NCBI RefSeq assembly: GCF_018350175.1
Contig: NC_058381.1
Span: forward strand, 23,436,001 to 23,500,000
Length of the DNA stretch: 64,000 nt
Source of the DNA: Felis catus
Lineage: Eukaryota
Direction of reading: 5' to 3'
Shown: in pieces, positions 1-64,000 of the stretch
Numbering within the stretch: the stretch's first letter is position 1
Layout of the letters: the number at the start of each line of letters is the position of its first letter
Notes under the pieces: model-generated
Database searches by the model: none
The model's input: only the letters and a program-made list of their open reading frames with translations
What the model was told of the DNA's origin: nothing
Translations under genes and position numbers: made by a program

Positions 1-76
1 AGCCGTAGTTACTTACCCGAAGTGCACAGTCTTCCTTAATATAGTTTCATCTGAAGGTACATTCCAACTCCACTAG

Positions 77-340
<264 letters not shown>

Positions 341-1237
341 TGAACAGAAGCTGTGACTAAAGAATATAATTTGGTTGTTGAATCAACCAAATATAATTTG
401 GTTGTCTGGAGATAAAGGCATAAGTGAGATATTTATAACCTGCAAAGATGGAAATCATATCTTTCAGGTTTAAATTACAAAACAGTTTCTGTTTGTTTTG
501 TGATTCTAGATTTTTGAAGAAAAGTATTTTTTCCCCTCCTGACTATAAAAGCAATACAGTTTCAGACTAGTAACAGTCTTTTAGATGGAAGGGAAAGGAG
601 ATTTCAACAATATCTGCAGTATTACTTCTTTTTAAAAACTCTGATGCAGATATGGCAATTTGTTAACATGCTTTAAATTCAGAGTGACATATGTCAAAAC
701 TTACAGATCTGAGGTAGTGAAAGTTCCCTATAGTTCCCTGCTCAGATATAACCACCTGGAACAATTTGTTCTACATGCCCCTAGACATTTTTTTCTGTAT
801 ATAAATGACTATATTTTATAATTTTTCAATGGGATCATATTAAATATGCTGTTTTTTACCACTGTATCTCTTTTTTAAAGTTAATATTTCTTGGGCATCT
901 TTTCAGTACCTATTAATGTACCTCATGCATTTCTAACTGCTGTAGCTGGGAGACGTTGGGCAAGTTACTTAACTTCTTGAGTCTCCATATATTTTTTCTC
1001 TCAAATGAGACGAATGATACAGTTACATGAGCGGTATATGAAATACATCATTTAAAGTGCTTGGCAGATGCTTCCTGTTATCATGATTGAGTTTCCCATG
1101 TAGCAGAGGGCTAGCTTCTTACATAATGATTATCATAACAGATGGACATTGAAGTTTCTTCAGTGTTTCCACTATTTCAGAAAAAGGCTATGTTCCAAAT
1201 CCTCTCTGTGTGGGGAGTGTTTTTTAAGGACAGTATC

Positions 1238-1351
1238 TTTTTTTTTTAAGTTTTATTTATTTACGTGATCTCTACACACAACATGAGGCTTGAACTCATA
1301 ATCCTGAGATCAAGGGTTGGATGCTCTACCGACTAAGCCAGCCAGGCACCC
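1238..1351 (-). mobile_element. Short old Can-SINE (tRNA-derived)
   Basis: Poly-T head and ...ctctaccgactaagccagccaggcaccc end. Confidence 0.85.
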
Positions 1352-1750
1352 AAGGACTATTTCTTAATGAGAATGCTGAGTCAAAAGATCAATCTCGATC
1401 AGAATTGCCCTCTAGAAACCTGTTCCCACATACATTCCTTTGACTTTAAGAACTAGTGAGGCTGCTGTATCATAGAGATTCCCCGCTTCCAATCTCTGCT
1501 GCCACTTTTCCATCCCTATCACCTCCTTCCCACTACACACCTCCTGTTTTTTTTTTTCCTCCTTGCTCACCATTTGTACATGCTAGCTTATAAACATGTA
1601 CAGTAAGACCACTCTTTTCAGTGAGAACACTCTGTTCTTCTGGAAAATAATTAGTAGTTCATCACATCTCTCCTCTAGATCTTCTTTCTTTTCCCCTGTT
1701 GCATGATTTTTTTCATCATTGAAAGACTTCTTCATCCTAGGTGGTGCTAG

Positions 1751-1987
<237 letters not shown>

Positions 1988-2714
1988 TAAAGCTAGCTTT
2001 TATGCAGTATATATTAGGAGATCGTTCAAATGTTCATATGTAGGCATATGTCAAATTAAGAACTGAAAACAGTAAGCTGTGCTTTAAGTAAATTCATCAA
2101 AATTCTAAAACTTTACGTATGAATCTTCACTTAGGAAGCGAATAGCTTATGGTCTGTAGACAATTTAATTGTAGATCCTCTTAAACCTGTTTGTACTTGA
2201 AAGAGGAACCAGGGCTTCTCTTTGGCTCTTGGCCCACATAAGTAGACAGGCCAGTCAGATGGCAATTAGTAGGCTGCCTCCTTTCGTTTCTGAGCCTGCT
2301 GGTCGGTGGGAAGGTACCTCTCTGGGGACCCACCTTTCAGGTCAGCCAGGAAGCGGCCTCGGGTCAAAGCCATTTTTAACTTACCTTGATCGTGACTAAA
2401 ACTTTAAATCTTTCCCTGTCCCATCTCCCATATAGACAGCTAGATGTGGACATGGATAAGTGAAATAAAAATGATAGATTGTTTAAAAAAATCATAGATA
2501 AAATAATCGGATAAAACAGGTTGGATAAATTTTTAAACTTAATAAAAATGGTAAGTAAATAAAGTAAAATCAAACTTAAACTCATCTGACCAGACCAGAT
2601 CCACCCAGATGGGATTAAACTCTTCTGTAAGCCCTAAACCTTCAAGATACCAATTTTCTGTCCCTTTGAATTTCTTCAGTAAGATTCTAGACATTAATCG
2701 GTTCATCGATGTGA

Positions 2715-2981
<267 letters not shown>

Positions 2982-3509
2982 TGATTTGCATCCCTACTTG
3001 CGCCAAAGGCTGACCTTAAATTTGATTTCAGTTTTGGGTTTTTAGCATAGTAAATGTAAATTCATCAGACTGCTGAAAACACTGGTTAGAACATCTTATA
3101 TTTCTAAGAGGTCTAGGCAGTGTAAGAGCTATAGCAGCGGACATTCACTTTACGCCTGAAGCCGCACATCCTCGTTCCCCAAATGCTCGAGACCACAGGT
3201 CAACCCACTTTTTCTACAAAAGGCTAATTGGTAAATATTGTAGGTCTCTGTTACAACTGCCAGGTTTCCCAGCCTGTTCATATAGTTGCCATCTCCCTCA
3301 TGTTTCCATTGGAGAACCTAGAGCATACAGATATATGGGCCACTGTATTATATCTGGACGTGTATCCGGTATTACTTATAAAATGTTTATAATTCGAAAT
3401 TCTTCTACTCATTGAGTTACTCAACATTTACTGAATACTTGCTACATCCCAGACATTATGCTAAACATTAAGGATATAGATTCTGTTTTTAGGAGTTTAG
3501 GGGAGAAAC

Positions 3510-3612
3510 TCAGAGCCTACTTGGGATTTTCTCTCTCCCTCTGTCTCTGTCCCTCCCCTGCTTGCTCTCTCTCTCTCGCTCTCAAAATAAATAAATAAAC
3601 TTTTTTTTTTTA
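3510..3612 (+). mobile_element. Can-SINE 3' fragment
   Basis: (CT)n tract followed by caaaataaataaataaac tail. Confidence 0.7.
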
Positions 3613-3619
3613 AAGAATG

Positions 3620-4020
3620 AGTAGAGTACAAAAAGGAAGGAAAGTGTTGGTTATTTTTTTCCGCCAGAGGAAACAGAAGGTGCCTAGGCATAGAGGATGA
3701 GCATGTGTGCAGCCTATTTGTTAACCAGTAGTCTAGAGTGTCAGGTGCGTGCAGGAGAAGGCTGGGACAAGTAGATAGCAGAGGCCAAATCATAAGGGTC
3801 TTTTATAGTATGCTAAGGAGTTAGTTTTTATCTTACAGGTGGCAGAGATGAAGACTCTTATATAGGGGAGTGATATGATCAGATACACATCTAGGAAACA
3901 TCACTGTGGTAGCAAGTAAAAGGTGTGAGTCTGGGGCTATGTTAATAATACAAAATAGAAGTGATGAGGACCTTCCTTTCTTAAATTCAGGGGACCTTGA
4001 GAATGCAGAGGGAGGCCTAG
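3620..4020 (+). mobile_element. L2 relic
   Basis: ggccaaatcataagggtcttt...gttttatcttacagg...gtgatatgatcagatacac motifs. Confidence 0.65.
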
Positions 4021-4596
4021 ATTCCAAAGATATTTGGATGTCAGAAAGGAAGCAGGAGAAAAGAAAGAAACTGGCTCTTACTTACTATCTACAAAGCCTC
4101 AGTGACCTAAACCGTGCATTGTATATAGTGGATTAACGTCTCTCTTCTACATCTAGAGTGGTGCTAGCTATGGGTCTTATCTGGAAGAACTGAGAAAATT
4201 GTCACTCTAGTCATTTTCTATAGACTTGAAATCTGTTGCTGCTGAATGCTTTCACAACTGTGCAAGGAAAGTGGCATTAGCCTTATACTCACAGATCAGG
4301 AACTTCAAGCTAAGTGGAAGGTGAAATGATTTGCCCACAGTCACAGAGGTAGAATTTAAACCCAGGCTACCAGTATGGCTCTGTTGTACATACGTCATGC
4401 CTTGTTTCCTGTAGTCCAGTAGGGTGTGTGTAAGCACTTAGCACAGCACCTGACACACAGAGTATTAAGTAAGTGCCATTTTTTTCTCCTCTCCTCTTTT
4501 CTTCTTTCTTCAGACTACGTGTTGGGGACATATTTAGTAATTATCAAATGAGAAAGTACCAATAGCTCTCATATGTATGTTTTCATTTGCTCCTAA

Positions 4597-4899
<303 letters not shown>

Positions 4900-5029
4900 T
4901 AGTAGTATTTTGTTATGTTGTTACGCCTTCTAATCTCAGGTGCACATAAGTTAATAACTTTGCTTAAAAACCTGACTGCTACACAAGATTTAATTTGAAG
5001 ATTCATTTATGCTGGGCTCTGTGTCACTC

Positions 5030-5390
5030 TACATCTGCCTTGTCCCCTTCATCTGCCTTTGTACATGTTGTTCCTCTGCCTGGAATTTTCTTCCACTTTG
5101 TGTGCCTTCTTATTAACCACTACTCCACTTTGGTACGAGCTCAGCAATCATGTCCTCTGAGAAGCCTTTTCTTACTAGCGCCCCTGCTCCCCAATTCTGG
5201 CTTTGGTGCCTTCTTTGTGACCCTTTGGTGTATCTCCACCTTAGCATCGATCAAAATGCCCTGCAGTTGTCTCTTTAACTGTCCGTCTGTCTCTGCCCCT
5301 CGCAGGCTCCTTGGGGGCAGGGCGGGCTTTATGTCTGCCAGCCTCAGCACAGTGCCTGGCACATACTCACTACTCCTGATGCCAAGCTGT
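5030..5390 (-). mobile_element. L2 relic (explains ORF 4995-5582)
   Basis: cctctgcctggaat...gctccttgggggcagg...cagcacagtgcctggcacat motifs. Confidence 0.7.
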
Positions 5391-5609
5391 TGCCCTCTTA
5401 TTTTCTGTCTAGTTGTGTTTTATATTGTTTACTGTATTAACTTGTTATGTAAACAAATTGCTTTAGCATGTTTTGATTGCATTTTGAAAACTATTTCTTC
5501 AACTGTCACGTTGGCATATTTACTTTTGGGTTTATTCAGAAAGTTGAGTTTCTTAGTGCATCATGTGAGTTGGCTGGAATAAATAGAATTTCATGTTTGT
5601 ATTTTTTAA

Positions 5610-5834
<225 letters not shown>

Positions 5835-6552
5835 TGAGCATAATACCAGGAAAGTCTTTGTTGTTTTCCCTGCCTTATCTGGTCTCATCTGAACACAGCT
5901 CTCATTACTAACAATCCAACTCCTGACTCGAGAACCACAGGACAGGCAGGAGGACAGAACACGGGCATATGTGAGTAGCAGGCTGAGAACGCTCACACTA
6001 GGGGCCCTGCTGCCTAGGGCTTGCTTGGAGCCTGAGCTCACTGACTTGTAGCCTCTGTATCCCTTTGGAGCTGCACTGAGACAGCCGTGGTTCTTTCCCT
6101 TTTATGGGAATGTTGATTGCCATGGGATTTATAATAGGAAAAAATCAAAAGCAGTTTAAACACTCAGTGGAATATCTTCGTCCATAATGGTTACGAAGAA
6201 TACATAAAGCTTAGAAAAATGTCTATGATAAGAACACATAAGAAAACTTGTGGGTGACCCTTCAAAAGTTCTTACAGGGTGAAAAAAATAAACAGGCCTC
6301 AGTTAAGCACAAAAATTTCAAACATCCAATATCCTGAGTAGTTATACCAGCAGGAAATTTTCAGATTAACTGAATCAGTAGCAAATGAGAACCTGCAAGA
6401 AAAATGGAAAATAAGGGGTGACAAATAAGTCAGTACTGAAGCCATTCTTGTAAGTGAAAGGAAAAATACTATAAAGGTTAAAAAATACATACATTTGAAA
6501 AGCCTCCCCCAAAAATAAATAAATAAGAAAAAAAGAAAAAAAGAAAAGAAAA

Positions 6553-9376
6553 GCCTCCGGCTGCGGGGAGCTGCCAGCAGGAGCTGAGGAGATCGTCCTG
6601 TGGAGTAAGTGGCAGGCTAGGTAAACCACCCGCACTGCAGCTGCCCAGCCAAGGGGACAGCGAACGTATGAGTTTGGGATATGAGTACAGAGAGGTTATG
6701 GAGTTGGATCTCATGAAAGTGGATTGAAATCTGTGTCATGGTGTTTATGTCTTTATAGTTTTTAATGTTTACATTTGCCTTAGAGTGCCATGAGAAATTT
6801 TACATGCTGCAAAGTGGTCCTCCTTGATTTGGGTACCTTTTAGATATGGTCTTGCTCTTTAACTTTGATGAATGCAATGCAAGAAATGTGATGAAAAGGA
6901 AACGTATAGAACTTCCTTCTGGAGATGTCCTAGCTCCAGGACATGAAGGTCCTGGAGAAATGGAAAAGCAGTCATCATTTGTAGGATTTAGAAAGATCAA
7001 AGTAATGAGTAGAACTTGTCAGTTCCATGTAATGGCAAGTGAAATGATTGTAGCCAGAGCTTTGTCACAGATTTTAGGTTAGAAAGGTGTAAAGAAGTGT
7101 GATCATGGTCCACAGTGAGCCTTAGTACACACCTCTGCAAACTGTCCCTGTGCACCAAGACACGTGCTAGAAGCAAGTGTTGTGGTCGGTGATGTCAGTG
7201 AGAGAGACTTTTTACAAAGACTCCTAGAAAGTTGTGTGCAAAACTTAAAAGTTCACATAAATGCAATGGAGCAGCAATCGTTGATCAGAGCTAGATTAAA
7301 AGGTATAGTCATGTGTAAAAGCTGAGTGGTCATCTGCTCAAAGGCTCGTTGTAAGTATAGAGTTGGATGCCTGAAACATGACAGTAGTGCATCTTGCTGA
7401 AGTGCACAGTGATGACAGTTTCAAGTTCATGGCAGCTCTGGTATGACCTAGGGTAGATTCAACTGGAAGCACAGTTTTTATTGATATGCTGAGAAACTTT
7501 CCAAAGAAAAACGGACAGAAGGAAGGGGACTGGACTCTTCATTCAGAACACTGGCAATAGATTACTTTCGGGAAGTTGCAGTATGAAATGTTAGAGTGAT
7601 TAATTCCAAAGGAGAAAACTTAGAAATTTCCTTTAGGATTTGGCAGTGGGCAGTACTTGGGAAATGGTCATATTTTTACATGTTGGAAATATGCTTCAGA
7701 AAGCACATCCTGTATGTTTCCAGATGGCACAGAGCAAATTATCAATAAAAATACCATGACTAATTTATGAATTTCTTCTATAGGATTTCTTTGGGTGTTA
7801 AAAGGGTAGATTATGTGGCTATAGCAAGACTTGATCTAGGGAACAAACTATGGGACAAACTTTCTTGGTACCTTGAGAACTATCCCAATTTTCAAATTTC
7901 ATGATTTTTTATTTCTCTTTTGGAGAGCTATGAAATGTGGAAACAAATCAAAATCTAGAGTAATAGCCCTATAAGGAAAGAGAATAAAGCAGGTTTGTAA
8001 CTATCATGAACTGGTAGGTAGTCGGGTTTTCCCTTATATGGCCGACGAAGAACAGATGGCCTTGACTTGGATATCTCCAAATCTAGAGACCCCGACACAG
8101 TGTTCAAATGCCCCCACCCTAAAGGCAACCAACTTTAGGAGTGTGATCAAATAAAGTTAACCTTGAACATGTGTGCGGAATAATCAGTCCTGGGACAAAG
8201 CTAAAGAAGGGAACAACCAAGTACATTGAAACCTCACTGCTACCCACTCCCAGCCACGACTTCTTTATCATCCTCCCAGGAAGATTGAGACCAAACATAA
8301 AAAAAGGAAAAACTAAGGACTAACTGAGCTACCTCTGCAAACGTTTCTGCCACATCCATAAGTAGCAAAAAGGGGAAAGTGTTTTCCTGTTTCATTACCT
8401 TTGAACAAGTCTTCATGTCCAAGGAAGTGAAACTACCCCCTGGTGAAACAGAGCACACTGATGTTTATCAGATTGGAAAGTCTTCATCCATCATTGTAAA
8501 TATTCAGACAATAAAAACTTAACAAAATGAGTTCTCTGGAGAGCTGCCCCTCTTAAGATTTGCTTGCACATCAGTAATTTCTGCTGAAAGTGCTGATCAG
8601 AACTGGTAAATAGTATATTAAATATTGATGTAAGAATCAGTGAAGCAGAACTTGAATGATTCAGTGTCATAAGTAGCTTTTTTTTTTTTTTTTAGCAACA
8701 GAGATCTATTAAACAAGGTTTAAAGGAAATTAAATCAGACCTATGAGAAATATCATGTGATATAGTATTATATTTTTCATAGATTTCCTACCTCGGTGAT
8801 ATATTTCAGTGACTTTCCTTTTGTTTTCATTTGTGATGGTCATGGATACTTTTACCTCTTAGGGTACCAAAGTTAATGAGGCTAAAAACTTTTGGCTTTT
8901 GAATATCAGTTCATTTCTTTCCACAAGTTGGTTTTAAATTGTAATTGCTTTGTCACCTGTGGGAATCATGATTTTTTAACTGCCTTATAAAGAAATGGAG
9001 GTTCAGCATAGCATACCTTTATTCAGACCTGCCATCTAATCAGGGGTTGGCAAACTATGTTTCTGTATGACCCATGAGCTAAGAATACTTTTATACTTTT
9101 AAATTGTTGTTAAAAAAAAAACTTTTTAAAATGGCATTCCATGCCATGTGAAAATTATATGAAATTCAGATTCCATTGTCCATAAGTAAAATTTTATTGG
9201 AATATAGTCATATTTATTCTTTATTTAGCATCTGTCTTGTCATGGCTGAGTGGTTGCAACAGAGGCTGTGGCCTACAAAGTCTAAAATATAAAGTAGGTG
9301 CTACTGGTCCTTTGCAGAAAAAGTTTGGCAGCCCCTTATCTAAGTTTTTGTTGGGTCAGCTGACTTGTGACTTGAG
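6553..9376 (+). pseudogene. GALNT1: Processed pseudogene (retrocopy) of polypeptide N-acetylgalactosaminyltransferase 1, inside a HEATR6 intron
   Basis: Intronless degraded homology from ATG 6790 (MRNFTCCKVVL vs MRKFAYCKVVL) through [61 protein letters not shown] (7611-7646), [20 protein letters not shown] (7863-7886), NVETNQ and KGNQL to a TGA at about 8286; many stops, frameshifts and deletions; followed by sequence resembling the GALNT1 3' UTR. The stem region fits GALNT1 better than GALNT13. Confidence 0.9.
9041..9337 (+). mobile_element. MER58B-like hAT-Charlie DNA transposon
   Basis: Termini caggggttggcaaact...aagtttggcagcccct, characteristic internal gtgaaaattatatgaaattc; degenerate TSD around atctaa. 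Confidence 0.85.
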
Positions 9377-9513
9377 NNNNNNNNNNNNNNNNNNNNNNNN
9401 NNNNNNNNNNNNNNNNNNNNNNNNNNNNNNNNNNNNNNNNNNNNNNNNNNNNNNNNNNNNNNNNNNNNNNNNNNNNNNNNNNNNNNNNNNNNNNNNNNNN
9501 NNNNNNNNNNNNN
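9377..9513. other. Assembly gap (137 N)
   Basis: N run. Confidence 1.
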
Positions 9514-10440
9514 TTCCTAACTTAAATGATTATGCTTGATTCTGAAGACTTATATTGTCATACTACAAATTTATTCTCAGAGCGGTAAATCTTTAGTTTT
9601 TTGTTTGTGAGCCCACTCTACAAAAGATGCGCAGAAATGATTTATTCCTTAGTTACTTGGAGATGATATAATTGAAGATTTTCTGGAGAACCTTTTTCAC
9701 ACCAAACTCAGATATGCTTCATGGTGAGCAAATATTTAGATTAGAATTATAATGTTGATTCCCCACTTTTTAAATATCTGGAAGTATTTAGTTGGTATTT
9801 TGGGGGGCTAGCCAAAGAGGGTACAGTATTATATAACTGGTCCTACATTTATCACCTGCATTCCATTATGGTTAAATTGGCTTTCTTTTTATTTTTTTCT
9901 TACCTGATTTTTTGTTTGCTTGCTTTTAATGTTTATTTAATCATTTTGAGAGAGAGTGTGTGCAAGCAGGACAGGGGCAGAGAGAGAGGGAGAGAGATAT
10001 GGGACTCAGTCCCACAACGGCGAAATCATGACCTGAGCCGAAACCAAGATTCGGATGCTTAACTGACTGAGCCACCCAGGCTCCCCTCTTTCCTGATTTT
10101 TAATACCACGGAATCATCAGAGTACCAATTGAAAGTAATGCTTTAATCTTATAAACAAAATTTTGCTTCATTGACACTTTTCCTGACAAGTACAGCAGAC
10201 CATTGACAAAGGTGCACATATTTTCCTTTCCTTCCATAAGGTTATAGTTAATAGTTTTCCTTTCTTTGATTATCAAATACTCTCACTACAGGCAGTATTA
10301 TTTTCTGTACCTAAGACTGTTTCTGAAAAATTGGATCACTAATGATGCCTGCCAACTTGAATGTGCACAAAGTTCCTAATATACTGTTTAATTAACTTCG
10401 AGCACTCATGGATGCTTCAGTGTCGCATGTTTGGTGTGAA
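9514..10440 (+). pseudogene. Probable continuation of the GALNT1 retrocopy 3' UTR (boundary uncertain)
   Basis: Non-repeat AT-rich sequence continuing after the N gap, interrupted by a SINE; no clear poly(A) tail or TSD found. Confidence 0.35.
9908..10086 (-). mobile_element. Can-SINE
   Basis: gagccacccaggctcccc end, (GA)n tract, TSD-like cctgattttt on both sides. Confidence 0.9.
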
Positions 10441-10738
10441 ACAGACTCTAGACTTGGGTATTTTTTTTCCTACCCCACGAGCTATTTAGTTCTCTCTTTT
10501 TACTTGGCCTTATGCTTGAATAAACTAGACTTCTAATCTTTTAAGTTATTCTCATGTTCATGATTTCAGGGTTTTATATTATCATGTAGCTTAGACTTAC
10601 TCCTTCCTGTAAGAAAACCTAACAGCAATGTGATAGAAGTTTTTTTAAAGTGAGGGTGCAAGTGGCCTAGTTCATGGCTACTTTTAGGACCTGATAGATA
10701 ATCTTATTGCCTCTAATTTTCTAATTAAAATGATCCTA

Positions 10739-10944
10739 GGGGCGCCTGGGTGGCGCAGTCGGTTAAGCGTCCGACTTCGGCCAGGTCACAGTCTCGCGGT
10801 CTGTGAGTTCGAGCCCTGCGTCAGGCTCTGGGCTGATGGCTCGGAGCCTGGAGCCTGTTTCCGATTCTGTGTCTCCCTCTCTCTCTGCCCCTCCCCCGTC
10901 CATGCTCTGTCTCTCTCTGTCCCAAAAATAAACGTTGAAAAAAA
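10739..10944 (+). mobile_element. Young SINEC_Fc-type SINE
   Basis: Near-consensus feline SINE retaining CpGs; perfect 12-bp TSD aaaatgatccta (10727-10738 and 10945-10956). Confidence 0.97.
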
Positions 10945-11028
10945 AAAATGATCCTAAATACTTCAAAAATTAAAAACAAAAATAGGAAGAAGGGGATTTG
11001 ACTCCTGATTATTAACTAATAAAGGTGA

Positions 11029-11334
<306 letters not shown>

Positions 11335-11655
11335 TAATTTGACTTAAGAATAGAAGTAACAATTTTATTTAAAGTTTTCCTATTTGTTTTATTTAAAGCT
11401 ATTCTATTAAAAAAAAAAAAAGCTATCCTATTGTGCCTCCTCGCTTGATCTTACCTATACTCTTTGTATATCCAAATAAATGATTTACTAAAAATACTCC
11501 CATATTTTTAGTATTAAGTTGTACCAGTGAGAACACAAGTGCAAGTCCCCTAAAAAAAGGACAAAAAAGAAAAAAACTGATTTTCAAATGAGTCTTCATA
11601 GACTTTTCTTTTTTAATTAAATGCTATAACATTTTGTGTCTGTGCTGTGGCTTAA

Positions 11656-11799
<144 letters not shown>

Positions 11800-13072
11800 T
11801 AGTTTAAAATCGATTGCTCTTTTGTATCAATCAAATCTAGATTATTAGTTTTAAAAATATTGAGAGCATTTTTACAGCTCTAAGGTATCTCTACTCATTC
11901 TCAAGTTTTCAGGGAAAGCAGCTATTGGTAGAAGCCTGCTTTTGACCCCAGAAGCCCCAGTGGACACCTGGAAGAAGTGAGCTGGAGAATTAATTGTAAA
12001 GATTAGTGGTTCTTTGCTGCTGCAGTGTAGTGACTTTAGAATTCTGGTTGAGCCAAGTGCAGGGGGCCGGCGCTGGGGGGGTAGGGGGGGCAGTGCTCTG
12101 GCACACAATACGTAGTTTCTATCCTTAAGGCAGAAGTAAGGATGTGTGGACAATCACATAGACATCATCCTCTCTTTGGAAAGAAAAACTGGAATATAAA
12201 ACATAACTGCTGTAAGATTATCTCCTCTGCAGTTTAGATAAAATTCCAGAACTTCAACTCCCCCACTTACTGCAGAGTCTTATTTCTTGTTATTTCCTGA
12301 CTTACTCCCACACGTGATATATCTGTGCTATAAACATTTGCCTAGAGAACATTTGTTTTTCTTTTGCTAGCAAGCAGGCAATGAAAGTACTATGTGGTCT
12401 GTTATCCAGACCACATTCTGATAAGTTTTTCAGTCAGAGTTCTTGAAGGCAGCAGTGATGTTTCTGTGACGTCATGGGAGGGGTACTAGACCTGGAGTCA
12501 GGCTGAGGGTCTGCAGCCCATTCCCATTTCCTCCATCTCATAACTGTGGCTCTGTCAGAACCGTCATTTCCTCCTAACAGGAAGACGTTGACCTACCTCG
12601 GAAGATTTTTATAAGGCTTAAAGGAGATGATAATGTATACACATGTATCACTGGACATCACGGTCCAGTTCACTTGTTTCACCAATGTGTAAAATGGGAA
12701 AGATAAATCTTGCCTTTGACGTCTCTCATGTCAGTGGCAGAAGTAAGATTGAAACAACTCAGGTCTTTGGGCTCAGTCCCCTGCTCATTCCGCTGCACCA
12801 GCTTTTCTTCATCTGTAAACTGAGAGGAGTGGACCATGTCTCACGTCCCTCCCAAGTGTCTGGCTTTGTCTTTCAGCATTTTCATGAATAAAATGGTCAA
12901 ACCCTCAGAAACTTGAAAGCATAGTACAGTGAACATGTGCATATCTCTACCTAGACTTAACAGTTATTAACATTTGTCATATTTGCTTTGTCTCTGCATG
13001 TATCTGTATACATGTGTATACATATGTGTGTATAAATAGGTATATTTTTGAACCATTTGAAAGTAAACTTCT

Positions 13073-13311
13073 GGGGCACCTGGGTGGCTCAGTCGGTTAA
13101 GTGTCAGACTTCGGCTCAGGTCACAATCTCGCTGTTTGTGAATTCGAGCCCCACGTCGGGCTCCGGGCTGACAGCTCAGAGCCTGGAGCCTGCTTCGGAT
13201 TCTCTGTCTCCCTCTCTCTCTCCCCCCCTCCTGCTTGTGCTCTGTCTCTGTCTCTCAAAAATAAATAAATGTTAAAGAATTTTTTTGTTTTCATAAAAAA
13301 ATTTAAAAAAA
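13073..13311 (+). mobile_element. SINEC_Fc-type SINE
   Basis: ggggcacctgggtggctcag head; TSD gaaagtaaact (13059-13069 and 13312-13322). Confidence 0.96.
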
Positions 13312-13694
13312 GAAAGTAAACTCCAGACACGATATTTCATCCTGAATACCTCAGCATGCATCTTACAAGAACAAAGACAATTTCCTAAAAAACACATCCC
13401 CATTCTCACACCTAAGAAATCCACATCAATTCCATAATATTGTTTCGTATCTACTCCACATTCACATTTCACCATATATCTCAAAAAGTCTTCCCTTCCT
13501 TTTTGTGAGGACTTGGGTTCATTCCTGGTTCATGCATTTCGTGTCATTATTATGTCAGTTTAGTCTCTTCTAATCTAGAGTAGTCCCATCACCCTTTTGT
13601 TCTTTCACCACGCTGATTTGGGGAAGAGTCCAAGACCGTTGTCTTAAAGCCTGTTTTACCTTCTCAGTTTGCCAGATACGTTCTTTACAGTGTT

Positions 13695-13918
13695 ATTTTA
13701 TTTTTATTTATTTATTTTTTTAACGTTTATTTTTGAGACAGAGAGAGACAAAGCATGAACGGGGGAGGGTCAGAGAGAGGGAGACACAGAATCTGAAACA
13801 GGCTCCAGGCTCTGAGCTGTCAGCACAGAGCCCCACGCGGGGCTCGAACTCACGGACCGCGAGATCATGACCTGAGCCGAAGTCAGCCGCTTAACCGACT
13901 GAGCTACCCAGGCGCCCC
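13695..13918 (-). mobile_element. Young SINEC_Fc-type SINE
   Basis: Full length, CpG-rich; TSD tacagtgtt (13686-13694 and 13919-13927). Confidence 0.96.
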
Positions 13919-14081
13919 TACAGTGTTGTTTAAATTCTGTTTCTGTCCCATGTATTTCTATAAACTGGAAGTTGGGTCTGGAGGTTTCATTGGATTCAGG
14001 TTACACGAGGACGCCATCATTCTTCATTGTCTGCGGGCATAATTGTGATCCTTGCGATAGCTGTTCCCGCAGTGATAGTGA

Positions 14082-14492
<411 letters not shown>

Positions 14493-15124
14493 TAATCACT
14501 CTTCTTTCAAAGCATTGATTGTGAGGAGTGAGTCTATGAAAATAACATATAACTGAGCCGCAGGTCAGTGGTGTTAGAGACCTGTGTTTTAGGTGTGAGT
14601 GCTTTGTTGTTTTGGTTTTGGCGGCGGTTAGGAGAAGACTTGGTTGTAAATGTCACATTTATTCCCTTTTGTTGCAAGTCACTTTAGTGACCATAGTTTT
14701 TAGGTGACAAGTTGGGTATGCTGGATTGTACAGTAATTCTGAAAGACGTTGTACAGTTAAGCTTTGATTTCTGAGACTTTCAATATTTAATTCTCCATAA
14801 CTTCTCTTCCATCTTCTGTCTGCTTAGAGACAACAGGAAGAAAACAACCCTAGATTAATTTATTCGCTTCTTTGGTACTCGGCTGTGATCTGAGACATGG
14901 GTTTGGTCCTGGGCTCTGCTGCTGATTGTGTGGTTGATATTAAACATGTCCTTTAACCTTTAACTTTTTTAGCCTTAGCTTCTTTAGCTGAAATATTCAG
15001 TTAGTACCTGCCTCAGAAAATTGTTCCCAGGCTTGAATAGTATTGACAACCTTAATGAAACACATTTCAAAAATTATAAAGCACCGTGAAGTTACATGAT
15101 AGAGTTAACTGATTTCAGTCATAA

Positions 15125-15484
<360 letters not shown>

Positions 15485-15742
15485 TAAAGGGGTATCAGGT
15501 AGGGAAAGTCATACATTCCTTCATTTTCAGCTCGCCAGAGAAACCCAAAGAATTCATTTGGTAATAAATAAACAATATGTTTCTGGTGGTTTTGCTCCTG
15601 AAAGAATGCCTCTGATGTCAGAGTTACTGAAAGAAGAAAGAAAATTCGGTTGGAAACTATTTTTCCCTTTGATTTGAGGTCGTCTCCAAACAAGTGAGGT
15701 TTTCTGCCTCCGTAATTCGGATTATCAAATCTGCTTTGATAA

Positions 15743-15880
<138 letters not shown>

Positions 15881-17092
15881 TAGTGCTGCAGTCAGTTGTG
15901 AGGCTCAGTGATGAAGTGAAGTAAACGGTGTAGTTTCTTCCAGTCAAAAACTACAGCTAATGATATGTGATGACAGGAGACTAGCATGAATAAGATTTAT
16001 TTGCATTTCTGTTTATTTGCAGTTCAGTATGTGGTCAGATTGTGTGTAATGTACAGCCAGCAATTGAAAAACCAGTATTTCTTTCGCATAAAACCTCATC
16101 CTGCCCAAGAGGTAGACTAGAATGGTGGGAAGAGCCAAGGATTTGGAATCCGAAGACATGAGAGCAAATGTAGGTAGCACATTAATGGATGTGTGAGCAC
16201 AGTTTCCTCATAAAGAGGAATAATAATCTGTAACTAGATTGAATAAAATGTAAGGCTGCTGGCAAATAGTAGGTGCTTGATAGATGTTGATTCCCTTAAC
16301 TCCCTCACCACCCCGCTCCAGGATTCCTAGTAAATTCCTGTGACCTTAGGTTGTTTCTGTTGTCTCCATACTGCGCCAGTTCTTTGGAGGAGGAACACGT
16401 GACCCTACCAAAAAGGGCTTCTGCTTGGTGCCAAAAGCAAAGTCAACTCAACATTAGTGGTGTTTTTTACCTTCTGCCCTCTTCATCCTGCCCATTCTTT
16501 TCCCTTTGCAATGTCCATCATCCCTGCAAGCAATTAAGAATATCTAGCCCTAGTCCTTTCCTGAGACTGTCACTCAAGCTGAAACGTCACCATTCACAGG
16601 GAGAGGAGTTGAGCTTTGCTCAGACAGACCTGGGTTTGCACCTGGACTTCTCCCCCTGCTGGTCAAATGACTGTAGGCATCACGTTCAGGTTTTTTCATT
16701 TGTAAAAAAGAGATATACTTTCTATATTACTTGTCAGTTGCTGAGTAGTAAATTAGCCAAAACACTTAGCAGCTTACAACAATATATATTCTCTCACATA
16801 GTTTCTGTGGCTCAGGAATTGGGAGTAGCTTAGCTTTGTCCTTCTGAGGCTGTAGTCAAGATGCTGGCAGGGGCTGCAGTCAACTGAACTTGACAGGGGT
16901 TTGAGGATCTTCTTCCAACACGGCTCACTCACATACCTAGCAAGTTAGTGCTGGCTTTTGGCAGCAGGCCTCTCTTACTTCCTTCCCACAAGGAACTCTC
17001 CAGAGGGCTGCTTGAGTGTCCTGTGGATATGGCAGCTGGCTTCCCCCATAGCAAGAGAATCAAGACAGAGCAAGACAGAAGCTGTGGTGTTC

Positions 17093-17315
17093 TTTTTTTT
17101 TTTTTTTTAAATGTTTATTTATTTTTGAGAGAGAGAGAGAGACACAGTGTGAGGGAGGGGAGGGGCCGAGAGAGAGGGAGACACAGAATCCGAAGCAGGC
17201 TCCTGGCTCTGAGCTGTCAGCATAGAACCTGACATGGGGCTCAAACCCACAAACCGTGAGATCATGACCTGAGCTGAAATCAGACGCTTAACCGACTGAG
17301 CCACCCAGGCACCCC
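17093..17315 (-). mobile_element. SINEC_Fc-type SINE inserted in an MLT1 LTR
   Basis: Poly-T, (GA)n tract, gagccacccaggcacccc end. Confidence 0.95.
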
Positions 17316-17342
17316 TGTATTCTTATAACCTCGTTTTGGGTT

Positions 17343-17553
17343 GTTTTTTTTTTTTTAAGTTTATTTATTTATTTTGAGAGAGAGAACACATAAGCAGGGG
17401 AGGGGCAGAGAGAGGGGGAGAGAGAACCTCAGGCAAGCTCCGCATTATCAACACGGAGCCTGACTTGGGGTGTGAACTCATGAACTGTGAGATCATGACC
17501 TGAACTGAAATGAAGAATTGAACACTTAACCATCTGAGCCACCCAGGCATCCC
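17343..17553 (-). mobile_element. Can-SINE inserted in an MLT1 LTR
   Basis: Poly-T, (GA)n tract, gagccacccaggcatccc end. Confidence 0.92.
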
Positions 17554-17963
17554 ACCCTAGCTTTGGAAGTTTCACACTGTCATTTCCACAGCACCCTACT
17601 GGTTACACAGGTCGGCCTGTACAGGGGCTAGGTGAGGGGCCACCTCCTTAACATTAGGAGGCAAGAATCTGTATGGGCCATCTTGGAGGCTGGCAAGCAT
17701 ACCTGTCTAAAGTCTTCTGGTTTGGGGTGGGGAAGGCCCAGATTGGGTTTCTAGAAACTAGGATTTAGGGGAGGACAGAATTGATGTGTGGGACACATGG
17801 CAAAACTTGGGATTAAATTCGTGGGGCAGAAAGTAGAGACTCCAAAACCACAGACAGTTGCAAATGCACCTGAAATCCTAGGATTTTTAGAAAGCATGGG
17901 AAGGAAACAGTTCAAGGTACTCTTCAGATGCCTACCTTGAGAGCTTTAATAAAAGTGAGGTAT

Positions 17964-18178
17964 GGGCGTCTGGCTGGCCCAGTCGGTTGAGCGTCCGACT
18001 TCAGCTCAGGTCATGATCTCACAGTTTGTGAGTTCGAGCCCCACATCAGGTTCTGTGCTGACAGCTCAGAGCAGAGCCTGGAGCCTGCCTCGGATTCTGT
18101 GTCTCCCTCTCTCTCTGCTCCTCCCCTGCTCACACTCTGTCTCTCTCTCAAAAATAAATAAAGATTAAAAAAAAAAAA
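17964..18178 (+). mobile_element. SINEC_Fc-type SINE
   Basis: tRNA-derived head, (CT)n tract, A-rich tail. Confidence 0.95.
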
Positions 18179-18479
18179 GGTAAATCTTCATAGTACCCAC
18201 AAGAGAGCCCAGTGCTCAATTTAAGAGTCTCCACTGTGCACCTGACACTGTGCAAGGAACTTGACACACAGTGTTACATTTTACTGTCACCAAGACTCTG
18301 CCAAGTAGACATCTTCACCCTGTGTTATTGAAGAGAAATCAACACTTAGGTTCAGGGACTTGCCCAAGGTTGCAGAGATGGGAAACAGCCACTGAAGGAT
18401 TCAGCCCCAGCTCTGCCTCTGGATCCGGTGCTCTTTAGACTCTGGCACATGGCCTCTGGGCTGTGCAGGGCCCTAATGC

Positions 18480-18640
18480 CCACTAGCAAGTTACACCATA
18501 TGTTTGTGCCTCAGTTTCCTTGTGTGAAAATGGAGATAATGACACATACTTCATTTAGTTGTACTGAGGATTGAAATGGGTAGATATGTGTAAAGCTTAG
18601 AGCAGTGCCTGGCGTGTGAGAGGCTTTCTGGAAAACACGA
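18480..18640 (+). mobile_element. MIR SINE
   Basis: gtgcctcagtttccttgtgtgaaaatggagataat core. Confidence 0.75.
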
Positions 18641-18771
18641 GCCATGGCCGCCATTACCACCATCACCCCCTGCCCCTCCTCATGATCATCATCACTCTCA
18701 TCACTCCGGCCACCTAGCTGTAGCCAGCTGTTTCCTAGTCCATAAAGTGGAAGGATGCAGTCATTGTTTTC

Positions 18772-19003
18772 TTTTTTTTTCTTTTAATTTTTTTAATGTT
18801 TACTTATTTTTGAGAGAAGGAGAGAGACAGAGCACAAGCAGGGGAGGGGCAGAGAGAGAGGGAGATACAAAATCCAAAGCAGTCTCCAGGCTCTGAGCTG
18901 TCAGCACAGAGCCCGATGTGGGGCTTGAACTCGGGAAAGACAAGATCGTGACCTGAGGCAAAGTTGGCGGCTTAACCGACTGAGCCACCCACCCAGGCGC
19001 CCC
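18772..19003 (-). mobile_element. SINEC_Fc-type SINE
   Basis: Poly-T, (GA)n tract, cccaggcgcccc end; degenerate TSD tgcagt..gttttct. Confidence 0.95.
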
Positions 19004-19080
19004 TGCAGTTGTTTTCTAAAGCTCCTTCCCCTGCTGTGCAAGGACTAGCGGAAGCATTGACAAAAGGCTACTGCTTTAAA

Positions 19081-19290
19081 TTTTTTTTTTAACGTTTATT
19101 TATTTTTGAGACAGAGACTGAGCATGAATGGGGGAGGGGCAGAGAGAGAGGGAGACACAGAATCCGAAGCCGGCTCCAGGCTCTGAGCCATCAGCCCAGA
19201 GCCCGACGCGGGGCTCGAACTCACAGACCACGAGATCGTGACCTGAGTTGAAGTCAGACGCTTAACCAACTGAGCCACCCAGGCACCCCG
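19081..19290 (-). mobile_element. Young SINEC_Fc-type SINE
   Basis: Perfect 17-bp TSD aaggctactgctttaaa (19064-19080 and 19291-19307). Confidence 0.97.
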
Positions 19291-19345
19291 AAGGCTACTG
19301 CTTTAAAGAACGTTGCATGACTAGGGCCACCTGAGGTAGTCTTAG

Positions 19346-19621
<276 letters not shown>

Positions 19622-20192
19622 TGAGCCGGTATTCAGCATCATCCCTGGCTTGAGTGTGGGGTGAGGGCGGTGGAAACACTTCAAATCTTAATGTCTCAGG
19701 GGAGCCTTTCTTCCCTGTCCTCGGAAGGCAGGTGAGGGAGGAGGCTTGGAAGAGACGTTTCAGAAAGACTTCAAAACCAAGAGTTAGGAGGACCTGGGTT
19801 TATCTCTTCCACTCCACTCCCTGATTTTCTTAACATCTCTAACCCTGAGTGTTCTCATCTATAAAATGGGCACAATGTGAGTAATAACACGAAGTGTGAG
19901 CAGTACTTGGCCAGTGCCCACCACATGTATATTCAGGCTGCTCCCCTTCTTTAGTCCTCAGTGGCATTTGCATGAATTAGCTTTTATAAAGAGGCTGCTT
20001 TCAGGAAGTAGGAGAACACGGTGACCTAACTCACACAGTGGGAAAGGTTAATGGTCACAGGTGCTGTGTGTGCCCAGCACCAAGCAGGCACTCACCCAAT
20101 ACCTGGATCCGCGTTGCCCCTCTGCTCTCTGCTAAGGTAGCCTCAAGGTCTCCCTTGTGTTCAGATGCAGACACGTCCCAGTCGCGTGTTGA

Positions 20193-20411
<219 letters not shown>

Positions 20412-21045
20412 TGATAGGCCAGGGCGGTGTTGATTTGGGTGCATACAGAGCTTCTGAGTTGGACAGTAAGGGACACCAAATTGCTCTTAGTTTCTTTAAT
20501 TGCTACTAAAATACGGTAATGCCTGTAAGTTCATTTATTTCTAATTATTTAGCACACTGCCCAGGACCCTAGATTTACATTAATGAATAATTGAAAAAAA
20601 AAGGAAGTGGGATATTGCCATGGGATAATAATAATTTAGAAAGCTGATGTAGAGTTTTGGCTAAGAAGCGAATAAATTTCTTTTTCACTCTTAGTTGTGA
20701 CATCTCACTGTGAAGTGTGTAATGAATAGGATGTGTTTTAGAAATGCATTTCATTGTTAGTGTCATTTCCCAAGGTGGAAATCAGTCTAAGCACAGAATT
20801 CATGGATCACTGTCGCAGACCAGGTTATAAGATGTTCAACAAGAGCAAAATCCATAGGCCCCTCGGGTGTGCATGGCACATACCAAAATCCCAGAAGACC
20901 TTCCCCTGGGGTTTTAATGAGTGTCCACATTATAATAAGTAGAATAGTAAATTGAGTAAATAAATTTTGATTTTCAAATAGAAATTGTGGTAAAGGCTTA
21001 TATCATTGTCTGAAAATAAATTTCAGAATTTCTAAGGCAGTGTGA

Positions 21046-21210
<165 letters not shown>

Positions 21211-21994
21211 TAGGTGACTCAGCTCATTTCCCCTGGGTGACTTCTGAGGTTGAGGTCCCAGGAGGGTATCTTTGATCTCTACTATAAAAGAACAGTAATT
21301 CTCCCATATCGTGTAGTCAGTCTTCCTGCTTTGTTGTGTTTTATTCTCCTTCAAGTAATGAGATTAGTAAGTTGTTCTTTATATATACACGTATGTGTTT
21401 GTGTGTGTGTATTTAATACTGTATGCTGATATAAGTAACGTATCCACATTATAATAAATGTGGAAAATACTAAAGTAGAAATTCAAAACCATAATATAGG
21501 TCGCACTACTCTTTATCAAATTTGTAAGTTTTCAGAGTAATAAAAAAAAAATTGAAACATACAAAAGGGGTCATCAGTATAAAGCCTTCCTCCCTGAGGC
21601 AGCTATTGACCCTCATGTACTAGTGCCCTGCTTATCATTGCTTAGTTCTCCCATACAGCATGTCTAAGCATCCTCCCAACTTCTGCTGGCTTTTTATAAA
21701 TTGTTCATTACTATTACATAATCACCACTGTGAAGTGATTATTTAACCACTCCGTTACCGAACATGTGCATTATCTTAGGCTTTTCTAAGCAATGAACAT
21801 TTTTGTACATAAAATCTTTATTTCAAGATACACCTTTTGGGTCACATTCCTAGATGTGGACCTACTTGGTCAAAAGGTATAAACTTTTAAGTTCTTGATA
21901 TAATCGGAACAGATTTGTTGAGCTGTTTTCCCACATTTTTATAGTTCTACTAAGTGAATGCCTCTGTGTATGTATATATTTAACTGAGTTTTAA

Positions 21995-22159
<165 letters not shown>

Positions 22160-22464
22160 TAGATACTTAGTGTATTATAGTTGTATCCCCCAAATGTATC
22201 CCTGTTGAAAGGAGATCAGGAAAGTACTCAGGTATAATGTGGCCTACTCCACACTTATACAGTTTCCTTCCTGTCTCCTGTCTCATGAAAAATATCAATG
22301 CTCTTTGTACTACTGCTCCATGATCTGTCCGTGTTTGTTTTAATATTAGTCTGCTTTTGGTTTTTGTTTTTGTTTTTTTCTAAAAAATCTTTCAGTAGAA
22401 GTGACAAGTCAGAAAAATGAACAGCCCTTGGCTTTATGTAGCTCCCATTAGACTAATAAGTTAA

Positions 22465-22660
22465 AAGCATAGAAATGGGTTTTAGGGTCAGGTAGACATG
22501 GTTCAAATCCTGGCTTGCCCTTTAGTAGCCGGGTGACGTTTGGTATATCATTAACTTCTCTGAAGGTCTGTTTCCTCATCTGGAACCTGGAAGTCATTAC
22601 ATCTACCTCAGTGGCCTCGGAGATGCCTTGTGTTAAAGTACCTAGCATGATACCTGACCC
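22465..22660 (+). mobile_element. MIR SINE
   Basis: catggttcaaatcctggct...gtttcctcatctgg core. Confidence 0.75.
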
Positions 22661-22679
22661 ATACCGACTGCTTAATTTA

Positions 22680-22830
22680 GTACAGTGACTCTGAAAACCT
22701 GGGAAGCCCTATGTGGACTAATCTGTTCAGAATTTCTGGGACTAGGGCCTGGGAATTGGTTTTGGAGAAAGAAAGCTCCTTGGATGATTCTAGTGTGCTG
22801 CGAAGGTTGAGAGAGACTTTCTAATGGAAA
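22680..22830. mobile_element. MER5-like hAT fragment
   Basis: cagaatttctggg...gcctgggaatt...agctccttggatgattctagtg pattern. Confidence 0.55.
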
Positions 22831-23200
22831 AGTACTGGGCTGGAATTTTGAAACCTCGCCTCTCCTCGTCACCTTGCTGCAAACCAGCTTTGCCCTGTAG
22901 CCTCTGGGTCTTCCACACGGTCTCTGTAAAACGAGGAAGACAGACCTCTCTGGAGTCTAATCCAAAAATACCAGTGAGGAGCTGTGGAAGACCTCACCTC
23001 TCTGATGGCATAGGCTGTTCAGCACATAAGACCTTGCAGAGTTTCAAGAAGCCACACTTTTACAGGCTGCTGTTTTCATTGGCTTTCCGACTTTAAGCTG
23101 TCCAAGACCTCCTGTGTTTTTTAAAGCTGAAATGATACTTTCTGTAACATGTCTTTGGCAAAGCAGATTTCGAATGCTTTTTTTTTACATTTTATTATAG

Positions 23201-23584
<384 letters not shown>

Positions 23585-23813
23585 TAGAATTATATGTACA
23601 AAAAGTTTTTGATACTCTGGGAAAGTACTTCTGATGTTAAGCAAATTAAAACAGGATATGCTGTTGTTTCTACGACATGATCTCAATAAATGGGTGGAAA
23701 AAAGAATGAAAGGAAATTAGCCTAATCATTAACGGTGGTTGCCTCTGGAGAGGATGATGAGTAGGACTTTTGTCTGCTTTCATTTTCTATTAGAAAATGT
23801 TGTTCTAACAACC

Positions 23814-23830
23814 GGGGGGGGGGGGGGGGG
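23814..23830 (+). repeat. G17 homopolymer
   Basis: Directly read. Confidence 0.95.
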
Positions 23831-24178
23831 AGGGCAATGAAGGAGAAAAGCTGGCATAGAAGAAGAGGTACAGATTGGAAATCCCAAATGAGCCCTTGGT
23901 ACTGAAGTGGGCTGCTGTGTAGGAGGGCATCTCAGTAATGATGTGCCATGCACCTTGATAGAGCATCAGTGGCTTATAGCTGCTCAGGCATATAGGTCAA
24001 AGCCTCCCAATTCCCATTCCCTCTCCTTACCAGCATTTGCCTTATACATTTGTCTCTGTGACAAGATTTGAAACAAGTTATGTTCCTGGAGAGGTAAAAC
24101 CATTCTGGGCCAGCAGAGCATGCATCAGGTTAGGGAGATCTGGCTCTGCTCCCCTTTATTGCCACGATCTTCCAGCCA

Positions 24179-24299
24179 GGGGGTGCCTGGCTGGCTCAGT
24201 TGGAAGAGCACTTGACTCTTAATCTCAGGGTCATGAGTTTGAGTCCCACGCTGGGGGTAGAGATTGCTTAAATAAATAAATTCAATTTAAAAAAAAAAA
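24179..24299 (+). mobile_element. Short old Can-SINE (tRNA-Lys-like)
   Basis: ggctggctcagttggaagagc...gtttgagtccc A/B boxes followed by an A-rich tail. Confidence 0.88.
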
Positions 24300-24483
24300 T
24301 GCTCCCAACCGAGGGCTAATGGAGAAGTAGCTTCATGGCGTTTTCTACAGAGGAAATAACCCAAAGTGACCTTTGGAGTTGGAGCTCATTAAGGTGGATG
24401 TCTGCCTGCCTGCCTTCAAAGACAGCAAAGAAGTTCGGAAGGGCTGAAAGAGGGAAGCTGAATTCTTGTAAAAAAAAAAAAAA

Positions 24484-24696
24484 TTTTTTTAATGTTTATT
24501 CATTTTTGAGAGAGAAAAAGAGAGAGAGACAGAGCAGGAGTCGGGGTGGGGCAGAGAGAGAGCAGGACACAATCTAAAGTAGGCTCCAGGCTCTGAGTTG
24601 TTAGCACAGAGCCTGATGCGGGGCTCAAACCCACAAACCATGGTAAGACCTGAGCTGAAGTCAGACACCTAACCGACTGAGCCATCAAGGCGCTCC
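24484..24696 (-). mobile_element. SINEC_Fc-type SINE nested in the tail of the adjacent SINE
   Basis: Full SINE body flanked by aaaaattttttt on both sides. Confidence 0.92.
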
Positions 24697-24704
24697 TAGA
24701 AAAA

Positions 24705-24896
24705 TTTTTTTTAATTAATTTATTTTTGAGAGAGGGCATGAGTGAGTGAGGGGCAGAGAAAGAGAAAGAGAGAGAATCCCACACAGGCTCTGCATTGTCA
24801 GCACAGAGCCCGAAGCGGGGTTCAAACTCATGAATTGTGAGATCATGAGCGAGCTGAAGTCAGATGTTTAAACAGATTGAGCCACCCAGGCACCCC
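24705..24896 (-). mobile_element. Can-SINE (outer element of a nested pair)
   Basis: 16-bp TSD agggaagctgaattct (24451-24466 and 24897-24912) brackets both SINEs. Confidence 0.92.
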
Positions 24897-25587
24897 AGGG
24901 AAGCTGAATTCTATTCTACTGTCCATCTTGAGGAATAAGAGCCACCCCAAAATTGAGTGGGGAGTGGTAGTTCTGATGAGGAAGAAAGCAGGCTGATTTC
25001 CTGGGACTGACCAACAGGAAGGGAAAGAAGACAGAAACTGGGACATCATCTTCTCAAAATTAGAGAATTGCACCTTTGGTTAATCTGAGTACTCTGTTCC
25101 TTAGTCACTGCCTAGATAGTACCTTTTTCTTTGCAATAAAACGCATGACTTGCTATGTCCAGAGCAGTGTCTGGATGCTAATCTGGGTGATGAGATATTT
25201 TTTTGTCATCATGAACACGGCTGGGCATACGGTTGTGCAGTGTGTGCACTGCTCAGAAGCAGGCAACTGAGCACAAGTGGCACTACAGTTTAGTCCGAAC
25301 TCCTCAAGCCTTACCCCCGTAGGACAGCCTCTTCCCAGAGAAGAAGCCTCTTTCACTGTCGCCAAAGTCCCCATTTAGAATAGCAGAGGCCCCCATGTGT
25401 GCGGCAGACTGTTTAAGGAAATGGGAAGTTTGGGAATCCGTACTCAGCCCCTTCTCTAGAATCCCACAGTGAGTACCGGTCACCCTGATCCTATAGGGTT
25501 AGCGTGAGAATTGAATGAAAACCTAGTGTCAGCTGGAGCATAAGTGTGTATTTCCTCCACCCTCTCCACTCCCCTGCTTGTTTCTAA

Positions 25588-26196
<609 letters not shown>

Positions 26197-26569
26197 ATGG
26201 TCTGCCATACCTTCCAGGTGTCGTGGTAATGGAAAGACCCAAGCTTGAGTATCAGATATGCAGGATTCAATTTTAGGGGCAGAAACAACCCATTCAATTT
26301 TATTCAGAATGGGCTCACATCTATTTAAATTTTTCCCAAAGGGCTCAACCACTTTAGGGAGTGGTTCTGCTGCATTGGCCACGGTCCAGGTTGTTGGAAC
26401 CTCTGACCTGTGCAGCCGGGAGCCGGGAAATACGGTCGTAGGGCGGGCTGAGCAGACTGGACGGTTGCGAAGGGTGTTTGGCCTCAGACACCAAGATAAA
26501 GACAAAAAAAGAATGAATTTAGGAATCGTTATGTTATATATTGTGTCTCGGAATTGTTTTTCTTTTTGT

Positions 26570-26575
26570 AATAAA
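26570..26575 (+). terminator. Candidate proximal polyadenylation signal of HEATR6
   Basis: AATAAA about 370 nt after the stop codon, preceded by a U-rich tract ending in TGTA. Confidence 0.55.
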
Positions 26576-27186
26576 CTAATGAAAACTAGCGTGCCCATAA
26601 CCTTCTCTGTTTTTAGATCAAGTTGCGTTTATAGAAAGCCTCAGGCAGAGCTGATGTTCGGCCAGTCTGCACTGGTGTAGCTGCTTCAGTTGCTAAAATA
26701 CTGGAAGTTCCTCACAGGCTGCTAAACAGCTACTGCACTGAGCTTCCCAGGTACGCACCCTGGAAGCCCTCCGTGTGCCTCCCCATGAGCTGCTAGCTAA
26801 AGAGCTGCCTCCTGGCACCTGGCTGCCACCCTGGGCCCGCGTCCAGTTCACCGTAGCTGCACCACCCGCTTCCGTCTCAGCTTCTAAAGTCCCCGAGGAG
26901 AGCATGGTCCGTACACTAAAGGTATGGTTGTTTCACCACCTTTGCATCTGTGCCTTAGAAAAAGAGTTCTCTAATTTAATTTAGATGGTTATAAAGCTTT
27001 TTAAACTATATTTTGATAATGTCTAAGCCGTTATAAAAGTGATTTCTCCCTGAAGAACTATTTACATTTAAATTTTGCGTTCTTCTATTAACCACCAACA
27101 CTTTATGAGAATTGATTTCAGGTAAGAACTTCAATCCACAAAAGAACCAACTAAAATTACTCTATACTTATATTTGATCTCGGATA

Positions 27187-27192
27187 AATAAA
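27187..27192 (+). terminator. Candidate distal polyadenylation signal of HEATR6
   Basis: AATAAA in AT-rich sequence about 1 kb after the stop codon; motif only. Confidence 0.35.
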
Positions 27193-28159
27193 AATCAACA
27201 TACATAGAATGGATTTTGGCAATACATTATTTAACTGTTGTTATTTAGCTTAAAATTCATATTTTAGGGCATACATATGTCCTCAGCATTTCTCATTTGC
27301 CCCTGAGTTGCTCTTTTCCCTCTACTGTGTTGTTGATTGTTCAGGAAATACTATCCAAGCAGACAGGGGAACAGATCAGTCCGGTAACTGAAGGCCCACT
27401 TTTCCATTGGTAGAATGCCAACCAGTTTCCGAACAATTATACTATGGTACAGTAAAAACACCCATGTAGAACATTCTTTAAAGTTGCTTTTCTTTGGAGA
27501 TGACTCTGGACACGAATTATTACAGAGGCCTAGGGACTCTAGGGACTGAGTTGAACCTGTACTGATCCTAATGATGAATCTTGGAACTTCCTTCTCTTTA
27601 AGGAATATGTTCTTAGCAGCAGCTTGTTTACTTGTCCCTGTCCTAAAGGTAAAAATGTGGCATGGATACCCACTGTTTGGGGGGCTTTCACTGGTGACCT
27701 TCTTGATAAAAATATTTGTGAAATGACTTTGGTCTGATTTGATGATTTGCTCTTATCCTTTGTTTATCTTGAATAAAACTTCATTTTTTGAAGAAACTTT
27801 CACTTCTGTACAGGTTTCCTTGTCTCTGAAAACAGATGTTAGTGTGCTCATATGTAGGGAAAGCCGAAGGGTAAGCACTTCTAGAAACTCCAGGAGCCCG
27901 GGGTACAGCTTCTGTCTGGATGGGATGCTGGCTCTCTCCTTGTCGTAGCACTGTGGGTGTACCCCAAGGGCAGGGGCTCCCACACGCCCTGCGCTGGTGC
28001 CTCAGGAAAGCTGCCATCGTGAAAGGAAGCCTCACAAACAGTAAAGGGTTAGAACTGATTCTGATGCAGAAACAGTAGAAAGTCTGGCTCTGATGCAGAA
28101 TTCTAATTCAGAACACCAAACTCTGAACTTTCTGTTGATGTTTAAAAGAGAAAAAACCA

Positions 28160-28343
28160 GGGGCATCTAGGTGGCTCGGTTGAGCGTCCAACTTCAGCTT
28201 AGGTCATGAGTTCGTGAGTTCAAGCCCCGCATCGGGCTCTGTGCTTACAGCTCAGAGCCTGGGGCCTGCTTCGGATTCTGTGTCTCCCTCTTTCTCTGCC
28301 CCCACCCCCCATCTTCGCACTCTGTGACTCTCTCTCTCTCTCA

Positions 28344-28377
<34 letters not shown>

Positions 28378-28410
28378 AAAATAAACATTTAAAAAAATTA
28401 AAAGGAAAAA
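28160..28410 (+). mobile_element. SINEC_Fc-type SINE
   Basis: tRNA-derived head, long (CT)n tract, A-rich tail. Confidence 0.93.
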
Positions 28411-28789
28411 AAACAGGAGAAGGGGCCATCCAGGTACAGATGGCTAGAGCCTCTGTTTAATAAACTGACAGCATGATGACACCTTGCTTACTTTTGAAGT
28501 TGTTTGTGACCACTAAAAGCCACTAATTCCGACCCACTTGGAGAACTTGAGGAAGGCACACGCTATAACCTGTTGTGTGGTAGTAGTTCATGGTAAAGCA
28601 GGGGTCCTATTGTGATTACAGGGCAGCAGAAACCCCCCCACCGTGGAACACCAGGGCAAGAGCTTCCTTGATTTTGACATCTGTGCGTGAACACAGACCC
28701 TGAGCTGAACATCACCGTCTTTCCAGCCTAAGAGTTCTGTGAATTCTAGCTACTCGGCTTCATTTGGCCTTCACTTTGTGAATACAGTG

Positions 28790-28980
28790 CAGTGCTTCAG
28801 AGCCCAGGGTTGAACCCTGGCTCTGCTGCTTTCTATCTGTGGACATCTTGTGCCTCAGTTTTCCCATCTGCAAAAGAGGGATAATAGTGCCTACCTCATA
28901 AGGATATTATAATGAGTAAATGAGTTAGTATGCGGAGAGTTCTTCAGACAGCTTCTGGCACCCAATAAATGTCAGATACT
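28790..28980 (+). mobile_element. MIR SINE
   Basis: gtgcctcagttttcccatctgcaaaa...atagtgcctacctcataagg core. Confidence 0.8.
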
Positions 28981-29801
28981 TATTTTCCTTGAACTTTCAG
29001 AGCACTAGACAGAAATATGGTTGACATACCATGACCTTTCGTGTTGGTAAATAGCTGGAGTCTCCTGACTGCACCCTCAGGTGAGGTGTTACCTGGGATG
29101 CCTCGGGAAGCTGAATCCAGCAGTATGGGAGAGGCACCACCCCAGGACCTCAGTAGCCTGCCAGATACAGCCCTCCGTCTTGCCCCTACAGGACCCCGTG
29201 GACAAGGGAAATGCCTGGATGTGTGGCAGGCCACATACTTAATGGGGCAGTAGTGACCCCTTTCCTAGTTCTGCCTCAGGACGCATCCCCGAGGGCCAGT
29301 CAGGAATTAACATCCAGTTTCCACAAGCTTTGAAATTACACCCGGGTTTTGCAGGACAACTCTGCAACTTAATAACCACATCCCTGGGCAAGTTACTTGA
29401 CCTCTCATCTGTAAAATGGGGATAATAGTACCTCCTAGGGTTTCAGGAGTAGGTCGCATGATATCTGGCTCGGAGCTGGCACAGAGCAAGCACTCAGCAA
29501 TAAACGGTGCCCTTGTCACACCTCTCTGATGTCCTTCCAGGGCTTGAATGTCTGTCTCTTCACTGGAGAAAGGTCATTGGAGTGGGACCTGCTTTTGGTA
29601 CACACCTGGAGGCCTCGGGTCACAACTGAAGGGATCCTCAGCTCCAGTGGACAAGGATATTGTATTAGGGTTGGGGTCAGAGGACTAAAGCACTGCCACC
29701 AGTAACAGCAGCCCACAGGAATGCAGCCTGCGGGTTTAATTCAAAGCAGCGGCAGCGTATGCCATTTGCAAAAACCTTTCCTTGAAAATTACTGCCCTGT
29801 T

Positions 29802-29990
29802 GGGGCGCCTGGGTGGCTCGGTCGGTTGAGCATCTGACTTCCGCTCAGGTCACATTCTTGTGGTTTGAGTTTGAGCCCCACATCAGTGCAGAGCCCGCTT
29901 TGGATCCGCTGTCCCCCTCTGCCCCTCTCCCACTTGTGCTCTCTCTCTCAAAAATAAAACATTTTTAAAAATTAAAAAAAAGAAAAAAAG
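29802..29990 (+). mobile_element. Can-SINE
   Basis: ggggcgcctgggtggctc head; degenerate TSD gaaa.t.actgc.ctg. Confidence 0.93.
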
Positions 29991-30084
29991 GAAATCACTG
30001 CTCTGCCATTGATTCCATGACCAGCTGGTATTTACTGTAGGAATAGGGGCATTTCTTGAATGAGAAGTTCTATTAACAAAATTT

Positions 30085-30530
30085 ATCACATATCAAATTT
30101 TAAAAAACCCCAAATGGTCATTTTTATGAATACTGAAAGAGCATTTGGCAAAGCTCAATGTCCTTTTTTGATGAAAATTATTTAAAAAAAACTAAAGATA
30201 CATTGTTAACATCATAAAGTATACCTATCTTATCAGTGACTTTCCTTAAAACGTCAGAATCAAGACAAGGAACCCTGTCATCACGACTATTACCTAACAT
30301 ACAAGATTTAATGATCAAGGTAATTAAACCAACAATGCAATTAATTTTCCAGAAAGTTTTTTCAAAGAGTTTCCAAATTATGATTATTTGTAGAACACCA
30401 GTCTGAGAGACTGAATCCACAAAGCACTATTTGCAGAAAGTCGAGATAAATCAACTCGGCAAATAATAGAACTAATGAAAGTTCTGTAAGGTAGCTGTTT
30501 ACAAATATGCCCAAATCGCTAGCTCACCAG
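30085..30530 (+). mobile_element. Ancient L1 ORF2 (reverse transcriptase region) relic
   Basis: gaaagagcatttggcaaagctcaatgtcc, aagacaaggaaccctgtcatcac and ctatttgcag motifs. Confidence 0.65.
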
Positions 30531-31019
30531 ATGCAGCTATGGAGCCTGGACTAAATGCATGGAGCAGCTATCATGAACAGAAGGAAAAAACAGGAACCTC
30601 AGGGAGGGACCAGAGAAGTCAGAGCCCCACCAAACCGGCATGAGGTTTGCCATTTTCCCCCTCTGGCCTCCCCTGGCCTGGACTCCAAGCAGACAGAGAC
30701 CTGGCCCTGCAGACGAGATGCAGATGGAGAGAAGCTATCTCCTATTCTAGGACAGGGAAGAAGGACCCTGGGGTGGGGTGGGGGGAGTCCTGTTTGTTTG
30801 TTGTTGCTTCTCCCTGACACCAGCCCCTTGGCAAGCCCACCGCAGCCCACCGCGGCAGGTGCCTAAAAGTGCAGGGAAGGAACTCCTCTCTGTCCAGTGG
30901 AACCGCAGTCCCCTGCTGCAAGGGAGTGATGACCATTGTGAGTGATGACCATTGCTTTCTCTCTCCCTCTCTCCCTCTGGGTTTTCTTATTGGACCTCTT
31001 ACTGTGATGACATTTTCTT

Positions 31020-31238
31020 CTTGCTTGCTTGCTTGCTTGCTTATTCATTTTTGAGAGAGAGAGAGGGAGAGCGCGAGCAGCAGAGGGGAAGAGAGAAACA
31101 GAGACACAGAATTGGAAGCAGGCTCCAGGCTCCGAGCTGTCAGCACAGAGCCCGATGCAGGGCTAGAACTCAAGAGACGTGAGATCATGACCTAAGCTGA
31201 AGTCAGACACTCAACTGACAGAGACACGCAGGTGCTCC
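31020..31238 (-). mobile_element. SINEC_Fc-type SINE with a (CTTG)n tail microsatellite
   Basis: TSD gatg(a/g)cattttctt; typical SINE body. Confidence 0.92.
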
Positions 31239-31254
31239 GATGGCATTTTCTTAA

Positions 31255-33010
31255 TAGAACTCTGACACCAAAGGGAAATTTGAAACTTTGGGAATGGAAG
31301 AAGAGCAACAGAAATAGGAATTATTTGGGTAAATGTAACCAACTATTTTTTTCATCTTGAGCCCTTTATAATGTGTATAATCGGCGAAAGCAAAATTTAC
31401 ATAACATGGTCTGGTGGGACTTTTAGTAAATGTATATCTATATGGTAGTAAGATTCCTACACTTCACTTGAAGTGACAAAATATTAATCCTAAATAGACT
31501 ATGAAAAGTTAAGTGTTTTTTGAAATCCCTAGAGACACCACATTTAAAAATTACACAAAAATGGGGCACCTGGGTGGCTTAGTTAGTTGAGCACCCGACT
31601 CTTGATTTCGGCTCAGCTCATGATCTCCTTCCTGGTTGGTTGTGAGATTGAGCCCCTCACTGGGCACCACCCCACCTCCCATGCTGAGAACCTGCTTAAG
31701 ACCCCTTCATGCCCTTTGCCCCTCCCCCACTGCTCTCTCAAGCGCTCCTGTGCTCTCTCTCTAAATTAAAAAAATCACACATAAAGATACAGTAAAAAGC
31801 TCAATAGACACATTTTTAAAAATGGGATGCAATTTTTAAAAAATGGGATGCAAACAACATTTCAAATAATCTGGAAGAAGACAAGAAAAACAGGAATGAA
31901 AAACATAGGGAACAAATAGAAAACAAGTAATAAAAGAGTAGCCCTAAATCTAAACATGTCAATAATTAAATTCAAAAGATCTAAGTTATGCTAGTTAAAA
32001 GAGATTGTCAGGATGTTAAAAAAAAGAAAACACCTCAAGACCTATTTATTATTTATTAGAAACCCATTTTAAGTAAATAGTGTAGGTTAAAAATAAAAGG
32101 ACAAAAAAGAAAACTATAGCATGCAGATACTGATCAAAAGAGCTGGAATAGCTACATTAACATCAGACAAAATCAACATCAGAGCAAGGACATTTACCAG
32201 CGATAAAGGAGGACATTATAGAAGGTCAACACGCGACGAAGACATAGTAATCCTAAATGGCCATGTACCTAACAACAAATATTTAAACTGTGAAGCAAAC
32301 ACTGCTAGAACCAAAAAGAGAGATGTTGAATCCACATACTATTAGAGGTGGAGACTTCAACACTTACTCCTTCTTCAGTAATCAATAATAGAATGAATAG
32401 ACCATAGTCTGGATCATAAAATGAACCTCAACAAATTTCGAGGAATTAAAATCACACAATATGAGCTCTGGCCACAAAGGAATTAAACCAGAAATCAATA
32501 ACTGGAAAAATCTCTAAATCCTTGGAAATGGACATACTTCTAAGTAACCCCTGGTCCAAGGGAAAGTCTCCGAGGACATTAGAAAGTCAGAAAATCATTT
32601 AAACTGAACAAAAACAAAAAATACAACACATCAAAATGCATAGGTGCAGCTAAAACAGGGCTTTGATGGAAATCTGTAGCATTAGAAAAATTAGGAAGAA
32701 CAGTCTCAAATCAATAATCTCCATTTCAAACACAAGCTGTAGAAAAATAAGAGAAACCTAAAGCAAGCAGAAGGAAGAAAATTATGCTGAGTGAAGGAAG
32801 CCACTCTCAAAATGTTACATACCAGATGACGCTATGTACATGGCATTATGGAAAAGGCAAAACATAGGAAAAACAAATCTGTGGTTTGCTAAGGATTGGG
32901 ATGGGAGGAAGCATCCAACTGCAGGGAAGCCTGAAGGAGTGTTTTGGGGTTGATGGAATCCTTGTTGTGGTGGTGGTTACATAAATCTATTCAGAGACTC
33001 CGGAACATAT
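31255..33010 (+). mobile_element. Ancient L1M relic (inter-ORF, endonuclease and 3' end pieces)
   Basis: ORF 32121-32345 reads as degraded L1 endonuclease (RAGIATLTSDKIN...DKGGHY); tatgctgagtgaaggaagcc 3' motif. Confidence 0.8.
31563..31775 (+). mobile_element. Older Can-SINE inserted in an L1 relic
   Basis: ggggcacctgggtggcttag head, cttgatttcggctcag motif. Confidence 0.88.
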
Positions 33011-33040
33011 ACTCCCTCAAAAGTCTATAACAATGATAAG

Positions 33041-33166
33041 TGGGGGAGAGGCAGAAGGAGAGAGCGAGGGAGAGAACCTGAAGCAGGTTCCACACGATCT
33101 CACCAACTGTGAGATCATGACCTGAGCCGAAAATCAAGCTTAACCGACTGAGCCACCAGGTGCCCC
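33041..33166 (-). mobile_element. Can-SINE (internally deleted)
   Basis: gagatcatgacctgagccgaa...gagccaccaggtgcccc; flanking aatgataa repeats. Confidence 0.85.
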
Positions 33167-33189
33167 AATAATGATAATTTAAAACATCT

Positions 33190-33192
<3 letters not shown>

Positions 33193-33236
<44 letters not shown>
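33193..33236 (+). repeat. (TC)22 microsatellite
   Basis: Directly read. Confidence 0.95.
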
Positions 33237-33239
<3 letters not shown>

Positions 33240-33366
33240 GTCTCTCTCAGTCAGTGTACAGAGTGTTCACCTTTAGGTACCCATAGTGGACAGTGTGCCA
33301 GGTAGCACTAAACGTATTTTTTAAATGGATGAAAAGCATTCATTCTGAAATGACTCACTGTACTCA

Positions 33367-33590
33367 GGGCACCTGGGTGGCTCAGTTGGTTAAACCTCTG
33401 ACTCTTGATTTCAGCTCAGGCAGTGATGTCACAATTCATGAGATCCAGCTCGGAGCCCCGAGCCCAGTGTGAGGCCCTGCACTGGCAGCATGGAGGCTGC
33501 TTGGGATTCTCTCTCTCCATCTCTCTGCCCCTCCCCTGCTCACGCTCTCTTTCTCTCTCTCTCTCAAAATAAATAAACTTGCAAAAGAAA
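33367..33590 (+). mobile_element. Can-SINE
   Basis: 20-bp TSD gaaat(g/c)actcactgtactca (33347-33366 and 33591-33610). Confidence 0.95.
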
Positions 33591-33994
33591 GAAATCACTC
33601 ACTGTACTCAAAATATGGGGCCAATATTCCTAATAATAATGATAAGAGCTAACTAACATCTTTTGGCTGCTTTTAATTTACCAAGCACAGAAAAGATCCT
33701 GGATGTGTTATCCTACCGCAGTTATAACTTAAACCATCCTATTACATACAAGAATATATTCTGTAGCTATTTTTATTACTTAAAAATTTCAACTCTTTTT
33801 TTGTTCTTTGTTTCTTGAGGCAGACATTCTTTAATCTATTAAGAAGCATCACCTCTTGTTCAGGTAAATTGTGGCAATTCAGCAGAATGGCCAGCAGATG
33901 GAGACAGAGAACATAAAGTCGTTTCGACCCGGGGCTTGTTTCTCAGGCTCGGGAGCCGGGGAACCTAGATTTCGCGTCGCTCTCAGTAAGTAGA

Positions 33995-34248
33995 GCGCTG
34001 AATCTCGAACCTGGAGAAGTTTAAAAACTACAGATTCTGAGTTTATCAGCCTGGGGTGCAGTCTTGCCATTAGCAGGTTTAAAATCTGTACCAGCGATTC
34101 TAATCACAGCAAAGTTTGAGACCCACTACCTAAGAAGGAGCAAAAGCAGTGGGTCTCAAGCTGGCGAGTTTCAGAATCACCTGGAGAACTTGTGAAAAAC
34201 AGAAACTCGGGCTGTTGGAGTCTTCATTCTTTTGAGAACCAGTGCATA
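33995..34248. mobile_element. Two MER5A-like hAT fragments
   Basis: cctggagaagtttaaaaactacagatt...gcgattctaat...aaagtttgagacccact and cagtgggtctcaag...agaatcacctggagaac. Confidence 0.65.
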
Positions 34249-34688
34249 CCGAAAGGGTGATATATTGCTATAGTTAAATATATAGACAGGACTAAATCTG
34301 ATATCATCTTATACTGGATTCTAATATACCAGTAACTTCAGGCATCAAATGTTTAAGAAAATCTTATAGCAGATAAATTTTAATTGAAAACAACGCTAAC
34401 CATGAACTTTCCCTTGGGTCAGCTGGGCTATCTCGTAGAACACAGGAGCCAATTCCCTCTCCAGAGAAGCACAAGCTGCTGTCAGGTTCCAAGAGTGTTA
34501 ATATTTGGCCACTTTGCAGCAGGGGATTAGGAAAAAGTTGAGGTCCTTGGGCAAATGGATTACCAGCCTTCATGAAGTATGTTCCCCAGATTTGTTTTCA
34601 CTTTCTTTCACCAAAGTATTTAAATTATTTAATATTAGAGCCTATATAATTTTCTAAATAACATTTATCTCTTTTCCATATTATAAAA

Positions 34689-34901
34689 AAAATTTTAATA
34701 TTTATTTTTAAGAGAGAGACAGAGACAGAGTGCAAGGGGGGGTGGGGCAGAGAGAGAGAGGGAGACACAACCCAAAGCAGGCTCTAGGCTCTGAACTGTC
34801 AGTGCAGAGCCCGACGCGGGGCTCGAACCCACGAACTGAACCGTGAGATCATGACCTGAGCCAAAGTCGGATGCTCAATCGACTGAGCCACCCAAGCACC
34901 C
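34689..34901 (-). mobile_element. SINEC_Fc-type SINE
   Basis: Perfect 20-bp TSD ctcttttccatattataaaa (34669-34688 and 34902-34921). Confidence 0.97.
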
Positions 34902-35044
34902 CTCTTTTCCATATTATAAAAGTAATGAATCTATCTTCACTATAGAATTTTTTCAAAAAAAAGAAAAAACAATAAGTATGTGTAAGTAAAAATGACTTGT
35001 GATGATTGCTATTACCATTTTGGTATGTTTCATTTTAGACTTAA

Positions 35045-35240
35045 AATTTTTTTTTAAGTTTATTTATTTATTTATTTTTAGAGAGACAGAGACAGGGCGA
35101 GTGGGGGTGGGGCAGAGAGAGAGGGAGACAAAGAATCCCAAGCAGGCCCTGTGCTGTCGAACTCCCCAAACTGTGAGATCATGACTTGAGCCAAAACCAA
35201 GAGTCAGATGCTTAACCAACTGAGCCACCCAGGCGTCCCT
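35045..35240 (-). mobile_element. Can-SINE
   Basis: Poly-T, (GA)n tract, gagccacccaggcgtccc end. Confidence 0.92.
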
Positions 35241-36529
35241 TTTTCCTTTTCTTTCTTTTTTTTCTTTTTTTGTTTAAAAATTCTTTTTAAGTTCATTTTA
35301 GACTTTTGATGATACATGCATGTGTGAGTGTATGCCATCCATGTGGACTCATATGATCACTCTTCGATATATAGGGTGGGAAGTTAGTCTACAAAATTGT
35401 GATAATAACCTATGTAGTTTTGGATAGTCTGCTATTTTATTTAATAACCTATGATAGCCTTAAATATTTTCCTAAAACATTATTTTAATGACTTGAGAGT
35501 AGTCCACAGTCAATACGTCGTGATTTTAACCAGTTCTCCATTGCTGGATGGTGTTTTCCAATTGTTTGTTGACTTACATGCAGCTCTTTCACAGACATTA
35601 GAGTTTTATTTGGATGTGTGATATGAGGCAGAGATGTTGTAACTGTATGCCTCTCCGATCATCTCTGTACCACTGATTTAATAATCACACCATCCTTCCT
35701 GGGTTTGACGTGCTTTGTTGCTCAGATGCTACCTGCTTATACTCCCACAGGGCTGTGGTAGGCTTCCCAGTGTATTCAGCCCTCTGCCCCTCTATCCTGG
35801 TGCTAGTGCCCAGTGTATTGACAACTGAGATGGTGGGTGGGTCAGTGGTCACTTTGGGAGTGAGACTGATGGTAGGATAGGGGAGAACCTGCAGGCTCTA
35901 CCTTTCCAGGAGGCTGCCTGGATACACGATCTCATTAGCTTTCATCACCTTGTACCCACATGGCCACCAGTCCCTAAGCCCCGGCCCTTCCTCCTTCCTG
36001 AAACTATGACAACAGCCTCCAAGTGAGTGATCTGCCACTAACAGGTCCGTAGGTCTCCTCCCCTTTCTCACTGCTCCCTGAGCCCTTCACATGGCATCAC
36101 TGCCTACCAGCCCCCTCCCCCACCCCAGCCACCGGTGGGCTCCATGCCTGTGCAGGCCTTTGGTCAGTCCAGAGGCTCCCAGCCCTTCGGGCACCATGTC
36201 CTCTGGGCCGCCTTCCGTGAGCACCCCTGACATGGGGTATTGTGGTACTCAGCTCATAGGGTTGTTATAGGATTAAATGAAATGATCAAGCCCCTAGCAG
36301 AGAGCCAAGCACTAGTAAGACGGAAGTGAATGCTAGCTATTATCACTGTGTCTATTATGCTCCTTACCATATTGCTCACCACCCTGTATAACAATCACCC
36401 TTTTACCTGGCTGTCTTCCTACCAGACTGTGGGCAATTTGAGGGTTAACATCGTGTCTTCTCACCTTTTTATCTCCCCCACCAAGCACTGGGCCAAGCAC
36501 AGAGCAGGTGCTCAGCAAGTGCCTGCTGA

Positions 36530-36640
36530 ATGCAATGTGAAATATCCCTATTTCACAGATGAGCAAACTGAGTCCCACAGAGGGAAAAATGACTCACCCC
36601 TAATGATGCTGCCAGTAAGGGACAGAACAGGAAATGAATT
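36530..36640 (-). mobile_element. MIR SINE
   Basis: ccctatttcacagatgagcaaactgagt core (reverse). Confidence 0.7.
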
Positions 36641-38429
36641 CAGGCCTTGGAGACTCCTTTGTCCAATGCTGTTCTCTCTATACTGCTATTACCTTGAGGC
36701 CAGATATAGAAGGAATGAAAATACAAAAAGGAGTGATTTTCAAGCCTATTATTTTTCTGCTGTGTTTTACTCTGGTCTTGCCAGCTTTGGTTTTCCTGAT
36801 AATTCAGGAGCTCAAGGGAAGACCTTCATACAGCCTTGCTCTCAGGAGGGCGAGCTGTGACATTAGAGCTGACAGCAGCCTTCTGGGTCATCCAGTCCAC
36901 CCTCTTTACCCCTTCACCTCAAGGCAAATCAAGACTCTGAGAGGGAAGTCAGTCACCCACAGCCACACAGCAGAGCTGAACTCCCTTTACAGTGCTCCTC
37001 TTATCCGTGAGAAGTAAAGTGGTGTCAGCATGGCTGAGCAGCTGAAGGGAGTTCAGTTATTTACAGGGCAAATGTTCCATGGAAGCCTCCAGCACAAGCC
37101 GCAGAGCCCTGCATCCTCCAACAGGCCCTCTAGAGATGGCACAGGCCGTGCCAGGGGGCAGGGAGAGGACAGGTCAGCAGGCAGAGAGTGCATGGTCTGG
37201 GCCCCACCCAGAGGGACGGGTATAGTCCACACTCTGCCAACTGTTGATGGGCCATGCTCTTTATAGCTTCCTCAAGAGGAAGACGATTACCTTCCCCAGC
37301 CTGAAGATTTATGGCTAAAGAAGGGACAAGGGACACTCCACTCCATTCAGGCCCTTTGAAAGTGGACTTATAGGATTATCTCTGGGTTGGGGCACTTTGC
37401 CTTTAGCTGCAGAAGGATTGTCACTTGCAGTCCCCGCTTTTCTGCCAACACCTGCTGGCACCAGGGCCGCAGCTAGAGAGACGAAGCACATTTGCCTAGG
37501 TAGGGAAATGCGGTTGGAGGTGGCCCAGGTGTGGAAGTGAGGCTGAAACTCCACAGTCCGGGTAGTGGTGGTGGGCGGGGCCAGCTGATGGCCCCAGGAT
37601 TAGTGCTGGGACTTGGAAGAGGCTGGTCAGGCAACTGGTAGGATTACCTACCTGGCTCCAGTCCTTCCAGAGACCAGTAGGCATCCTGTCCTTCACCCAT
37701 CACCCTCCCCCACCCACCACACAAATCTGCCTGCTGTCAGGCAGCTGCAGGTTGAGGATATAAAGATAGATAATACACTCGCCCTGGCCTTAAGGAGCTC
37801 AAAGAGAGGCCAGTAAACACAACGTGACAGCCAGTGTGGAGCCAGCCCCCCTGTGAGAGCAGACAGCAGAGGGACCAGTCTGTCCAAAGGCATGGAACAG
37901 TAGCAAGGGGCCATACGAGTCAGGAAGAGGAAGGAGGCAGGATAGGGAGGTAGGTGCATGGAGGTCACAGAGACCATGCGTCCATCCTGGGGAGCTCAGG
38001 TTTTTCGAGGGCCACAGGGAGCCATAAGGGGTTTTAAGAAGAATGCGGGTGACACACTCAGATTTGCACTGAGATGGCAGCATGAAGCTTGGGTTAGAGG
38101 TGCTGTGGCTCCCATACTTGGCTGTGCTTGTAATTTCCTAGGAGCTGTAGAAAGACTGATACCTGGGTTCCCCCTCCAGAGAGGCTGCTGTAGTGGGTCT
38201 GGGGTGTGGCCTGGGCACTGGGATGTTGAACTCCTCCTCCCTGCCGAGTCCAATGTACAGCAGAGGGTGACCCACTGGAGAGAAATCCCAGTAGGAGGCA
38301 CTGTGGCCATCTAGGTAAGAAGTGGCCAGGCAGTTTCTGGAGATGCAGGAGGGCACACGTTCAGGGGAGAGAACTACAGCCCACGGTGGGTGGTTGGATG
38401 TGGCTTCTTGGAGAAAAGGGAGAGAAAAC

Positions 38430-38735
38430 AGTCTGGAAGTTCTTCAAAAGGTTAAACATTGAGTTACCATGTGTTCCAGCAACTTAGATACATACCCCAG
38501 AGCAACAAAAATATACATTCGTATCAGACAGAAGGTAGATTATTGGCTGCCTAGGGCTGGGGTGCTGGGCAGATTAGGAGCAGATGGCTAAGGGCTATGG
38601 GGTTTTCGGGGCAGAGGGGTAATGAAAATGGTCTCAAATCACGTGATGGATACCCACCTGATTAGTAAAAGCCACTGAATTGCACACTTTAAGTGGATGA
38701 ATTGTGAGGTATGTGGGTTGTACCTCAATGACGCT
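38430..38735 (+). mobile_element. Ancient L1M 3' fragment
   Basis: aaacattgagttaccatgtg...attggctgcctagggctgggg...actgaattgcacactttaa motifs. Confidence 0.7.
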
Positions 38736-39766
38736 GTTAGAGGGAGAAAGAGAAGTTTCAAGCACGACCCTCGGTTTGCTGATGCGGGTGTCAGCTAGAT
38801 GGTGGCCTCATGAATCAGGCAGCAGGTGTGGGAAGAGGAGCAAGTCCGGGACAACATGATGTTGATGTAGTCCCTCATTCAGCAAATGGATTCTGAGCAC
38901 CAGGCAGTGGGGTACAGCAGTGAACAAATCAAATATGCCTTCCCTGTGGATCTTACCCTCCAGCGGGGGAAGAGAAAATAATACAATAACTAACTTAGTG
39001 TGTCAGGCCATCAGTGAGGCAGGTGGCCCTATATCCCAGGAGGACGGGGAACACTGGGCCAGGGCTGCAGCTTTAGATGAGGCAGTGGAGAAGCCGTCCA
39101 GCAAAGGAGACATTTGAGGAATGTAGGGGCGAGGCTCCGAGGAACAGGGGGTAGAGCAGAGAACAGGAGCAGAACCATGAGGGCCTTGCCCTCCCCCTCC
39201 CCCGCCCCCTGCGGATACTGGGCTCGCTCTGAGAAGACAGCAGCCTTGGGAGGTCATGATCGGAGCAGTGCCATGAGCTCACCTACCTTGTGTAAGACTC
39301 CCTCTACTTCTGGTTTCTCCGCCTCAACACTATCGACCCCTGGGGCAGGATAATCCCTTGTTCTGGAGCCTACTCTCAGCATGCGGGACCCCTGACCATG
39401 CAGCAGCATCTCTGACCTCCGCCAATGCCTCTCTGGGCTCTGTTGCCCTTCCCTACAAAGTGAGTGAATGGTGCCTGGCCTGGCTAACTCTTTCAGGAAG
39501 GAAGTGTGAGTTTGCAGAGAAAGCATGGGCTTTCCAGTGTCAGAACCGTTTTCTAATGGGGCTCTTCCATACACTGGCTGTGTGGCCTAGGAAAAATGAC
39601 TTGGATTCTCTGAGCCTCACGCACAGTCATCTGTCAATTGAAAAGGAAAAAAAATACATATGGCATATATAAATGTGCAATGCCTGGCACGTACTAGAGG
39701 TGCAACAAATGTGGGATCCCTTCCCTGCTCAAAGGGTGTGTGGGGATTAAAGAGCCCCTTCTCAGG

Positions 39767-39965
39767 GGGGCGCCTGGGTGGCTCAGTTGGTTGAACGTCC
39801 AACATTGGCTCCGGTCATGATCTCGCAGTTTGTGAGTTCCAGCCCCATATCGGGCTTGCTGCCGTCAGTGTGGAGCCCGCTTCAGATCTTCTGTTCCCCT
39901 CTCTCTCTGTCCCTCCCCTGCTTGCACTCTCACAAAAATAAATAAAACGTTAAAAAAAAAAAAAA
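39767..39965 (+). mobile_element. SINEC_Fc-type SINE
   Basis: TSD agccccttctc (39753-39763 and 39966-39976). Confidence 0.95.
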
Positions 39966-40429
39966 AGCCCCTTCTCGGTAAGGCCTCCCTGGCCATCCTG
40001 ATGCAAATGTGAGCCCCCACTGTCCACCCCAACCTTGTTCATGTCCCCTTTTCTTCCTCATTGTTTATCACTATCTAACATGTTACTTATCTGGTTTATT
40101 GTCTCCATCCCTCCCTAGAACGACTCTGACTCCAGGTAGGGTATTTGTATCTGGATGGTTTACTAATGCCCGAAGCCTAGAACAATACCAGGATGCGAAT
40201 TTTTGTTGAATGCATGGTAGTTTCTTCGGCTATTATGCTGTTGTGTTATCAGGTTTCATTTCTTCCACACCTCGGAAGTCAGTGCAACGCACCTGTAGTA
40301 GGCATGCAGCTGTTAGACAGCAGAGCCCCAGAAACAGTTTGAGCAGAGACCACAGGGGAGATGGGGAACAAGGAAGAGCCTACAGTGGGAGGCAGGGAGC
40401 CATTAAACGCAGTCAAGACTTCCGGGTCA

Positions 40430-40655
40430 GGGCAGCCTGGATGGTTCAGTCGGTTATTTCTGACTTTGGCCCAGGTCATGATCTCACAATCCGTGGGTTT
40501 GAGCCCCACATTGGGCTCTGTGTTGACGGCTCAGAGCCTGGAGCCTGCTTGGGATTCTGTGTCTCCCTCTCTCTCTGCCCCTCCCCTACTTGCTCATTCT
40601 CTCTCTGTCTCTCTCTCTCTCTCTTTCAAAAATAAAAACATTAAAAAAAAAAAAA
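40430..40655 (+). mobile_element. SINEC_Fc-type SINE
   Basis: Typical body, (CT)n tract, A tail. Confidence 0.93.
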
Positions 40656-41084
40656 GCTGCTGGGTAATAAGGCAAGAGTCTTCTGGGCTCTCCCACCCCA
40701 CCACACAACAGATAATGTTGCTTTCTCGATCTCTGGCTTACTCCAGGCACAAGAGAGGATGAAACCTCCTCCCTTAAAAACCAACTGAGTCCATAAGAAA
40801 GCGACCCATGAAGTGTTACTACGAGGGCCCCCAGAATCCATCGCCTCTGGCGTCCACTGCTCCATCTCGGCTTTCTGGGCATCTCACTTCCTTGGTTTCT
40901 TAAGCTGCATCAGTTTTGATTGACTCTGGCCCCATGACCGATGTCCTCAGTATGGGATCATCTTTCCAAGCTCTGATCTTGATTTCACGTTACCCCTCTA
41001 GTTTCATGCACCCAACGTTTGGGTAAGAGGCGCCTTGCTCTCTGATCCCCATTCCTTGCTCCGCAGGGGACAGTGGAGCAGAAT

Positions 41085-41290
41085 GAGGGCTTAAGGTCAG
41101 GTGGCCTTAGGTTACCAGCTGTGACACCCTGGTCAACTTACCTGAGCCTCAGTTTATTCATTTGTAAACGACAAGGATCAACATCATCTTGCAAAGTGTT
41201 GTCAGCAGTGAGTCTCAAAACGTGTGCTTTGGAATATCAATCAGATGAGGTGTGTGAGAGAGGGTTTTGCTGTTAGGTGAGTCTGGCAAA
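41085..41290 (+). mobile_element. MIR SINE
   Basis: agctgtgacaccctggtcaacttacctgagcctcagtttattcatttgtaaa core. Confidence 0.7.
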
Positions 41291-42110
41291 TGTTGAATAT
41301 CACATCCCCATCTTGGGGATTCCTGACTAATAATAATTCCTGATTAAGCAAGCTCTGAGAAACCTGTAAAATAATCCATTTAACCTCGATCAACACGGCC
41401 TTTGCCAAGCAACAGAATCATTTTTGCAAGGAACACATGTTAGCATCTGCAGAGCTAAGGATCTCTGTAATGCACTTTGGGAAAAGCTGTTGTGGACGAT
41501 TCAGTGAGATGCTAGCACATGGCTATCAGCAAGCTGCGGCCCATGCACAGAGGACCCCGAGCGAGTATGAGCGCCCTCTACACTTCTTCCCCGAAAGTCA
41601 CCAGTGTTCATTCAAACCTTTCCTAGCTTGGCCACAAATGAGCATTTTTTAGGCCGTTGCGATAAGTAGTTTTCCAGAAAACTGTTGTTGATCCCTTTAC
41701 ACAAAGGGAGAATCACATAAGTTAATGACGTGTGTAACTTTTGAAGCTGAAATACGGGCACTCACAAGCCTAGATGTGAAGAACGCTGCTCTTGGATTCC
41801 AGGCGGGTGACGGGTCCCACCTGCACCAGCAGGAGGTGGTGAAGTTGGGTAACTTGCCCAAAGTGGCAGAGGCTGAGCTCTTTCCAGTAACAACCTTGCA
41901 CACACAAACCAGCGTGCGTCCCATCACACTGGTCCAGATCTAAGTGCCTTCAGGCCCCATCTTTTTGGAAAAAGTCTGTATCTCAAAAGCCTTGAAGATC
42001 TTCCTGCCTGGGAATGCCCCTTCTGGAATTACTGTAAGGTGCAGACAAATGCAAAATGCAGACAAAAACAAAATGCATACAAGGTGATAGGCATAAAGAT
42101 ACTCATCACA

Positions 42111-42280
42111 GAGGCTCCTGAGTGGCTTAGTGGGTTAAGCGTCTGACTCCTGGTCTGGTCACGATCTCAGTTTGTGAGTTCGAGACCCTCATCAGGCAAA
42201 GTCTGCTTGGGATTCTCTCTCTGCCCCTCCCCTGCTTGCATGTGCACTCTCTCTCTCTCAAAATAAATAAACTTTAAAAA
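42111..42280 (+). mobile_element. Can-SINE (first of a tandem pair)
   Basis: Degenerate head, (CT)n tract, aataaataaac tail. Confidence 0.88.
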
Positions 42281-42287
42281 GGTGGGA

Positions 42288-42512
42288 AGGCGCCTGGGTG
42301 GCTCAGTAGGCTAAGCGTCCAACTTCAGCTCAGGTCGTGATCTCAGGGTTTGTGAGTTCAAGCCCTGTATCAGTCTCTGTGCTGACAGCCCAGGGCCTGG
42401 AGCCGGCTTCAGATTCTGTCTCCCTCTCTCTCTGCCCCTCCCCCACCCATGCTCTGTCTCTCTTTGTCTCTCAAAAATAAAAATAAGCATTAAAAATTTT
42501 TTAAAAAAATAA
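42288..42512 (+). mobile_element. SINEC_Fc-type SINE (second of a tandem pair)
   Basis: ggcgcctgggtggctcag head; outer 17-bp TSD with 2 mismatches brackets both SINEs. Confidence 0.92.
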
Positions 42513-42809
42513 AAAGACATTCATCACAGCATTTTAGTGGACAAAACTGGAAACAACCCAAGTGCCCACTACTTGGAGAATGGTTGGGGCCACTACAGGG
42601 CTTTTCTATGTTAAAATAATGTGTATGAAGAGTTTTGAATGATATTGGGACATGCTTATACTATAATATTAGGGAAATAAATTTGGCTACAAAAATAAAA
42701 TACATATATCATCATAACAGCTGTATTGGTGTACTGAGGAAGAAAAATTTACCAACGTACTTGGAGTGGTTGTTTCTGAGTAGAGAGACAATGCATGAGT
42801 CACTCTCTT

Positions 42810-43037
42810 TTTTTTTTTTTTAATTTTTTTTTTAACACTTATTTATTATTGAGAGACCGAGAGAGACAGAGCATAAGCATGGGAGGGGCAAGAGACAGGG
42901 AGACACAGAATCCGAAGCAGGCTCCAGGCTCCGAGCTGTCAGCACAGGGCCTGACGTCGGGCTTGAACCCAAGAACCGCGAGATCATGATCTGAGCCAAA
43001 GTCAGACACTTAACCGACTGAGCCACCCAGGCACCTC
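42810..43037 (-). mobile_element. SINEC_Fc-type SINE
   Basis: Poly-T, typical body, flanking cactctctt repeats. Confidence 0.94.
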
Positions 43038-43165
43038 TTCACTCTCTTCTGTAGAGGGATTTTTCTATATTTTCTCCTTTTAGTCCGTGTGTTTTTCTGT
43101 ATTTTCAAGTTTTATACAACAGTGAACAGGAAAAGGTAAACATTTATTTAGAAAGAAAAAAAGAA

Positions 43166-43385
43166 GGGCGACTTGGTGGTTGACTCCGTTAAGCGTTGGA
43201 CTTCAGCTCAGGTCATGATCTCACGGTCTGTGAGCTCGAGCCCAGCGTCAGGCTCTGTCTGTGCTGGCAGCTCAGAGTCTGGAACCTGCTTCGGATTCTG
43301 TGTCTCCCTCTCTCTCTGCCCCTCCCTGCTCACAATCTGTGTGTATCTCTCAAAAATAAAGACACATTTAAAAAATTGTTTTAAA
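43166..43385 (+). mobile_element. SINEC_Fc-type SINE
   Basis: Typical body and tail. Confidence 0.92.
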
Positions 43386-43605
43386 GAAAATAGAGACCTG
43401 AAGCTGAGTTACCTACTAGATCTAAATGAAGCACCATTGTGGTGTCCAGAGAAACCTCCCCTATTTGTGTTGGGGGAATGCCACCCACCAGTGTTTCTCA
43501 AACCCCAGGAAGCATCTGCTCTATGTTGTCACATAGGGCATTACTTTATACATTATTAATATTTTTATAGAAATCAACTCAATTTTTTAAAGTTTAAGTG
43601 CATGG

Positions 43606-43828
43606 TTTTTTTTTTTTCATTTTTTTAATGTTTTATTTATTTTTGAGACAGAGAGAGACAGCGTGAGCAGGGGGCGGGCAGAGAGAGAGCGAGACACAGA
43701 ATCCGAAGCAGGCTCCAGGCTCTGAGCTGTCAGCACAGAGCCCGACGCGGGGTTCAAACTCACAAACTGCGAAATCATGACCTGAGCCGAAGTTGGACGC
43801 CCAACTGACTGAGCCACCCAGGCGCCCC
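43606..43828 (-). mobile_element. SINEC_Fc-type SINE
   Basis: Full length, CpG-rich; flanking tgcatg..tttt repeats. Confidence 0.95.
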
Positions 43829-45556
43829 TGCATGTATTTTTTAAGATGAATTTTTCACTACTCTAAATGGGAACATAGTATCACCTTCCATTAATTATCC
43901 ACAAAAATAAATGCAATGCAGCAACACAATATTACCAAATTCTACACTGGCAAGGCTTCTGAGCCTGAGCCCTGTTTTCTCTCTGTTGAATAAAAAGTGG
44001 GGGCCAGAAGGAGAATGTCACCAAGGAGGAAGGGACAGATTAGCAAAGGTTTGAATGTTACAAAAATCCCCTAGCCCAACAACAGACCCCTTACAGGCGT
44101 CAGAAAGATTGAAAGATAACTGAACATGATTTTAGGACTAGAGGGTTTGATTTGTGCTTGATGATTTGCCTGTGTAGTGTCCAAACTGCTTCGTATACCA
44201 CAAACTGGGGGCACGTGCTGTACATATTCCAAGTACCAGAGGGTCTCCTGCCATCTGTGGGCATGTGCCCAGCTGGTTTTCCACTCAAGAGCAGGTGTTT
44301 CTACCATCAACGCCTCTCCTTTGCTCCCGACATTCCAAAGTCCTGCTCTTGTTCAAGACCTTGGTGTTTCCAAGCAATATTCCTAATGCCTTCATCATTT
44401 ATTTGCAAAGCATGTTCCAAGGTTTGTAAGGCCATAAACTTGCTGATGTAGTGCCAGTTCCAATCTGAAACAGGCCAGGCAAGTTAAAAAGGGTAAAAAG
44501 ATGCCACCAGTACCAGAAAGTGGTGGAGGCCAGATAAAAGCTTAGTGAACGTAAATTCGCTCATTATACGGATCGGGAAACAGAGGCCCGACAGGAGGAA
44601 GGGACTGAAGATCAGCGACAGAGTTGGGATAGAATCCAGGCTCCCACATCCCAGCCCAATACTACCTTTCCACCATACTCCATGTGAAGTTGGCTCAGAA
44701 CCAAAGTCGCTGTTGGTGTTTAGTGCGAGAGGTTTGTCTGCTCTGGAATCTCTACCTTCAGGATCAGAAGTTAAAATCAGAGACCAATAAAGAAGAGAAG
44801 AAGTCTTCCTGCAAGCATTTCTCTTTGGGTCCCTTAAATGCCAGTGAGCTCACTCCTCTCTCTCTGGAATGACTCCCAGTCATGGGTTTGCTTGGCTCAA
44901 GGAAGAGTCACAGATCTGTGAGCTTCAGCAGAAGATAGGGACCTTATATCACTTGTGTGACCTACATCTAAAGAGACGCTCCATTTCCTGTTCCAACCAC
45001 GTAATTTTGTAGCAAAGGCTGAGTCCCAGGAAGGAATCGTATCTCGCTTTAGATCACCCAGCTAGTGAGCAGCCGTGGTAAGACTGGGATATGACCCTTC
45101 TGGTCCAAGACCAGTACTCATTAAAAAAAAAAAAAAAAAAAAACAGTTTTGAAAATAAAATTCACTTGTAAACTCGGACAAGCAGAACTATATAGTGCCA
45201 GTAGAACTCTAGATAAAATTCATTTATTCAATATATTCATTCAACAAATACTGATTGAATGGGATATGCCAATATATATTGACCAGGGATCCATAGAATC
45301 ACTGCCTGGCAGTGCTAAGGAGCCACATGAGACTCGAGGTTGTGAATTTAAACTGTGAGCCACCAGCATGATTGCGTGTTTTTCTCGAACCTTGTTGGAC
45401 TACACGCGGTCAGGCACTAAGTGAGCTGAGTCAGATCTAACCAAGGTTATGGCTTTGCCAAAGGAGGGTGATGAGGTGAAGGGCTCAGAGAGAGAGAGCT
45501 GAGGGCACTCAAGGAAGGGATTAACAAGTAATCAGAGGATTTAAAAGTGAATTTTA

Positions 45557-45728
45557 GAGGTGCCTGGGTGGCTCAGTTGGTTAAGTGTCTGACTTCAGCT
45601 TAGGTCATGATCTCATGGTTGGTGGGTTCGAGCTCTGAATCAGGCTCTGTGCGGACAGCTCAGAGCCTGGAGCCTGCTTCCCATTCGGTGTCTCCCTCTC
45701 TCCCTGCCCCTCCTCCGCTCACACTCTC

Positions 45729-45759
<31 letters not shown>

Positions 45760-45785
45760 CAATAAATAAACATTAAAAAAAATTT
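45557..45785 (+). mobile_element. SINEC_Fc-type SINE
   Basis: 12-bp TSD aagtgaatttta (45545-45556 and 45786-45797). Confidence 0.96.
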
Positions 45786-48700
45786 AAGTGAATTTTATTT
45801 TCAAAACTTTTCTTTAACTTTGCAAAATGAATTTTGAAACCTGGCTGTGATGCCCGTTCATCTTTGTTCAGTAGCTGCCCTAAGGGTGTTTTGCCTGGGC
45901 TCGTGCAGCCTTTAGATAGAGGAGGTGCTACTTGATCTAAATTGTTGTTTGAGCCAGTGCTCCACCTGAGAGCTTCAGGACTTTCCTTCCTCCGGAAGGA
46001 GGTTTTCAGGCAAATCCAGGGGCCGGTCCAAAGCTCAGGAGATGCAACCCCACGTATAAAGTCCTTTTATAGCATTACTTGCATAAGTAAATAGTGGACT
46101 TCCTATTTCTGAAAAGGACATATTTGTTCTCAAGGCTGCCTGTGTCCCGGGCACCCACTGGGGTGCTGGAAAACAAAACCAACCCTCTCCTGACATTGTT
46201 TTGAAATAGCCAGGGCACTGTGCACCCTTCAACCACAAAAAACAACCGCACGCCGAAGCCGCAATACAAGCCACACTCAGTTTTGTATTCGGCCCGTCCC
46301 CTACCTCATCATAATACTTACTAAGAACCTGGCCTCCTTTGCACTCATTGTAGGTGCCCAGGCAGGTTTTCATTGATGTCAGCAGTGGTAATGATTAAGT
46401 GGAAACACCCCACCCCATTCAAACGTCTCCCTTCCCCTGCCAATCCCCATTGTGAGCGAAAGTGCAGTGTGCCTTCCAGTATTCCTCCCAGGACTTCATC
46501 TGCAGGCCAAGTAAGGTGAACCTGTAGAAAATAAGTCCTTTTGACTCGAAACAGGCCACCACCCTTTCGGTGCCCCAGACGTCGGCCTCGGCCACTCGGA
46601 TGCAGCAACTCTTTGGAAGAACCCAGAACGGATATTCCACTCCCGAGTACTACTATAAACAATAACTATAGACACAGCAGAGCAGAGGCATATGCCTTTA
46701 CGAAAGTTTATCAGGATGCACACTTCAGATGTGTACGTAAGGTATAACCCAACAGAAAACTTTTTGATAAAGCAGAATTCTAGATCACGTCCTAACTAGC
46801 GCAGGATTTAGGGGTGGGGCGAGCAAGAACGTTGTTACCTACTTTAAGATCCCAATATTCTGGGTTGCGTTTGACAAGAGGACACCAACCCCTTGGTTGG
46901 AATGGGTGCCAATTATTGTTTAAAAAAAAAAAAAGACAATAAGAGGTAAATAAAGCAACCCTCCCCCTCCTCTTGCCTCACATTCTCAGTGCCTACAAGA
47001 GATTTAAAAAAGAAAAGCCCAGGAAATTCCAAGCATGTATACCTCCCCAGATAAGACAGAAAACCAAACTTTTTAAAGTAAGCATTTTGATCTTCATGCA
47101 AACATGGAGTTAATCTCGGGACAGCTAAGCACAATTACACAGATGAATTCATTGTGTGAAATGGTCATTGAGCGTAGAGAATGTTAGTGCCAGTTCAGAG
47201 TCCAAGCTCTGTAGGGGTCATACCTGAATCTGCTGAGTTGAGCACATGGAAACCTCAGTGTGCATTCAGGCTTGACCATTCCTTTTAATTTATTTCAGAG
47301 TTGCTTGCGGGGTGGCTTCAGGAAATACACATCGAACGTCCAGAGTGGTGTTTGAAGATGTGCAGGGTTTTGACGCGTGTTAAACTGCCAATATAAATAA
47401 AAGTCTTTGGGACCACAGTTACATATGTTAAAGCTGCTACTAAGGTAATGGTATGATTTTTATAATCCCTTACTCTTCTAATTGGCTTTTATTCATACAG
47501 AGAGGACACAAGCATTAGACTGGACATGATGGCAGCTAGGTTTTGGCTCTGGCTCCATGCCAAATTCCCCAGGAGTCCTGGGGTGCTTCCTCCCTTGACT
47601 CTGGGCCCCCATGCCTGTAAGATGAGGAGTCTGGACCACACGGTCTGGCTCTTAGTTCCCAGGCTGCAACTCGGTGGAGTTTGGAAACACCACTTTACCT
47701 CCAGGATTTTATTCTAAGCAAATCGGATACGTTTTTACAATGTAAAACACATAGGAACCTATAGCTGCATTGGTTTTGGGCCACAGTTGGAAAGAACTCA
47801 AGTCTTTGTCTTAAACACCCATCCCTGTTCCAACCAAGAGAAAATTCTGAATTCATCAAGTACGACTGGCCATGGTCAATGTGCAAACCTCAGCACCACA
47901 AAGGAACATTCCCGAGAAGATTCTCTCCATGTTTGCAACAGTGAAACATGTGCACTGAAAGAGGCCTTAGCAAGCATGGAGGCCCAGAGAGGCTAATCGA
48001 CTTGCCCAAGATCACACAGGCAGCAGGAGGGAGTGAGGACCACAACTTAAGTCACCTCACTCCCAGCCTGGTCGGGACTCGGGCATGCGCCCTTCAGAGT
48101 TCAAAACCATCACCTTTTGAATTTGTTTTCCGTTTTTCCCTACACCCTTCACAGGGCATGGAAATGTTGATTTTTAGAATTAGATCTTGTTGAAATTCAC
48201 TAGAAAAGTAGATACTGGTGAAAAAACTCGCAGTTGCCTAATCTGTAGGAGACTTTTACAAAAGAAACGATGAAGGTCTTTGTTCAGAGCTGTCCCTTCC
48301 TTATCCCCAGAAGCGTAGTAACTAGGAGACAAGAGAAGGAAAGGCGGTCTGGACCCCTCAGGAGCCAAGCAGGGACAGCCTGAGCTGCTGCTGATGTCCT
48401 AAGTTCAAATCCAAACAGGGCCTTGGTGTGCTGGTGGAGCTTGGGCCCAGGGAAAACAAACTGGAGCAAAAGCAAACCCAGGTCTGTCCCACAGTGTCCC
48501 CTGATCTTTCATTTTGGGGAAAGGGACCCCAATTTCCAGCATTCTCGAACGCTTGAGCGGCCCACACATTTGTCTGCCCCTTTTGTTGTGCCCCACCTCA
48601 ACTCAAATGCACTTGAATCCAGGGGTCATGTCCGCTACATGTCCTCCAGGGAGGGCGGGAAGGGCCTGAAGTCAGGGACAGGAACCGTCAGCTGCAGCCC

Positions 48701-50849
48701 ACAGAAATGATGCTGAGACAGAGGAGCCAGCATGGCTTGGAGAACACAGTGCACAACAGAGCAGAGTTTCACTGCTGTCGAGCTGTATGACCCTGGGCAG
48801 GAAACTTCTCCTGTTTCCTCATCTGTGAGCTGGGGGCATCACACCCCCCGAGAGCACTGTTGAGGGGTTTAAAGGAGAAAGTTCCCTTCCTCCAGCCTTT
48901 TCCTTAGCAGGCTGTCTATTGAGATGCCCACCATTTACTGAGTACCCATTAGCTCATGCCCTCCTCCTAACTGAAAGTGTTTTCACAAAGGTCGGACATA
49001 GAAAGATATGGAACCCAAGGTAGGATGTCACTTTGACACCCAACCCTCCCCCACCGCAAACCGACTACGACCATCATTTGTGAAACAGCCATGTGGCAGG
49101 TCTGGTGTCTGTCAGACGGATTTCCATCTTCCCTTACTTCCATCCCCAGTGTCCACTCCTGTAGATGACGCTTATCCCTAACCCTCTTCAGTAACAAAAG
49201 CAGGTTCTCGCATCCGAAAGAGGAGGGGCCGCACTGGCCTCAGCAAGACTCCATGTCTTAACCCCTACGTTACCCCCTCCTTGCCTTCCCCACACACGCA
49301 GTCACCCAGTTAGCTCATACCATCCTCATACTGCACACTGTTGGACACCAGCAAGGTTTGGGCGCAGAAGAGAGCGCCTGTCAGGTGTCGACCAGGCTCT
49401 GCCACTCACGGCCAATCCACTTGCGCTCCCTGAGCCTCAGTTTCCCCACGGGCGAAAAGAAGGATCTGGATGAGGTGCCTCTCAAGGGCCACTCAAGCTC
49501 AAATCCTCTGAGTGTGGCTAGCGTGGGACAAGAGTGCTCTTACACCCGAAAATGCTGCTTTTTGCTAGCTCCCAGAGGTGACAAGGACCCTTCCAACCAT
49601 TCTAAGTAGTTCGGACTTTCTTTAAAAAGATCTCATTTCCCTAGGTTTCTGACGCCCCCTGCCACTCAGGAGCCAAAATTATCCCAGTGTCAGCAGCTAA
49701 AAACAAATCAGATCAAAAAACATCCTTGTGCCTCATCTGAGCCCAATTTCTGCTTTGAACCTTATGCCAAGTCTAGGGCTTATCGGCCAGAGTGTGTGCG
49801 ATTACCATATGAAAGAGCTCTCTTGGATCATATTTAAAAGAATCCTCTTTTCAATTTAGATAAGAAAAACACCCAGTCCTCCAGAAAATACATATAAATT
49901 CCTCTCTAAATGTCCAAAGAGATTTACACTCATGGAAGTTGTAATTATCTCCTTCTAGGATAAATGAATCTTCCAGCTATAAGGGAGAGCCAAGAAGCCA
50001 GAACATTCTGCTCGAGACTGCAGCAGGGCCACCACAGAAGGTTGTCCAAGTTGTTCACTGCACAAGAGTGCTCCACTGATGAGGGGGAAGGGAGGTGAAG
50101 TTGGGGGTGACTTAAATCCACCAGTCAAGCTGTGTGCCGTGTGTGAGATTATATCAGTTCAAAGGGAGGTGCGTGCACCTTTTTGTAATCCAGCAAAGGC
50201 ACTGTATTTGCCAGCAAGCAGCCCCCAGTGTGGAGAAATAGGTGTTTCCTCTGCTTTCAAATACATCATCTCCCAAAGGCTCGTGGCAAGAGCAGACAGC
50301 AGAAAAGCAGAAGTGAAGGCTGGGTCGTGAGAAGTGCCTCTTGGAGACCATCTTGGTGTCTGGAGGGTGTTTAAACAAACCCCCAGTGCCTCTTGGCTGG
50401 CTTCCAGAAGAGCATGGTTCTAAGAAGAACCCAGTAAGAGGCTGCCCCCTGCTTCTCTCTGTCCTTCACTACCCTGCATGTAGGGCTCCGCTTAGCCCTC
50501 CCTGACCTCTCAGCCTATGCCACTGCCTGCTGCAGGGTTTTGGAACAGCTTTCCTTGTCCTTTAGAACACTCACGCTGCACTTTGCAATAACGTGTGTGT
50601 AGGTGGTCGATTTGCCTCCGTCTTCTGACTAGCCTGTAAGCTCTGTGAGGACAAACTGTGTTATATCCCGAGGACAGTGTCTGGGGCACGAAGCAGGAGC
50701 TACGAATGGATGGAAACAGCGTGAGTCAAAGGGCGTGGGTCGTGCACTTCTGCGTCCCTTTCTTCCAGGCTGAGGGGACGTTTGGGCACAGTGACATGCA
50801 ATCTCCATGACCTAAGCCCTGTGCCCAGGCTCAGGGGACACAGACTAGA

Positions 50850-51005
50850 AAAGACATACCCAATCCTGGCCTGGCATCCAAAACACACAGCTTCCCAAGC
50901 CTTGCCCCAAGAGATTCGGGTGTCTAGGGTTTGTATTTTTGAACAAGGTCCTCCAGGCGATGCTGAATTGCCTATCGGGCTTGGGAACCCATGGATATAA
51001 GGAAC
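50850..51005. mobile_element. MER5-like hAT fragment
   Basis: cccaagagattc...tgtatttttgaacaag.tcctccaggcgatgctga...ttgggaacc pattern. Confidence 0.55.
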
Positions 51006-52994
51006 GTTAGACACCAAAGACAAGGAGACCAAGTCCGACCTGAAGGTTCATGGAAGGCTTTCTAGTGGAGATGATGCCTCAGCCAGGTCTTGGCAAATGT
51101 GAGTCATGTGAAGGAAGGAGAGAACGGCGTTCTGGGTTGAAGGAACCATGTGAACAAAAACAGAAACAGGTGACTACATGGGGTGCACTTATGGGGGAAG
51201 GGCAGTGGGACTGAAGCGAAATGACAAGATAGGCCCCTGGTAGACCATCAAGCATAAATCACCCACTTTTCAGCTGGGATCCCAGGACCCTTCTGGGTAG
51301 GAAGCCCGCCATTTCAGCCACCGCCATTTTTAATCAGGCCCCATTCCTACTTTTGGTTCCATTTACCTTCTGATTTTTCTTATCTTCTTTTTCTAGTGAG
51401 ACTGGGGCCTCCCGGAATAGACTTCTGAACCCTGGGCCGTATTGCCAAGGGCTTCCTTGAGAAATAGGCTTGACTTAAGAACTCCAAACCATCCTGGCTA
51501 GAAATAGGAGATTGCTGAAGCTGGCAAAACAGCAAACGACATGGCCCCAAACGACACCTGGGGCCATGCGCGTCCAGTGTGGCAGGAAAGGGTCTTTTTA
51601 CCTGATAGAAAAGCAATGTCTGGGGCATGAAGTTCAGGCTACAGAAGGATCTGCACATCATGATTCATGTCTTTCTTGGGCCCAGAATGGGGTGGTCATG
51701 TTGGGAATGACAGAGGGGTTGCACGTGGGATGGGAGGGTAGAGCCTCAAAGACCCGCCTCCACAGGAGTGAGCAGTCCACAGGCTAGGTGCCTCAGACTG
51801 TGGGAATCACCTGTCACCCCACACCCCACTCCGGACTCCCAACTATCCTTCCCCGTCTGCACTGCCTTGTCTTTCCATGCTTGGCCCCTCCCGCCCTCCC
51901 CTCCCGCACAGTTTAGTCAACGGGCCTGGGCTGTGTTGGCAGGCTGACACTCCCTCTTAACTGGACTTTTCAGACTGGACTTTTCTAATAAGCCCAGCTG
52001 TTGGCCGGAAAGGCTTCCTAAGACCAGCTAATATGCTACAGAGAGGGGAGTCGTCGGCACATTTTCCCCTCTTTTTTGTCCCGGTGGCCTCTAGGGACCA
52101 GGGCAGATCTGAAGTTCCCAGCCTCTCTCTGCACCAAGCTGCAAACCAGGCGTCTTCTGAGTAATGAATGCCCCACGCCACAGGTCAGTGCCACCCCACC
52201 CAAGCCTGAACTATCTTGTCTGCTGCCCAGTTATAAATTAATCTCCTGTCATCAGTGATTAACTTATTCAAGCCACAGGAGCTGCTGAACCAAAACAGCC
52301 CCCTTAGGGTGAAAGAGTCTCCAACGTCGTGCGGCGTGTGGATCTGCCTGTGACCCTCATCACTCTGGCCCTTGTGCTGTGTCAGCAGGGGAGCAGGGAC
52401 AGCCAGGACAGGGGTCCTGCTCTGGGCACTGCCGCTTTGGGGCACTCACCGGCTTCCTCAGAGCGGAGATCCTCGCAGCAAAATTCTAGAGTTCGTTTGC
52501 CAAGATGGCTTTCAAAATGAGGGTGGGGTGGGCATATTCTCTGGGGACATGTGTCATGTGAAGACAAGCACCTGGGACTGATATGGAGGAAAGGGGAGCC
52601 AAACTCTGGAACGAGCTGGGTGTTGAGGAGACTGGAGAGTCAATCACCTCTTACAGCATAAGCTGTCAGAGCAGGAAGAAGCCTTGGAGGTCACCGGTTC
52701 CGACTTCTTAATTCTGCGGACACCAAGGAAGAGGTGACTCACCCAAGGTCATGCCGTGGGGAGAGAAAGAACAGATGCCAAGTTGTGTTTATGTGTCAGA
52801 AAAAGGCTTTCTTCACCACCATGGGATAGTGGGCATACAGCTCTGGAAAAAAGGCCAGGGGATCCTTCCATAGACCACCCTTATCATTTGAAGGTCTCAA
52901 AAGTAAAGTTTCTCTGTTTGTTTTTTCTGAGTCATCCTGGCAGACTTGGTCTCACTTCCTAGTTTTAGGGCTTCTCACAGCAGTTAAAAAAAAA

Positions 52995-53200
52995 TTTTTT
53001 TTTAATGTTTATTTTTGAGAGAGACAGAGACAGAATGCGAGTGGGTTAGGGCCAGAGAGAGGGAGACAGAGAATCCAAAGCAGGCTCCAGGCTCTGAGCT
53101 GTCAGCACGGAGCCCGACGCGGGGCTCCAACTCCCAAGCCGTGAGATCATGACCTGAGCTAGAGGTGGATGTTCAACCGACTGAGCCACCCAAGCACCCC
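52995..53200 (-). mobile_element. SINEC_Fc-type SINE
   Basis: Typical body; flanking tcacagcagtt repeats. Confidence 0.95.
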
Positions 53201-53209
53201 ATTTTCACA

Positions 53210-54345
53210 GCAGTTTTAAAATTGTGCCTTTATTCACTTCTGTGGCCATCCCCCATAACCCGTAAAACCCAGTCCAACCACGAAAAAACCATCAAACAAA
53301 CCCAAACTGGGGGACATTCTACCAAGAAGCTGACCAGTACCCCTCAAAACTGTCAAGGTCATCAAAAAACAAGGGAAGCCTGAGAAACTGTCACAGATCA
53401 GAGGAACCTAAGAAGACCCAATGATTAAAGGCACCTGGATGGGGTCCCGGAACAGGAAAAGGCCGTTAGGGAAAAACTAGTGAAATCAGAACAAAGTGGA
53501 GGGTTGAGGGGACAGCTCTGTCACAGTCCTGGCTCCTCAGCTGGAATGAATGCACCATAGTGTGGGAGATGTTAACAACAGGAGGAATGGGGTGATGGGC
53601 ATACAGGAATTCTGCACTATCTTTGTAACCTCCCTGCAGATCTATAAACTATTTTAAAATGAAGCATTCATTTAAAAGAATCGTGCGTGGTGCCTTTCAG
53701 TTTACCTCAGGCTGGAGCCTTAATCAGATGTTTAATTACAGTGCCCGTAACGCAGTAGGTGTGGGATAAGAAGCATCTGAGAGAGGAAAGCGGGAACAAG
53801 GGAAGGAAGGAGGAATGGAGGAGAGAGAGAGAGGCAAGAAGAAAGAGCAAGAGGGCAGGAAGAGGTCACGGAGGCACAAGATGCAAAAGTCAACGTAATC
53901 ATCCAGCAACTGGTGGCCAACTACGTGGAAGGTGGGATATTCCCATCATGGAATTTATTGGCCATAAAAAGAATCGAAGTACAGACACGCTGCAGTGTGG
54001 ATAAGCCTTGGTGAGGTTCTGCTGAGTAAAAGAAGCCAGACACGAAAGACCATATATGGCATGATTCCATTCACGTGAAATGTTTAGAAAAAGCCAACCC
54101 ACAGAACAGAGAGTAGATTGGTGGTTGCCAGGGCCTGGGGGCCAGGAGGGGATGGGGAGCCATGGCTAATGGGTGTGGGGTTTCTTTGGGGGGTGGTGAA
54201 AATGTTCTGCTATTAGATAGCAATGTACTGGCTATATACTATGAACCTTGCAAATATACTAAGATGGTTTAAATTGCCCACTTTAAAATAGTGCATTTTA
54301 TGCTGTATGAATTACATAATAAATTAAAAAATAAAATAAAATGGA
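53210..54345 (+). mobile_element. Ancient L1 3' end fragments (L1MC-like then L1MB-like)
   Basis: ccctcaaaactgtcaaggtcatc and gccataaaaagaat...gaagccagacac...gtggttgccagggcctgg motifs. Confidence 0.75.
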
Positions 54346-55519
54346 AATGTTGAAAAGTAAATACAACTCAACCTGTACTTTCGAGGAGCTCACCATGTAC
54401 TGGACACTTTCAGTCCCAAACAAAGACTGTAAACTTTCCCCCTGTCTGTAAGCTCCATGGGGGTAGGAGCTGGGGAGAGTTTTGCTCAGTATTTATCCCC
54501 AGTCCCTAAGAGGCTCTCAAGAAGAACTTGCTGAATGGAAGAATGAGTGTGTTAAGTCCTATGACAGCCAGCCAGGGGGTCACAGAGGAGAGGCTACAGG
54601 TGTTCAGGAAAATCTAGGGTGCTCAGAAAAACCACAGGCTGTGCCGTGGACAGGATTTACCTCACCACGATACCGTCATGGTATTCAAAGCCCTCCCTAG
54701 AGCCAAATCCATGCAATCCTGAGACCCCAAGCAAAGCCCTGCAAAGGCGCCTCTTTCTAACCTGCTGCCTGTTCCGTATGCCCTGGGACTCCTTCCTCTT
54801 GGACACCCACAAACTTCCCGAGGAAGCTTGAGCCAGTCTAGACCCACTCTGCTCAGCCCAGGGAGCTCATCCTCTGGAGGAAGGGATGTGCATACACCCC
54901 CTCCCCCGCCAGCCCACTGCTTCTGATACAGTGTACTGAGCAGGAGAACCGAGGCAAAAGCAAGAACTAGTGGGAGCCTCGTGAGAGCAGTTCATGGCCC
55001 GCACCCCCGTGGGCAGAGGCAGGTGGCAGAAAGTGTCCCAGAGGAGGCGACATCATTTCAGCATGAGGGGCCTTGAGGCATGAGGAATGGATTGATTCTG
55101 AAATAGTTTCTGTGTTGGTAATAGCTCCACTCCTGCTTTCATGAATGGTTGGTTGTTTTCTTGTTCACCCTCCACAGATCCTTAGAGACAGCCTGTCACA
55201 TCGTCACCATAGCCCCAATAAGACTCCCAAGGTGACCCAGCTACTCAAAGGTGTCATAAAAAAATGAAACCTGCTTTTTGATTCCTTGAGCCAGCCAGAA
55301 GGAAGTGAGTATTTTTTAAAATCCGGTTTCAAGTACCTCAAAATACTGGGCGACTGTGGCTGGAAACCGTCATTGACATGCGAGGGACTTGGAAGAGAGC
55401 TCGCCGTCCCAAGTGTGAGCTTGAACCGGAAAGAAACCTGAACTACGCATATTGTAGCTTTGACAGAGCATCGGAGTGGGAAAAGCAAAGCCTTTTCAGC
55501 CAGGCAAAGCCGGGTGTGG

Positions 55520-55720
55520 AAGACAGCCCTGCCACTTACCAGCTGTATCCTGTTAGGAAATACAGGCTCTGAGCCTCAGTTTCCTGGGATGGAACATGGG
55601 GATATGGTTCCCAGCCTGCTGGGTTGCTTTGAGAGTTAAAAAAAAAAAAATAATAATGTGTGTAAAGCATCCTGGTTAGTATCTGGCAGAGAAGAGCCTC
55701 TCAATAAATGGCAGGCATTT
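55520..55720 (+). mobile_element. MIR SINE
   Basis: ctgccacttaccagctgt...ctctgagcctcagtttcc core. Confidence 0.75.
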
Positions 55721-56789
55721 TTTAAATCATTATGATTACAACTACTGTCATAATTATAGAGATACCTTCTCAATTCGGAGGGTACTTGAAAATAAACTTC
55801 TATCCAAAACTCCCTCTCAGCTTATTCTAAAATCTATTCAAAGAACAAATGGAGCTCTGGGCTTTTATCCTGGACTCAATTGCAAACGTAGTTTCTACAT
55901 CATTTCATAATGAGTGTTTGTGATGAGATCACAGAACCACAGAAGACAAAATTGGAGACAGAGAAGCTCCTGCACCTTTCAACCCTGTCTGTGAAACAAA
56001 ACAAAATAAAGCGTATCAGCCTCTATGGATACACGGAGGATAAGAGATTTTGTCCCTAAAAGATGTCAAGCGTTAAAGTGAAACCTGGATTTCAGTGCCC
56101 ATCTCTTACTAAATCTTCCACACTGTATGATGAACTACTTTAAAGCAATGCCGTGCAGATGTAGAACTCACGTGATCTAAACAGAACAAGTAGAAGAGGA
56201 AAAGGAGGAAGGGGCTGAGGAAGGGGTGGGGTGGGGGGGGAGGAGGAAGGCACGGGCATAGGTATTTTTTTTTAAAGACCAGGTGATTCCAGTGTGCAGC
56301 CAGAGACTCATTGGATTGTGCCGCTTCCCTTTGACTCTTTTAATGCCATACCCCTTCGGTAAATAGGAAATAGAAAATACTTGCTTCCCCGTCTCCCTGT
56401 AGGCCCAGTGGGGTTTACTAAAATTGCGCCTGACATGTAATACACTAGATGCTGCTGAAAGCCACGTGCTTATTGTAAAACAATTACTAGGAACTGGGAA
56501 CCACAGTAGATCAAGGACAAGGCTGCACTTTCACGTTTATGTGTTAATGGGGGAGCCCAAGGCCTCGGGCAGGTGGGGTAAGTGTTGCCCTTTGAACACG
56601 GCATGACTTACAAGGGATTTCAGGTATCTGCTGGACGTTCTGGGCTGTTGATTTGATCACAGACACCACATCCAAAGAGGTAAGTAAAGCAAAATCTAAA
56701 ACATTTGAAAAAGGAAAGCAGAGTTGTGTCTTTGCAGTTTTCTCACGCCGCTGTTTTAAAGTGATTTCTTGGTTTCCTCCTTGTTCGTG

Positions 56790-56808
56790 TGACCACTAGA
56801 TGGCGCAC
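56790..56808 (+). promoter_or_regulatory. CTCF binding motif
   Basis: TGACCACTAGATGGCGCAC fully matches the core CCACYAGRKGGCRS; lies in unique sequence. Confidence 0.7.
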
Positions 56809-56867
56809 ACGTTACAAAACAGTATCGGAGGTGGGCGCTGCTATCACTTGGCAAAGGGAATCAGAGG

Positions 56868-57048
56868 TAGGGTGGCCAGATTTAGCAAATGAATGAATGA
56901 ATGAATGAATGAATAACTCCCAATTAAATTGGAAGTTCAGACAAACACATATTTCATGGGCTACCCCACTTATACTCAAAAAAAGCACTGTTGTTTCATA
57001 TGAAATTCAAATTTAACTGGGTGTCCTGTATTTTGTCTGGCAATCTTA
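56868..57048 (+). mobile_element. MER53 palindromic hAT MITE with internal (GAAT)6
   Basis: tagggtggccagatttagcaaat ... gaaattcaaatttaactgggtgtcctgtattttgtctggcaatctta inverted termini. Confidence 0.85.
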
Positions 57049-57650
57049 ATCAGTGGGGTACTTTCGGGAATAAGTAGGTAATCCAGTGGTGCTCAGCTTT
57101 TTCAGCTACTAGAAGTTTTTCGGTGGCATGGTTGAAAGAATCCAAAGATTCAAAGCAACGTGAAACAAGGTAGCAATGATTAGAGCACAGTCACAAGGGT
57201 TATAGTGCAGCAGTGTCTTCAGGGTCCAAAAAGCCCTGACAGTTAACCCTTTACTTCCTGGTTTGTCCCATATCATTGGGTGAGTCCAGCTGTTCCTGCC
57301 CTAACCACAGCTCTTCAGTCATCAAGGCAAGTTCTGGAATAATCCCAGCATTCACTCTTGCTTTCTTCAGCAATGGCTTGAGTGTGGCCTTGCCCTACGC
57401 CTCCTTGCTCTTAAAGTAAGTTGGACCTACATTACTTAGAGAAACACAGTCCCAGTGTTCACCTTGACAGAGAGTGGCATAGATAGTCACTTGTGAGAAA
57501 AGGAAGTTTTACATGTTAAGCAGAATTTGATGGCAGACACGTAGCGGTTGGTGCTGTGCCTCCTGCCAAGCTGACATCCCTTGGCCAGCCTCATGTTCAA
57601 TACCTCATGGAGAAGAAAAGGCAGAAACCCCTGCATTCTGAGCTCTTTCT

Positions 57651-57865
57651 TTTCATTCTTTTTAATGTTTGTTTATTTTTGAGAGAGAGAGGGAGCCCAC
57701 GTGGGAGGGGCAGAGAGAGAGAGAGGGAGAGGGAGAGGGAGAGAATCCCAAGCAGGCTCCTCGCTGGCAGGGCAGAGTCCAATGCGGGGCTCAAACTCAC
57801 AAACCGTGAGATCATGACCTTAGCCGAAGTCAGACGCTTAACCGACTGAGCCACCCAGGTGCCCC
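57651..57865 (-). mobile_element. Can-SINE
   Basis: 14-bp TSD tctgagctctttct (57637-57650 and 57866-57879). Confidence 0.96.
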
Positions 57866-58384
57866 TCTGAGCTCTTTCTTGACATGAATTGGCTAATCTC
57901 CCTGCTTGACCACAAGTCTCCTACAGGAAGGGTCTGTCCTTATAGCATCTGGCACACAGAAACGCTGAAGGCAGACCCCGAACTCAGGGCACTGCATCCT
58001 GAATCAGTGTTGTCTTCAACACACTTTCCAGACAGATCAGTTGCCCCAGTTTGTGATCCAAGTTGTAGTGCACCTGCTCTACCTGTAGGACGACTGGGTC
58101 CCTGGGAAGGAGAAGAAGACCGAAAGAAAGGAAATGGAAAAGGAAAAGTTAGCAATAGTTTGCAAAAGTTAACCTTAAAGGCTATGCAGCTAGAGCCTGC
58201 TCTGATCACTAATTCTTCTCTACTGGGGGGGAGAGGAAGACCTGATGGCCAGAAATCTGTCTCAGACCCACTGTTAGGATCTTGATTCTTTCTCCTGCAA
58301 AATGAATGCTTGCAGGAATCGATACACGAGAGAGCACAATCCAGTCTCTTTTTTTCTCCCCGCCCCAACTCTTTCCAAGATCTC

Positions 58385-58870
58385 TTTCTTCCTAACAGCT
58401 TTACTGAAACACAATTTGCACATTTTTCAATGTGCACTTTCGTGTACAGTTCAGTGGCTTTTGGTATATACACAGAGTTGTGTGACCAACAGTGCAATCA
58501 ATTTTACCACGTTTTCATCACCCCAGAAAGAAATCCCACCCCCATCAGTGGCCACTCCCCATTGCTTCCCAGTCCCCACCCCCAGCCCCAAGCAACAGCT
58601 AACCTACTTTTTGTCTCTATAAATTGGCCTACCCTGGACATGTCATATAAATGGAATCACATATTATGTGGTCTTTTGCGTCTGGCTTCTTTCCCTTAGT
58701 ATGATGTCAAGATTCACCCAAGTTATAGCAGGCGTCTGTACTTCATTCTTTTTTCTGCTAATATTCCATGTAGGGATACACCACATTTTATGTACCCATT
58801 TATTGGTTGATGGATGTTTGGGCTGTTTTCACGTTGGGGCTTTTACGAATAATGCTGCTATGAACCTTCA
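58385..58870 (-). mobile_element. Ancient L1M 3' fragment
   Basis: acagctttactgaaacacaattt...catcaccccagaaagaaa...aataatgctgctatgaac motifs. Confidence 0.8.
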
Positions 58871-59050
58871 TGGAGCGCACAGTCCATTCCGTGACTCTGC
58901 TCCAGGTCTTATAGACACATTGAGAAGGGTCAACTGTCTTTCTTTGTTCTAGAAACTCATTCACAGTAGGGCAGCTCCATGGGGATGCTGCCTCCAAAGT
59001 AAGAACAAAAAGAGAATATATATTTAACTGGGGAAATATATATTTAACTC

Positions 59051-59160
59051 GATGGCATCAGGCTTTGGCTCACGGCAGGATCTCATGGTTCATGAGTTCA
59101 AGCTCCGTGTCAGGCTCTGTACTGACAGCTCAGAGCCTGGAGCCTGCTTTGGATTCTGCG

Positions 59161-59194
<34 letters not shown>

Positions 59195-59260
59195 AATCTC
59201 TCCTTCCCCACTTGTGCTCTCTCTCTCTCTCTTTCAAAAATAAATAAACATCAAAAAAAA
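59051..59260 (+). mobile_element. 5'-truncated SINEC_Fc-type SINE
   Basis: SINE body lacking the head, (CT)n tract, A tail; preceded by a tandem duplication of aatatatatttaact. Confidence 0.9.
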
Positions 59261-60320
59261 TTAACTGGGGGAGAGGAGACACTGGGCAGGAGGGCTCTTC
59301 TGGGTAGATTCTTGCCAGGTTATATGAGTTCTTGGGCTCTGAGGAGTTTAGGGAAGATTGAGAGGTTTTCCATCTGCAGAATGGGTACACGATTCCTTTG
59401 CTTCCTCCAGTCTATAACTAACACATCCACATCTAAGAAAATTTGGGTCCTAAAGTAACACTATGTTTAGACAGCTTTGTAAGAATGGTCAGACAATGGC
59501 ATCTTTGGGAAATTTTTGCCCTCTGAGATATCCTGAATTCCTTAGGTCAACACATGGATAAACATAAAAAAGAAAAGAGGCTGCATTTTTCAGATTTTCC
59601 TCACCACTTTCAAGGCATAATGGTCCTAGAGAGGAAGCCAAGCACTCCTCTTTCAGAGGGGAGAGAGGGGAGAGGGATCAAGATTGACTGAAGTGAGTCA
59701 TCCTTACTCCCCTGCTGAGATATTCCTCCCCTGGGAACTCTGCATGGATTCATTCCACACAACTTACTGAGCACCTTCTGTGTGCCAAGTGCTTCAGATA
59801 AAAATACCATATCATTTTGCAAGTGAGGAAACTGGGGCTCAGAGTTCCCATAGCAAATGATGCTAGCAAATGATTTTACCTAAGTCTGACCACGGAGCGG
59901 CCATTATGGAAACGTCAACAATGATTAAAATGCAGTCGCTACTCTCCAGCAGATTATAAGCTAGTGAGGAGAACAGATAAATAAGTAAAAAATGAAAAAG
60001 AGACAGATCGGTACCAGAGGTGAGAAGCATAGAGAAATCATGGAGTTTAAAACCAAGGGCACTGCAGCCAGTGGTGGGTAGGAGAACACATAGTTTCCCC
60101 AAGAAAATGAAGTTTGAAAAACAAGGAAGAATCTACCAGGGAAAGGAGGGAAAGATGAGTTTCCTTGCAGAGAGAGAGCAGTAGCTACAAAGGATTTGCT
60201 ATAACAGATAGCTTTAAGAAGTCTGTAAAAATATCAGCGATTGTGGCTAAAATTAACAACACAGGAAACAACAGATGTTGGTGAGGATGCAGAGAAAGGG
60301 GAAGCCTCTTACACTGTTGG

Positions 60321-60450
60321 NNNNNNNNNNNNNNNNNNNNNNNNNNNNNNNNNNNNNNNNNNNNNNNNNNNNNNNNNNNNNNNNNNNNNNNNNNNNNNNN
60401 NNNNNNNNNNNNNNNNNNNNNNNNNNNNNNNNNNNNNNNNNNNNNNNNNN
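60321..60450. other. Assembly gap (130 N) within an L1
   Basis: N run. Confidence 1.
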
Positions 60451-60553
60451 TTTCAACGGGTGTGTGCACCCGTGTGCAGCATTATCAACGATAGTCGAGT
60501 TATGGAAAGAGCCCAAGGGTCCATCAACGGATGAATGGATAAAGAAGATGTTG

Positions 60554-60560
<7 letters not shown>

Positions 60561-60590
<30 letters not shown>
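60561..60590 (+). repeat. (CA)15 microsatellite inside an L1
   Basis: Directly read. Confidence 0.95.
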
Positions 60591-60592
<2 letters not shown>

Positions 60593-60726
60593 GGAATATT
60601 ACTCAGCCACCAAAAGAATGAAATTTTGCCATTTGTAACAACATGGATGGAGTTAGAGTGTATTATGCTAAGTCAGTGAGCAAAAGACAAATACCATATG
60701 ATTTCACTCTTAAATGTGGAATTTAA

Positions 60727-61370
60727 TGGGAATGCAAGCTGGTGCAGCCACTCTGGAAAACAGTATGGAGGTTCCTCAAAAAATTAAAAATAGAACTACC
60801 CTACGACCCAGCAATTGCACTACTAGGCATTTATCCACGGGATACAGGTGTGGTGTTTCAAATGGACACATGCNNNNNNNNNNNNNNNNNNNNNNNNNNN
60901 NNNNNNNNNNNNNNNNNNNNNNNNNNNNNNNNNNNNNNNNNNNNNNNNNNNNNNNNNNNNNNNNNNNNNNNNNNNNNNNNNNNNNNNNNNNNNNNNNNNN
61001 NNNNNNNNNNNNNNNNNNNNNNNNNNNNNNNNNNNNNNNNNNNNNNNNNNNNNNNNNNNNNNNNNNNNNNNNNNNNNNNNNNNNNNNNNNNTCAGAAAAA
61101 GACAAATATCATATGACTTCACTCCTATGAGGACTTTAAGAGACAAAACAGATGAACACAAGGGAAGGGAAACAAAAATAATATAAAAACAGGGAGGGGG
61201 ACAAGGCATAAGAGACTCATAAATATGGAGAACAAACTGAGGGTTATGGGAGGGGTTGTGGGAGGGGGGATGGGCTAAATGGGTAAGGGGCATTAAGGAA
61301 TCTACTCCTGAAATCATTGTTGCATTAGATGCTAACTAATTTGGATGTAAATTTAAAAAAATAAAATTAA
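60727..61370 (+). mobile_element. Young L1_Fc-type LINE, 5' truncated
   Basis: QPLWKTVWRFLKKLKIELPYDPAIALLGIYP, feline L1 3' UTR and A-rich tail. Confidence 0.93.
60874..61091. other. Assembly gap (218 N) within an L1
   Basis: N run. Confidence 1.
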
Positions 61371-61644
61371 TTATTATGTTGAGAAAAACCCTTTATTTTA
61401 TCAAATATTACATGGTAAAATTTATGTTTAATAAAATCTTTGGTAATATTTGGCCTCATTCAATATAAAAAATGACATTCTTTTAAATTTACTTTAAATA
61501 AATTATATTAGGAAGAAGACAATTTTGGCAAATAAAATATTGTATTATTCTTGGTTTGGTCATGATGTACATGAAAATATGGAAAAAAACCTTGAATTAC
61601 TAGCTTAGTATTAAATGCAGGTAGAAACTTTAAAAAATGTGGAA

Positions 61645-61905
61645 TTTAAGAAACAAAATGGGTGAACATAGGGGAAACCATAAAACAGATTCTGAACTGT
61701 AGAGAACAAACTGAGGTTTGCTGGAGGGGAGGTGGGCAGGGGCATGGGCTAAATGGGTGATAGGCATTAAGGAGGGCACTTGGGATGAGCACTGGGTGTC
61801 ATATGTTAAGTGATGAGTCACTAAATTCTACTTCTGAAACTAATATTACACTGTATGTTAGCGAACTAAAATTTAAACTGCAGCTTGAAACATTAAAAAG
61901 GAAGA
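61645..61905 (+). mobile_element. Carnivore L1 3' UTR fragment
   Basis: agagaacaaactgaggtttgctggagggg...gggcacttgggatgagcactgggtg...aattctacttctgaaac. Confidence 0.85.
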
Positions 61906-62991
61906 AGAAGAAAATCGGTGATGGGAGCAGTGGGTATGAGTGGCCATCCAGAGCGGTAAGAGACGACAGAGGTCAACCACAAAGGGATTTTTATATCACA
62001 CTGAAAGATGGCTTTTATTCTGAAACTTATGGGGGGCCATGAAGGCTTTTAAACTGAAGGGGGAGGTAATCTAAAATTTTACCAAGTTTACTTGAACAAC
62101 ATTGTGGAAAATGGATTGGAAGGAGCACGAGTAAAAGCTAAAAATACTCCCTAACCTTGTCCAAACCGGCTCCATTCTGAACCACTTGTCTGGAAAAGGC
62201 ACACTGTTTTCATGGTGGCTTTTCGCTTCACTGTCCTCCTGGGTGGGCCCGTGTCTTCCTCTTCTTGTCCTTACCCCATTGGAGTAGACCGCCATGTAAA
62301 AACCCTACGGAAAGAAAGTTGCTTCACAGGTAAAATTTCTAAGTTCTTGTAAGTCTGAAATGTCTTCATTCTGCCTTTACTCCTGACAGAAAGAATTCCA
62401 GGCTGGAAAACAGCTTCCCTCAGAACTTTGTGGGCATGGCTTTATTGTCTTGTGGTGATATCAGTCTGGTTGTCTTTCCTTTGATTTCACGTTTGAAAGA
62501 ATTCTCTTGTGCTTCACACCCTCTGGAACACTATACTTCGGCTGCACTGGCCATCTTGTGCCTCTTCCTGGAATTTTCTTCCCCAACTTTGCTCATGACT
62601 GGCACTATTTCATTCAGGTCTGAGCTCAAATCCGCTCTCAGAGAGGCCTCCCCTTAGCAACCTCGCTACACCAGCAAATACTAGAGGTGCAAAACAATAT
62701 TTATCAAGTTAATTAAAAATACTTAGTTATTTCCAACTAGGATTCTGTGAAAATATTTCAGAAAGGAGGTAGTATTTGGACCAGGCCAAATTCATAATCT
62801 AACTTATGTTTGATTGGCTCTCTGTATGGAGAAAAGGTGAATCTCAAATCCTTACCTCATATAATACACAGAAATGTATTCAGATTTATTCAGATGCCTT
62901 TTAAATCTAAATGAAAAAGAAAACTAATAAATATTCTAGAATAAAAACATAACATGTCTGTCTTCATCACCTTGGAGGATGGTAGATTCTT

Positions 62992-63702
62992 TTTTTTTCA
63001 TTAATTTATTTTTTAATTTGCATCCAAGCTAGTTAGCATGTAGTGCAACAGTGATTTCAGGAGTAGATGCCTTAATGCCCCTTACCCTTTGAGCCCATCC
63101 CCCCTCCCACAACCCCTCCAGTAACCCTCTGTTTGTTCTCCATTTTTAAGAGTCTCTTCTGTTTTGTTCCCCTCCCTGTTTTTATATTATTTTTGCTTTC
63201 CTTCCCTTATGTTCATCCGTTTCGTCTCTTAAAGTCCTCATATGAGTGAAGTCATATGATATTTGTCTTTCTCCAACTGACTAATTTTGCTTAGCATAAA
63301 ACCCTCTAGTTCCATCCACGTAGTTGCAAATGTCAAGATTTCATTCTTTTGGCNNNNNNNNNNNNNNNNNNNNNNNNNNNNNNNNNNNNNNNNNNNNNNN
63401 NNNNNNNNNNNNNNNNNNNNNNNNNNNNNNNNNNNNNNNNNNNNNNNNNNNNNNNNNNNNNNNNNNNNNNNNNNNNNNNNNNNNNNNNNNNNTTGGCTAT
63501 TGTTGATAGTGCTGCTATAAACATGAGGGTGCATGTGTCCCTTTGAAACAGCACACCTGTATCCGTTGGATAAATGCCTAGTAGTGCAATTGCTGGGTGG
63601 TAGGGTAGTTCTATTTTTAGTTTTTTTGAGGAATCTCCATACTGTTTTCCACAGTGGCTGCACCAGCTTGCATTCCCACCAGCCATGCCAAAGTGATGGA
63701 AT
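62992..63702 (-). mobile_element. Young L1_Fc-type LINE inserted into an older L1
   Basis: Poly-T, feline L1 3' UTR, ORF2 C-terminus; 13-bp TSD atgg(t/c)agattctt (62979-62991 and 63703-63715). Confidence 0.93.
63354..63492. other. Assembly gap (139 N) within an L1
   Basis: N run. Confidence 1.
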
Positions 63703-64000
63703 ATGGCAGATTCTTAACCAGGACACCAAAAGGTACTAGTCATTAAAATAAAACAGTAAACTGGACTGGATTAAAACTTAAAGCTTCTGTTCATCAAAAG
63801 ACACCCTGAAGACAGTGAAAAGGCATGTGAGAAAAGATATTTGCAATATATGGTACAGAAACTCATTTTCTGAGTAAAGAACTTTCACAATTAATAAGAA
63901 AAAAGGAAAGCAACACAATAGAGAAGTGGACAAAAGATTTGAACAGACACTGCCCCAGAGAAGATATCCAAGCAGCCAATAAACATATGAAAACAGTGCT

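Follow-up and report, generated by a model that had tools for sequence, protein, structure and literature searches.

The window, by which we mean the whole 64,000-nucleotide stretch of Felis catus DNA analysed here, carries the HEATR6 gene on its plus strand, and one intron of this gene houses a decayed processed copy of the GALNT1 mRNA, which is itself interrupted by later insertions (Table 1). A felid HEATR6 protein aligned to the window by tblastn in 16 segments, all on the plus strand, from position 119 to 26193; past the last HEATR6 exon (26200-64000) we saw only short stop-to-stop frames of at most 185 aa. The exon downstream of the host intron shows 100% identity to a large number of proteins bearing the name HEATR6 (120 listed of 505 matches), and the two flanking exons are joined without any inserted residue in 111 of these 120 homologues, the remaining nine being without the search motif. 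A search of the ESM Atlas with the host exon returned generic HEAT-repeat clusters only; synteny context for HEATR6 is available in PMC4184305. Of the 14 introns sized in the window the host intron is the longest, and the copy with its insertions (~4430 nt) takes up about 85% of it, ending ~65 nt upstream of the acceptor. The rest of the intron upstream of the copy (5830-6500) is partly A-rich and repeat-like; when checked as a possible L1 partner it matched only itself in a genome search that skipped very common words. Downstream of the copy, the acceptor region (10983-11046) consists of ~65 nt of sequence foreign to the retrocopy, with a weak, purine-rich pyrimidine tract and branch-point-like motifs at 10998-11018. 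Rfam gave no matches across 5000-12000.

Table 1. Features of the HEATR6 host intron and of the GALNT1 copy within it (window coordinates)
Feature	Positions	Strand	Basis
HEATR6 coding exon 5' of host intron (DUF4042 profile positions 1-59)	5639..5816	+	Pfam E 4e-16; tblastn; AG/GT borders
HEATR6 host intron, 5230 nt	5817..11046	+	GT-AG borders; exon joining in homologues
A-rich 40-nt secondary insertion at 5' junction of copy	6508..6547	+	Exact 11-nt duplication, 6497-6507 / 6548-6558
GALNT1 processed pseudogene, entire element with nested insertions	6553..10982	+	DNA search; local alignment; CpG-aware scan
Copy of GALNT1 non-coding exon 1 (CpG island), CpG-decayed; final ~30 nt align poorly	6553..6694	+	GC; shuffle test; CpG-aware scan
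Copy of 5' UTR portion of exon 2	6695..6789	+	Identity 74%, 95 aligned nt
Decayed GALNT1 coding region	6790..8288	+	Identity 77%; parent of 559 aa; best PDB match GalNAc-T1
Copy of GALNT1 3' UTR, ~2.05 kb, split by later insertions and N stretch	8289..10964	+	Identity 74%, 1768 aligned nt
Nested non-autonomous hAT-type DNA transposon, 296 nt	9041..9336		Terminal inverted repeats; 8-nt target duplication, 6/8 matching
Nested older SINE, approximate ends	9903..10092	-	Best 72% among 3 matches in 200 kb; empty site in parent UTR
ATTAAA hexamer retained from parent UTR, predicted polyadenylation signal of the copied mRNA	10724..10729	+	Alignment to parent
Nested young SINE	10739..10956	+	Up to 94% identity, 81 matches in 200 kb; 12-nt target duplication, 10727-10738 / 10945-10956
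A-rich end, 15/18 A, where similarity to parent stops	10965..10982	+	Alignment to parent
HEATR6 coding exon 3' of host intron	11047..11253	+	Pfam DUF4042 E 1e-22; protein identity

An earlier note, made from the letters of the DNA alone, had read the locus as an intronless, sense-oriented GALNT1 retrocopy within an intron of HEATR6, and the position and strand of the host gene bear out this placement. The eight GALNT1 motifs that it quoted are found in order on the plus strand, distributed over three frames, in a translation of 6300-8700. Apart from the window itself and a dispersed repeat, a genome search with the DNA of 6500-9376 recovered three matches on another contig, C27. Local alignment against 200 kb of this contig yielded 11 colinear exon matches for 6709-8853 (local E-values 4e-5 to 3e-50) and a further three UTR matches that cover 9558-10729. 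The gene found there (G000:C27:56828700-56957000) is intact, with 12 exons and an open frame of 559 aa. The copy is colinear with these 12 exons, which are dispersed over 128 kb in the parent, and has all 11 exon junctions joined (40 nt of spliced mRNA corresponding to 21-40 nt of the window), the missing parental introns measuring 686-63,090 nt each. The 5' side of junction 1/2 matches weakly (6/20 nt), and exon 1 was placed independently.

The same note had singled out GALNT1 from the other members of its family, and on this point several comparisons concur. Exon 5 of the parent matches GalNAc-T1 chains in the PDB with an E-value of 2e-39, against 7e-19 for the next family member, and one surviving frame of the copy does so with 9e-12, against 0.02. 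At the DNA level, the exon-5-equivalent part of the copy reaches a score of 137 with the GALNT1 locus and of 25-34 with the 11 other family loci compared, the comparison taking in 12 of the 18 family matches in the genome. The closest paralogue locus, with 81% protein identity and presumably GALNT13, scores 34. Both the 5' and the 3' UTR of the copy also match the GALNT1 locus. Thus, the parent is GALNT1 and not another GALNT, the coding sequence and the UTRs being in agreement. Among the 40 scored DNA matches and the 18 protein matches, both of which are lower bounds, there was no second GALNT1 retrocopy. Three other matches to the GALNT family (C41:14355858, C27:939183 and C21:67809432) contain an in-match stop, and may represent exon ends or further pseudogenes.

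The copy is full-length, representing ~3.9 kb of mRNA from the CpG-island first exon through the coding region and ~2 kb of 3' UTR to the ATTAAA hexamer. Its first-exon portion has a GC content of 61%, compared to 31% upstream, and its plain alignment score to exon 1 was reached by 0/2000 and 1/2000 shuffles. Under plain scoring a second site in intron 1 of the parent was tied with exon 1; CpG-aware scoring, by which the parental CpG island ranked top of 122 windows (score 84.5 versus 35 for the next), dropped it. At the other end, the earlier note had correctly seen 3' UTR-like sequence after the coding part, but its end point at 9376 merely marks where an N stretch begins: the UTR homology picks up again at 9514 and continues to about 10965, making the element ~1.6 kb longer. 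The N stretch (window 9337-9530) consists of 137 letters, compared to ~30 nt between the same anchors in the parent; hence ~100 extra bases lie there.

Similarity to the parent ceases ~20-35 nt past the ATTAAA, inside the A-rich tract that ends the element. This tract is likely the remnant of a poly(A) tail, albeit a short and ambiguous one since the parent is also A-rich at this point. No target-site duplication of the retrocopy was detected: the best candidate (6397-6420 versus 10975-11000) was rejected as being at chance level, its score being reached by 504 of 1000 shuffles. Erosion of such a duplication is to be expected at this level of divergence, and a later insertion has additionally struck the 5' junction.

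Four later insertions interrupt the copy: 1) the A-rich piece at the 5' junction, whose 11-nt flanking duplication takes in the first bases of the retrocopy and which is likely the tail of an extremely 5'-truncated young SINE; 2) a DNA transposon; 3) an older SINE; and 4) a young SINE that carries its own AATAAA at 10927. The parental UTR has an empty site for the transposon, which we take to be MER58-like. A search with this element returned 509 candidates, of which 40 were scored, indicating a high copy number. It differs from 24 other copies by a K2P distance of 0.33, and those copies differ among themselves by 0.35 (276/276 pairs). This puts the age of the copies at ~0.17 per lineage, below that of the retrocopy; the estimate is biased low because the copies compared are the best matches. 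MER58 is given as a hAT family in a human Repbase list (PMC5753468) and is also reported from carnivore introns (PMC3088541), and the MER58d subfamily is 19.9% diverged in human (PMC1914374).

As the copy lies on the same strand as HEATR6, we considered whether, though dead as an enzyme, it might act on its host, either through an intronic poly(A) site (at 10724 or 10927) or through a cryptic exon, in both cases producing truncated HEATR6 transcripts. The ATTAAA sits in a well-kept stretch ~320 nt upstream of the purine-rich acceptor, a ~75-nt segment bounded by AG...GT is present near 9652-9725, and retrocopies that donate exons or UTRs are known (PMC2584115). Nevertheless, identity around the ATTAAA is 0.77, which is within the 0.63-0.83 of the other UTR portions, and intron-derived sequence was present in none of the 120 HEATR6 homologues; these were chosen by the downstream exon, and therefore cannot reveal isoforms that end before it. 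The segment at 9652-9725 was rejected as a HEATR6 exon: it derives from the GALNT1 UTR, the exons on either side of the intron are joined directly to each other, and it is absent from the HEATR6 homologues. A cDNA copy, furthermore, does not include the element that lies downstream of the poly(A) site in the parent, which counts against an effect on the host. On balance we judge such an effect improbable. The bolder proposal that the copy was recruited as a switch for intronic polyadenylation, tuning or truncating HEATR6, and was tolerated across placentals for 100 My for that reason, appears to us more doubtful still. If it were true, the copy would have enlarged the intron more than five-fold and placed a poly(A) signal ~100 nt before the acceptor prior to the SINE insertion, and the young SINE beside that signal would alter the switch in this lineage only.

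With regard to the product of the copy itself, the earlier note had pointed to an in-frame TGA at 7323-7325, the change of the D-A-H motif to K-A-R at 7341-7349 and an ORF remnant of 78 aa. All three are present: the stop replaces Q203 of the parent, the K-A-R aligns with D209-A210-H211, and the remnant, which starts at 6846, is the longest ATG frame, the frame from the parental ATG having only 17 codons. The damage extends far beyond one stop and one motif, with 44 indels, of which 29 shift the frame, and nine stops among 461 aligned codons (all of them alignment-dependent figures), and the breaks are distributed across the whole coding region. By alignment, the codon for H344 has additionally become AAT at 7688, encoding N. 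Hence D209, H211 and H344, which we take to be the Mn ligands of the enzyme, have all been lost, being replaced by K, R and N respectively. These three residues are entered in the binding-site table of PMC3960557. Pfam glycosyltransferase and lectin domains were recognized in none of the four fragments scanned. Thus, with no open frame, recognizable domains or metal ligands left, the copy cannot encode a GalNAc-transferase, as the note had concluded.

Comparison of the copy with its parent gave differences of 0.20, 0.27 and 0.24 at codon positions 1, 2 and 3, and, away from gaps and under three gap settings, a dN of 0.25-0.27 and a dS of 0.48-0.50. The pairwise dN/dS of about 0.52, along with the full length of the copy, its CpG-rich 5' end and its location inside an expressed gene, might be taken to mean that it was formerly a working retrogene for a second GalNAc-T1, which purifying selection maintained for a while before its death. 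This we consider very unlikely, as a simulation combining a neutral copy branch of 0.28 with a parental synonymous branch of 0.10 (a fitted, not a measured, value) reproduces the observed dN and dS. The same ratio is thus obtained from a neutral copy and a constrained parent, and a period of selection on the copy is not needed. Against a working past there also stand the second codon positions, which differ most, and the occurrence of breaks all along the coding region. Because the parental branch was fitted, a short early phase of selection would be compatible with the pairwise dN/dS taken alone. The divergence of the UTR is 0.23 at A/T and 0.32 at G/C sites, compared to 0.18 and 0.28 at non-degenerate coding sites; the UTR has diverged more, and accordingly displays no excess conservation. 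The substitution pattern of the copy fits neutral decay from the start, and it was likely dead on arrival. The parent GALNT1, for its part, seems slow even at synonymous sites (fitted branch of ~0.10 versus 0.28 for the copy).

The overall divergence of the copy is about 0.25-0.28 per site, and the branch from carnivores to the placental ancestor is ~0.2. Since the transposon is nested inside the retrocopy, the latter must be the older of the two, and the clock agrees (~0.17 versus 0.25-0.28). The divergence and the nested hAT-type transposon together suggest that the copy originated near or before the placental radiation, on a calibration from general background; its age in years, which depends on the same calibration, is likely ~100 My or more.

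That the element might instead derive from another GALNT such as GALNT13, from a DNA-level duplication or from an assembly artefact can practically be dismissed in view of the paralogue scores, the UTR matches to GALNT1, the absence of all introns and the occurrence of all sampled words of 6560-8660 in 14 of the 24 listed sequencing runs (5 studies), the source sample possibly being among them. Of the sampled words, a fraction of 0.08-0.78 occurs in six RNA runs; these consist of metatranscriptome contigs in which host DNA or HEATR6 pre-mRNA cannot be told from a transcript of the copy's own, and they were given no weight as evidence.

We are highly confident of the following reading: the locus is a sense-oriented, full-length GALNT1 retrocopy that was likely inserted by LINE-1 about 100 My ago or earlier and likely dead from the start, and that is now likely spliced out with its intron and devoid of function. 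In the proposed course of events, LINE-1 proteins would have reverse-transcribed a full-length spliced GALNT1 mRNA in the germ line, and the cDNA would have been inserted into a then small HEATR6 intron, directly 5' of the branch-point region. The insertion presumably did not block HEATR6 splicing and became fixed; thereafter the copy would have decayed neutrally, and it would now be removed with the intron from the HEATR6 pre-mRNA. LINE-1 is the likely agent by analogy, being established for this class of elements, and the lack of function is likely judging from the decay.

The copy may be viewed as a fossil of the GALNT1 transcript: when it was made, a start inside the CpG island, the present arrangement of exons and a 3' end located ~2 kb into the UTR were already in use. 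Its four nested insertions of graded age furnish a tidy neutral clock, and its presence or absence might serve to mark early branches of the placentals. It also illustrates that a gene can tolerate 4 kb inserted in sense orientation and reaching to within ~65 nt of a splice acceptor. The copy would gain in importance only if its poly(A) or splice signals are used by HEATR6.

A human processed pseudogene with the same parent and mode of origin, GALNTP1, was reportedly described by Meurer et al. in 1996; it is said to be a separate, younger copy on human chromosome 13, and not in HEATR6. The name GALNTP1 had no match in the literature searched, nor was any paper found there that links retrocopies to intronic polyadenylation, and in that on GALNT1 pseudogenes or retrocopies and on pseudogenes in HEATR6 introns we found no description of the present copy. 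One retrocopy pipeline applies a 75% identity cut-off (PMC4558860), and RCPedia requires 120 matched nt plus exon junctions, so that it may list the copy. With an identity of 74-77%, which straddles the former cut-off, it is plausible that annotation misses the copy.

With the LINE-1-mediated processed pseudogenes of mammalian protein-coding genes the copy shares the absence of introns, colinearity with a spliced mRNA, a location on a different chromosome from the parent, an A-rich 3' end and a disabled frame, features described as hallmarks of the class (PMC7692494, PMC2584115). It differs from most catalogued members in being older (dS of about 0.5), full-length and with an unrecognizable target duplication; mammalian retrocopies are reported to peak at low dS (bioRxiv 10.64898/2026.06.26.734816). 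An intronic location is common, being seen in 2,492 of 7,831 fixed human retrocopies (~32%; PMC3554589, Table 2). With intragenic same-strand retrocopies, which according to PMC3554589 and PMC4558860 track the expression of the host, it has in common its position inside a host intron, and is distinguished from intragenic retrocopies by the large share of the intron that it occupies and by its proximity to the acceptor. It is thus an ordinary representative of a class that is well known, and notable only for its age, its completeness and its tolerated position.
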